From NCBI GenBank assembly GCA_964106915.2, contig OZ066922.1: a stretch of 64,000 nt of DNA; one strand, written 5' to 3'. The DNA comes from Podarcis gaigeae. Taxonomy: Eukaryota. The notes under the pieces are model-generated. The model was given only the letters and a program-made list of their open reading frames with translations, did not search any database and was not told the DNA's origin. Of the stretch, positions 1 to 64,000 are shown in pieces. Each line of letters begins with the position of its first letter. Positions within the stretch are counted from its first letter, which is position 1. The translations under genes and the position numbers were made by a program.

Positions 1-2019
1 GTCACCAGAGTGCAGAAACCTACTGCTGTTTCTACAAAGGAAACTTTGAAATCCATCTTCCAAGAAAATATGCTGCAGATTGGGGTGGAGGCATGGTGAA
101 CAAATAAATACAAGGGACTGGAAGGGTAAATGGATGGGAGTCCCTTAGAACTGCTATAGTCACATGGAGGCTTCTCTCCAGATTCATGATCTCCAATATG
201 AACCAGTACAATATGAATTTTGTTTTACGTTATGTACAGATGGAATAATGATAGCAGGTAGCCTAAGAAGATTGTCAGGACATAAAACACAGAATAATAG
301 AATCATAGAATTTGAGATGGTAAAGCTGATAACTAAAACTAATTTATAAATGACAAATGAATGGCATATTATTGTTAGGGATCTAAGGGGATGGGCTCAA
401 ACATACACAATTTGTCTGCAACATAGATTTCCCAATAAGTTGCTTATTACTGTTCAGCCTGTCCTGCTTCTGGCTTGGCCATCCCCAGCACAGCCACCTT
501 CTTACCTCCTCCCCCTAGCAAGGCTCTCCACAGCTTAGGAGGGATAAAAGGGCAAGAACCTCCATCTCTAGTTCCAACAATTTGGCCCCTTTGTTGCTTC
601 CTCTGCTCTGTTTGAACCTGCCAAACCATACCTAATCCTGACAGGGTCTCAGGAACTTTGACATATGTATGTGGTCATACTGAGAACATTGGCAATCCTT
701 ATGCATGAATGCTTGGAGCACTTTAACAATCTGAACTGGCTGTAATATGCCACTACATGTTTATATTCATAAGTAATCAAAATGTTGATTCATAGTATTA
801 AGAATAAGAACTGGCTTCCATCACCAACACTACAAGTTTTCAATTTTTTTGACAGCCCAGAATACCATCTGCCACTGGAGATACACATCTTTGAATCTGG
901 ATGTATAATTCAAGTATAAACTACAGTTCTGTGCATCTGTTTTTAACCTAGCAGCTGTAGATTTTAAAAGTTATACTCCAAAAATGTTATTTTAAGACAT
1001 TGTGTATTAAATATCAATGAGGTTTTTCATTTTGTCGCACCAATTTCAAATAGGTTTCCCCGTTTTCTTCTTCTTCTAGTAATCAGAGCCAGGGAAATAA
1101 ACAATCTGTAGCTCTCAAAACAAGGTTTGAAATTTCATTAGTTAGTATGGCGTATCAGGTAGGCTCATTTATCATTCATTCCCGGAAACAAAGCCATTCA
1201 TTCATTTAAATGAGAGGTTTCCGTACATTACATTGAGGGAAATCACTAAGAAGTGAGATTCTGCTGCTAAATGAGGTGCAGAAGATGTTTTTCCACCTCC
1301 TTATTTCAATAAGAAAAGTAAATCACGGTGGAAAGGGCTCTGTCTTTCACTGTAATTAGAATTCATGTAAACATAAACCTTCTTCAGATGTTTTGGGCAA
1401 AGGCTTGTGGGTTTAGGGAAGGCAACGGATGGGGACATGCACACAAGCCTTCCCCTAATATCCTCATGTGTGCTGAATCCACATTCACACATTGGCCTTC
1501 CTACAAAGTCCACCCTTCCACACTGAAGAAAGTTCAGACGGTGGATTCAAAGCATATTGACATGACTGTGCTTAGAAACTTCTTCATGACTGAGAACCCT
1601 GATAACACAGTGTTTATGATTGCATGGAGGATTATATGCATGTTTAGTTGAACGCATTTTTCAGACTTTCTCTCTTAATGAACAGATGCTTAATGAGCTG
1701 GCAGTGAAGTCAGCACATGCAAGGACACTGGGGGAGAGGGATGAGTGTACTTCCTTACCCCTACTATGTTCAGTTTGCCCGCATGCAGGCAAATGCCTGA
1801 ATATTAATGCATGGCTTGTGAATAGATATATTGTCAATATTTCTCTCTAGTCTTTAGCTAATTTTAAAATACGCTGATTTATATTTTGATTCTTTTAGGT
1901 TAACTTGTTTTTAACACCTGATTTTTATCACTAATTTCAATGTATATTTTATGTAAACCATTTAGAGGTTTTAATGATTAAATGGAATATAAAACATATT
2001 AAAATAAATAAAATAGCCA

Positions 2020-2345
2020 ATGAGGCCACTACCTACCAGATACCAGACATGACAATACCATGTGACACAGATTATTTTAGAAAGATCTAGATCTTTGTAA
2101 TAGTTAGTTGAGTGAGTAATGGGTAAGAAACTGATACATAATCTAGAGAAGATGCAAGTGATGTTAATTAGGAGCTTCCTCAACTCAGTAGGAGTTTCTG
2201 TGCTAGATAGGTTTGCGATCTCTGTAAACTAGAAGTACATCAAATCCTCTCAAGATGTCACCACCCATTTTGACCTGGATGAACAGGAGAACTAGATCTG
2301 AGTGTCATCAGCATACCAATGTCATTTCATTCCAAATCTCAATAA
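2020..2345 (-). mobile_element. Degenerate L2-type LINE RT fragment
   Basis: The minus strand around 2290-2325 translates to HWYADDTQI*FS, the L2-style YADDTQ RT motif, and contains stops. Boundaries are approximate. Confidence 0.5.
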
Positions 2346-2449
2346 ACTTTTGAAAAATGCATTTTAAGCACTTTTATGGTGATTGCTTGCAAAATATTTC
2401 AAAATAATGACAGCAATGTTATTATCTGCCTATTCCTTTGACACTTCTC

Positions 2450-3900
2450 AAAGCAAAAAGGAATTGTCTCCTTAGGTTTCATACCAAGCACACACAAATT
2501 CTACGATATATGAAGAATTCTAATAGTAACAAACAAGTATACAAAAACCCAATTCACATTATGGATACAGTAACCATCAGATAACCCAGTATCTTCCTAC
2601 AAAAAAACCAAACAAATTATTAAGATTCAAATGGGAGAAGCAATAAAATGGCTACCTTGCATAAAGAAGAATCTTGAAAGAAGCTGCTGGCTGGAATTTG
2701 AGGAATCAACTGTCTGTATGTCATCCAGACCCAAAGCAGGAGTGCTGCATTTGTATGCCAAAATATGTATATGGGAAGTTTGCTCTATATTTCACCATTT
2801 AGTCCATTTGTATTGCTTCAGTGCTTTAGTAAACCCCAGTGCTATTTTTCTAGACAAAGAGGTGCTGGAATTCACCATGCACACCTCCCTCATTCTCTTA
2901 GAATGGCAATGGCACCCACCTGAGAGGGGCCGGAACTGAGTTCCGATTGAAAAAGCCCTGGTAGACTATTTTCAGAGTAGTATGTCACAAATGTACATAA
3001 TAAATAATGTAAGCTTATTCTGGACAGTGATAGCACCACAGAGTCATCAGCATACGGGAGCAGAGCAGAGGAATTCTGACAGACAATGGAGGGGCATGAG
3101 CATCAACATTATGGAGACAAGGGGCCAAATAATGTATAAATAAATTAAAAAAGAAAGGAGACTCAAATATAGCCCTGTCTGACACCCTTAGAGCAGGAAT
3201 TAAATTAGAAACCTGTCCATGCTATCCACATCTGAATTGGCTGAATGTTTGGTTATATAGACATCTGATGATGAATAGTAAATGTTTACTCATCAATGTT
3301 TTATATAATGTAGACCACAGCAATTCCCCTGAGAACAATTCAAAGGCATACCTATATCAATAAAGGGAGTGAAAAGCTTACCACCAGAAATAGAACCACA
3401 CTACGCAACTTCACAGTGGTGGTTTATAAAGCAGAATTACATTTGAAAAGGAAGAACCTTTTTGAGTGTGAATCTCCATCCAGTGTTTCCAATTAACATC
3501 CAGTATTTCCTTTTCATAAGCCAGCAGTTCTTTGATTCCCTCTTTGCACTCTAGCCCACACTCAAACACAATAAATATCCCCCCACCCCAGACAAGAGTA
3601 ATGTAACTTTAGCAGTAGGTCAAGAATTAGGTGACTTTCCAGGCAGTGTCATTAAGACCAACCTAAATTGTCTGGGTATAATGAATAACTCTGTCTTAAA
3701 TCCATGGAACTCCATTAACTATTCAATGGCGCCTTTCAAGGTATTAAAACCTACCAGCAATGCAGACGAATTTATATTATATCTTTAAGGCTACAAGAGT
3801 ATTAGGAAGAATGCCAACAAGATGAGCCACCATGTGTTAAGGATTAGCATGCTGTTTGTCACATTCAGATCACCTGACTCTGCTTTGCAAGCACGCTACC
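2450..3900 (-). mobile_element. Ancient RTE/RTE-X-like LINE reverse-transcriptase fossil, interrupted by a hAT MITE
   Basis: Minus-strand remnants include KGVRQGYI(L)SPFFFNLFI (~3135-3195, frameshifted), LLPYADDSVVLSLS (~3020-3065) and IEQ (~2785). There are many stops and frameshifts, and the ends are approximate. Confidence 0.6.
2837..2960. mobile_element. Short hAT-type MITE (124 bp)
   Basis: Termini CAGTGCTATTTTT...AAAAAGCCCTG, with an internal GAGGTGCTGGAA/GAGGGGCCGGAA repeat and a decayed 8-bp TSD gtaaaccc/gtagacta (5/8). Confidence 0.65.
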
Positions 3901-4304
3901 TCCAATTGTCACTGATTGTACGGTGAATTTGTCCAAACTCCAAACCGATAGCTTTGTTTCCATAGAACAGTATACTAAATTCCCAATCCAAGGCAAAAAA
4001 TAAGTTAGAAGACCATGTTCCCACCTGTATTTTTGGACTATAACCCTAGTGGGAGAGATTATTTGTTATCTGATCAACTTGCTTTCTCGGATGAACAGAG
4101 ACAAAGCCTGGGTAGGGCACTCAAGAGGCAAGTGATAGAATTATGGGGATCCAGCAGGTAATATAGTAATGCTTTTCATGTATTCTACTGACATAGGAGG
4201 GAGTTTACATGCAGATGCACTGACCACACTCATAGAAACCACATTTCTGCCGTTAGTGTGAAAGAGCATTGTGTGTGTCTTTGTAAGGCTCCTTTTTAAG
4301 GCTG

Positions 4305-4372
4305 GGAATCACCAGAGTGGCTGGGGAAACCCAGTCAGATGAGCGGAATCCAAATAAATTGTTGTTGTTGTT
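4305..4372 (+). mobile_element. L2 LINE 3' end with (TTG)n tail
   Basis: ccagagtggctggggaaacccagtcagatgagcgg matches the 3' end of the L2 copy at 19040-19080. Confidence 0.7.
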
Positions 4373-4478
4373 ACTTGTGGACACCTGTAAATCTGTACTT
4401 CACACTGAAACACACAGCTGCTGTGGAGTTGTGACTACTGTGTGCATGTCCATGTGCAGGGGTTGACATTTTTAAGTA

Positions 4479-4558
4479 CAGGGCAAGTCTTTTAAAAGAG
4501 GCCCCGTGGGTACAGAGTACACATGTTCCACGGGGCTTCTTTTAAAGGACTCACCCTG
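4479..4558. mobile_element. 80-bp palindromic Tc1/mariner-type MITE
   Basis: TA|CAGGG...CCCTG|TA; 33-bp inverted arms including the TA match 29/33, with an 18-bp spacer. Confidence 0.75.
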
Positions 4559-5399
4559 TATGATTCCACTTCCCCCTCACATATACATACAAGTCTTATT
4601 TGCAGGTCAAGAAAGTTACTGTGTTCTTTCAGTGCCAGCCAAAGTTAGAATATTCTACTAGCAAATAATATATCTCTTATTTACTTGATATTTTATACCA
4701 GCACTCAAATGTGTTTGATTTATACAGTACTGCAAGCAGACTAATTTTGCACCTGGGTTCAGGATGTTCATAAGAATGTATCTTTCTTTTTTGTGGGAAA
4801 GTTCAAGAACAGCTTATCTACTTCAGATTATTTCTTGTGCATTTTCCAGTGAAACAAACACATAAGGTCAGCATCTGCTTAATGTTATGACTCCTTTATG
4901 TAGTATAAGGGACAAAAAGTATACCCTGAAGACAAATCCCTCTGCGCTTAAAAACTTAACATGAAAGTGATGAAATGAAGCTTCCCGTGCAGACATATAT
5001 TAAGAAAGAAAGTTTAAAAACAAATGGAGAGAGGACAGAGTTTGGGAAGTTGTAGCAAAATGGTCAAGGAATAATTTCTAGGACACTGTCAGGCTTTAAT
5101 GTTTGTACATACAAATCGTGAAATGGAATGGCTTTAGGCTGCAGTCCCAGCCTAGAAGCAAGTTCCACTGAATTCAATGGAACAAATATTTCTGAACAAA
5201 TAGGATTGGATTATACTATAAAGCATTTCAAAGTAAGGTCGAGTTTGCATAATACACTTATGAGGAAAAAAGCTAACACATTAATGACTCTCGCACCTGC
5301 TCTTAGCCACCTTTTATCTCCTTTGACAGGGCACTTTTACACTTGAGGGCCCTCAAAAAACTTGTTATGTGTAAGAAAGGGAGACACAACTTTAAGGGA

Positions 5400-5587
5400 G
5401 GACCCATCAGATACAGCTTTGTGCATAAAGGCTGGGTTCAGTCTTCAGCATCTCTAGTTGAAAAATCACAGAAAACAGGACTAGGAAAGGCCTTCACAGA
5501 GACTTTGGAGAGCCACAGATAGCTGGAGCAGACATATGTTCTGGGATATATGAGTCATTGGTCTTAGAAGAAGAGAGCTTGCTATGG
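5400..5587 (+). mobile_element. Degenerate tRNA-derived squamate SINE (Squam3-like)
   Basis: Colinear similarity to the copies at 17429 and 32678 (gctttgtgcataaaggctgggttca...ggaaaggcc...tggagagcc). Confidence 0.45.
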
Positions 5588-5789
5588 TTAACCTTCCTCA
5601 TGAAGTAAATCCTTGAGTTTCCTTTAGAGTCAAGATGATAACTTGTAAAATGAGGAAGAGGCCTCTGAGTTCAATATGATGGGTGTTGTCCCCCTAATAT
5701 TGCAGCAGTTCAAGGGTTGAAATCAACCAAGTCCTACTGAAAGTAGACCCACTGAGAGGAATTCAACATCACATTCTTTTGTTCTTTCC

Positions 5790-6033
5790 ATCAGTTCAAG
5801 CATTTCTGCTTGCCAGATGTATTTGTATATGTTATCTTCACTAGTATCTTCACTTTTTATTAATAATATGCACATTTTTAAAATAATTGATTCAAATATT
5901 GCATTGCAACATTCAGATAAGTGTGAATTTTGAAAACTGGCTATGTTTTGGTTCTCATACTGTTTCAGAAAGTGAAAAGTTGATGAATTCACCTTTAAAT
6001 GTAAACTGAACTGAATTTCTCCCCCCAGCTCTA
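5790..6033 (-). mobile_element. Old AT-rich hAT-like MITE, same family as 34514-34886 (reverse copy)
   Basis: cctttaaatgtaaactgaactgaatttctcccc is similar to the reverse complement of the 5' part of the 34514 and 18300 copies. Confidence 0.5.
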
Positions 6034-9000
6034 GAAAACACTAAGGAACATATCATCACTCTCATGCTTCTTGTGATAGAACAGTGCTGTTGACAAGAAC
6101 AATACTGGTGACAAAATCTTAAGAGGGATTTATTTTGTTTTGATTATAATTTTCTCTGGTAGTGGTTAATGTGTTTGTGCCCATCTGGAACTTTTTTTCT
6201 ATCAGATTAAGACTGCTGATAAGCCACAATGATGCAAATCTATGAGTTTGTGCTTAGTTTTCTCAGGAATTGGCTTTTCCAACCATTCATTCATTGGTAA
6301 GTTGATCATGTGAAGACTGCTGCAATTTCTGCACATTTTACACTGTGTAAATATCAAGAGCCCAGAATTGAAGACTGGCCTAATAGCAATGTTGCTTTTA
6401 ATAAAAGGCTGTGATCCTTAGCATGATGTGGATTACCGATAGTCTGGTAAAATGAAGCAAACTAATTGTAAGCTGATTTGCCAGTTGCCTTCATGAGACT
6501 AAACTGCTGTTATTTACACCAAATGCGGTCAAGTATCCCTTTAATGCAGACATGGATTACACACATTCAGTGCAAGACGACATAATCCAGAAAGCACACT
6601 GAAATGTAACAGAAAGTCCGACAAAATCAGAAGCCAGCTGTTGGGTGCTTGCAATTAATTTGGTAGCTGCCTTGAAGATTTTTAATGAAGGATCAGCAAC
6701 CAAGAAATGACACAATACAGATCATGATCGCAATGACCAAAAAATTAAACATTTTGTTGCATTGTTGCATGTAAGCAGAAAATTTAAGATCAATTTAAAT
6801 TTAAATTTAAGATCAATTTAAGCAAAGCAAAACTTAACCGTGACTATTTTTGCTGTTTACTTGTGTGATTCTTTGAATCTTCTTTCTTTAGTGAGGACAT
6901 GAAAAACAATTTTCAGTTATTTCTCTCCCCCCTCAAGTCATTATAAGAAATCTGCTATATGTTCTCCTGTGGTTTTCCCCTCTCACTTCTGTCAATGCAT
7001 TTAAGCGAAAAATAGAATTGCAATCACTGTAAAACAAATTCCAGGAATGACAATTTTGGATGCTGTTCTTGCCTGTTCTGTTGAAAGCCAAAGGTTGAGG
7101 AACTCAAAATTCAGTTCAGCTGGCTTTGATTTTTATTTTTATTTTTAAAGAGGCAGATAGCATAAAATATTAAAGTGTTTAAGAATCTGAAAGTAGGGGA
7201 TTTGAACACATAACTTATGCACTGTAAAGATCTGCATGCCTTACCTTAGTGCTGTACTTTATAGCACATAAAATGTTAGGGGTTAACAATATAATCCTAT
7301 GTATGCCTACCCAGAACACACAGACCTCAATGTGAGTATGGCTGTTTTAATAGGATCATATATACTCATAGCAAGCTCAGCTAGTGTGTGCCAGCCAAAA
7401 CAGGATTACTGAAAAGCAAGAAGAAAGTATAAAAATGTTTATAGGTTTGCAGAACTACATCCTTAGGGGGGAAATTAATGGTAAAGCCACAGAATGCTGA
7501 GTGTCAAGGTGCTGGGGAAGGGGAGAGAACAAAATGAAGTCCCCTCAGAGAGAGTTATGTGTAGCTGTTTAGCATCAACCCTGAACACAAACATTATATA
7601 CTGTAACATTTTCTTGAAGATCCCAAACGTATGTGCCTCCTCATGAGAGAGATGACTTCTTCTCTTCTAAAAGGGAACAGGGTGTGGCAAATGTATCCCC
7701 CACATCAAACCAAATTTTTTAACATGGACTTGCTTGGTCATCTGTATTATTGAAAATGTAGGCATACGTGTGTGTTTCTCTGCCACATTTTCTAATGTCT
7801 GGTAAAGTTCTGGGGTTTATCCTGGAGTAAGGTTTCAGGCAATTGCCCATGGGTTACTTGGACACCTGCATTTTCCCTTAGAGCAAAGGGGGAAGAGGGG
7901 ACAAGTTCACACTTGAAAATAGATATGCATAAAATAGCCTGAGACGAGCTCCCAATTTTGCCTGTTCTGCAGTCACCTAGTTTGCCTTGGATTTAACACG
8001 AGGGATGGGGACAGAAAGTACAACTGATTCACTTTCCTGATCTCCGTGCAAAGTATTATTAAATTCATATGGGTGGTCACCAATAACATCCTCAGGGTGT
8101 CTTTCATCTTCATGTCTGCCACTGCCACAAATTATTTACTTTATAAAAATTGTAGAACGGCTGCTTCAGAATCAGAATTTCTCTCTTTCCATCCTTATAT
8201 TAAAATAATGTTTCTAGCCATCATCGATGAAGGCTACACTTTAGAATGGATCCAAAATGAGACATCTTCACTAGTGATCTAGTGATCTATTCACAGATAG
8301 ATAGAATAGATAGTGATCTATTCACAGTTCCTTCAGTAACTCATATTAATACCTGATGTCCCATGCTGTCTTACTATTGTTATCCCAATCATTAGATTTT
8401 TTCCCCCTGCTATCAGGACATCACAAAATAGAGTAACTACATTCCAAAATTCAGCAACTATTACATTACATTACAGGTTCAATTCCCATAAGGAAGAGCT
8501 GCATATTCCTGAACTTGGGGGAGGGGGTGACCCTTAGGGTCCCTTTAAACTCAGCTTGAAAGAGACTGAGAGAAGGAACTTCCTCTAGCAATTTATGATG
8601 ATTAAGTGGCAACATACCATCTGACAATGAACTTTTTTTTTTTTTTGGTCAACTTGCAAAACTGCAAAAAGAGGGCATAATTTATTGTGTAGAACTGCTG
8701 GAATTTCAAGGATTTGAGCTACGAACCTTTTCCCTATGTCCACCCTTCACCTTCTCAGATCCAAAACACAAGCTTATTACCCTCCTACAAAAGCCAGAGG
8801 AACAGAAGGAGCTCTGAAAGAACCACCGTCGTCTGGTAATTCAGTCTCCAACATGATGTGTTTGAAAGATAAATGGCCAGATAATCAAAGATGCTTCTCT
8901 AGTCAAAATCTACACGGACAGTGTGCAAATAATCCTGTGGAAGATAAAGCACCTATTACCAGCACAGAGTGTAAGTCCCTCTAAGCAAGGCTTCGCCTGT

Positions 9001-9574
9001 GCGAATGACTGATACCATCTGGAAGCAGAAGATTGACAAGCCAGAAGACAGTTAAAGATAACAACAGGGCACCTGAGATTCACTGAGGGAATTTATCACT
9101 GTCACAGTGTGCGATAAGTGGCACACTGCAAGTGTTTCCAGGCTTTAATGGTTTCCCCTTTCCCACTCTCCTTAGTCTCATTTTTTTTTTCCAGATTCCC
9201 CAGGCTTACTTCACATACAAGTAATGCAATGAGGTCACTTTATTCCAAATTGTAGCTTTATTTTGTGTGCATTGTTGTTGTTTTATAAAATGGATGCAAT
9301 TGGCCTATTTTACTATTTCACAACAGGGAGAAGGTGAGCATGAGAAAAAACAATTCCAAGTCCAAGGAGGAAAGCAAGCAAGAAATTGTATCACTAAAAT
9401 GCTGAGGGATACTTTACAATCTCATTAAATGGCAGTAAGTGCTTGCCAACCTCAGAGAAACCAATGCCAGGGGAAAGCATGTGTGAAACAGAGCTTCCTA
9501 ATCTTCTAGGTACCTTACATTTTGTTTCCCATATTCAAATCCCAATTTAAGACTTCTTTTTTTGGTGTGCTTTA

Positions 9575-9670
9575 GCAGATGGGGCTAAATACATCCAGTT
9601 CCAGGGTGTTTAAAGCAGAGGCTGGACAGCCATCTGTTGGCAGATGCTCCAGCTCCAGCTTTCCTCTACT
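9575..9670 (+). mobile_element. CR1 LINE 3' fragment
   Basis: tttaaagcagaggctggacagccatctgttgg is a CR1 ORF2-end/3'UTR motif, shared with 25866-26020. Confidence 0.55.
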
Positions 9671-9699
9671 GAACATCGCCATACAAAGATCCCTCCAAA

Positions 9700-10255
9700 G
9701 CATAGCTTTCATTGGAAGTATGCATTGCAGTTTTGAAAAAGATTTGGTACTGATCTTTTTGCAACCTGGGCTTTTCAATCACCATTGAATGGTTTTCAAA
9801 TTATTTGTGACAGATTTGGGATTCCTCATGGACACATGTGAATGGTGTTGGAATGTTATGGGCTTCCTTGATATTCCTTTCCTTTCCCCGTCAAACAGAA
9901 TACCTATCACAAGCACAAACAGTGGTGATGATGACAATGTTTTGTATGCTACTATTCTGGTGTTGTTTTTTGCTACTGATTAGCTTCATGTATGTATTTA
10001 GGCTAGCCTAATCATAGTACTTTATACAATGTTGTTTGGTTTAAGATGTTAAATTAGTGTTGTGCTGTTATTTGTATTGTATTTGTTTTGTTTTTACAAT
10101 GCACAGATTGATTTTTGCTGTGCCTACTGATATTGTGATTTATAATAATGGTTTCTAATGTTTTTGAATTGTTATGCTTCCATTTGATATGTTGTGAGCC
10201 ACTTTGGGCACAGTGTTGTGGGAAAGTGGCATACAATAAACAGATGATGATGAAA
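9700..10255 (+). mobile_element. Old L2-type 3' UTR/tail
   Basis: A T-rich 3'UTR ending tgtgagccactttgggcac...gaaagtggcatacaataaa(gat)n. Confidence 0.45.
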
Positions 10256-10405
10256 TAGTAGTCAACTCTGTGGGCATTCTACCAAAACAATGAGCTAGAT
10301 GGAGCAACAATCTGACTCAGTATAAGGCAGTTTTCCTATGTTCTCATGTTCATGTGACCAGAACCATGTACACACAACATTTTTGCTGGATATATAATTG
10401 CACAA

Positions 10406-10707
10406 TATCCATTCTTAAGGAAATCAGCCCTGAGTGCTCACTGGAAGGACAGATCCTGAAGCTGAGACTCCAATACTTTGGCCACCTCATGAGAAGAGAA
10501 GACTCCCTGGAAAAGACCCTGATGTTGGGAAAGATGGAGGGCACAAGGAGAAGGGGACGACACAGGACAAGATGGTTGGATAATGTTATTGAGGTTACCA
10601 GCATGAGTTTGACCAAACTGCGGGAGGCAGTGGAAGACAGGAGTGCCTAGCGTGTTCTGGTCCATGGGGTTATGAAGAGTCGGACACGACTAAACAACTA
10701 AACAACA
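10406..10707 (+). mobile_element. 5'-truncated Bov-B (RTE) LINE
   Basis: Translates to SILKEISPECSLEGQILKLRLQYFGHLMRREDSLEKTLMLGKMEG, the Bov-B ORF C-terminus. It has a (CAA)-type tail and a perfect 14-bp TSD atataattgcacaa (10392-10405, 10708-10721). Confidence 0.95.
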
Positions 10708-13700
10708 ATATAATTGCACAAGTGGAGTTTGTGTGCATGTATGCTCTGTTCAAAAGACTCAGTGTACACAGAAGGACAGGGCCAGAAACTGTGATACTGA
10801 TCACACACTGAGAAAGAGGAGTCACTACCACAAACAACTCTGGAGCCAACTGACGATTCCCAGGTAAGATCCTCCCCCTATGGTGGGCAGGGTGGTCCCT
10901 CCCCCTACCTGTCCTGATCACCTGGCAACGCCTCCCCAGGCGGGATTGGACAACTGGCTGAGGTAGGCGGAGAACTGCAGGTACCCCACCTAGGGTCCAG
11001 GGGGCTGCACATGACCACGCAAAGGGCGCCCCCCTTTTAATGTGTGGAGTGGTCATTATGTGGGCAGCTTCATAGACATTCTACTTCCAATACATCTAGA
11101 GTGAAAATCTTAATTATTACAATTCACCTTTGCTGGATTCATCTCCACTGGATTATGTTCACCTGAGTAGACCTCAAAAATGCATTGTGCTACCAGAGTT
11201 TTGTGATTGCTCAGAACAGAGGATGCCCTCACAACACACTAGAATAATAGCATGTGTGGTCCTCAAAGTTAATATATTGCTTTTGCTTTTTTCAGAATGC
11301 TTCTGCTAGTGCTTCAAAGAGCAGAACCTTCACTGAGGGCATATTACACATTACCTTAATTATGTTTATATTGAAGGCAACTTTAGGAATTCTATAGGGA
11401 AAGAGGCTTAAATTGTCTCACACTGCTTGATAATCAGTATATGTGCAGCAACTTGAAGAAAAACCTGGAGGGGAAGTGGGGGGAAAACCCAGCCAATCTC
11501 TTGCTGCATTTGCTATTGAGCAGGTCAAGTACAAAGGGGCAGTAAATATTTACAAGCATCTTGGTGGAGCTCCACAATAAGGTATTATTTACTAGGAGCA
11601 GTGTAAGCAGACTTGCTGTGCATAATGGGACTCTAGCATAGCACAGTCAGGATATTAATTTGTATGAATAATGAATGTCATGCTACCGTGGTAGCAAGAA
11701 GTCTACTTCACGGTGAAACTAGGGAACCTGAAATGTGATCCTTCTCCCTAATTAAGTTGAGGGTTTCTTCCATTTTTTTTAATTATATGATTTTAAAAGC
11801 TATGCAAAATTTATAACAGAATTTCCCATCTCTATGAGTGAGTATTTCTACTTTTTAGAAGACAAACAGTTCTATAGCCAGGCAAAGATGTAATGTAGCA
11901 CATAAATATGTTAAAATAGACAAATGCACATAAATTTGAATTGTATGTGCAGCCTTAGCACTCACAGAGTCTTTCAATAGTGGGGCTGGGGGCTGGATGT
12001 GCAGCCTATCTAAACAATAATATCCCAGTTCTTCTGAGACTACTTCTTATTTAACAAGGGGATAACTATTTTTTATAAGTTGGAGATCTTCAGATTTCTA
12101 CATCACTATTGCTACATTTTTATCTATTGTACCTGAAAGGAAATCGGGTACGGGGGGGGGGGGCATCAATACTGGGACAAATTAAAAAGGCAGTCAGAAG
12201 GGACTCCAAATACCTGAGCTCTCCCTGCAGATGTTAGGGTGGGACCAGCATGCTGCACAATGCTGAGGCTGGCTCAAGGAGACACCACTCTGTTCGACCC
12301 TTGACATGCTGGCTAATGCATGGTAGGAACATATACACTGGACCTTTGTTTCAAGTGGAACAAAAAGAAATCTCTATTTGTGCCCCGCCAACCAGCAGAC
12401 AGAGTGGGAACATGAACAAATGCAAAACACAAACAATGTTGGCTTCCCTTGGCAATTGTTATTCCTTCTTGAAGAGCAGAACTGTTTGGTTGAAAGGTGT
12501 GCAGAAATGGCATGTGCCAGCAATTTTAATAAGTCTGAATTAGGTATGAGAAGTTTGGAATACATAGCTCTACCAGACCCAATTCAGCCATATCCCCTTG
12601 AGTCGAACAAAATGGTAGTTATCGCAAGGCAAAATCTTTCCTCATCATTTTTTTCAAGTGAAATGTAAGATAAATATTTTATTAAATTTATTTTTTTAAG
12701 CTACAAAAATAAACATATTGAAACTAAATGTTCACATTAGGAAAAAGTGACACATGGCCTGCTATATTCTTGAAATATTCTATATTTGTTCCAGAACATT
12801 GTGAACATTTCTCATTGCTTCTAATAGCTTGAATAACTCCTTCCTGAACTTGCATTTAAAATATTAATTTTCACAAATCCATACCTCTGTCACTCAGATG
12901 GGAACATTTTGTCCAAATTTCACTGCTGGAATGAAGTCCATGAGACTTTCCAGCTCCTATGGGGGTTGTATTTGGCTGCCAATGAAAAGGAGTCATGTGT
13001 GACCATATTTGGGACATGTCATACCATCACATTGGCCTCTTTCCTTCAGACACAGCAGCCCACACATGGGCCTCATTTAGTGGCATGGAATTAAAGGGTT
13101 GTCAGTGTTGACTGAGTAGGAATTTTGGGGGTGCTCCTTTTTCATCTACTCCATGCAAATATTGATTCGTCTTGGATGGATTTGATGCAGCTGTTTGGCT
13201 TACTGTCCTAACTTAGACCGCGTAGTGTGCGTAGGAAAGTTAGTTGTATCATTGCCATGGTAAATGCCTGAAGGCACCTTTCAAGTGAACAGCATTTGAG
13301 CAATCAACTTCACTGTACCACTCAGCTCATATTGACAGATGCTCTTGGGCACTGTAATCTTTACTGTGCTGAATGCTAACCAGCATGTGTAGGGTGGATA
13401 ACAAGAGCCCTTTCTGCTCACCTGCACAGTGAGTTGGCAATGAAACTTCGCCTTCTGGCTATAATGGTATGGAGGATTGAGCCAGGGTGATGTTACCCTT
13501 ATGAGAAGATACAGGGACTGTACCTCAGTCTCCTCAATCTAGAGCAGCCCTCAGCTAACTACAGTACTTTAGCTTAGGTTTAGATGCTGCAGGTTATTTA
13601 TAGATTAATCAGTGATGTTGTGACCTTTCATCTGTATTCTTTCCTCATTCTGAGCAATGGGGGCAATGGCGGAATCCCTAAATTTGCATAACTGTTCCGA

Positions 13701-14233
13701 AATAAGTGATGAAAAATACTTTCCCCAATTATATGCAATGTACGTTTTAACTGCTATTAATAAACTCACACTTCCGTGCTAGTCTTTTCAGACATTATAT
13801 AAGTAATATAGCAAAGCACAGAGTGAATTGTTCAGACATAAGATGTCTGATGATGTGTTGAGTGATGTTGAACTATAATCATCTCAATCTATATAATCTT
13901 TAATGACAGGGGGAACTCGTTCCTATGCGCACACACCCACAGCTTCACACCTCCTTTATTTATAATTCACCCTTTATCCAAATGAGCACTATAAGCAATT
14001 CTCCTATCAAAGAAGTCTCACTATTTATTTCTATCATACAATTCATCAGGTATGGTAGACACTTGGAAGGTCAACAGTAATCCCCTTCATTTGTTGAAAG
14101 TATTTATGAGGACAAGGAACAAGCCAGATAACACTGCTCTTGCAAATGCTCTCATGGGTCATTAGTGAATGTAAGTTGGGCATGTAAGGTGTGAATCTAT
14201 CTGCATATCGGGGGTGGAGGGGAGTATAAGGTA

Positions 14234-14362
14234 GAGTTAGCCATTGCAGTGATCTCCAGATGTTGGACTAAAACTCCCATCCCTGAACATTTCTGATACT
14301 GACTAGGGCAATGGGAGTTGTAGTACAACAACATCTGGATAACACCACATTGGCCACCCCTG
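14234..14362. mobile_element. Palindromic squamate hAT MITE (ggactacaactcccat...atgggagttgtagtcc family)
   Basis: Internal inverted repeat ccagatgttggactaaaactcccat / atgggagttgtagtacaacaacatctgg, ending CCCCTG. Confidence 0.7.
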
Positions 14363-15829
14363 GTCTACAGTATCTCAAAAATGAAGGAGGAATTCTTGAA
14401 CAATCTGTGTTGGTATATGCATAATGTCTCTTCATACAGCCACTGACTGTTTTTCATTCATTTACTGACCAATTTCCTGGTAAGTTTTGAAATAATGGTG
14501 GTGGTTCATTCTGCAGTCATGGAGGACTAATTAAGTTGGTCTGCATTCAGAGATCATCATGATGCAGGGCTCTGCCTCCCTATTCTCAAGGTAAGAGGCT
14601 ATGGATTCAGAGGTTACATCTGGCTAGAATGAGAATGTGCCTCTTGAACCAAATTGTGACACCTTCTCAGAAGTTCCAACACCAGAGAGCCTTTCTTGCT
14701 TGAATATGAAGACATAGTAGAACCATGGTAATCTCCTCCCTATGTGTGTGGCTCAGCAACTGCATCCCAGTTTTGGACCCATCCACCACCACCTCCTGGA
14801 GGGTTGGCAGTTATCTACTTTCACAAGCTTTCAATGCTTATTGTTGTTGGTTAATTGCATTTTAACTTATGGTTACAAAGCTTGAGATAACTTGTAATGA
14901 AGGGTGATATAAAGAGTCAAACATGTAAGTAAGTAAATAAATAACAAGTTTATGCTCCCCTAAAAAGTGTCCCCCATTCTTAGTTCAACATGTTGTCCAG
15001 TGTTATCCCCCATCTCCTACTTTTTTTCCCCACATGTTTAGACTTCTGGCAACTCACTTCATGTAGATCTTATGGCAAGTTGACTGGGGTGAGGAGTGGG
15101 AAATCACCTTGCAGTGAGCAATAAAATAGTTGCTTCAATCCAACAGGGAATCATATAAAATTTAAAATAATGACTCTCGATGAAATTCACATACTGTGCA
15201 GAGTCAGCAAAAGGCTATACTAAAGAAAACTTATTCCTAAATTCAAAATGAGGACCTATGCAGCGAAGTATTGAGATACTTCCTCAGAGGAGCAAATTTT
15301 ACACTACAGGAACAGCAAATTGAATGCCACTTTAGCTACCAGAGACTACTTTCAGAAGAAAGTAAAAGGAATATAATAAAGACAGGCAGGGTGGCTACAC
15401 AGGCTATAACATTTTGGTAATAATAGTAGAATGAGGGCAACTAATCTGGTATCTTCCATTAACAGTAACTTGAGAAAAAGACCAATTTTATCCTGAAAGA
15501 AATATATGGTCTCTGAAAATAAAACTTGCTTGAAGCAGCTCTCAATGAGATATAAAGACCAATTCTTAAGTGTTTTTTATATTACCATTTGGTGCAGTCA
15601 TCACACAAGAATAGTATGTGTTTACCTCAAAAACAAAAAAATGTAATGCATTTCATGTGGGGCAATCCATGAAAATTGTTTTAACATTGCAACTGGTTCA
15701 GAAAGCTGCCACTCAATTGGTATTATTCCAAGACCAAAGAAGCTAAACTGGGCACCAGTTTGTTTTCTGGTGCAGTCTGTCATGCTCATAAATGCCAACT
15801 GCTGGAGAGCCATGAAGTTGCAAAAATGA

Positions 15830-15910
15830 TGCCCTCCAGATTTTGTTGGACCACAGCAACTCCCATCATTGGCCATGCTGTCTGAGTCTATTGGATATTG
15901 AGGGGCACCA
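15830..15910. mobile_element. Truncated copy of the palindromic hAT MITE
   Basis: gccctccagattttgttggaccacagcaactcccatcattggccatgctg matches the family. Confidence 0.5.
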
Positions 15911-17428
15911 GTGGCATAGCATGTGTTGCCAGCACCTGGGACAAGGCAAGGATGGGGGTCCCCAACCTCATTGTGGGCATCACATGGGAGGCAACAGGTG
16001 GTATTTGCTTGCTGCACCTCTGTGGCAGCTGCTGCTCACAAAGGTCACCAGCCAGTTCACTCTCTCAGCTCAGTGAGATCCTGGTGGGAGTGGTGGCTGT
16101 AACCCTTTGGTTGGCTTGGCGGCAGCTCAGCAGAGATGGAGCCACAGCTGCAACGGGTCTAGGGCAGCAAAGAACAGTCCAAGGCACCAAGCACAGCCCT
16201 TCCCTGGTTGTCTCTCCTGGGCCACTCAGCTGAGAGAAGAAAGAAAGCCAAAAGGACTCAAGGCCAGCTCCATTTTATCCCTTATTGCCAACTGTGACTC
16301 AGAGTAGGTGCTGGTAGAGGCTATAGCATCTTCTCAGTGATGGCACAGCACTCATCAAGATGGAGATGGGGCAGGAGAAGCAGGAGTGAAGTTGGGAGAA
16401 CGCTAGGCAGCAGTGACCCTGCAAGTGCCAGTGTCCTTGTGTCCCTCAACCTTGCTGCTATTGCTTCCACCACCTTTTCCTGATGAGCACAGCATTGCCA
16501 CTGGGAACAAAGGCACTGAGCCACCACTGGCTCACATGCTTATAGGCAGCTATATTTCAGAGGCTCTATGCATATCCTGATTCTCTGACAGAGCTCTTAC
16601 TTAAGGAAATTCGTAAGTTATCTAGGCATTTTGTAAAATAGAGCATGCATCAGAGGTGACATATGCTATTAAAAAAACCAAAATAAATATTTGGGTCCTT
16701 TACCTTCCAGTATGTTTTATGGGTTAGAAGGACATCCACATCAAAATGAGATCTGGGATCATAAAAAAAATACATCCTCAGATACAGAGCTTATCCGACA
16801 TGGTGTCCTGTTGCAATTTGGAGAAGTCTCATGAGAGTCTAGCATAAAACAGAACATGAAGCAAGGTTCTTAGAATGTCAGCACATTTGTAATCACAATT
16901 TAAGTGTCTCCCATAAATTGAGTCTCGTCCTCTGTGACTAGAAAGTACAGAATGAAGGTATGTTGTTAGTTCATGATTTACATAGGACAAAACATACTCT
17001 CTAATGCTGTTAAGTAGGTGGGGGGCGTATAGATATATTTCATGCATACGAGTCTGTCCTCTGTGATGTCTCCATTTCTAAGCCCTGTTTTAGTGTTGTA
17101 ATGCTTCTAGATCACACTTTTTAAAAAAATTGAGTCAGCAAATGGATAGCCTGTAACATCAGAAAAGATGTAGTGTTAGAATTGGCTATTACGCAATTAG
17201 GTTTTATACGTTTCCATATGTTTCAAACTGATTTTTGACACCCAAGAGACAGTTTTTAGCCATATCGATGGGAAATAGTATGTTATGTTGTCCAGTGCTT
17301 TTCATGTTATTTGATCTATAGGCAATATGTGCTCCTCAAAGGCACATTAATGGGTTTAAGAAAGTGAAACAGCTCTCTGTCTCTTAGTTATGTGGATATC
17401 CTATCCTCATATCTAAGGACGGAATATT

Positions 17429-17595
17429 TGGGGAGAGGACTATAGCTCAGTGGTAGGACATCTCTTTTGCACATAGAAGGTCTCAAGCTCTGGTTTGTCC
17501 AGGAAGGACTGGGGGGTGGGGTCTACCTGAAACTGCAGGGGTGCTGCTAGTCACAGCTAGTGACACCAATAATCTGACTCAGTATAAGGCAGTTA
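17429..17595 (+). mobile_element. tRNA-derived squamate SINE (Squam3-like), diverged
   Basis: A-box tagctcagtggtag, and 3' tail tctgactcagtataaggcag, which is also seen at 10311-10330. Confidence 0.6.
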
Positions 17596-18299
17596 ATTGA
17601 TATGATCATATGTCATGAGTCACCAAAGTGTCTAAAATGGTGCTTAAGGAATAAAGGAAGCATATGGGCTTTCTGTGAAAGCAAGGATAGAAGTCTGTCC
17701 ATTAGTCTTTTTCCCAGTTTGGCTGCATTTTGAAAATTTATTGGCCATTTCTCCAAAACTTTAAAATAGCTACAATATCAAAACAATCCAATAAATCAAT
17801 TAATAAAAAAGAAATACATTACAATACTAAAAGCTGTCAATAGCACTGAATGACGAAAGGAACAAAATTTCTGTCATAAATAAAATATGAATTTCACTTA
17901 GTGCATCTCTTTATTAGGTGAAAGTGACATTTATTGGCCCCTGTGTAAAAGACAATCATCTGGTGCCCTAAGTCTGCCCACATCTCATTTCAAAACCATT
18001 TCCAGAGATTAAATAAACACATGAAAAATGACAAATGGCACCACTGTTCTAATTTATTATTATTGCCTTCCAAGAGCCCTTGCAGAGGCATTGTGCTGCT
18101 TTTAACTGACAAGTGAGCCAAGCCAGTCAGCCACCACACAAGAGTCACATCTCCCATTCCCAAGAGATAGTAAAAAATGCTTTTATTAGGGCCAATGAAA
18201 GGTGGTTCAGGAAACAGATATTGCTATGCATGATGGCAGCCTCAGTAACAGATTTATAATACATTGGAAAAGGCATTTCAGAGACTCAAAGTTAAGTTT

Positions 18300-18530
18300 C
18301 GGGGAGAAACTTGATTAAGTTTGGCATTTCAAGGTGAACTGATCTATTTTTGACTTTATGAAACAATGTGAGAACCAAAACACAGCAGTCCTTTGAAATT
18401 CTCACTTCCCCAAATTTTGTAAAGCCAAGAAATGTGTAAACTGGGGTAAGTGAGCATAAAATCCATATATTAGCAAAAATTGCATATTAAATTACATTCT
18501 ATCATGAAAATGTACTTTACAGAAATGTAC
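18300..18530 (+). mobile_element. Partial AT-rich hAT-like MITE (34514 family)
   Basis: ggggagaaacttgattaagtttggcatttcaaggtgaac...gaaattctcacttccccaaattttg is colinear with 34520-34625. Confidence 0.5.
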
Positions 18531-18582
18531 GGTATTTGAAGGTCACAGGGTGGGTTACAACACAGTTTAAAACAACTTACTT

Positions 18583-19084
18583 TTGAAGGTAACCTGGAAA
18601 CTACAACTAATCCTGAATGCAGCAGCTAGATTGGTGACAGGGAGTGGCCACCGAGACCCCAAAAAGCACCGGTCTTGAAAGACCTACATTGGGTCCAGTA
18701 TGTTTCCGAGCACAATTCAAAGTGTTGGTGTTGACCTTTAAAGCCCTAAACGGCCTCGGCCCAGTATAACTGAAAGAATGTCTCCACCCCCATCACTCTG
18801 CCTGAACACTGAGATCCAGCGCCGAGAGCCTTTTGGCGGTTACCTCACTGCGAGAAGCAAAGTTACAGGGAACCAGGCAGAGGGCCTTTTTGGCAGTGGT
18901 TCTGTGGAACACCCTCCCATCAGATGTCAAAGAGATAAACAACTATCGGACGTTTAGACGACATCTGAAGGCAGCCCTGTTTAGGGAAGTTTTTAATGTG
19001 TGACATTTTAATGTATTTTAAATCTTTGTTGAAAGCCGTCCAGAGTGGCTGGGGAAACCCAGCCAGATGGGCGGGGTATAAATA

Positions 19085-19131
<47 letters not shown>
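18583..19131 (+). mobile_element. L2 LINE 3' fragment with (ATT)n tail
   Basis: Translates to KLQLILNAAARLVTGSG...VLKDLHW...FRAQFKVLVLTFKALNGLGPV, the L2 ORF2 C-terminus. The 3' end is ccagagtggctggggaaacccagccagatgggcggggtataaa followed by ~15 ATT units. Confidence 0.9.
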
Positions 19132-19134
<3 letters not shown>

Positions 19135-20695
19135 GAATCTCATCAACAGAATCTCCATCCCAATTTGTGTTCCTCTCTACTCAGAAATAAGCCCTATGGT
19201 TAATAAGATTACAAAATTCCTGGTGTAGAAAAGATCAGTTTGCATTCTAGGATGAAGAATGGGCAGTGTCCCTTTGACAATACAGATGCCAACAGTTATT
19301 TGAATCCATCTCTGGTATAATTGGAATTCACAGGCCTCTTGTAAGGTACAGAGTAGAAGAAGAGAAACATGTGACAGTCCTTATATGAGCAGAGCTGGAT
19401 GTTAACATTAGATGACACAGAATAACCTATGATATCCATAAGACTGTTGTGACATGCTAGTCTGGGGACTTATAGAAAAACAAGTGGCAATTCTTCTATG
19501 GATTCTAATTCTATAACAACACAGAGAAACTTCTGGCATTACCAGAGTGACCTTGGCACTGACTGGGGAGGAGGAAGGGGAGAGACACATTGCAAAAGCA
19601 ACATTTGAAGCAGTGGGAAATCCTCATATGCACTCCTGCAAATTGAAATAAATGAGTTCAACATCATAGGACCTGTATATACCATTGGAAAAATGTATTA
19701 CCAGAATATGCCACAATCATTAAAGGGTGCATAATGGATCTTGACAGAATGACATTCTTTTCTTCCCTGCACAGGCAGGAAATACATACAGCCTGACAGC
19801 CAACCATAAAGGGAATATAGATTATATTGCTATGAATATGTATATTACTGAAGTTTGGGACTGTGCTAATGTTGAGTGAATTGAATTATTATACCATGCT
19901 GAAAATCACCTAAAATAAAATTAACTGAAGAGAAGGATGAATTAAGGAAGATAATTATCAAAATGAAACAGAGAAAGAGTAATGTAAATACTGCAAATTT
20001 GAGCAATGAAAGGCAATTTGAAATACCCATCCAATATAACAGTGCATATAACTCAAGTTTTACTTATTGACTGGCAAAGCAATCCAAAGGATGGGGAATC
20101 TGCCCAGGTGAGAGGGCATGATCATCTGGTGGAAGGGGTTCTCTCTCACTATGCTCGTTCCCTGCTCCAACTTGGGTGCTCCACCAAACAGATTGCCAAT
20201 AGACAGAAAATCCCCCCTAGGCTGCGTGAATGAGCTGCCCTATTCTGGGAGGGGGTTGTTTTATTGTATTCAAACCCCCTTATGGTCCAGTGAATTGGGC
20301 TGAAGTGGGTGGTTTGGGTTGCACAGCTACTTTAACTTGTATTTGTATAGCTTCTTTACCCCAAGTCATTCAGAACAGCTTACATTTAACGATGATAGCT
20401 TGCAATGTAAGGCTTGTAATACAAAAAGAAAAAGGGGGGGGGGAGAGGACAAATAAGTATCAAATGTATCAAGTATCATACTGTTACATAAAGAAGTTAT
20501 GTAATGACCCTGTGGAATGGTCACTAGAGGAGACAAAGTTGCAAGGGTGACAGCCAAATGGCAGTTGGTCCAGCGAACCCAATGGAGGGGGGCAGACTCT
20601 CATTCTCACCTCTCTCTTAGCTAAAAGCAGGTGGAATGGGTGCCGAAGGAGAAAATTCTGAGAGAAGCAAATGGCAGCTGGTGTCAGACAAATGG

Positions 20696-20769
20696 CGTGC
20701 TCTGGCATGCTCTGGTCCATGGGGTCACGAAGAGTCGGACACGACTAAATGACTAAACAACAACAACAA
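20696..20769 (+). mobile_element. 74-bp extremely 5'-truncated Bov-B insertion
   Basis: Bov-B 3' end ggtccatggggtcacgaagagtcggacacgactaaatgactaaa(caa)n, with a perfect 12-bp TSD tcagacaaatgg (20684-20695, 20770-20781). Confidence 0.92.
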
Positions 20770-21044
20770 TCAGACAAATGGATGGATGGAGCTTTGATTC
20801 ACCCCCTCTCTCTTAGACGCAGCCAGAAGGACTGGCTGCTTGTAGAGGCACTATATAGAAAATTGACATAATATGGATAATGTAATACAGTGAATTGACA
20901 TAATGCAGATCCCTTTTTTGATTATTATTATTTTTAAAAAACACACATAACATCTTATGAAGTGGGCTCTGGTCCATATAGTCTTATTGTCCCATAAAGC
21001 TGTTACTTTTTAAAGTATCACAGGACTCTTAATTGTTTCTAATG

Positions 21045-21240
21045 CCACAAGAACAGCACTGCTGGATCAAGCCAAAGTTTTACCAAGTCCAGGATTCTAT
21101 TTCCAAGAAATCAATAGCTGACCCACCTACACAAGCAAGACCTGAGTCTGAAGGTCTGGTCAATGTCCAGGCAATGTCAGCTTTCAAGCCAATTTCACCC
21201 CCAGGACATGTCATCAGAGAAATGCCTTTCTGAAGCCAGT
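21045..21240 (-). mobile_element. CR1-type 3' end (reverse), diverged
   Basis: aagaacagcactgctggatcaagccaaag...agtccaggattct, the same family as 60897-61030. Confidence 0.45.
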
Positions 21241-21403
21241 TTTGGGACTGAAATTGATGCACCTCTAAATATTAAGGTTGCAACCCTATATCCACCAGTA
21301 AATCCCACTGACTTCCATGGAGATTATTTCTGAGTGGACAGGTAAAGGCTTGTATCGTAAGTGATGTTATTGAGGGCTAGATTGGTACTTTAGTTTAGGC
21401 AAG

Positions 21404-21404
<1 letters not shown>

Positions 21405-21436
<32 letters not shown>
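21405..21436. repeat. (CA)16 microsatellite
   Basis: Read directly from the sequence. Confidence 0.95.
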
Positions 21437-21439
<3 letters not shown>

Positions 21440-22209
21440 CCAGTAAATGGCTCTGACTAATAAAAGCTCCATTTATTAAGCTGCAGATATTTCAGTGATC
21501 AGTACGTTGCACTGATTAATCAATTATTGTGCAGTCCTCTGTCTAAAACTCCACTTCAGTTTGTATAAAGTTAATAAAATTGTAGTCTGTAATAAAAAAA
21601 AAGTGACAATCTGTGCTTCAGTGAAATACATTTGGTAAGATATTATTTTTTAAAAGAAGTTTTGTTATAAAACATGCATGATGAATTAGTCATAAAAAGT
21701 CAAAACATGTAAAATTAATGTTAAAAGATGTAATGTATTTTTCCTATTCCTTTCACCAACTATAAATCATTTCAAATGGCTTTTAGGTATGAATGATAGC
21801 TTTGTGCAGAACTGAGATGGGCCTGTCCTACAAATTGATACTAATGGCATAAGAATTATTAAGCAAATTAACATGAAACTTTATGACTGTGGCTTTATCT
21901 TCCTTCTGCAAAAAGTGGATCAATGATGAAATGCGTTTCTAAAACCATGGAGATAGCTTAGGTTTGTTTTTTGGTTTGTTTTTATAAAATCTCCATGATA
22001 ATTTCTAAAACTCTTTAGAAGCTCAATCCACATCTCATTTGTGCTAATGTACTTGCTTTATGCCATCAATTCAAGTTCTTTGGGTTATTGTGGATGGCTT
22101 TAACTATCACACCTGCATTATAATTATGAAATGGCTTACTCTTAAGAAATCAATAATAACATTAGGGGTGAAATATCTTTAGGTATACAAAAAGCAGCAA
22201 CATACATTT

Positions 22210-23074
22210 TTGTTGTTGTTTAGTCGTGTCCAACTCTTCATGACCCCATGGACCAGAGAACGCCAGGCACTCCTGTCTTCCACTGCCTCCAGCAGTTTTG
22301 TCAAACCCATGCTGGTAGCTTTGAGAACACTGTCCAACCACCTCATCCTCTGTCGTCCCCTTCTCCTTGTGCCCCCCATCTTTCCCAACATCAGGGTCTT
22401 TTCCAGGGAATCTTCTCTTCTCATGAGGTGGCCAAAGTATTGGAGTCTCAGCTTCAAGATCTGTCCTTCCAGTGAGCACTCAGGGCTGATTTCCTTAAGA
22501 ATGGAGAGGTTTGATCTTCTTGCAGTCCATGGGACTCTCAAGAGTCTCCTCCAGCACCATAATTCAAAAGCATCAATTCTTCGGTGATCAGCCTTCTTTA
22601 TGGTCCAGCTCTCACTTCCACACATTGGGAAAACCATAGCTTTTACTATATGGACCTTTGTTGGCAAGGTGATGTCTCTGCTTATTAAGATGCTGTCTCG
22701 GTTTGTCATCACTTTTCTCCCAAGAAGCAGGCGTCTTTTAATTTTGTGGCTGCTGTCACCATCTGCAGTGATCATGGAGCCCAAGAAAGTAGATACCTCT
22801 CACTGCCTCCATTTCTTCCCCTTCTATTTGCCAGGAGGTGATGGGACCAGTGGCCATGATCTTCTTTTTTTATGTTGAGCTTCAGACCATATTTTGCACG
22901 CTCCTCTTTTACCCTCATTAAGAGGTTCTTTAATTCTCCCTCACTTTCTGCCATCAAAGTTGTGTCATCTGCATATCTGAGGTTGTTGATATTTCTTCCG
23001 GCAATCTTAATTCCTGCTTGGGATTTATCCAGTCCAGGCTTTTGCATGATGAATTCTGCATATAAGTTAAATAA
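22210..23074 (-). mobile_element. 5'-truncated Bov-B (RTE) LINE, ~865 bp, with frameshifted RT domain
   Basis: ORFs 22772-23047 (INNLRYADDTTLMAESEGELKNLL) and 22179-22784 (RRIDAFELWCWRRLLRVPWTARRSNLSILKEI) are Bov-B RT and C-terminus. The (CAA)n tail is at 22210-22220. Confidence 0.96.
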
Positions 23075-24557
23075 TATTTACATTTAGATATATATAAAAA
23101 GCAAACAAAACAAAACATTTCTAGCATCCTCTAGGTGACCTATTTATTTATTTATTGAGAACACACCTTGATTTGCTTGCACAAAGTTTACATTAGATTA
23201 TGTCTGGTCTATACTGTATTGAACATTCATTCCTAATTGTTTGTGGGGTTTCATATGTCTTTCTGTTAGCTCTTCACATTCCACACCTGCCACTTTCTGC
23301 AAAAAAGTACATATATCTTTAGAACACCCGACTAAGGAATTAGAATTCAATTTGTTTTACTAACTTCAGACAGTTGCAAGAAGATGGTTAAAGATGAGCA
23401 ATATGGCATGTAACAGACTTGTGCCATGATTCAAAACCAGCCATAGTGAATCCCCTAAAGCAGATGTAGTCTGGGAGTCTTACTGTAGATATGAATGCAT
23501 CAATTGAAGAAACATGTCAACATCCTGAAAATTATAGCAGAAAATATATTTTTATCAGTTCTTTATTTGAAAGCTTTGTTTTGTATCATTGTTTTTTGAT
23601 ACATTAAATCCTATTTTTTCCTATTTCCAGTGCAAAATTGTGTGATGCATGCTTATTTGTCAGATATTGTTGTCTTGCTCAACTTACTTGATAAAAAGGG
23701 ACCAAATCCAAGTTACTTCTGTCAAGTCAACACTGACAAGCAGTCAGCATTTATCTTAATTAGCCCTTAGATACATGGGAAGTGCCTAGTAATTGGCATA
23801 TTTCTATTGAATTTGACAGATACAACAAAAGTATAAGATAAGAGACAGATTTGATGGATATGAACTTTGCCATGAGGATTCAGTTTGGTTCAAAATTAAC
23901 TCACTTCACAAGCTCAAGTGAAGATCTATGAATTTTCACCTTATTGAACTTTTTTCTTTTGGATGTAAGCACAAAATGCTATTTGACACTCTCTGGCTCA
24001 TAGGTAGATTAAATTTTCATAAGCTTTGTAGCCTCAAGAGACCATGCTTTCTCCATTCTGCGAGGTTGTCTTAAAGGTCGAGAAAAGAATCACACCTACT
24101 TATTTCAGGATAACTCCCACAATTGCCCAGGCAGGCTGATCGTGGCTCACGAATGTGATGGAAACAACTGATAATGGAAACCAGTGTTGCATAAATTCAG
24201 GCCACAACTTGTATTGGTTAAGCAGTAGGCAAGCAGGGTTGGCATGACAGTAGAATAAGGATCAGTTTCTTATTCCAGCTATCCTCTTGCTAATGGAATA
24301 GCATTTCTCTTGGGGTTGGAAAGCACATTCCCCCTACCCACAACCCGGAGATGGCCAGTGTTGAATCTGGCATGGTGCAAGCCAAGCATCCAGGATGCAA
24401 CTGAGTAATGGAAAGGGAGAGATAAACCAGCCAGTCAGGGGCCCTACCTAAGCCTAGGGCAGGCTTTGAGTCAATTCGTCCTCTAGGTCCCTCATTTCCA
24501 CCTCAAAGTTGTGATAATTGTTTTCAATTGCCTAACATAAATAATAACATAAAGTTT

Positions 24558-24912
24558 GGGATGCGGGTGGTGCTGTGGGTTAAACCACAGAGCTTAGGAC
24601 TTGCCGATCAGAAGGTCGGCGGTTTGAATCCCCGCGATGGAGTGAGCTCCCGTTGCTCGGTCCTTGCTCCTACCAACCTAGCAGTTCGAAAGCAAGTCAA
24701 AGTGCAAGTAGATAAATAGGTACCGCTCCAGTGGGAAGGTAAATGGCATTTCCGTGCACTGCTCTGGTTTGCCAGAAGTGGCTTAGTCATGCTGGCCACA
24801 TGACCCGGAAGCTGTATGCCGGCTCCCTCGGCCAGTAAAGCGAGATGAGCGCCGCAACCTCAGAGTCGGTCACGACTGGACCTAATGGTCAGAGATCCCT
24901 TTACCTTTACCT
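24558..24912 (+). mobile_element. Full-length Sauria SINE (Squam1, lacertid type)
   Basis: tRNA-like head gggatgcgggtggtgctgtgggttaaaccac, B-box ggtttgaatccc, core ccaacctagcagttcgaaagca...gtgcaagtagataaatagg and an (ACCTTT)n tail. Confidence 0.93.
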
Positions 24913-25865
24913 AAACAATAAGTTCATTGAGGGGAAGCTTGGAGGAGAACAACAACCAAGCATGAATTGTGCTTAGGAGAGAAAATAATATTTCTGGCCC
25001 TCCCAACCACTGGCCAGTATGGTCTAACACTGAGGGCAGATGGGCTAAACCTTACAATGGGAAATAGCCCTGAACCCTCTCACAATATATTGGAGGATAT
25101 TCCCAGTCCTGCAAGATCCCATGAGGGCAGCATAAGGAATGAAGCCTCATCTTGCCTTCTCTGCACTCACTTGAACCTCTGCACCACTGGGCATAATTGC
25201 CCTGCATGGAAGTATATATGGAGCAAAGCTACCATTGGCCCTTGCATTCCTAGGATTGGGTGACTATTTACTGGCTGAATTTTCATATCTTATAGAAAGT
25301 ATTAACAGAGCCTGTGCAAATGACTCATGAGTAATATCTAAAGTAATGCCTTCTTTCCTCACCTAGTGCACTGTATTAGTGATGGCCAGCACTCATCAAA
25401 ACTGATAGGGCAGTAGATGGGCCAGAGCCAATATCAAGCAGATCCATGTAAATGTGATTTTGTCCCCATTCTCCAGCCTTCTGAGTTCTGCAAGGGCAAA
25501 AGTAAGACTAAGGACAAGGAAGGTATTGCAGAGTGCTACCCCTGGACTGACTGTAAGTAAGGACGTGCCGAGGGAGGTTGGATAAATTTAAACTTAGGTC
25601 TGTGGGGTACTCCTTCATTTGGTCAAATGGACCAGACTTCCCTGTACTGCATAGATATTTAATAAGAGTGCAGGTGGGAAGGGGAGGAGAGGGGGGTTGG
25701 AGGGAGGGAGAGGGAGAGAGATTGAAGCTTCTTAATAATCTGTCCATATAAGGTTTTTAGAGAGCCTGGTGCGAACTGTATCACCATCTGACTCCACAAG
25801 CCACATGGTACTCAAGCATCACATTGTACCTCTTCTCGGATATTGTTCTTGCAATTCTGATTGCC

Positions 25866-26020
25866 AAAGAGAACGTTCTGACAATAAGAGCTGTTTGACA
25901 GTGGAATGGACTACCTCAGAAGGTGGTGGACTCCCCTTCACTGGAGGCTTTAAAGCAAAGGTTGCAGGGCCATCTGCCATGGATAGACGGGTTCCCTTCC
26001 AATTCTACAATTCTACAATC
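25866..26020 (+). mobile_element. CR1 LINE 3' end
   Basis: gagctgtttgacagtggaat...gtggtggactccccttcactggagg...ggttcccttccaattctacaattctaca, with a CR1 octamer-repeat tail. Confidence 0.8.
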
Positions 26021-28181
26021 TGATCAGTCACTAGAATAACTGCTTGGTGAGATGTGAACTTCCATGCTGAAAGTTAGAAAGAAGCTCAGGGAACAAGAAC
26101 CAAGTGTGCTTCTGTCCCACCCTATACAAATTTATTTATTTACTTATAGATTTTGTGAACCACCAGTTGTCCACAGATCTCGTGGTGTTTTTGCACCAAG
26201 AAGTGCAGCAATCGCATATTAAAATCAGTAAGCCAATGGAGCAACTGGTGCCATTCTTAGAAATTACACCAAATGGCAAACAATTGGCCTCTGCCAAAGA
26301 TGGCAGTTTTAAGTAGTTCCCTTGTCTGCATTCAATAGGATGCTGTTTTTAATTACTGTATCACATGCTATCTTGTCCATGGGAATCTGTCTTCATTTTG
26401 TGTCTGGAAAGATGATGCTCAGCAAGTGAACACAAGTGATACTGACCATTTGAGCTAAAATGCTCCTGTTAATTGAGAGATACATTGCTGTTTCACTCGG
26501 GAGAGCTTTCTAAAGGATAAATCAGTATGATCTCCCGGAGCTCCAGTCTAGATGTACTTTTATTACAAGCTCAGAATCTTAAATTTCCCCTGTGTTCTTC
26601 TGCTGAAGAAAAACACCTTTAAGTAAAAACTTTATCGTTTACTAGTTCAATATCTCATTTCACATACACAGGCCCCTTGACATATAATCATCACTTGCCC
26701 GCCATTCCTTCTTCAGTCATTGTCCAAAAGCTAATGATATTAATAAAACCTGCCATATGGATGAAAATGGACATTTCTAGATGTCAGTTAACTTATATTG
26801 CTGTATTAATGACATAAAAATTGAGAGCCCTTCTTGAAACAAATTATCACAAGACCCCCTTCTTACGGCAAAATTAGGGATGTCACTGTCAAATACATCA
26901 GTTGAAAAAGAGGCATTTAATAGGAAGTGTGTGGACTCAGGAACATTTCCACTGGTACTTCAGTGATCAGGGAGGATAAGACTAACCTTTTCCTTTCCCC
27001 CTTCTAGTTCTGACTAAAATCTCCTTCACAGCTTTTATTAATTTCCATTGTTTTTTGTAGTGTGAATGTGGAGGTAAGTTTTTTGGTGATTATAAAATGT
27101 GGGGTTTGAGGTGATATTTATGTTATGTAATGATATATTGTATTGCAATTATGTTGCATTTTGATGTTTTTGATTTTAAATTTGTGGCTCTTAGTTCTTC
27201 TGATTATGCACATTCTTTAGAAACATTTATTTATTGATGACACTTAAAATGTGGAATTATTATTAGTAGCAGTGGTAGTATTGCTTGGTTTTGAATGTGG
27301 GATTTACAGCACCTTTCTTATAATTCCTTTTTTTCTTTTTTGAGCTTTGCAAACAGTTTAGAGTGTTCTGCTGAAACAATGAAACAATGTATAAATTAAA
27401 TAAATTGCAAGCCCTGGAAGAGAAGATGCCAAGGAAAGTGGGCTCTCCCCCCCCGGACTAGTAGCAGGCATAGTAGCGGCAGATATACATTGTATTAAAT
27501 CTCTCTTCCCTGTATGCCAAGGTCTCAAGGAAAATTGGGGGTCTGTGCCTGCTAAAGTTTTCTTTTTCAACTGTTGCCAGTGGTGTATTTAGTGTCAGAG
27601 CTAATTGGGCCTTCAGCTAATTAAGTACAGTTCCACACAAAGCAACTTGCGCCCATCACTGCCGATAAGAACAATGGAGAGGATTTGGGTGTGGGTGGGT
27701 GCTTGGATATTGTCACCAGGAATTCAAGAAGATCAGTAATTCAGAACCATTGATTTCTACAGAAGCTAATTTGATCCAAAACAGTGGTGCAGAGAGGTAA
27801 CTTTTCTTACAAGCAAACAGAGATTGACAAAACCCACCCATTTAGGTTTGGAATGTCTTGTTTATTATGCTGATTCCAAAGCTTTCTGATACAAAAATCT
27901 GAGAATAGTTGTTTTTGACATATAAATAGCTAAAGTCTGGTCCCACCATAATTAAAGACAACTTGCTTCTTCCTGCAACTCCCAAAAAGGAAAGGACATT
28001 GCCTCTACAGATATGTTCACTTTTGAAAATAAAGGAAATTGTATATAGAAAGGTTTTGGTTTTTTTGTTTGGAAGCCAAGCTTTTCTTTTCTTTAAAATA
28101 CAGCTAGTGGGCCTGAAATGACAAACGGGTTTTTAAAAAATGGCTATTTCCTTTCAGGTTCTTGGCACAATGTCTCATTCT

Positions 28182-28200
28182 CTAGTGCCCTCTGGTGGCT
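28182..28200 (-). promoter_or_regulatory. Candidate CTCF binding site
   Basis: The minus strand reads AGCCACCAGAGGGCACTAG, matching the CTCF core CCASYAGRKGGCRS, in non-repeat sequence. Confidence 0.5.
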
Positions 28201-28319
28201 ACTTTGTTCTGACTGTTCTTAAAAGAGTTGTCAGTTATTTCAATGGCAGAAATCAACTGAATTCTAAATTACTGTACAGAGTTATGGAAAGTGAAGGACA
28301 ATGATAGACTGTATGGTGT

Positions 28320-28341
28320 GGGTGGGTGGGTGGGTGGGTGG
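28320..28341 (+). repeat. (GGGT)5 repeat, G-quadruplex-forming motif
   Basis: Five GGG runs separated by single T residues. Confidence 0.85.
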
Positions 28342-28509
28342 TGATAAAGCCAAATTCCAAATGTAAAGTAAGAGTGAATGCCAGGGTTCACTACAACGTG
28401 TTTGGTTTAAAGGAAATATTACTCTAGCTTTGATGAGAAAAAACATTAAAGAAAAGAAAGGGAGGGAAATGGGGCATTGAAACTGGGCCCATCAGTTGAA
28501 CATTATGTA

Positions 28510-28637
28510 ACAGATGTCACCCTCTGGATATTGCTGAACTATAATTTCCATAATCCACAGCCATTAAGCATGCTTGCTAGGGATGGTAGGGGTTGGGATT
28601 CTTCAACATCTGGAGAGCCAAACGTTCCCCACACCTG
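28510..28637. mobile_element. Diverged palindromic hAT MITE copy
   Basis: ctctggatattgctgaactataatttccat...aacatctggagagccaaacgttccccacacctg. Confidence 0.55.
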
Positions 28638-28977
28638 CTCAAGGGTTCTCATTTTCAAAACTTACAGATACTTTGGTTTGCTTCTTTGTCATATCCAGTA
28701 CTACTGTAAGAAACCTCAAAGTGTTTCTGAGGTATATGCATCAATGAAGATTTAGCCATTATTATCATCTTGTTTCCTTCTCGTTACTATACAGTCCCTC
28801 TGGATTTCTTGTGCTTCTGTACATTGCTATACACATACACATACTTTTAAATTGTCACGAAAGCATTCAACTACCGTACATCCCCAACACACACAATTGG
28901 GCAGGAGATACATTTAAATCAATATAGTATCCTCAGAGGAGAAGATACATTGAAATCAGTATCAGTATCCTGACTGT

Positions 28978-29230
28978 CGCCTGCCAACCTAGCAGTTCGA
29001 AAGCACCTCCGGGTGCAAGTAGATAAATAGGGACCGCTTACCAGCGGGAAGGTAAACGGCGTTTCCGTGTGCGGCTCTGGCTCGCCAGAGCAGCGATGTC
29101 ACGCTGGCCACGTGACCCGGAAGTGTCTCCGGACAGCGCTGGCCCCTGGCCTCTTGAGTGAGATGGGCGCACAACCCCAGAGTCTGGCAAGACTGGCCCG
29201 TACGGGCAGGGGTACCTTTACCTTTACCTT
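28978..29230 (+). mobile_element. 5'-truncated, young Sauria SINE (distinct subfamily)
   Basis: Core ccaacctagcagttcgaaagca and (ACCTTT)n tail, with many intact CpGs and a perfect 12-bp TSD tatcctgactgt (28966-28977, 29231-29242). Confidence 0.93.
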
Positions 29231-29341
29231 TATCCTGACTGTGCAACGATTTCATGTGTGCAATGCCTATTCACTAAAAAAGAAAAAAGCGGAGAAGTTG
29301 AGCTGCAGTTGTATGTGAAATATTTATGTCACTTTTACTAC

Positions 29342-29690
29342 TGTTTATCAGAGTTTATCCCCAGTAAATAAATTCCAACGGACGCATAATTTTAATTTGG
29401 GGGCAAAATTTTGGCCACAACTTTATTGATTACAAAACAAATTAAGTGGTATTGGCCTAGGCATTGGTCAGAGACTATAACTGACTCCTGCCTCTCTGGC
29501 TAATAGTCTGAAAGGGTAAACACCAAACAAGGGAGCAACATCAGTGAAGACCGATTGAAGCTCACCCCGGGGTTCCTGTAGTCCTGGCATGGCCCTAGCC
29601 CCTCAAGCGGACTTCAGACAAGATCCAGGACCCCCCAATTCCTTTACTGGAATACCCTATTTCTGGATGGGTAGGTGATGGCCATAAATA
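29342..29690 (-). mobile_element. Partial ERV-like LTR
   Basis: The minus strand has aataaagttgtggcc (poly(A) signal in an LTR-like context) about 80 bp before a terminal ...AACA. The other end and a TSD were not found. Confidence 0.4.
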
Positions 29691-30822
29691 AAAGCAATTT
29701 GAATAGATTTAGAACAGCCAACAAGAAAACATTTGGCCATTTTCAATGGAGACCATGTTATGATCTGAGTCACAGTGATCTCACCAATCTTATTTTAAAA
29801 ATGCAATGTGAAGAAAAACATATATATGCTTCTCCTCCCTAACAGACAGTAAATTAATTTTTGATCAAGTTTAAGCTGTTCCTGTCTTTTTTCTGAACTC
29901 AAATCTGTTCAATGGCTTGATATGTTTTCTGCATTTGCTTCCTATCTGGGACAGCAAAAGTGTGGCAGAAAAGGAGTTGTCAAGTGCCTGGCAGGCCACT
30001 CTGCATGGTGGTGAGCTGTGTGTTATCTCATGGCATTAAATGTTGTGTAGGCAAATCCTTAGTGGAGCATGCCAGGGAGATTTCCGTCTAGAAGTTTTCA
30101 TTACAGAGCTCAGTCATAGGTAGATGTTCAACTTCCAATTATCCTTGAACTAGGATATGGAGTCCTGCAATGCATACCAAAGGAATTGGTTTTAGTGGCA
30201 AATTACAGTACAGCATGTTTAGGAAACTAATCAGTTCTAGCTTAACTATCACTTTAAACAGCTGGGAATCGGTGTCCTTGGTCTGAAAGGATATATTGTA
30301 GGATAGGGTCATTTTATTACTATTTTAATGTTAGATAAAAATATTATTTTGATTTTATAGTATCATTCACTGCAATTATTAAATCATCTATCGAGAGGAA
30401 GATATATATTGTTGTAAAAGCCTGCCACATTTCCTCCTTGCCTTTGTTCTGCAAAAAAGTGATTATCTATAAAGTTATCTGGTCACTTACTTGAAGGAGC
30501 TATGCTTAATACCAGTGCAAATCTTCCTTTCTATAACCTCATTCCTATAACTATCAAATTTGCCTTTAATAGGAATTCCTTTTGTGCTTCATTTAAATTC
30601 AAGGAACTGATCAGGTCACCTACCACAAATATTTCTGGATCAAAAAGAATGTCACTGTCCATAATCAGATTCATTTCTCCACTTTTCATTTTCTGCAAAG
30701 AAGCACTACTATATTTTGCCACAACATAAAGAAACATATTCCAATTTTCTTTCCCATAATACTAACATCTGTCATTTGCTTTCACCCCAAATCTCAGCAT
30801 TATCATAACCAATGCCCTATAT

Positions 30823-31148
30823 CAGTGTTTTTCAACCACTGTTCCGCGGCACACAAGTGTGCCGCGCAATGTTGCCTGGTGTGCCGTGGGAAAAATTGAA
30901 AAATTTGAAAGATTTAAAAATAAAGTATTTTATAATTTTTCATATTTCTGTTTACTTACTATTTCATAATAAAGTAATTATAAAATACTTTCTTTGTGTT
31001 TATTTGATTCCTATTCAAGAGAATTACTTTATATATAGTCAATATAGGCACAGAGTTAATTTTTTTAACATTTTCTAATGGTGGTGTGCCTCGTGATTTT
31101 TTTCATGAAACAAGTGTGCCTTTGGCCAAAAAAGGTTGAAAAACACTG
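30823..31148. mobile_element. Young non-autonomous hAT (Buster/Charlie group) element, 326 bp
   Basis: Perfect 15-bp TIR CAGTGTTTTTCAACC/GGTTGAAAAACACTG, perfect 8-bp TSD ccctatat (nnnTAnnn), and subterminal gtgtgcc repeats. Confidence 0.95.
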
Positions 31149-31316
31149 CCCTATATGCACCTGAATACAATATTCTACTCCTTGAGAGCATATGGTGAAC
31201 ATTAAACTTTTGCCTAATCCCCCCCACAACCTATGCCTTTACTTATTAACATTCAGTATACTTTTTTTTCCAGAGAATGACTGGATCCTAAGTAGCAAAA
31301 TACAATTTAAAGCATC

Positions 31317-31751
31317 TGTAAAGGTTATAGGGGTTGCTCGTGCGTAAGTTGCCGACACTCCTGGCTAGGTTGCCTGGTTAAACCTTTTCTGTCTGGACAG
31401 CCCTTCACTTCGTGGCTGTTTCAGTCACTAGCAGAATCCATCAGTGGGCATTTCTTGAACCTCTTCCAGCAAATAAGTTCTTTGACGCCAAGTCTCCGCC
31501 TACTCTCCCTGCGCGGAAGTCTTCTGCGCAGGGTGGGTGTGGGCAGCGGAGGACCCGTGCTCTCCCTGCTCGTCTCTGGCGAGGAGTCCTGGAGCCCCCT
31601 CACCGATTCCCCCATCTGCCCCCCTTTATCCCTGGTGTTACGCTGATTTCCTTCCCCAGCCAATGAGCTGCCTCTCTCCCTGCTGGGCCCTTCTCCAGCA
31701 TCGCTTGGGAGCCTTGCCTCCGCCTCTGGCTCCGATGGCAGTTCCCTGACA
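31317..31751 (-). mobile_element. Solo LTR (Gypsy-like), 435 bp, young, carrying a 109-aa open frame
   Basis: TG...CA termini, perfect 5-bp TSD gcatc (31312-31316, 31752-31756), CpG-rich. The minus-strand frame is open from 31750 to the stop at 31421. Confidence 0.88.
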
Positions 31752-32017
31752 GCATCTAACTGATTATTTGAGTATCAGAGGTATGGAGTTGGTTCAGTAC
31801 TGAGAGTCCAATTTAGAAAGAAACAGTGAAATGAAGGATGGCAGTTAATATGCAAGTTTGGTTGCATGTAAATAAAATTATTCTAATCTCTTTCAAAATT
31901 ATTGCAAGGAAAACAAATATAAAATAAAATACATAAAATTGTATCTATAAAAAGACAGAGAAGTGTAATGGCATAGTAATAGGTATGAGGGTGACTGATC
32001 ACTGTACCAATAGGTCT

Positions 32018-32495
32018 GGTAACCTCTAGGTTAGATTACTGCAATGCATTGTATGCAGGGCTGCTTCTGAAGGCTGTTCAGAAACTTCAGCTGGTGCAGA
32101 ATTCAGCAGTCAGGTTCTTCACCAGAGAAATAAGGTTTGAGCATATAACACCCATCCTGGCTTGACTGCTCTGGCTGCCACTGAGTTTCCAGGCCTAGTT
32201 CAAAGTGCTGCTTTTGACCTAAAAAGCCATAAATGGGTCAGAAACTCAACACCCCAAGGACCTCCTCTCCCTGTGCTCACCATCTGACATCTTCATTTGC
32301 CCCCTCCACAAGAGGTTGGAAGGGTGGCAACATGAGAACAGGCCTTTTCTACAGTGGTCCCTTGTTTGTGGAATGCTCTCTCTAGGGAGGCTCAGCTGGC
32401 ACCTTCATTATATACCTTTAGGCACCTGGGCAAAATTATTCTTCTTCAACCAGGCTTTTGGCTGATTAAACAATCTATGGCCTTTTAAATGTGTC
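32018..32495 (+). mobile_element. L2 LINE ORF2 3' fragment
   Basis: Translates to [49 protein letters not shown], the L2 signature, with stops. Confidence 0.88.
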
Positions 32496-32677
32496 ATAAA
32501 CAAACAAACAAATAAAACTGCCCTGAAAGTATTTTGTAAGCCAAAACTAACAAGGAGTATGAAAGACAGAAAATAGAAGGAAACAGAAATAGTACTAGAG
32601 TTCACATTGTCAAGAGAAAATCACCAGCCTTTCTCTCTCACATCCAATTCCTCTCCTTCTCACAGAATCTACCTAGT

Positions 32678-32822
32678 GAAGGACTGTGACTCAGTGGTGA
32701 AGCACCTGCTTTCTATGCAGAAGGTCCCAAATTCAATCTGGAAGTAAGGCTGGAAAAGACCTTATCAGAAACCCTGGAAAGTTGTACCAGTCAGTGTAGA
32801 TAATACTGAACCTGATGGACCT
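32678..32822 (+). mobile_element. tRNA-derived squamate SINE (Squam3-like)
   Basis: gactcagtggtgaagcacctgctttctatgcagaaggtcccaaattcaatc (A/B boxes), then gaaaccctggaaag...ccagtcagtgtagataatactga. Confidence 0.7.
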
Positions 32823-34513
32823 ACCATACTTTGTAATGGCCATGACTCAAGCAGCAGCATGAGGAGAGGAGCAGCGTCAGCACTGGGGGAGAAAAACTTC
32901 CCTCCTTGCTGTTATTGCTGAAGATACACAGGAACCACAAGAGACGCAAGCAGGGTGAGTTACGGAAGTCGGTGAATGAAAGGCAGACTTGTGGCTGGGC
33001 AAGTGGCAAGGTTTTCTAAGACTACCAACAGCAGAAAGGGGAGAAACAAATCCCAACATTCCTCTAATCAGAGGTCTGCAGGGGTCCAATTTAAGTCAGA
33101 TTGGCTTGGAATATACAGCTATTTTCAAATTAGGAGTGGGGGATGATGCTTATTCTGAGCTAATCCAAGGCAACCTGGGGACATAGTGAAGTTCATTTGT
33201 CCCTATTACCAACTCATTAGCAGATATGCTGCTACAATATTTTGCAATGGTTGAAGATGTTGAAAAGTCATGAAGGGCAGTTTCTCCATACTTTGCATTA
33301 CAGCGATATAGCCTCAAGATTACATAGACGTGAATGGCAAACAATTTTCTCTTAGCCTCTGTCTGATAGGAAGGTGTAGCCTTTTCATGACATGAAGACA
33401 ATGAGAAGTGCTTCTGGATACTGCTGCAGTTTTGAATTTTAGGGACAAGAAGTGCCAAGGGATGCAATTCAAAGCACCCTGGAAGTTTCCCAGAAAGTAA
33501 GAAATAGCTATTATACCTACACTTTGCTTTCCATTAAGACGTGGTGCTTGGAGTAGTTTGGGTGTTCATCTAAAATTTCAGTACTGCACAACTAGGGGCA
33601 GATGTTGTGCCATAATGAATTTATACTATATTCAAATCTATTTATACATGGATTTGGGTGGTTAAGACCCAATCAAGCTTTGATCTCATAAGACCACCAT
33701 TTCCCTCAAACATCTCCAGGTTTGTTTTTTAAAGCCCAACTAATTTTATGCAAAATTTTATGCAAAAAATACAAGTAGTATGTGTATAGAATGAATGAAA
33801 GAGACAGTCTCTGTGGTGTATTATATTTCTGTGGCTTTATTTTATATATTTATAATTATAATTATATTACCATTTATACACATTTTTGCCTATCTGTTAA
33901 TGTGCTGGTTTTGTTAGGAAACCTAGTGTGTAGAAATATGACAAGTATAATAGTGCATGTACTATGTGAGAATTGTTCATATTTGTAGCAGAATTGAGGA
34001 ACTAAGGCTTACTTCTTGTCAACATTAAGAAGTGAGATGGGAATTAGAAGAAGAAGAAGAAACCTATGTGGATAAGCTTGATCTTTCTCTAAACGATTCC
34101 ACCAAGGCCTCCCACATTTTTTATGTTCCATAAAGCAGTAAATGGTCATGAACAATGTCTGTGAATGTTAGTTACACATTACGTCTCTGTGTGTAACTGT
34201 AAAGAAAATAATCTCATCTACATTTCTAAGAGATGCTAATTACATACTGCATATTAAATCAAGTCCACTTGGGGAAAGGTTTCCTTAATTAATTAAATTA
34301 ATTAGCAATAAGGCAGAAGAGGGAGTCATGGTTATCAGGAGATAATCACACCCCCAGGACATGGCTTTGCACTCAGAATGTTTCAACTTTTAGGATGAAA
34401 GTACGACAACTTTTACTTAATTTTAACAAGTGACTCCTGGATATTCCCACACTTTAGATAGGGCAGATGTGTTTGCTCCACATACATTTGTAACAAACCA
34501 AATGACACAGCAG

Positions 34514-34886
34514 TAGGAATGGGGAGAAGTTTGGTTTGTGTTTAAAGGTAAGCCTACCAAATTTGTCTTCTCTGTGACAACACGCAAAGCCATCCTTCAA
34601 AATTCATACTTCTCTGAATTTTGCAATGCAGTTCTCCTGTCAAGTAACGTGTATAAAAAGTATATACTAGGGTAAAGTGTGCATAAAAATACATATGGTA
34701 GGGAAAATAACACCCCAAAATGCATTGTGTCTAATAGGATAAATTCACACTAAAATCCTGATGAAGGACTATTTCTTAAAAATAAAATAAAAATCACAAA
34801 CTAATGTGGAATTGTGGTCAACTGAAGACTGGAAAAATCTTCAGTCAGGACAGAGAAACAAAAACTGACAGATTGGCCCATTCCTA
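34514..34886 (+). mobile_element. AT-rich hAT-like MITE
   Basis: 10-bp TIR TAGGAATGGG/CCCATTCCTA, decayed 8-bp TSD (5/8), and three other copies in the window. Confidence 0.65.
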
Positions 34887-37800
34887 AACACCAATGATAA
34901 CATGGCATAAAATACATTTTTGCATGCTTTACTGTCCAATTTGATTGCTTCAATGTATCTTATTTTCAGAAACATAAACCTGTGTTAACAGAATAAGGCA
35001 GAACGGCAGGCAATGCTGAAATTTGAAAGACCAAAGTCAGCCCTTGCTAGCCAGGGGTAATGGGGGGGGGGTGAGAAAAAACTACCCCCACCTTCCACTC
35101 CGATACTATCAGTGGCAGAGCGTCAGATATGGTGGTGAATCAACTTTTCTGCTGCTCCCGGGCCAGGATTTGGGTTGCTCTTTATCAGGGAGGTGCCAGC
35201 AGCAAAGCAGACTCTTTTAAAAGTCTGCAAAGGAAGGCATGGCTGGCTCTCATTCCCAGGTATTCCAGAAACAAGTTAACCCACCTTCTGGCCAAAAGAT
35301 TTCGCTTTGACATGGTGATCAATGTATTTAAGTATTGTTATGATTATAAAAAACAAACCCAAAAACTCAAAATGGCTATCCAAGTAAATCCAGAGTTTTA
35401 TAGATGCAGGGATAATTTGCCATGCAAAATAATGTGTTGATGAATACTGCCATATCTCCTTTTGCCTCCTTTCTAATTTCCCAGAAACAATTATATTCGC
35501 CTGACAACAACAGGAAGCATGACTGCAAAATTGGAGAAAACCAGAAGGTCCTGAGAATGGCATCCAAACACCATGAAATTACAATCTTTAGAGCATGTCA
35601 AGAAAAGGGCTAATTCAGTATAATTTCTTTCTGTAGTTGCAATTTGGTCATTACTATGATATGACAAACCTGCAATGCTCGACAATTCTGAGATCTATGA
35701 TATTTTGCTCCAATAATTTAGAGTTTTTAAATATATGGTATATTAGATGGCTGACCACTCCAACTTGAAACTGTTAATTGGGAACTGAGGAAAGGCCCAT
35801 GTTGCTTCATACCATTTGGACATGTCCTTTTATGATCATGCTACTTTAAAAGTGGGTGTTGGGGTGTTTAAATGGTGAACTGATGAGGAATCATGGTCTG
35901 ATAAGGTACATACTCAAACTTATTTATTCACACCAATGGAAAAAAAATGAGGCTCAATATGCACAAGGCGGTGCTTCTCCCCAACAGCATTGAAAGCACA
36001 GGCCTAGATGTTCTGCTTGTTTCCCTCACCTGTTCACTGGGTGACCTTGGACAACTTTCTCATAGGAATTTTAGAAGAGCCTTCCTGGATCAGTCCACCT
36101 AGTGAAGCATCCCTTTTTCACAACAGAGAGAAGGAGGAGGAATGGGGAGAGGTATTGGGGAAGTTGCTATGAATTCCTTGAAAGAAGAACAGGACCAAAC
36201 ATGGTAATTTATTTATTAATCATCTACTACGATCAAATTAGTTCCTTTGCTATTAAATAATTATTCTCTTTGCAGTTTGTTTGGCAAAAGGCTTCTTCGG
36301 TTTATAACTTTTTAAAGAAAAGAATTTGCTGGAGCAATCAAATATTCTACGGACCAGCAATTCAAATAGCCTGCCACCCCCCCTCCCTTTTCATGTTCCA
36401 CTATGACATCTTTGGTACTGTTCCTCTTGCTTAACAAAACCATCTATTTGAATATGAATTCATTTTGTAAAATTAACACATTAAAGGTTTACATCAATCA
36501 TATTGAAAAGCTAGCAAAAATGAAATATAACTTTCATTTTCCATCAACTTACAAAGAAAAATGCTTTGCTGGAACAAGACAATTACATTTTTATGTAAAC
36601 AAAAGTCTGCACTAATATGATTTAACAAAGAATTTATAAAATTGTTATAAGAAAACTACAGGTAGTGATACATTCTGACAAGGGTAGAGTTTTACATTTT
36701 CAGATATCATTTTAATTTGAACTTTACTTGCAGAAACTTCTCCAGTAAACATTTTTTGAGGAACTTCCCTCCCACCCACACAAAAAAGTTTGAACAGTGT
36801 ATTATTTTCCAACACGTAGTGCATAAGCCTCCCTACTCCCCATGTTATGAGAGGAGTCATGGCCACTAGTGGCAGCCCCTCATGTGCCCATAGGTCATGC
36901 CCTCTGGTAACTGTGCTTTCAGCAGTAAAATGAATGAGGATCGCTCTGCATACAGATGTGAATTCCAGCTCTGGCTGCTCCGAGTGATTGCTTATCCTGA
37001 ACAGTTCTATGGACATAGGGCTATACAAATATAGGTTTCCTTCTAAATCACTGCATTTCTCCACATAGTTTTTATATCCTAATTGATTTTATGGTCAGCT
37101 GTTAAAACTGCTTTAAAATCTGTCAACCTCCCCCCCCCCCCCAAATCAGCACAGTTATCTGTTAATATGTATGTTGCTTTCCAAAACTGCAATCCTGGAG
37201 TAATGTTATTTGGAATACCTGCTTAATTCCATTTGCTAGATTCCTCTCATCCCCCTAGATAAAATATTATAGTCATTACTTTTAAAACTAGTCAAATTCT
37301 CTCCTTCCTCTGTTTGGCTTCATGGAAATGTTTTTTGAGGTCACAGTGTCACAGAGTGACTTCATCATTGTACCATTTTCATGTGGCTATGATGCTATGT
37401 GAAACATGAGAAGTTAATTGGGAGGATGGTTCCATGTTGGTGTGCACTAGGTATGTGTCCCCATCATCATGAACTCATTGGCTGCCTCTCTGCGTGGATG
37501 GTGGCAAAGTCCCAGATAGGTTAGTGCTGGAAATGTTATCAGACATGCTATGGGTATATCTGGCATGTTTTTTGCATTTTATACTGGGTGGGCTTCCCCA
37601 TTCCACCTGGGATAAGCATGTAAAAGAAATACTGGTTATTCCACTGGCACAGAACCATGGTATCCTCAGTCCCTGCATAGTGCAAGTATAGAAATACTCT
37701 TCCCATCACTTTCCCAGACCCATTTGATAGCTCAAATGTGCTATTTTGCAACAGTGCATTTATGAAACAGTGTTCATGAAGCAGTAGCTCTTTGTACAAT

Positions 37801-40800
37801 GTATTAATTAAGGCTTAATAAGTAAATTACTATTGTATGTAGTATTCCTTGCCTTCAGCTATCCAGAATGACTACTGAATTTGATAACGGAGCTGTCTAT
37901 CACTTTTCAATTGTATGAACACTGAAGCATTATTCTCACTAAAACTTCACAATTGCCTACTGTTCCGTCTGAATATTAATAGTCTGCACACCACATATTT
38001 TTATTTGATAGTCTAAGAATGGGAATTATAAAGTACAAAATGTAATGAGAAAGACCAGTCTAATAAATTATGAACTCAGGCATTCACCTGAAAAACATAC
38101 ACACAGAGAGAGAGTCAATTCTCTCTTCATTTCTTCATTTGACTATGATGCCACACCCTGAAGCTATTTGAAATCTGAAAATAATTATAGCATTAGCAAT
38201 CCATATTTATTTATATATGAAATGGAAATGCAAGGCTATGATAAATAGACTCGTTTTCCATTTTCTCTGGGATCAAATTGTGCAGAAGAATTCTAAGCAC
38301 AAATTAATTATATTTTAAATGAGTCCATGAAAGTTTAGAAGCACTGGGATTGGCACTTGATAAAGGACTATTCCACTCTCCCACCTCCAATTCTATTTAT
38401 CTTGAAAACCCATCGAGCCTGAAGGTTTCATCCATCTAATATTTCTTAAGTAAATTTCTCACCCTAGAGATGTTGGTGTGCAAAGCCAACATTATTTTTT
38501 TCATTTTATACAGGGGGAACTGGGAGTTTCCCCCAAAAAAATATCAAAGGGTTAATTCATCAGACAAGCAATGCTTTAGTTTGTTGTTCTCTTTCATTAA
38601 ACCCTCACCCTGAAGAGGCTGCATTGTTCTTGGGGGATGAGGCAAATGATGTCCCATCAGGACTCAGTACAGCCTAGTTCAACAGAAAAAGGTTACATTG
38701 CTCTCCTCTTGGTCCACAAAGCATGTGTGGAGGTTCTGCGAAATGCTAGCCAGTAACACGAATATTCTGCTTCTTACAGCCATTGCTCAAAGAAAATAAG
38801 GCATTGCAAAATTCTGAAAGTAATGCAAACATCAGGTAGTGGGTGTAAAAGTGAACAAAGGTCACATTGTATCTGTTGTTACAATGGATTGTGGACATCA
38901 CACCTGTTATCACACCCGTATTTGTGCAGATGGTGCACCACAGTTACTGATCCTACCATCACTTCTTCCTGCAATGAAGAGAGACTGCACATAGACTGAG
39001 TTCGGATGCTTGGCATCTTGCAGGAACTGGATGCTTTGAATGAGTGCCCATGAATCTTTCCCCTACCTCATGAAAACACATTCTTTGCTGCCATAGGGAG
39101 TCCAAAACTTCAAGGCCCTCAGTCCATATGATCATACAGAGTAAGCAATACAAGTACATTTGGAAGTGGAATAACTACCGTATTAAGCAAAATCCAGACA
39201 GTAATTCAAGAAGTCAGGAAAATGTATGTCACCATTCTCCACATCTTTCTCAACTCCTTGCGAGTATCTGATACCTGCATAAATTCACTCTTGTTGAGTT
39301 GAAGATTTTCTGAGAAATACACTCTGGCAAGTTATATTGAAACCTGTCATAGGTTACACTCATGAGTAAGAAAGATAATGTTTATAGTGAGGCTGATGAC
39401 TATATTTTAAGAATAGCTAAAGAAAACCTAAAGGTAAAGTGCTTCCTCTAAAGTGGTAATTCACATAGTAATTCTTTTTCATTTTAAAATTGATTCTGCA
39501 CCCCAGTGCTATGACAGCAGTCATTTCTCAACCCAGCTAGCCATCTTAACCTTATAGTTGCATGCGAAGGATAACAGTAAGTGCCTATCAGAGCAAAATT
39601 GATTAGTCAGTAGAAGCCTAGCTGTAACATGGACTTGCACATAAAATGGCATGTTTTGCTCATCATATGCAAAATTCATAAAACTTAATAATTGTGCCTA
39701 TTTTATCCTTCTATGGGCTCACGCACATGAGTAGCTGCCACATTAAATGTGCTTTGTGTCACTCTTATTGTAGCAGTGTCATTGCAGCAAGCTGTTCATG
39801 GGCAATTGCAAACCAAGCCCATTGGGAATTTTTCAGCATGCCACTAAAGACATTGGTGTGGGGGGGGGAGAATATTTGTAGTGACTGGGGAAAATTTCTC
39901 TGATCCACATGGCATCAACCCAATGGAAATAATCAATGTTCCACCACCTTTTCGTTTGTCTCCTCATAAGGCTATGGGGTCGTCCCCCCCCCCCCCGAAA
40001 GGCCAGCTGATCTAGAAAGGATTTAGAATTTCAGCATAAAGTGTACCTGAGACTTTCTCACAGAAACAGTCCATTGAAATGGGCAAAGGAGTGTCCTCAC
40101 CATCTCTATATTTTAGTGTAGAACTTCCTGAAATTGCTAATACCCATCCTTCCTCCACACAGTAAGTTCATCAAAGCAATACCATGCCACAATGTGACCA
40201 GATTATCCTATTAACAACACCCACCCTTACATTAAATCCAGCCTCCAGTATGGAGTAGGAAACAAACTCCTGGCCAATTCAGCCAAATTTTGGACAGGCA
40301 AAAAAAAAAATCCTACTCAGCCCCACAGCAACTATAAATCCTGCACTGGAACTGAGGGTGGTCTGGGCAGGAACTAGACAGGGACTTTTAAACCTGTGGC
40401 CATGTCCCATGACACAGATGCTTTCATTCCTGACATCACTGCATGTCACATCCCTCCCTCCCTTGCCTAAATGGTGCTCCCAGGATGTGAGGCCATATGG
40501 TCAGAGGAGGCAGAATGCTGGAGGTAGCAAGCCCCACAGTGCAGAGTGGCATTTAATTTTGAGTAATCTTGAGCAGTGTTTGGCTGCTTGGATATCCTTG
40601 TAAAGAGCCCCTTAATATGGATGTCCTCAATGTTTCTACAATACTGTGTATCTGACATGTTAAAAGCAAGAGAAAGTGACTAGTGTAAAGCATCCAGGAA
40701 GAAACGCCTTTTACTGACAGAGTACTTATATCTTCTGTTTTCACCCATCAACCAATTTCTCCAGTCCTAGCTCAAGAAGAGTGTATCCATTATTTGATTA

Positions 40801-41380
40801 TATGCACCAGTGCTGTTATAAAATGAAGGCTAAAATGACTTCAGTTTCAACATATTTCACAGGCTTAAAATCAGGGCGATTTCAGCAAGTGTCAAAAAAG
40901 AAAAGGTTCAAATTTTATATTTCCTTTAATAACCATGCTCTTTTCTGTAGTTATACTGTGAAATTTCACGTCTTTGTATCCAGATATAAGCATAATCATT
41001 TATACATAGGAAAACTTACTGAAAACTTGTCCTGGAAACATCACTAGCATCACCAAACAAACAAAACACAATCAATAAGGTCTTCCATATGTGTGCTCAG
41101 AAATAGAAGGCTTTAAACTAATTCACTGGGGAGAGATGGGATCCTGAACTGCCTCTGTATGAACTCTCTAGGGGAAATATACTGAAGAATTAACAATTGC
41201 ATCCAATTAGATTGCTAATAGTTCAGAACCCTGATGCAAACTCATTCTCCTTAAACAAAAACAATGGGCAATAAAATATGTAGAAACAAATATAGTGGCA
41301 TGTAAGCAAAGCTGGCTGGATCACGAATGGAAAAAAGAGAACATTTTTAGAAGAAAGAAAACATGGTATGCCATAATTTG

Positions 41381-41500
41381 AGAACCAGTGTGCTTGAGTG
41401 GTTAAATTGTTGGACTAGTACCTAGGAGACTAGGGTTCAAATCCTTACTCAGCCATGAAACCTCCTAGGTGCTCTAGGGTTATTAACCATCTATCAGCAC
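41381..41500 (+). mobile_element. MIR/CORE-like tRNA-derived SINE, diverged
   Basis: gagtggttaaattgttggactagtacctaggagactagggttcaaatccttactcagccatgaa, with A/B boxes. Confidence 0.6.
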
Positions 41501-42612
41501 AGCACTCCCAAAATGTGTGAGATCGCAGAGCTCCAAAATGTGTGTTTGGGGGAACTGTGATCTCACACAGGCCAAGTGACTCACTCAGGAGGGCTGCCTA
41601 GAAGACGTGTGGCCCTGTTTTGGACTGTGATATGTTGGAGGGTACGACATGCTCTATCTTCAATTAGATTTCCAGAAGTGTCTTGGGGGAACATCAGGGA
41701 AATAGAATAAACTGCTGCGTGAATTCAGCCTCAGAGTGCCAAAATACCCAACTTATTTTATGTGCACCACCTACACTGATCCTACCTTGAGGGATTCTAC
41801 ATTACAATCTTAGGGACGCAGCTGATTTTAGCAGTCTAATTCTGTTCAATGCAAAGAAGGTGAACTAAAACCCAGCTATGCCAGCCAATTGAGAAGTGGC
41901 TCCTCAAAATTGTACTTGGTTCTTCCCCTGAACAGTTACAACAGTGCCTGCACTGCCACCAATGGTGGGTGGGATGCTGCAATGCAGAGGACTGCTGAAA
42001 GAAAGTGAAATCAGGTGTGAAATACCATTTCCCCTTTAACAGAATGAGACCCTGGATGTCCACTTTCCGTATCTTCTAACCCCTCTGGGTAGAGCAGGTA
42101 GGTGAGTAATGCTGTTAATTTTTATTTCCATCTCTTCAACCTCTATGGAAAATTGTACGCCTTTAAGAGAATACCTCCGTATTAGTATTAGAGCTGGATG
42201 TAGTTTTTAAAACATAAATTCAAACTTCTAGAAATATGAAAAAAATAAAAATCACTGGGCAGCTCCCAGTTCTGGCAAGCAAATGATTTGTGAAGCAGTT
42301 GCAAGTGTTAATCCCAGCTTTAATATTTCTAATTAATTAACCTTGGCTACAGCAACTGTAAACTGCAAAGCAAGGGATTACTTTGAATTATCGGAGAATA
42401 AAATAAATCCATTATTTAAATGGGAAAAGTCTTTGAAAACAGTTGCCGAGAATCTACTAAAGCTTTAAATCATATTTAAATAAGAAGTGAAAAAAAGCCC
42501 ATGTGTTAAGTATTGCATTTGATTCTGTTATGAAGCCTGCCTACTCTTAACACAGGAAAACAGCTTTGAGTATTTGACTAGTCACTTTGGCACTTCCTCG
42601 TCAAATAGGATT

Positions 42613-42738
42613 CAGGGATAAGGTACCCACGGCCTTCTGGATATGATTGGTCCCATCAGCTCCAGCCAGAATGATTGTTGGTCAGGGGTGATGGGAGTTG
42701 TGGTCCATCAACAGCAGTGCCACCAATGCCCTACTCCT
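42613..42738. mobile_element. Diverged palindromic hAT MITE copy
   Basis: cccatcagctccagcc...ggtcaggggtgatgggagttgtggtcc. Confidence 0.55.
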
Positions 42739-44261
42739 CTTCTGCAGGGTACATAGGGAGCTCCCAGCAAGCATGGACTTCCCCCTTCACTGAAAGGTTG
42801 GGACAATGCAGCGTGTGGAGAGGTTCCTGATGCCACAGTTCATAAGGAATTCCCTCTACTCATAGAAATTCAGTTCTCATACTTTGGCACATGCAAGATT
42901 TCCTTGGATCAGTCACTTCTCAGTTAAGTTTTGACAGGTGGTCACCTGGGCTTTCAGTTTCCTCAGATCATTGGCCAAAAGCAATAAAAGCTGGCAGACT
43001 GACTGACAGTAGTTATATAGAAAGGAACCATTTAAACAATATGGGGCAGCATCCAAAGTTTGCATGAGCAGCCTCCTGGTCTTTCTCGTCCCCTCCTGCC
43101 GCTGCAGCTTCCCAACAACCTCTCTTGATGGTCGGGGGGTCGTCCTGAACAGGGCAGGCTATGTTGTGAGAGGGACGGATTCCAAAAATGGGCAGAGGAA
43201 CTGTGCATGAGTCCATGAGAACCAGAAAAACAATTTAGTGACAGCAGAAATTGAGCCACTTATTTAGCCATCTCTTTATACTTATGGTTTATTTCTTTAC
43301 TATGCTTATCTACGCTTTCCTGAAAAACAGCACTGGAATACTTAGCAGATAAAAAAATAGCAAAAAAATAGCACACAAACACACACACTAGTGCCTCCTA
43401 TATTATGTTATGTTAGTAGGGGTTATATTGTAATTACTTCTTTTGAAAAAAAGAAAATAAAAAAGATATAAATACGTTTGTTTTCCATCCCATACTTGAG
43501 GGAAAACAGAAAACTAAATATTGAAAATTTTTGGCTGTTAAAGCCACCTGAGATAATTTGATATCTCATTTCCTTTGCTAAAAATCAATCAATCAAAATA
43601 AATTCTAGTTTTTGTCTGATAGGTTTTAGCCCAGAATTGGCTCAATCAAACAAAGAAACTGCAAACCTGATGCATTAGTAACATTATAAACACTGATGAG
43701 GAGACTACTTCAACACATCAAATATGAACCATAAGAGCAAACAAAGCAATTGTCAACCCTAGAGTTCCTCTCTTTCTCTTTCTGAAGACCTGCCAAAGTG
43801 TAAGCATGTGTGCGTTATACAACTCAGGAAGTTTCAAAGGAATAGAAGTAATGGATCTATGTTATGTTAACTATGTTTTGTGAGTAGGCAGCATACCTAT
43901 TTGATTCAAGAAGCCACATCTAAGTAAATTGATATGATGCTATTCTAATATGATGGTTACCTACAGAGGAAGATAAAGTAATCTTTGCTAATCATTCTTG
44001 ATTAATTATTGCTTTGTGACTGGGTCATTTAATTCAGTCTTCCAATACATGCTGTTACATAAATTAGATGTCCATGCGCACAAACACACACTTTTCATAA
44101 CAAAAATTACATCAGCATAAAGAAAACTGCTTCTGAATAAATGGATATATACTTATTAAGGCATAAATTCATCTAGTGAAATTAGTTTCTAGCAGAATGT
44201 AATTTATACCGGCTCTGTTATATTTGCTACTCAGTAAGACAAACATTTTCTGTGTCACTAG

Positions 44262-44990
44262 CAACCCCCCCCCCCCAAGTGTCCTGATTTTCCAGGGACA
44301 GTCCCGGAATTGCGATAGCTATCCCAATTTCTGATTTGATCCTGGAATGTCCCTATTTTCCCCACCATCACCGCCACTGAACTCAGGGAGAAGGATGAGC
44401 CGACACTTGTCCCAGGTGGCAGTGGATGTGCAGGTGGCAAGGGAGCAACCCATTGCCTCTCCATGGCTGCTGTTGCCAGCCTCCTTCCTTGGGCAGCTCA
44501 CAGCATCTGCTGGAGAGCAAGCGAGGAGTTTTATTTAAACACTTAAATAAAAAAGGCTTCTGACAAAACGAGTCTTCCAATCATTCTCATTGTACTATTT
44601 ATACTGTCATTTCCCCCTGCAGAGTTTTATATTCTTTAATATTGTTCCCGTCTACTCTACAAATGGTATTTGTTGTGTTTACAAGTATCACTCAAGTTCT
44701 GCTAATGTGGTGTGGTTGGTAAAATATGATCTTATATAATCCTTAAATATTCTCCATTCTCCAAATATTTTCTGGTTCAACTCTTCCCGTCAGTTTTGCT
44801 AGTTGTAAATATTCAAACATGATGTTAGAATATGGGGCGTTCTCAGTACGGTGGAGGGTGTGTGTGCTGTGTCCCATTGGTGTAGGCACTTGCCCCTCTT
44901 CTGATAGGAAATGCTCTGTTGAGGTGGGTCAGTTGGGGAGTGAGAGTGAGAAATGTCCCTATTTCACCTGGAGGAATGTTGGAGGGTATG
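44262..44990 (-). mobile_element. Non-autonomous DNA element of the CATACCCTCCAA family, containing an L1 3' end
   Basis: Ends ccaagtgtcctgattttccagggacagtcccgg ... aatgttggagggtatg are reverse-complement matches to 48177-48538. Internal 44530-44825 on the minus strand encodes FEYLQLAKLTG.../EWRIFKDYIRSYF...LE*, resembling an L1 ORF2 terminus. No TSD was found. Confidence 0.6.
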
Positions 44991-45159
44991 ATGGAATGTC
45001 TTCTTTTTTAATGGTTGATACATTTCTGATACATCTGATTAAAAATTACAGTATATGGGGTCTGGGATGTTTCTGCAAGTAAGCAAAGAAATAGGATACT
45101 GGAGAGGGAAATCTAGAACTACATGTCTTCTCAGCATTCCAAGTATTTTATTGCAGAGA

Positions 45160-45893
45160 TCAGAGAGAAATTTATTTTGTTTGGATTTTAACCTAATTCA
45201 TACAATCTGAACCAATACGTGAAGCAAAGTTATCCATTTAAAATCACACTTCTCCAAATCTTGTGATGAACTTCTCCAACACACACATACACAAATGTGC
45301 ATATATTAGTGAAATCATTGTAACCAATTGCATTATGGAAGGTTGCATATATTAGACAAAATTACATCAAAAATGTCTACAGTGGTACCTTGGGTTACAG
45401 ATGCTTCAGGTTACAGACTCCACTAACCCAGAAATAGTACCTCGGGTTAAGAACTTTGCTTCAGGATGAGAACAGAAATTGCGCAGCGGTAGCAGCGGGA
45501 GGCCACAATAGCTAAAGTGGTACTTCAGGTTAAGAACAGTTTCAGGTTAAGAACGGACCCCCAGAACGAATTAAGTTCTTAACCCAAGGTACCACTGTAT
45601 ATAAGAATAAAACTGCACCTGAGTTGTCACGTAGACCTTTTTTCTTGAAAAGAAAAATACAAAATTGCACAAAAATACACATTGATGCAGAAATGTGGCA
45701 AAGCAGATGCGACTCACTTGGTGGGGTGGAGCTGTCAAGCTAGCTTGCTGGAAGATGGGTTGCTGTTGCATGCTGGGAGGAAGAGGAGGAGAGATGAAGA
45801 GACAGGGTGTAGTGTGAGTAGCTTTGGGGGCAAACTGAACTTAAGGTAGGAAAACAAAAAAGAGAAACCAAAATTGTCAGATTTGGCCATTCC
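45160..45893 (+). mobile_element. AT-rich hAT-like MITE (34514 family) hosting a Tigger-like MITE
   Basis: The 3' end gaaaccaaaattgtcagatttggccattcct matches 34855-34885. Confidence 0.5.
45380..45597. mobile_element. Tigger/pogo-type Tc1-mariner MITE (218 bp)
   Basis: Perfect 18-bp TIR CAGTGGTACCTTGGGTTA/TAACCCAAGGTACCACTG flanked by TA, with internal (caggttaagaac) repeats. Confidence 0.92.
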
Positions 45894-48176
45894 TGTTTTA
45901 TCACCTTGGTGGTTATGAGTATGAAAAAGAGAAGTCTAGCACCACAGAGGAAGGAAAAATAACTATAAACTCACTAACTGCTCATCCAGAAGTTGGCTCC
46001 ATTTGTAATTAGTCCATCCCAAAATGTAGCCGCTCTGAATAACAGTTAAGACAGACCTCAAACATGGTTGTTGTTTTCCTTGTTCAAGGGAAAGATGAAA
46101 AACACATCTCCCCCCAGCAGGGTGAAGCAAATCTGATAAGCAGAAAAGGCAGATATAAAAATTGCATGACTTTTGTCAGCAAACTCTGATGTACATGATT
46201 ATAAAAGTAATTTACTTGCATTGTTATTGCTTAATGGTAATGATTGTATCTGTAGACCATAATTAATGTATGATGAGAAGATTCCTGCAGTTAAAATACA
46301 TTATAAGTTCTCTGAGGAAAGTATATCCAGAACTTAGTAGCTCTCTGCCCTGATATGGGTTTTAATATAATTTCCAAGGGATTTTAAATACCCAGCATTG
46401 GAAATTTTGCAAGCAGGAAGTGAACATTTCAGCAGCTCTAGATGTATGAAGTTGATTTGTAAGCACCCTTGGGTGATAGTGGAAGAAGAGTGACATTGCT
46501 GCTGTTGTAAAAAAACACACACACACAACCCCCCCCCCACACATATTGGTTATTGGAAAGATGCATTTACATATATTCCAAAACAATATGGCTTCATAAA
46601 GGAGCACCATGTTTATGCTGCAATAAATAATAATAACATACATGACTTTTTTGTTCATTTTACATTCTGGTCATCATATAGCTATAGCAATCTAAAGATA
46701 CTGATCTTTTTAACACACAGTCAACACAGGTGTCAGTTACTTTTCTCAGCTCGCTTGGAGCTGCACATGAAATTTGTGTGTATCTGTCAGCTTGTCTATT
46801 CTTCACTTCTGAGACTGTCAGAAATAATCAGCTTGCTCTTTCCCATTTACTCAGGTGCAAATGGAAGTCCTACTTGCCTCCTGACTGCCAAGGGACACAG
46901 CCCACACAGTGCTAGCTGTTTACACTGGAGTAGCATCACTCAAGAAAGGAACATGCAGATGTGTAAACAAACATAACATTCACAACAGAATTAGATAAAT
47001 GTTATGGAAACGGCTTTTGCCAATTTTCTCTGATATTTACTATAAATATTATGGGGGCGGGGAGAAATCCCATTTCCTGGAGAGAAGGTTGATATTGTGA
47101 TTCACTGATATATAAGAATGCTAGAGCAACTGCATTTAAGTAATGGCTGCTCTCTGGTGTTCTACACAAGAAAAGCAATGTTGCTTGGGGCCGCTTGTTC
47201 CCAGACAGATGACTGCTACCACACAGCTGGGAGGAAAGTATCCAATTTCCACTATAAGGAAAGCACTTCTTATTTATGGAAAGCAGGGTTAATGTCGAGT
47301 AAGTTCACTTCCAGAATGTCACTATCTTCAGGTAGAATGCAATAATGCACCAGTGAATTCAGGTTTTATAATTACAGTTGATTTGGTGCTGTTGTGTGTG
47401 CAACAAACCCATTCTCCCTCACCCCCAGCCAAACATTGTTTTTGATCAAAGTGGCAGGAAAATACACTGGAAAGTGTGGGATAAGATTTGAGGCAACACT
47501 GTAAAATTACCCTGCAAACAAATCAGAATGAATGCTTGGTAAGTGGCCAACATCATCTAACCTCCCACTAAGGTTTTTCAGAGCAGCCATCCATCCCTCA
47601 TTACCCAAATGTCCAGAATGAAGGCACATGACACAGAAGTATGGTGAAAATGTTTCAACTTTTTGAACTATTCTGTAACTCAGGCATGCAGCAAAGCAAA
47701 TTAAACTGCTGCTCTGGGCTTCCTAATTTGAAAATATAGTGAGGGGTTAATTCCCCCTTGTCTCATTCTCATGGGCAACATCATTCTAGCTAGAATGTCA
47801 TGACTTCAGGCCTACTTGGCAGCTACTTTTCCACATGTGGTGGACCACCTAGGGTAGCTGGGCGAGCAGTTTTCTATTTGAAGGGCCTTCTGGTCCAAGT
47901 CTAGTTGAAAGGAACCATTAAAAGGGAGAGCTTGAAATTACCCTGGAATTGCCCATAAAACATTAGTACCTGAACAACACACTGAGCACACACAGATCCC
48001 ATGATCAAACCTCACCAATCTGGTGAGGTGTACCATATTTCTATTTAAATGATAGTGTCCTGAACTCCTGGCTTACCTGGCAGCAAGACAGTATGCCATA
48101 TCCAAAGTTCAAAATCTGAGGATTGATCCACACAAGCAAAGTCCAAAGATCAGGAAACAAGGTTCAGGGTCAATAC

Positions 48177-48538
48177 CATACCCTCCAACATTTCTCCAAT
48201 GAAAATAGGGACGTTCCATTCCATAATGATAATTTTATACCCAACACAACTTATTGGGTTGCCCAAGCCACTCTGGGCAGCTTCCAACGTATACAACAAC
48301 ACAACAAAATATTAAAAAACTTCCCTATACAGGAGTGCCTTCACATGGCTCAGGGGTCAGATAACTCCATACCCTCCAACATTTATCCAATGAAAATAGG
48401 AATATCCTACCACACCTTCCATTTCTCTAATGAAAATATGGACATCCTAAGGAAAAGTGGGACATTCTAGAATCAAATCAGAAACCAGGACGGCTTCTCT
48501 AAATCAGGGACGTCCACGGAAAATACAGTAGGGGTCTG
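48177..48538 (+). mobile_element. Non-autonomous DNA element with 6-bp TSD and an embedded L2 tail
   Basis: Starts CATACCCTCCAA and ends GGGGTCTG, with TSD caatac (48171-48176, 48539-48544). The left-end motif is repeated three times, and 48233-48346 is a reversed L2 3' end. Confidence 0.8.
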
Positions 48539-48916
48539 CAATACAAGTAACCAAGTCCAGTCTCACAGTCAGGATACGGTCCAGAGTCAAACCCAAAGCA
48601 CAGTCCTGTGGAGATCCATGAGCATCCAAGTCAAGGTTCATCAACATGAGCAGTTAAGCAGACACAACCCCTCCGCTTTGCTGCCCTTTAATCCCTTGCA
48701 TGATGATTGCAGCATCTGGGCTTGATGAGACATGTGCCCCGTACTTGTTCCAAGCCCACTCTGGCTGAGGAATCACACAGCTCGTCCCAGAGCTAATAAG
48801 CCTCACCTGGCCAGCTAGTGAGCTGGGCTGTGGGCCCTTGCATGCTGTAGCCTCCTAGAGTGCTCCTCCCACTGCTCCCAACACCTCAGAGCCTGCTCTG
48901 TTCATGGAGACAGGGG

Positions 48917-49568
48917 TGTTAGGATATAGTTCCATTCCATCTTTAGAACAGATGTGTGGATTGTTGTATGTCACATGTCTGTTTATTTCCAGCACAGTCT
49001 GCTGGGAACTTCTGTTGTATATTGCTTTTGCTATGCTGCTATTTTGCTTGGACATGAAGGGAAGCAGACATGTTTTTTCCTTTGTTCCTGATGCTGAATT
49101 TACAGCGAGCCTGTAAATATGCTTCTGTCTGCCACTTCTGTTGTGAAAAGTTATTCACTCTGCAGATTAGAGCGTGCTCAGTCTCTGAAGGCTTCTGAGG
49201 CTTGAGTCGCTGATTGATGCTGTTCCAAGAACCGGACTTCGCCCGGCTGCCGGCCGGTGGCTGGTGCCAGCTGTTATGTACTGAAGTTCTCACCCTGGGC
49301 CAGCAGGGGGATACTGTAGATACTTATGCAAATGAAGGATCAAAAGTGACGTTCAGTGATTGGATAGTTTTAGAAAGTTGCTACAGTTACGTTGTTCTGG
49401 AGCTCTATATAAGCAGGCTGACTGAGCTCTTCAGTTCAGTTCCATTCTGGCCTCTGAATAAACAAGAGCTGTTTGAAGAATCGCTGTGTCGTCTGATATG
49501 TTCGCCCACAACTTAACACCAGCTGGGGGCCTGCCAAATGCCCCCATCAACCCAGATGCATCCCAACA
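48917..49568 (-). mobile_element. Middle solo LTR B (400 bp after removing insert)
   Basis: Termini TGTTAGGA...TCCCAACA (7/8 inverted), perfect 5-bp TSD agggg (48912-48916, 49569-49573), and AATAAA on the minus strand at ~48985. Confidence 0.82.
49272..49518 (+). mobile_element. Inner solo LTR C (247 bp, Copia-like size and structure)
   Basis: TGTTA...TAACA termini, perfect 5-bp TSD ccagc (49267-49271, 49519-49523), TATATAA at 49406-49412 and AATAAA at 49457-49462. Confidence 0.9.
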
Positions 49569-51096
49569 AGGGGCTGCTCCAGTGATGGGTCCTGCTGCTC
49601 TGGTTCATGTGCACTGACCCCCATCCCCTTGTCATCCTCCATCACCCTATGAACACTTCCTACACAAACCTCTCCTTCCTTACCCCCAGCTTGCCCCAGT
49701 GTGTCCCAGTCCTAGCTACACCCCTCACCGGGATGCTCTTCCTCCTTCTTGTGGCCCTGCCAGTTTATGACAGATAGCACTTGTAACATAATTAGCATAG
49801 GCAGATGTTATGCAAATCTGTCCTCTGTTAACCTCTTTTTTGACAATGCACAAATCATCACCCCATCAAGGAACTGTAGCCCAAACCAACCGATTGGCAG
49901 GTAGACTGCTCTCTGCTGCATCTTGACAAGAAGGATTTATGATATCAAAATTTTTGACTCTATGTAAGGAGGAGAAGGTATCTTTACCTTTACAATCTAT
50001 AAGTATTGTCCCTGCTCAGTGTCAAGCCTGGAGATCAAGGCACAATATGTGTGCATGGAACCTAATTTGGGAGTATAATAAGAGAGACTGTAGTCGTTGA
50101 TGCTTACATGGTGTAGAAGTTAAAGTATGCTGCTTAAGTTATATATTTCATGCCTTTTAGGAGAAGTTAATGTTTTAAGTGCCTTAACTCCCATCTTAAA
50201 CCAAAGGGGTTTTTTTCTTTACAGAATGATAATACCATCTAGAAATAATTCCCTATTATAAGTAAAACTGAGTGGTACTGCTAACTGTTGCATATGCACA
50301 AAATCTTGGCTGCTCTCTAAAATGACATTCTAATAACGTGTTCACATGTGTGCCCTATATTGGGTGTTATTTCTTATTATTACTCCAGCAATGAAAATGT
50401 TGTGATTTGTATGTGTGGATGCTTCTTCCACATGCCAGTGATCTATGAAACGTGGAGCCAGCAAGATAAGTTAACACTTTTACACAACACTGCACCTTGT
50501 TCCTGGCTATGATGCTGGAAGTATGTTAAATGCAAACTGAGTTTACCAATCAGACCTTTACTGTAAATACTTATTTTGCATGACAGGATAAAACTACCTA
50601 TCATCATCTACTGAATTGGGATGTTTGACTATCACATAGCATTTACCTGTGATCACTGCTGTTGCTCATCATCACATCCTTCATTTCTCATTAGTGTTTG
50701 GGCTGCTGTCCTATTTTAGATGTAGCAATCTGTGTTCAGTCTTTTCCCCTAGTACCAAAAGGACTATGAAATACTCAGCTTTCCTGTGTTTACCCAAAGT
50801 GGCACACACACTGGTTTTCTATGCATTTTGCCAGTGCTGAAATCTCTGTCCTACTCTGAGCAGTACAGCAGAAAAAGCAGAAGCACGTATCATTCATGCT
50901 CCCAATTTCCTTGCTTGTTATGCACATCCAAACTGGTTCCAAAACTCAGCTGAACCGGGAGTGAAGCAGGATCTGAGCTTCTAAGAATCTCCAGCCCCAT
51001 CTACACTTTGCCCAGGCCCCCTTTATGCTCACAGTTGTCTTCTTTGTCTTTAAATGTAGTTTTAAGTGAACTTAATGCAAGCAAAGGCATATAGAA

Positions 51097-51222
51097 CAGG
51101 GGGTCTCCTCTACCTGTTGCTGGACTACAACTACCACCATCCCTTGCCATAGGCTGTGCTGGCTGGGACTGATGGGAGTTGGAGTCCAATAACATCGGAA
51201 AGGCACCAAATTGGCTACCCTG
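51097..51222. mobile_element. Palindromic hAT MITE copy
   Basis: CAGGG...CCCTG ends and internal ggactacaactaccacc/gatgggagttggagtcc. Confidence 0.65.
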
Positions 51223-52165
51223 GATCTATAAGTATCCTAGTGTGGGATAAGTCTGATTCCATTAACAAAGACTCCCCAGGCATTCCTTCCTCTACTGATG
51301 GTAAAATTATAGCCTGTGAAAAAGCTCAAAGAATAAAACATGTTCCTATTAAAATAGTAAAACAAGCAGCACAAACAAGCAAAACAAAGCAAAACAAAAG
51401 ACAATAGTTGTTAATTTTCTTATTATATTCATCACTGAAAAAATGAAGTGTTTTACCAATCACCAGCCTTTATAGGTGATACCAAAAAGTTCAGTGTTTT
51501 CTCGAGAACGAACCGTCTGTGTGTTCCATTTTGAACATCAATAAGTGCAGCAGAAAATGTCATTCCCCGGTGCTGTCAATGCCCCTTTGTCAAAGTATTG
51601 TCTACAGGTTTATATCCTGATATAATTCTCAGTCAACTGCTGCTCTGTTCTTTAAGATAGGAATAGTTGGAGGGGAAAGGAGGGACACCACGTTATCCAG
51701 GAAGAAGTCTTGAGACCTTCTGATGTTGCAACCTTCTGATGTGCTAGTAGCAGCAGCCAAATAAATGAAAGCAATTATTATGAAGGCAGGAACAGAATGT
51801 GGATACAATGGGGAGAAAATAAATGCAAGTGTCAGCATGTTTAAAAGGCAGTTATTTACTCAGGCATCACCTCTCTCAACACATTTATTCTGCCTGCAAA
51901 CTCTAATGGCTGTGTCAGTCTTCTTGGCAGATGAAGAACACACTTCCAAAGTGCAAAAGGTGACGGTCCCCTGTGCATTGTGCCCTGTGAGAAAATCCTA
52001 CTGGAATTTTCAGTAGGGTTTAGTTCTACTCTAGATGTGTAGGATCAGGCGGCACAAATGATTTATTTATTTAGAAGAATTTATAAACCACTTTGTCAAT
52101 GGCATTCTTAAGTTGTGTACATCCACCTTTGAAACTATATTTATGACATAAAGGGGATGAAATTA

Positions 52166-52197
52166 TGATGAGGATGAGGATGAGGATGAGGATGATG
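52166..52197. repeat. (GATGAG)n simple repeat
   Basis: Read directly from the sequence. Confidence 0.85.
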
Positions 52198-52210
52198 AAA
52201 GGTCAATTCT

Positions 52211-52480
52211 GGCCCCATCTGCACTGCAAATTTAAAGCAGTATCATGTCTTAACAGTTATGGCTTCCCTCAAAGAATCCTGGGAACTGTAGTTGATTAAG
52301 GATGCTGAGAATTGTTAGGGGACTCCTATTCTCCTCAGAAAGGTACAGTCCTAGAGGGGTTTAACAATCAATCCCGCTTCCCAGGGAACTGCAGGTCTGT
52401 GAGGGGAATATGTGTCTCCTAACAACTCTCAGTACAGTTCCCAAGATTCTTTGGAAGAAGACATGACTATTTAAAATGGC
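52211..52480. mobile_element. Palindromic PIF/Harbinger-like MITE, right end truncated
   Basis: Starts GGCCCCATCTGCACT. Long internal inverted repeats: aaagaatcctgggaactgta / tacagttcccaagattcttt and tgagaattgttagg / cctaacaactctca. Confidence 0.6.
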
Positions 52481-53129
52481 AGCCATGAGTGGCTACCCAG
52501 ATTACCTCAATTATTGCAACTGCTATAGGCAGTGGCAAAACAAACAGGAAAGAGGAAGGAGGAAGAAATAAAATGAATGTAACACAACCAATAGAATTGC
52601 AAGTAATTAATTACTGAAATGAATGTAATGTTAAAAAAATTAAATGTAACAAAAGGAGACAAAAAAATCCATTTATTTGCCATTCACTTTCACTTATTTT
52701 TCCCTTGCAGATCCCTAGTAGACCATCACATGGAGAAATTGAGCAATATGAACTAGCCCAAAGAGTCTTGCTATGTACTAATCATTAACTAATTTGCTCT
52801 GTCTCCTTATTTCTATGGCGGCATAATAAAGTCACCATTGTAGTCCCAAAACAACATTAGATCTTGCAGGCAGAACATACCATTGTTCTGTGTGTCCTTT
52901 AAGCTAAATGGTTTAAAATCCTTAACATACCATCGAGTAATTGTTTTGCTCCTTGTCAGACACAGTGAGTAAGCTCAAGTAATTAATGCAATGTGTGAAC
53001 ATAAATAGACTCTATAGCCTCACTGGAGCATATGGATTTCTTTCTGATTAATCAGAAAACATCCATATGGTGTACAAACTCCTGGTTTATGTTGTCTTCC
53101 ATTCATGAAATTCAGCAGACAACTAATCT

Positions 53130-53241
53130 ACCTCTACCTTTTGGCGGACTACAACTCTCATCACCCCTGACCAATAACTGTCTGGGGCTAATGGGAATTA
53201 GAGTCCAACACATTGGAATGGTCACAGGTTCCCAACTCCTG
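53130..53241. mobile_element. Diverged palindromic hAT MITE copy
   Basis: ggactacaactctcatcacccctgacc...gggctaatgggaattagagtcc...ggttcccaactcctg. Confidence 0.6.
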
Positions 53242-53999
53242 CTAGAATCCCATTTACTGTTATAGGAGATAGAGAGACTTGCAGCCTTAGGGTTTTATAT
53301 ATGCTTAAGCATTCCACCTTCCATGTTGTCATGCGCAGCACACTGTTTGTTAGGATGGCCGATAGTAACATGAAATGTGTCTATAAACATTTGCCGATCG
53401 TGGCATTCTTTCAGATTTGCATAGTCATTTACTTTTAATATAACAATTACAAATTATTAGCTTAGCCACCTCTTTATTAAATAATTGATTAAAAACATAA
53501 CCTAACAAGGAATTTCAACTTGCTTTATTGTCAGCAAATAATTCTTTGCCTTAATGTATAATTACTAATGTCAATTCTCTTAATAATTAACCATCATTTA
53601 TCTTCAGCAAATATTTTATATGACCGAACATAGCTGGGCTTTTCCTTTGGAACATGTATTATTGATAGAGTGCACATAGGAAAAGTTGAAGTAATGATAT
53701 AATCTAGGCCAGGTTGCTCCTGACATTAAAAGCATCTTTTGAAATTGCATCAAGTTTATGAACTCTTATTTAATAACAGGAAGGTTCCCCCCACCCAAGC
53801 CAACAGCAGTGTGAGAGGACATTTTTTGTTAAGGATCTTGGCTTTAAAGGAAAGAGGTACACTTCTCTTCCCCACATGTTAAGGTCGCAATGAAAACTGA
53901 CTATTATTAAATGTGAAAAACTAGACATGATTTAGTGTCAGAGTCATAACATGATGACATACTTTTCAGTGCAGGTAGGTACATTATATGCCTTATTTA

Positions 54000-54400
54000 T
54001 TTATCTACAGGATTATTTTACCCATCTCTCCTAAAAGTGGAAGACAGAAGTCAAAAGTCAGTAACAAACAAGCAAACACTACCAATAAAAAATTACAAAG
54101 GTAACAAAAATAGAAGACAAGAGTAGTGAATGTCTTTCCAGAAGTTCATCTAAACAGGAAAGATGTCACCTGCCTCTCTTTGGAACGAGTTTCAGGGATT
54201 AGGCATGATGACTAAGAAGGCCCTTTTCTGGTTTTGACTAATGAAGCAAAGAGGTTGAGGGAACATTTAAGAGGCACTTCAGTTAAGCAAGCAGGTTTAT
54301 GCAGGGGAAGACAGTTATTCAGATATCCTGTACCAAACAACCAAGCTACAGCATTCTGGACCAGTTGATACTTATGGGATATTTCAAGGGTAACTGTACC
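54000..54400 (-). mobile_element. Old L2 3' fragment
   Basis: Reverse L2-type motifs (gagtttcagggattaggcatgatgactaagaaggccc; ttattcagatatcctg) and an A-rich reverse 3'UTR. Confidence 0.45.
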
Positions 54401-54936
54401 AACATAGATCGAACATATGATAATTTTAGTATTGTAAGGTAATAATGGTGTCTTAATGGGTTAGCAAGATTTCAGCAAGACAAATGGACATAAAAGACCA
54501 ATGATAAAAGGAACAAAGCTGAAACACAGCTGCCAGGGCAAAGGCGGTTCATCCACCTCATTTTCTCCCTCCCAGAGTTCAAGTCTGGATATTACGCAGG
54601 TAATTACTTTAGTATCCATTGCATGTTATATCACTTTGTTGTGTATGCTTATGATGTGCATACATCTAACATGGGACAGATCACCAGCATTCAACACACT
54701 GCCTTGGTTTGATATTGCTTTCAAAGTTTGCAGTAAGTTTGCTTGTCTTCACCTCTTGTTTCTATGAACTGGCATATGTTCCAATTTCTGCTTTCTGTGA
54801 ATGAAATGTCAGCATTGGTACAGAGCCAGAATAAGTGTGATTACAATTTGTGTGTGTGAATATACAGAGAGGCAATCACTTTAGAAAACCACTTGTCATT
54901 GCATTCTATCAGCACTGCTCGACAAATTATCTAGGC

Positions 54937-55072
54937 CAGGCATAGGCAACCTTCGGCCCTCCATATGTTTTGGCCTACAACTCCCATGATCCCTAGCTAA
55001 CAGGACCAGTGGTCAGGGATGATGGGAATTGTAGTCCAAAACATCTGGAGGGATTAAGGTTGCCCATGCCTG
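54937..55072. mobile_element. Near-intact palindromic hAT MITE (136 bp)
   Basis: TIR CAGGCATAGGCAACCTT/AAGGTTGCCCATGCCTG (16/17), long fold-back arms and 8-bp TSD atctaggc/atctagcc (7/8). Confidence 0.92.
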
Positions 55073-56228
55073 ATCTAGCCATTCAAATGAGAAAGCAGGC
55101 CTGACTGATAGGGAAAAACTTATACAGGAAGTGCAAGCCTTATACCAAGCAATATGTTTGGTATACATCTTCCTTTTGACTAATTTTCTCCTATTATCAT
55201 TTCTAACATTTCCCTATTTCCTGTGTATAGACTGTTACATGGATTGGGCACCCTCAACCAAGCACTTCAACAGCCCTCACCCACAAGCCATAATCAAAAT
55301 GAATGAGGCCAGGCTTTAATTGTGCATGATAGACACTGCCCATTGTCTATGTAGAATGATACAGTTAACCAAAATATATGTAAGGAATGCATATACGTTT
55401 TATCAGTTTTCATGAGTGCAATTTTTAGTAGAGCTATAGGTCAAAATTCACCAAAGCAGTGCCCTGGGAGTTTTTAAGCCATGGTAAGAACATGGTCAAA
55501 CCATTCCAAGTCCTCATTTGAAAGTGGTCAACCCTGACTCATCTGTTGAGATTTTTTATGGAGTATTACAGCCATGACATATCAGTGAAAATGTATAGAT
55601 TTAATGTTCTTACATTTCCATAACACATTTGACAAAGTGCCACATCAGAGATTAACGGTCAACATAAAACAATCACACTCTTGGGGAGGCAAAATGGCAC
55701 ACAAGTTAAACAAGTGATTTAGAGGCAAAAGAAAAAGGAAAGCAATAGGCTGGTAGTATCCATAACTGGAACAGTGATCTGATGGAAGTGCATCCAAGGT
55801 CAGATTTAGAGCCTCTCGATTACTGTGCATGAGATTTTCTGGTTGCCATCAGAACCAAATTCTTCAGCTACATGATAATGATTTGGGGACATATTTAGTT
55901 AAAGTGGCATCTGCTCCAACAAATGGAAGTTTATTTCAGCACAAATAATGATGTGAAATTGAAAGCTAACATTAGATCAAATAGATAGTGTGAAATACAC
56001 AATGCAATGCAATATATTATAGTACTGGATAAATATTAAGAAATATATGAAACAATATACAGTACTGGATGCCTCTTCAAATCAGCTGAAGAATTTGAAT
56101 TGTTCTACCAAAGGCTTTAAGTACAAAAGGCAAGTTACAGGTTACAGGAATGTGCAGGTACACAAGTGGTTAAATGCATGACTAAGTGTGAACTAAGATG
56201 TTGATCTAACAAATGGCATACCTGGATA

Positions 56229-56583
56229 GTAAAGGTAAAGGTAAAGAGACCCCTGACCATTAGGTCCAGTCGTGGCCGACTCTGGGGTTGCGGCGCTCAT
56301 CTCGCTTTATTGGCCGAGGAAGCCGGTGTACAGCTTCCAAGTCATGTGGCCAGCATGACTAAGCTGCTTCTGGCAAACCAGAGCAGCGCACGGAAACGCC
56401 ATTTACCTTCCTGCAATGCGGTACCTATTTATCTACTTGCACTTCATGCTTTCGAACTGCTAGGTTGGCAGGAGCAGGGACCGGGCAACGGGAGCTCACC
56501 CCGTTGCGGGGATTCAAACCGCCGACCTTCTGATTGGCAAGTCCTAGGCTCTGTGGTTTAACCCACAGCATCACCCGTGTCGC
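56229..56583 (-). mobile_element. Full-length Sauria SINE
   Basis: Reverse complement of the 24558 copy, with a (GTAAAG)n tail and TSD catacctggata/catgcccggata (10/12). Confidence 0.93.
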
Positions 56584-56744
56584 CATGCCCGGATATCTAG
56601 ATATAATGAATATATCTAGTTAGATCTAGTTAATATATCTGGTCAATAAATAGGAACAGTGAAATTTGCATATCCCTAGACATTGTTTTATCAGATGCTT
56701 GTTGCCAATTAAATAGATTGCAAGAAAAAGGACATGAGAGGTAA

Positions 56745-57270
56745 TGGCCTAGGTTCACATGTCATGGTAATCCAAACCATGGTTAACTTGGACAGTGAGA
56801 ATTTGTGGTTCCTGAAGAAGAGGCCACAGATGCTATGCTCATCTCTTGATTTTTTTCACTCCCATGCTGCACTGACCTAAACCAAGGTTTGGCTTAACAT
56901 TCCATCCAAACCCAGGCTCCTGGTTAACTCTTCTCCTCCCTTCTAGGAGCTGTAGCCAAGGATAGTATCTATCCAGTTCCACTAACCGTAAGCCCTTTTG
57001 TCTTCACAATGGAACTTTACTTCTCTTCCCCATGCTGTCTAGAAATATGTTCTGGAGGTTCCCCCATTCCTCTAGAGCTAATTTAGGGGGATGTGAGGGA
57101 TGGGGAGGAGAGGAGAGGAGAAAAAGGGAAAGTTCCAATGCACAGCCAAAAGTACATGCACTAGCAGAACTGTTAGCTGCGTATCACCCCAGAGGTCCAC
57201 ACATTTGCATTGTCCTAGTAAGCCATGGTTTGCCTTATCATGGCATGCTACCTAGCAAACAGTGTGACCC
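56745..57270. mobile_element. Old palindromic MITE(s), possibly nested
   Basis: Repeated aaaccatggtt / aaaccaaggttt / aagccatggttt motifs, and an internal inverted pair caatggaacttt / aaagttccaatg. Confidence 0.4.
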
Positions 57271-58377
57271 AGACAATGTCAATTCTTCTATATGGAATCC
57301 TATACAAAAAGTCAATCATATGTAAATACTGTATATATTGTGCAAATGAAATAGAACATAGGAAAAAGCATAAAGGTCACTGACTGTTACACATATTAAA
57401 TAAAGAATAGCTAACGATACACAACACAGCTATTTGGAGCATCCAAGAATAAGAAATATTGAACAAGCTTTTCGTCCTTCTTAACATTCCTCGGTGGTTT
57501 GATCTCCTTTGGCATTTATTTTGACATTTAATCGTGAATCTTTTATAAAAAGAGACCATATCTGCTTTACACAAAATAAAAACACATTGTATGCTTCCTT
57601 CAGGGATTTTTGTCACCATTTTGCCCCTGATTTTTTGTGACATCTTATCTTTCCAAGGATGCCATTATTTTTATAGGCGTGAATTAGCATAGAACTTTTA
57701 CAAAATCAAAAGTTCAACTATCTCCCTGTGGATTCACAGTATAAAGGGTAAAGCAGTGGGAAGACTTTTTTAAACATCCTTGGAGTTGATGGTTATAAAA
57801 TAGCACTGGGCTTGTTAATATACCTTAGTGAAATACAAATGAGGTCTTTTAAAAATCACTTTCGAGATCTAAAATACTAGCAGTTCTCAAGTGAAAGGAC
57901 TGGAAACAAGCAGCTCCATTTTTTCCCTTTTTGTATGAAATGTAGACATAGGCTATGATAACCCAGCAAACCATGATCACATAGGGTTTACTGTTGTGAT
58001 TTTCAAAACTTCACATGCAAATCTTTACAGCTTCATGGACAACTGTATAAACCCTGTTCAGGCGAATCACAGCTGGATAGTCTATGTATAATAAGACACA
58101 TACATGCAACAGTGGTGAACTAGTGTGAGCTATATGTTCTCTATTGCCTCCACAATGAAGACATGAGATAAGAGATATGGTGCAAGACCACATTGTTTTA
58201 ACCTGATTCAGCATCTGCAGCCATTTCATTGATAATTTAAATTCCTACAATCAGGTATAATTAACTCCAGGAGATGAGAGGGTGTGAATGTAAACTCCCT
58301 GTCTCCTCAGATGAGTGAAACCATGCTGACTTGAGTCACAGCACCTGCCGTTTGACTAATACATGTCTTTCATAACA

Positions 58378-58750
58378 GGGTAAAAGGGGTAAAGGTATTG
58401 TGGACAGTTAAGCCCAGTCAAATGTGACTATGGGGTTGCGGTGCTCATCTTGCTTTAGGCCAAGGAAGCCAGTGTTTGTCCACAGACAGCTTTCAGGTCA
58501 TGTGGCCAGCATGACTAAACCACTTCTTGTGCAACGGAACACCATGATGGAAACCAGAGCACATGGAAATGCCATTTAGCTTCCCACCGCAGCAGTACTT
58601 ATTTAACTACTTGCACTTGTGTGCTTTCGAACTGCTAGGTTGGCAGAAGCTGGGACAGAGCAACAGGAGCTCACCCCATTGTACGGTATCAAACCGCCAA
58701 CCTTCCCAAGAGGCTCAGTGGTTTAGGCCACAGCGTAACACCTGTTCACC
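58378..58750 (-). mobile_element. Older Sauria SINE subfamily copy
   Basis: Core tgctttcgaactgctaggttggcag, decayed ggtaaa tail and CpG-decayed body. Confidence 0.88.
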
Positions 58751-58973
58751 CATCCTGCTACCACTAGTTAGTGTTTAGAAGGGTGAAGCCTCCATGACTC
58801 AAGAGCATCTGATCAACGCAGTCCCAAGGAGCTATTTGGCAATTGGAGGTGGTTGGTTGAGTGCCTTTCACCAAGGGTGCCTCCAAGTGCTCACCAGGGG
58901 TCTGAAATTTCATTTACCTCTCTGCCCACACTATATGTCACCATTAAAAAGGAGAGAAGTCTGTAGGCTAAAC

Positions 58974-59138
58974 CATAGCTGTCAACTTTCAGATTTGAAA
59001 ATAAGGGATCAGCAGCCTCACCTGTCCTGGGGACAGTCTACAGGATATCTAACAATCTGGGATAGCAGTGGGAAGCAGTGGGAAATGGCACTGGAATAAG
59101 GGAATTTCCTGCAAAAAAAGGGAAGGTTGACAGCTATG
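58974..59138. mobile_element. hAT MITE (165 bp)
   Basis: Perfect 13-bp TIR CATAGCTGTCAAC/GTTGACAGCTATG and perfect 8-bp TSD ggctaaac (58966-58973, 59139-59146). Confidence 0.93.
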
Positions 59139-59202
59139 GGCTAAACAAGAAGTGTTCCAATGGCCAATCATAGGATACCACCTCAAATTCTATTCATCCC
59201 AC

Positions 59203-59582
59203 TGAGGTGGGAGGTAGCACCTTATAAAGGCCCCTAGACCTCTCTTGATTGCCCTCAGGACTCTTCCCAAGGTAAGCTCCTTTCTAGTGCATGGCCCCTA
59301 TCCACAGGCTACATTTCTCAACATCTCTCAACTGTGTCATCCTCAAGGGCTTTTCCCTGGCTGGAATGTGTCTGTTTACCTGCCTCTTGTTTACCTGCAT
59401 GGGTTGTGAGGAGATCATTAGTATGTATGTGAGTGTATCAACATCTGACTTCTGTGTAGTTGGAATGTACCCTACTGCAAAGGTCAGTACCAACTGACCC
59501 ACCACTTCATCTGGCCCTACCCACTGGAAGGTTGCCTCTGAGGGTATGCAGCCTTTGGGAAGGAAAAAGGGCCCCAATCCTC
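59203..59582 (+). mobile_element. Old Charlie-like hAT MITE
   Basis: Subterminal ggccc repeats and a decayed end gaaaaagggccccaatcct; no TSD. Confidence 0.4.
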
Positions 59583-59749
59583 TAAGATTTTGCATATTTG
59601 TAGCAGCAAAGAAACATATAAAGTTATTAACATATTTATCTGGCAATAAAAATATGTATGTGGCTCTGATCCATTACACCTCAAAGGTATCCATGTTTCT
59701 ACTCAAAAGAAAGACCCACTTTAGAACACTGAGACATGTTTTCATCAGT

Positions 59750-60060
59750 TCCACCAAAAGCCTGGGTGAGCAACTGTGTTTTAGTACTTGGTGCCCAAAG
59801 CCCATCAGTGGAGAGGCTTAATTGCATCTTTAGGGACAATGAATTTCATACTTGGGGCATCACCACAGAAAAGGTGCTATCCCATGTCACGATACAGCAA
59901 GCAATCCTTGGTGATGGAATAACCAGAAGGTCCTTCTCTGCCAGTCTCAATGCTCGGGTCAGCTGGTAAAGGAAAAGGCAAGACACTTGGGTCCCAAGTC
60001 ATTTAGGGTTTTTTACATCAACATATTTATATCAACACCCTATACTGGGCCAGTAACATA
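59750..60060 (-). mobile_element. Old L2 ORF2 3' fragment
   Basis: Reverse L2 motifs ccaaaagcctggg...gaatttcatacttggggcatcaccacagaaaagg...ggtcccaagtcatttagggtttt. Confidence 0.65.
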
Positions 60061-60896
60061 CAGCAAGCTCTTTTTATGCTATGAGAAGTGCGTTGATTGA
60101 CCTAACTGAAAGTCTTTAAAGTGTCAAAGCATATGTTTTCTTAGCACTTGGAGATGTGTTGCTGACAAGTTATCATTGGTGTGCCACACAAAAAGACGCT
60201 GAATTACACACTGCCTTCCATTATCTCTGATCAATTCCATTAACTCTGCTGTTTAAAGGTGTGTAATTGATTGATGAATCTCCCCTGCTAAGTGTTTGCA
60301 GTTGCTGTAGACCTAGGATGGGGAAAGAGCTCTACACAGAGATCACTACTTTTTGGAAGAAAGAGCCCATAACAGAACTGTGAGCATTTCTTTTAATAAC
60401 AACTGAGAAAACCTGTGGAATTATATAATCTGCCAGGTTATACAATCAGAGAAGAGGATAGACATCTTTTAGTGCTCTATTCAGGGAAACTATGATAATG
60501 ATTTCAGAGTGAGAACAACAGTAATAGAAAGTTGTTTTTTTCACTTCCCTGCAAAAATGTGTTGGCATGGGAGTAGAATGTATCATGTCTTGCTCAGTGC
60601 CACCCAGTTCAGTGTAAAGTGCTCTTCATCACTCACCAAAAAAGTGTGAGTTGTGTTGCAATTTGGAAATGATGACATTTCAACCAAAACCCTTTGACTT
60701 GTTTGTTTTACATTTCTTCACATGGGATTATTTAAATGCACTTGCTAAAGACTATTTGATCTTACAGACACCTTCTGATGGAGAAAACAAGAAGTAGCTT
60801 CATTAAAGAAGGTACTACTTTGAATGCTTGCTTATGACATCTTTTGTCATAAAGATGTCACAAGTGAACATTAGAAGTCTGTCTTCAGCTATTGTA

Positions 60897-61030
60897 AACA
60901 CAAGAATGTGAGAAACGCCCTGCTGAATAAGACTAAAGGCCCATCTAGTCTAGCTTTTCGTTCTCATAATGGCCGACCAGATGCCCACGGAAAGCCCAAT
61001 AAGCAGAAATGAGCGCAATAGCACTCCTGG
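60897..61030 (-). mobile_element. CR1-type 3' end (reverse)
   Basis: aagaatgtgagaaacgccctgctgaataagactaaaggcccatctagtctagc...atggccgaccagatgcc. Confidence 0.65.
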
Positions 61031-62097
61031 TGCCATTTTTGTTAAAACGAAAATAAGAAATAAGCCTAAAATCTAAGGTTGGCATATTTCCCCCCCCCTA
61101 GCACTATATTCTGGTTTTGAAAGAATCAGAGAATGAAGGGACAATTTGAGGTTGCTTTCTCCATTATTAATTCTTCTTCACAAACAGAACTTCAATTCCA
61201 CATTAATACTTGGAGCAGATGGTTAACACCACTCTGTGTTAGTCTGTTCTGACACTTTTCAATAAAGGCAGGTGCCAAATGCTACACTTTGATATAGATA
61301 TGACCTCTGGGAATGATTGTTCTTTTCATCACTTGCTCAAGAGCAGAAAAGAGTGGTGTCAATGGTTTGACCTAGTTTATGGCTCTTTATTTATTTATTT
61401 AAAAGGTGCCTTTCCAATTGGAAACTCTGATTTAAAATAATTTACAGGCTTGCACAGGTTTCAGAAATTACTTAAATCAGTATGTGTATCAATCTCCTAT
61501 CCTAAATAACAGCATATATGGAAAACACAGGGTCAGTATACTACTTTAGATCCATTGCCCCATAATACCTTGAACATCTGTGTTGCTCCCAAACTTATGG
61601 GGAAGCAGGCTAAGCTGAAGGCTGAATCGAAATGGAAGCATTAGAAGATATATTGGGAATTCACACAGAGACTGAAGAATGTGTTTGTTTACTACTTACA
61701 TGGGGTAGATGTTAAGGCAGGTGCTTCAGATTACAATTTATATGCTTTGGGGGTCATGACTAAATTTGTAAGTGTCGAAATTATTCTCTTCAACCAAAGT
61801 GTTGTGCTTTTTAGCATTACTGTCAAAAGTAAAGTCTAATTTCAGAAGCAACATTTCAAAATGTTCATCATTCCAACACTGGCATTCAAATTTTAAAATT
61901 ATATTTACATTTTTAAAAATTAAACTTAAAAATTGATGCAAAGTTTCACTTTGTCTCTGGTCTGTGCCAGTTCTTTGGATGGGTGTCCATCTCATACCTC
62001 ACCAGTCTTGTTACATTCTGATCTAAGAATGCACTTTGAATATTCTCCCCTCCCCCTTATTATTTTTCAACCATTTATATCTGACACTTCAGTATAC

Positions 62098-62144
62098 AAA
62101 AAAAGAAAGAAAAGAAAAGAAAAGAAAAGAAAAGAAAAGAAAAG
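62098..62144. repeat. (AAAAG)n microsatellite
   Basis: Read directly from the sequence. Confidence 0.92.
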
Positions 62145-62169
62145 ATTCCCAAGGTGGACAGACATAAAA

Positions 62170-62490
62170 CAAAACCAGTAAAACAGTAATTACATCACAG
62201 ATTGAAAGACGGAGGGAAAGAAATATTTGCCATGGTCAAAAAGACAGTGAGCTTTGTTGTGGAGAACATTCCACAAATGGGGCATCACATTCGAGAAGGC
62301 ATTTCCCACAAACACGGTGCCTGCCTTGGTTCAGATAGCACAGCCACCTGGATCAAGGTTGAGGAACCATAGGCACAGAGACCAAATGTGCCCCCTTTAC
62401 TTCTCTGTCCAGATGAAAAAGGTTACCTACAGCTGTCAGAGATGATTGAAGTGTTCAGAACAGGTGATTCTTCAGGTACCCAAGCTGTGC
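62170..62490 (-). mobile_element. Old L2 fragment
   Basis: agaacattccacaaatggggcatcacattcgagaaggc...ttcttcaggtacccaagctgtg, similar to 59830-60000. Confidence 0.5.
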
Positions 62491-62775
62491 TTTTATTATT
62501 TATGTCTAGTCACCTAGATCGTGACCTAAAACATATGTGATTTGAAGGTAGCATTTTGAATTTGTGCCTATAAATACACTGGAATCTAGTAAACATCCAT
62601 GTACATACACACAGAGAGAAACACACACATACATACATAAACTAAAATGGTTCATACACTAAATACACAACAATACTTATTAAAAAATATAATCACAGTA
62701 AGAACTAAAAACATCCTAACTAAGGGCACCATGCCCAGGAAAAGCTCCTTATTGAATGGGCAGGGTCATGTAGTC

Positions 62776-62851
62776 ATAATAATAATTTTATAATAATTTT
62801 ATAATAATTTTATAATTTATTTATACCCTGCCCATCTGGCTGGGTTTCCAG
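62776..62851 (-). mobile_element. L2 extreme 3' end with AT-rich tail
   Basis: tttataccctgcccatctggctgggtttcc is the reverse complement of the 19050-19080 L2 end. Confidence 0.75.
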
Positions 62852-63784
62852 GTGGAGACATTCCTTTAGACAGACGGTCTCAAGTTTTTAAGGCCTCTAA
62901 AGTTCACCCCCAGCCTTTTGAACTCTACCAAAGCTTTTCCTTGTATTCTGTTTCCTCTGTCCCTAAAAAAGATTTTGCTTTGTGCAGACACCTTTATTTT
63001 CTTGTGCATGTGTCAGAATCAATGTATATGCTTCCAGCAAGACTCTAAATACTGTTTGTTTTCACCTGGAGACTGGATGATTTCTAGTGGGTGAGTTGAT
63101 GTGTATGGAGTGGGCTGATTCTGTAAAATGAACCCAGGTTGCTTAGCTCATACAGTATTAATCTGTGCCCCCAAATGACAAAACATTTCAGCTGTCAGCC
63201 TCCAGAAGCATTGTAGATGTTATCTGTAAGGTTTTCAAAGGGGACTCGTAGGTTTTCTTTGTGGCCCGGTTAACAACAATAGAGATATTTACAGTTCATT
63301 TCCTATTCTACTCTTGTGCATTACAAAAGCCTCCTCAGATCTGTTGCTAATATATTCCGAAGTCACTTTGGCAGAGAAGTGCAAAGAAAACCCGCTGTCA
63401 CCTTTCAGAACTTGCCAAGCCTTGAAAGGCAGGAGACTTTTCTATTCCAAACATCTTCCACAGTGATTTATGTCAGTGAAAGAGAGATGTTAATGTTTTC
63501 AAGCTTCCGGTGTAAATCTGAACATACTTATTGCACAACAGAGAAACCTCTCATTTGAGGATCTTTTCATCTTAAGATTTGGGGCCCTTTGCCTCTAGTG
63601 AAGAAGATAAGTAGACGTCCTGTGAATTAGGAAAACTGAATTATATTTGGGTGGTTATTCCCCTGAATTTCACATTACTGCCTGGGTATATTATTGCCTG
63701 GGTATATGGGAAGACACACCTCTGAGACTGGCACCATAATGATGGCAGTTGGTATTCCCAATATAGCTAAATAATTCTCTCTTT

Positions 63785-63806
63785 ATATATATATATATAT
63801 ATATAT
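63785..63806. repeat. (AT)11 microsatellite
   Basis: Read directly from the sequence. Confidence 0.9.
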
Positions 63807-64000
63807 CTGATCAAGAGATGAATAAAATCATTAAAAGAGATATATCATTCAGTGGAATCAAAATTTATCCATGTATAAAGAAATCTGACACCCAAGCGAC
63901 TGTATAAAATTGATCAGTTTGTGGACTCATTCAACATCTCCCTCCAAAAGGGGAGATTTATTGATGTACAATGCAAACAAAGCCTGCAAGGAATCAAGGT

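Follow-up and report, generated by a model that had tools for sequence, protein, structure and literature searches.

Can the LTR of a vertebrate retrotransposon serve as coding sequence as well as promoter? The question is raised by a stretch of 64,000 nucleotides from the Podarcis gaigeae genome (contig OZ066922.1; hereafter the window), the minus strand of which carries an LTR with an open frame of 109 codons. The initial annotation took this frame for a disordered C-terminal tail of integrase which is encoded within U3 and contains a candidate USP7-recruiting motif and a basic segment. We have followed the frame through the copies of the same family in the source genome and in related sequences, and we propose what its product might do.

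The window copy and its reading frame

The TG start, the CA end and the flanking GATGC duplication identify the element of the window as a solo LTR (Table 1). Rechecking on the sequence confirmed the frame, its peptide, its stop codon (31421–31423) and the position of the DAGEGPS motif exactly as they were first described. It was also correct that no ATG stands at its start; having neither an ATG nor an upstream pol, the solo copy cannot itself make the tail. The frame of a single copy is at chance level, since a frame of at least 109 codons arose in 35.8% of the mononucleotide and in 33.1% of the dinucleotide shuffles (2000 of each kind), and the antisense strand of the window LTR has a 109-codon frame as well. 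Compared with 25 other copies of subfamily A, the window copy has four near-private codon changes, of which three alter the amino acid, a pattern that neutral decay would give. RNA reads from another organism covered both strands of one 3′-LTR copy at low depth; almost no reads fell on the unique flanks of the window copy.

Table 1 Features of the solo LTR in the window
Feature	Position	Strand	Remark
Solo LTR	31317..31751	minus	435 bp, begins TG and ends CA; Tf1/sushi-type chromovirus, subfamily A
Target-site duplication, 5′ copy	31752..31756	minus	5 bp, GATGC (minus strand)
Target-site duplication, 3′ copy	31312..31316	minus	5 bp
109-codon frame and stop	31421..31750	minus	encodes the C terminus of Pol/integrase where the element is full-length
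Codons 9–53	31592..31726	minus	variable disordered segment, indels between lineages; omega 0.70
DAGEGPS	31682..31702	minus	EGPS specific to subfamily A (elsewhere EGTS/AGTS or absent)
Codons 54–70	31541..31591	minus	Ser/Thr/Pro-rich; omega 0.22
Codons 71–100	31451..31540	minus	basic block, bipartite-NLS-like pattern; omega 0.175
Residues 89–100	31451..31486	minus	sole predicted helix; contains LxCW (31466–31477)
Self-primer	31435..31445	minus	11 nt; complements the PBS of full-length copies and marks the predicted 5′ end of the transcript; one CpG transition here
Predicted U3	31446..31751	minus	inferred from self-primer position
Predicted R-U5	31317..31445	minus	no AATAAA, no TATA box

Pol continues into the 3′ LTR

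A search of the source genome with the window LTR gave 3573 first-look candidates, the best 40 of which were scored (96–100% identity) and 30 fetched. Among the fetched copies, four had a polypurine tract (PPT) before TG and two an internal 5′ region after CA, and these internal flanks fix the minus-strand orientation that had been assumed. Full-length copies are about 5.5–5.6 kb long, and their LTR pairs are 96.1–96.6% identical. The Pfam domain order in protein P0002 is RT-RH-IN-SH3_Tf2-chromo, the chromodomain being PF00385 (E 4.5e-9) with HP1/CBX matches, and the nearest named relatives of the element are Gypsy proteins of Podarcis muralis. Subfamily B shares about 75% LTR identity; further searches gave subfamilies C and D and then A2, E, F and G. 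In total, 111 LTR copies were collected, and removal of 13 shared-flank duplicates left 98 LTRs. The lineage tree was confined to these lineages.

The supposition that the frame is entered from upstream, across the PPT, was borne out in seven lineages. In all four A-family 3′ LTRs, the integrase core, SH3, chromodomain and acidic linker run in frame through the PPT to base 2 of the LTR, and in one natural copy an uninterrupted frame of 1075 codons leads from RT through to the last residue of the tail. The end of the chromodomain is in frame with LTR base 2 in 25 of the 29 3′-LTR copies of subfamilies A–D, the other four being broken upstream, and 24 of these 25 junctions are stop-free. The same junction was found in A2, E, F and G, in the Podarcis proteins P0003, P0005 and P0007 and in the Logan protein P0006. 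Within the LTR, the pol frame is open in 26/30 A, 13/18 B, 30/30 C and 20/20 D copies; A and B copies were collected by DNA search, and those of C and D by protein search, which biases the latter toward open frames. The other frames are open in 0–2 copies, save for the antisense in-register frame in C (29/30) and D (20/20), where purine-rich codons probably leave their shadow. Translation in this way would be confined to the 3′ LTR of full-length transcripts and would not extend to solo copies.

No homologue of the tail was found in protein searches outside lacertid-type sequences, and a Pfam search of the LTR-encoded tail gave no match. Three matches were obtained among 1.84 billion representative proteins, one of them real (P0006, a lizard-type element); the other two (E~4e-4) were rejected as low-complexity. 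An ESM Atlas search with the P0003 tail gave no usable match. Neither a vertebrate precedent for pol entering the LTR nor a description of the lizard case was found in the open-access literature searched, although an earlier mention of the read-through may exist.

Self-priming and the U3/R border

In place of a tRNA-type PBS, the 5′ LTR is followed by a sequence that can pair over 11 nt with the LTR itself. The partner site lies at nt 307 in A and B and at nt 280 in C and D, and the match was seen in 13 of 16 5′ LTRs. A compensatory change distinguishes A/B from C/D, and the E copy examined shows another matched change. The pairing is present in both MFE and centroid folds, although the overall z-score is a modest −1.5. 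Self-priming is described as the mechanism of Tf1/sushi elements (PMC4600332, PMC6317226). From this pairing, the transcript is predicted to start at window position 31445 (LTR nt 307), and U3 likely ends at 31446. Contrary to the initial annotation, the frame does not lie wholly in U3: the ~8 codons at its end coincide with the predicted self-primer and start of R, and they are held by RNA pairing. AATAAA and TATA[AT]A were each found in 0/98 LTR copies.

Selection on the LTR-encoded tail

Pairwise comparisons were based on natural copies alone, 88 of the 98 LTRs having uninterrupted tails, and the maximum likelihood codon model on seven such copies, each of which stands for a lineage or sublineage (A, A2, B, C, D, E and E2); post-insertion decay pushes the resulting omega values upward. 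Omega was 0.075 for IN-SH3 and 0.138 for the chromodomain. Within U3, it was 0.222 for codons 54–70 (p 7e-7) and 0.175 for codons 71–100 (p 1.5e-9), and it reached 0.70 for codons 9–53 (p = 0.15 vs 1), where the alignment is uncertain. The pairwise pN/pS of codons 71–100 was 0.19 between A and B (95% CI 0.07–0.37) and 0.15 between C and D (0.02–0.48). In the four off-register frames pN/pS was 1.1–8.5. Differences are concentrated at third positions of the pol frame; the low pN/pS of the antisense in-register frame is an expected shadow of this third-position variation.

Synonymous sites in codons 54–100 have diverged as much as those of the integrase core while the amino acids were kept, and judged by these substitution patterns the segment clearly evolves under purifying selection as protein. 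In the first eight and the last eight codons pS is low, and there the constraint comes from the att end and from the self-primer, respectively. The expected protein-level selection on the tail was thus found for codons 54–100 (omega 0.18–0.22), whereas codons 9–53 are not distinguishable from neutral. It follows from the omega pattern that the LTR doubles as coding sequence, as had been proposed, with just its 3′ half clearly selected at the protein level. Plant CRM elements had already provided examples of read-through as such; what is demonstrated here is its occurrence, with codon-level selection, in a vertebrate self-priming chromovirus. The same DNA thus combines the roles of promoter, self-primer and coding sequence.

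Motifs in and upstream of the LTR

In the AlphaFold model, which has low overall confidence (pLDDT 59, pTM 0.18), the tail is disordered except for the helix of residues 89–100, in agreement with the disorder proposed earlier. Residues 71–101 contain 13 K/R and fit the bipartite NLS pattern, so that the basic segment of the initial annotation stands as a sequence pattern. The features that are conserved best had been overlooked, namely LxCW within this segment, the self-primer and, before the LTR, a pair of FxGF motifs. The tails of lineages F and G are otherwise unalignable but keep the basic-LxCW-basic arrangement, which is the deepest-kept motif encoded by the LTR. The proline-directed kinase sites that had also been noted did not prove to be general: SP at 57 is A-specific, and TP at 71 is present in A–D and E2 and not in E, A2 and P0003.

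Between the chromodomain and the PPT, every lineage has two repeats of a hydrophobic segment followed by 8–9 acidic, S/T-containing residues and FxGF. The second FxGF was present in 25/25 copies, and the first was intact in 23/25. The F, G and F residues are kept through synonymous codon changes and x varies; omega was 0.082 for the first repeat (TIM1) and 0.131 for the second (TIM2). The gaps between the upstream F and FxGF are 8 and 9 residues, and an F/W-xxx-F pattern is conserved in the putative N-terminal helix segment. Departures from FxGF are LEGF or MEGF for the first motif in three Podarcis proteins, and FEGI and FAEF in F-lineage copies. Two such motifs occurred in 0.02–0.05% of linker shuffles, a p value that is optimistic since the motif was noticed post hoc.

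This arrangement resembles that of the TND-interacting motifs (TIMs), described as a helix, an acidic, CK2-phosphorylated linker of 8–16 residues and FxGF, often in tandem (PMC9987994). The TIMs of JPO2, IWS1, MLL1, MED1, ASK, PogZ and JIL-1 share with the lizard repeats a hydrophobic segment, putatively helical in the latter, an acidic S/T linker of 8–9 residues and the tandem FxGF (PMC9987994, PMC6877644), the latter source giving a fly example of such a motif; the lizard motifs differ in being located in a retrotransposon integrase and in being candidates known from sequence. In the account on which we draw, lentiviral integrases are named as hijackers and transposons are not mentioned (PMC9987994). 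No FxGF motif in a retrotransposon integrase was found by searching titles of the open-access literature. PDB sequence searches with tail and FxGF profiles gave nothing significant. Queried by HMMER with these FxGF segments, PDB sequences failed to yield the solved LEDGF-JPO2/PogZ/MLL1/IWS1 fusion chains present among them, which counts against the likeness, although motifs so short and acidic are easily filtered out. Exons for LEDGF and HRP2-like IBD are present in the source genome.

The methyl-lysine cage of the chromodomain, made of three aromatic residues in the HP1-like type I, is degenerate: the third aromatic is missing in 13/13 tail-bearing rows and the first in 12/13. In L120, a control copy of another chromovirus in this genome, the cage is complete (F/W/Y), the FxGF linker is missing and pol stops short of the PPT; the contrast of cage and tail draws on this one control copy read through the chromodomain, as L121 and L122 break earlier. 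L120–L122 represent a separate chromovirus lineage in the same genome.

Function of the tail

We favour, with a probability of roughly 0.6, the reading that the disordered tail is the nuclear-import and chromatin-tethering arm of the integrase of this lizard Tf1/sushi chromovirus. With the pol frame passing through the PPT into the 3′ LTR, U3 encodes the last ~100 integrase residues. LEDGF or HRP2, readers of H3K36me2/3, would be bound at their IBD/TND by the helix-acidic-FxGF pair that immediately precedes the LTR, and CK2 phosphorylation would probably strengthen this binding. In U3, the basic-LxCW-basic helix would act as a bipartite NLS and, like the Ty1 tail, might offer a further site for a partner. 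Together, the short motifs would replace the chromodomain that lost its methyl-lysine cage. That this Gypsy lineage actually swapped a methyl-lysine-reading chromodomain for mimicry of host TIMs, with two FxGF motifs docking on LEDGF/HRP2 together with the LTR-encoded basic-LxCW module, is a more tentative proposal, to which we give somewhat less than even odds. If it is true, the element would achieve a lentivirus-like tethering to transcribed chromatin through a different interface, as a retrotransposon using the cellular LEDGF-binding motif itself. Binding of FxGF to LEDGF/HRP2 would represent an independent route to the host tether used by HIV and a natural case of a chromodomain passing its targeting job to short linear motifs. 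The tethering reading also predicts the landing places of thousands of LTR copies in lizard genomes.

The strongest competitor, which we regard as rather unlikely, is a tail selected solely for nuclear import and spacing (or particle assembly), its FxGF motifs binding another TND protein, an unrelated partner or the element's own chromodomain and having no share in target choice. The bipartite-NLS pattern alone would account for codons 71–100, and TIM-type motifs are reported to bind several TND proteins (PMC9987994); the FxGF motif profile matched just a Numb peptide and glucose-6-phosphate isomerase, which is chance level. However, an NLS needs no LxCW core, yet LxCW was kept across lineages with unalignable tails. 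FxGF is described as essential in all known partners of LEDGF and HRP2 (PMC9987994), and the presence of the tail accompanies the loss of the cage, which speaks for chromatin tethering by the tail.

The EGPS motif

The initial annotation had the tail recruiting USP7 through an EBNA1-like EGPS, a reading that now appears improbable. USP7-TRAF ligands are reported to follow P/A/ExxS, with EGPS as the strongest (PMC6203733, PMC13762809), and the tetrapeptide in subfamily A is what the lizard tail has in common with EBNA1, vIRF1 and DDX24. One of the 26 A copies even reads DPGEGPS, omega of codons 17–25 was 0.07 between A and B, and 11 of the 14 lineage rows checked, among which the tail-less control is counted, show an [E/A/P]G[P/T]S variant that fits P/A/ExxS. 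EGPS itself, however, was found in 25/26 A copies and in none of the 62 copies of B (0/13), C (0/29) and D (0/20), which read EGTS; it is thus not conserved among subfamilies. Lineage E and P0003 read AGTS, and G[PT]S is absent from G, from one F copy and from A2, even though the A2 integrase is ~92% identical to that of A. The position of the motif shifts between A/B and C/D/E, which makes its homology uncertain. The P/A/ExxS motifs that lie in the predicted disordered tail are at chance count (4 vs 3.3, and 3–4 vs 2.7–3.9, in shuffles), so that, in contrast to EBNA1, vIRF1 and DDX24, the lizard motif is neither conserved across subfamilies nor enriched. Its occurrence in A only and the omega of 0.70 of its segment rule out EGPS as the selected feature. 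The motif is a variant peculiar to one subfamily, in a spacer that evolves almost neutrally, and the USP7 idea is better dropped unless binding is shown.

Far less probable still is that the open frame arose incidentally from a GC- and purine-rich promoter and from nucleotide-level constraint: the one-third of shuffles with such a frame, the low pS of the terminal codons and the lineage F frames, which stop near or just before the self-primer, would fit it, but the amino acid conservation against freely diverging synonymous sites and the tail lengths of 70–115 residues, which differ between lineages by whole codons, refute it for codons 54–100, and it is still valid for the terminal codons and perhaps for codons 9–53.

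Comparison with known retrotransposons

The RT-RH-IN-SH3-chromodomain order, the TG..CA ends and the self-priming PBS are shared with the Tf1/sushi chromoviruses of Ty3/Gypsy (GyDB V-clade, e.g. sushi-ichi), as far as these are described in PMC6317226, PMC4600332 and PMC3601003. In contrast to them, the lizard Pol has a tail of ~210 residues past the chromodomain which ends inside the 3′ LTR, its cage is degenerate, and lineages A–D have no AATAAA.

In plants, CRM group A and Bingo elements are established examples of a pol that reaches into the 3′ LTR and carries a targeting segment (PMC3059260, PMC3605345, PMC6317226). A polyprotein reaching into the 3′ LTR is common to CRM group A, with its CR motif, and the lizard element. 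The latter, however, has a vertebrate host, is self-primed instead of primed by tRNA-Met and keeps its chromodomain upstream. No homology of the tail to the CR motif was detected either by Pfam or among the 1.84 billion representatives, in which the one strong match was lizard-type. Self-priming, the retained chromodomain and the absence of detected similarity rule out membership in CRM, and the likeness is likely convergent.

In Ty1, the linker of the bipartite NLS in the integrase tail is reported to bind a host factor (PMC7459421). The C-terminal bNLS/targeting domain of Ty1 integrase resembles the lizard tail in disorder, in the bipartite NLS and in a linker that could bind a host factor (PMC7459421, PMC10050235). 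Ty1 is nevertheless a Copia and not a Gypsy element, and the lizard tail is encoded in U3, so that the likeness is an analogy only.

Other observations

Contig G000:C32 (29.5 Mb, 2% of the genome) carries nine of the best 40 A-family matches (L002, L005, L012, L013, L017–L020 and L030), and all six internal-flanked copies among the 30 fetched are located on it; it is possibly a non-recombining sex chromosome. Between 24.7 and 27.2 Mb of the same contig, 12 loci (L052–L058 and L061–L065) have in common a B-type LTR, an LTR fragment of 43 bp and flanks that resemble LINEs, and they are an amplified composite unit, not independent insertions. The element at L036:4448–10000, with LTRs just 73% identical, is a recombinant between subfamilies. 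P0004, a Podarcis muralis gene model of a phospholipid-transporting ATPase, terminates in the last ~45 residues of the integrase tail, this ending being either an exonised LTR or an annotation artefact. Lineage E is a very young sister family: ~98 of 150 listed SH3 matches (hand count) lie in frames of equal length (1331 codons) on many contigs, and the LTRs of the single pair checked are identical. The window also contains copies of a SINE-like repeat (24564–24919, 28980–29232, 56226–56577 and 58483–58705), which we take to be the Sauria SINE. Next to the Gypsy copy at L031 (oriented 822–3555) there are frames of 601 and 258 codons, presumably of a copia-type element.

Follow-up and report, generated by a model that had tools for sequence, protein, structure and literature searches.

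HIV nef and MMTV sag overlap U3. Like the squamate tail described here, their coding sequence lies in U3 and is copied into both LTRs, but both are separate accessory genes, whereas the squamate tail is the end of pol. In plant CRM elements of group A, pol itself continues into the 3' LTR, and this LTR codes for a CR motif that takes the place of the chromodomain, as set out in PMC3059260 and PMC3605345; the latter also discusses basic residues and potential NLSs of chromovirus integrases. A lizard chromovirus family, represented by a solo LTR at 31.3 kb of the stretch analysed here, resembles CRM group A in that pol runs into the 3' LTR; the same is presumed for a second element, LTR A. However, the CR motif replaces the chromodomain in the plant elements, whereas the 31.3-kb family keeps its Chromo domain upstream and the LTR part forms an extra acidic-basic tail. 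Vertebrate Sushi-like chromoviruses share with the 31.3-kb LTR the TG...CA LTR ends, a TSD of 5 bp and an integrase with SH3_Tf2-1 and chromodomain. LTR end motifs given in PMC3601003 are TGTYANR / CNTNACA for Sushi and TGTNANR for rGmr1. Overlap of pol and LTR as such has been known, and the mechanism is ordinary, with a precedent in plant CRM. The long acidic-basic tail of squamates, placed after a chromodomain that has been kept, seems to be a variant without an earlier description. No publication on a long tail encoded by squamate LTRs was found, though the overlap may have been described before by Piskurek 2009 (Anolis chromodomain Gypsy) or Gorinsek 2004.

The window is a stretch of 64,000 nt from Podarcis gaigeae (assembly GCA_964106915.2, contig OZ066922.1) and contains no long ORFs; its best protein hits lie in Podarcis, as fits a squamate, probably lacertid, source. 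The solo LTR at 31317..31751 (minus strand, 435 bp, TSD GCATC) was delimited, like the elements B and C described below, by a TSD scan, and both of its ends fit the Sushi att motifs (TGTYANR / CNTNACA). It contains an open stretch of 109 codons at 31421-31750 (minus strand). Comparison of this peptide with longer proteins gave two hits among 291 candidates. The last 102 residues of P0001 (373-474) match it at 66%, from the second base of the LTR to the stop, and the alignment begins exactly at the TSD-defined start of the LTR. P0001 carries the domains SH3_Tf2-1 (134-195) and Chromo (221-269) and, judged by its domain content, represents the terminal part of a chromovirus (Ty3/Gypsy) Pol, i.e. 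an integrase-SH3-chromodomain protein; by this alignment, the frame-2 peptide of the 31.3-kb LTR is the C-terminal tail of such a Pol. The residue before the junction in P0001 is Asp and follows a G/E-rich run, so the first T of the LTR is a third codon base and a purine tract, deduced from the protein, would be read through. Pol reading through this G-rich junction into the 3' LTR explains 'frame 2' without a separate gene. The same junction and tail occur in Podarcis muralis Gypsy proteins, e.g. P0161 and P0162, and the LTR is linked to the Podarcis muralis 'Gypsy retrotransposon integrase-like protein 1' (UniRef) at 43-66% identity. Pfam returned no family for either the 31.3-kb or the LTR A peptide, and viral contigs searched with P0001 gave nothing. 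Separately, a P4-ATPase gene model of Podarcis muralis (P0002, UniRef A0A670JKR6) was seen to end in ~48 residues of the basic tail of the 31.3-kb family (79% over 56 columns), which is either exonisation or a prediction error.

The distribution of such tails was followed in wider searches, which covered the best 150 of 36,368 hits and 57 of 940 candidates, plus cluster members. A chromodomain was locatable in 143 of 151 proteins, tails of 82 were shorter than 40 residues, and many of the longer ones were gene models spliced to unrelated exons. Numerous public gene models join fragments of chromovirus integrases to host exons of unrelated origin (P0003, P0012, P0044, P0066 and others). Nine tails were selected by a G-rich/Val junction. 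Their length is 87-209 residues; D+E makes up 0.23-0.28 of the first 60 residues, K+R 0.15-0.35 of the last 40. Such long tails, acidic and then basic, are present in Podarcis, Rhineura and Vipera elements. Several fish chromoviruses stop only 18-22 residues past a G-rich junction (P0127 from Esox and P0052 from Labeo, with the junction placed by inference). Environmental elements with both LTRs were obtained for six of 79 loci, and pol stops before or at the start of the repeat in all six; thus, a long tail is not a feature of all chromoviruses. None of the 79 metagenome loci matched the window.

In a tree of 42 hand-chosen rows, all 14 long-tail rows were placed in one clade of 20 rows (support 98/96), whose 18 named rows are all squamates. 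The long-tail label needs six changes on this tree, which are accounted for by six gene models that are cut, frameshifted or spliced. The tails of most families do not align with each other (z ≤ 4.4 between families vs 25-47 within one). In the clade of the 31.3-kb LTR, the final 42 residues align without gaps and with 27-35 identities; conservative differences make up 34 of 70 in this part vs 39 of 164 upstream (six non-independent pairs). RRExRRR is found in 15 of the 18 distinct tails of this clade, the three misses being short gene models. GEGxS was rejected as a family mark, with two of 18 distinct tails even in this clade. Unrelated families share phase, length and acidic-to-basic charge order, but not the motifs proposed in the preliminary description; in families known only as protein, the position of the LTR junction is presumed. 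The protein-level constraint suggested there is supported for LTR frame 2 across a squamate clade, on grounds not available to that description: this frame is the end of pol, and the tailed elements group in one clade.

LTR A starts with TGTCA at 49772 on the minus strand, adjoining GATAG. Copies of the TSD GATAG are located at 48051-48055 and 49773-49777, the former being the nearest leftward copy followed by TG. The other end of LTR A is most likely 48056, with the two GATAG copies paired across the insertions; GATAGTG occurs five times in the window, which bears on this placement. LTR A would then be a solo LTR with TG...CA ends at 48056..49772 (minus strand, ~692 bp net of insertions), carrying three nested insertions. 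The previously noted interval 48815..49771 holds its coding-like part, but the LTR runs on, likely to 48056. Codons 1-66 are acidic and occupy 49574..49771; the final 32 codons, with abundant TG/CA at codon positions 1-2, occupy 48815..48911 (both minus strand). Internal stops, two as first reported, begin at 49714 and 48904 and the terminal stop at 48817. Beyond the stop follow a probable promoter/R part with one ATTAAA (48539..48814, minus strand) and a probable 3' end piece, whose CA end adjoins GATAG (48056..48170, minus strand).

Between these two pieces, at 48177..48538, an element of high copy number is inserted, which has a 6-bp TSD (CAATAC), imperfect terminal inverted repeats and a second copy of its own left end near 48368; it is presumably a MITE of the hAT type. 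The two coding-like parts are separated by the LTR-like element B (48917..49568, TGTTAGG...CCCAACA, TSD AGGGG), which in turn contains the LTR-like element C on the plus strand (49272..49518, 247 bp, TSD CCAGC, TATATAA at 49406, AATAAA at 49457). The TSDs confirm the nesting of B, with one AGGGG copy, in LTR A and of C in B, as had been proposed.

Copies were compared over 48400-49900 in three contig runs and one RNA run. LTR A (over 48553-49776), B and C are multi-copy in all three contig runs. Contigs over LTR A are many and largely 80-90% alike, and their depth drops directly beyond 49776. The left part of LTR A is joined to the right part across B in 13 of the 15 joints shown (the listing holds 218 further joints), so other copies of LTR A lack B. 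Together, the TSDs and the contigs without B establish the nesting independently of any frame argument. In the RNA run, 0-7 reads covered the coding-like parts, which was counted neither for nor against coding; among the RNA data sets listed, none spans the whole stretch. Element C stands out: its contig depth is ~100x that of A and B, and among the three elements it has the highest number of RNA reads, i.e. it is a very abundant 247-bp LTR. Further repeats were observed elsewhere in the window. RT-like LINE fragments at 22179-22799 and 10408-10705, which we take to be of the Bov-B type, are 92% alike over 298 nt in inverted orientation. One SINE-like repeat, presumably a Sauria SINE, is present in four copies (24564-24919, 28980-29232, 56226-56577 and 58483-58705). 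A segment at 32832-33100 (plus strand) with a TGT start and a mildly acidic frame 2 (0.14) is possibly another old LTR.

Translated separately, the two pieces of LTR A reproduce the peptide reported earlier, and they are in phase across the junction by simple arithmetic (198 + 5 + 1 = 204 nt, i.e. 68 codons). This continuity had been taken as support for the nesting, to which it adds little, as it has a 1-in-3 chance and the other frames of the left piece are more open. Neither is it correct that the peptide is visible only after excision of the insertions: the acidic signal is contained in the uninterrupted first 199 nt. That the internal stops are one transition away from a sense codon is no evidence of former coding, since this holds for every TAG or TGA. 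The similarity of motifs to the 31.3-kb peptide proved to be at chance level. The z values of local alignments were -0.3 for the right piece and 1.3-1.6 for the left piece; matches at the level of PGEGCS/AGEGPS (GEGxS) were reached by 55-128 of 1000 shuffles and matches of the left piece by 206-854 of 1000. Also, blastn and tblastx of LTR A against the window gave no likeness to the 31.3-kb LTR.

The remaining signal is compositional. Over the first 66 codons of frame 2, D+E is 0.227, vs 0.104 in dinucleotide shuffles. This level was reached by one of 2000 dinucleotide shuffles, even when the best of three frames was taken. When all 605 TGT[ACT]A starts in the window were ranked by acidity of frame 2, LTR A was first and the 31.3-kb LTR second. 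Frame openness was dropped as evidence for coding: at most one stop was found in 452 of 2000 shuffles of the right piece, which is not significant, and the left piece has two stops in frame 2 vs one and one in the other frames. In the last 32 codons, a stretch picked by the earlier reader and tested after the fact, TG/CA falls on codon positions 1-2 in 11 of 18 cases (p = 0.014). CpG loss in an Arg-rich end would produce such a pile-up. A similar tendency is seen past the stop (23 of 53, p = 0.08), but not in the right piece (13 of 35). Codons of Arg or of the CpG-decay type amount to 15 of 32 at the LTR A end, which was matched by 191 of 127,808 windows. CpG o/e is 0.08-0.15 for LTR A vs 0.5 for the 31.3-kb LTR. 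Across the B site, four of the five junction-spanning contigs with letters shown have 6 additional nt (one event) and the fifth lacks 17, which is out of phase; over the right part, length differences are a multiple of 3 in four of seven listed pieces. This mixed indel phase is as expected for neutrally decaying copies. The LTR A locus itself is an inert, decayed repeat.

LTR A is best read as an aged solo LTR from a chromovirus (Ty3/Gypsy, Sushi-like) family of squamates, a reading to which we assign a probability of roughly 0.75; it would belong to the clade with long tails. It shares phase, a length of ~100 codons and acid content with the chromovirus tails, and its peptide starts V-I-N-W, where the Podarcis tail of P0177 starts V-M-A-W (suggestive only). 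None of four candidates was a homologue of the first 66 codons, and no frame-2 hit to LTR A was obtained at E 0.05 among 247 proteins, in a word-based search that is weak for a decayed query of 66 residues. The LTR A pieces reached z values of at most 1.8 against the nine tails and the 31.3-kb peptide, and a Pol carrying the LTR A tail was not found among the candidates and proteins searched. The missing match is also a point in favour of a different origin, with LTR A belonging to a Gmr1-like Gypsy, a BEL/Pao element or an endogenous retrovirus in which the final gene likewise overlaps U3 and resembles the chromovirus tails by convergence. The 5' end fits both TGTYANR of Sushi and TGTNANR of rGmr1, the 692 bp are close to the rGmr1 mean of 695 bp, and the 3' end is one base off CNTNACA and fits neither published motif. 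TSDs of 5 bp are not specific to chromoviruses. Given the agreement in phase, length and acid content and the similar peptide start, we consider another lineage unlikely.

Still less probable is that LTR A never coded and that a purine-rich U3 merely reads as Glu and Gly in one frame. The right piece is indeed 69% purine, and neither the stop counts nor the motif matches exceed chance. However, the shuffles that keep composition almost never reach the acid content, codon positions are markedly unequal (G 0.50 at position 1, A 0.45 at position 2), and the favoured frame is the coding frame of the 31.3-kb family. The case of P0002 demonstrates that LTRs of this kind can enter gene models, and the LTR frame might be a small gene of its own or an exon exapted by the host, in either case selected for at this site. 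This is very improbable: LTR A is heavily CpG-decayed, contains two internal stops and bears three insertions, its frame begins at the second base of the LTR, with no purine tract upstream, and its relatives are continuous with pol.

For the chromovirus origin of LTR A, the following course of events is proposed. Reverse transcription places U3 in both LTRs, and recombination between LTRs produces solo LTRs. In the full element, the pol frame would pass the integrase chromodomain without stopping, cross a G-rich polypurine tract, enter U3 of the 3' LTR such that the first T of the LTR is a third codon base, and end ~100 codons inside the LTR. Reading of pol into U3 is shown by the protein alignment for the 31.3-kb family and presumed for LTR A. 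The product would be an integrase tail consisting of an acidic, probably disordered stretch, a Pro/Ser part and an Arg-rich end, the latter most likely serving nuclear import or chromatin binding. As U3 ends up in both LTRs and recombination between them leaves one behind, each solo LTR would carry an orphan piece of pol, decaying neutrally.

Tentatively, and with somewhat less than even odds, the squamate clade may have acquired an additional integrase module, encoded by the LTR and following an intact chromodomain, which consists of an acidic spacer and an Arg-rich end that binds nucleosomes or the import machinery. Phase, length and charge order would have been kept, while the sequence turned over completely between families. 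Such a module might correspond in animals to the CR motif of plants, helping to steer insertion, and would seed lizard genomes with ready-made coding ends. The clade-level pattern is of modest weight. It accounts for many squamate solo LTRs reading as protein from base 2 and for gene models such as P0002 picking up LTRs, and it offers the LTR-encoded tail as a way to assign orphan LTRs to a retrotransposon class. It further draws attention to an unstudied tail of the integrase, with a basic end testable for nuclear import or chromatin binding.
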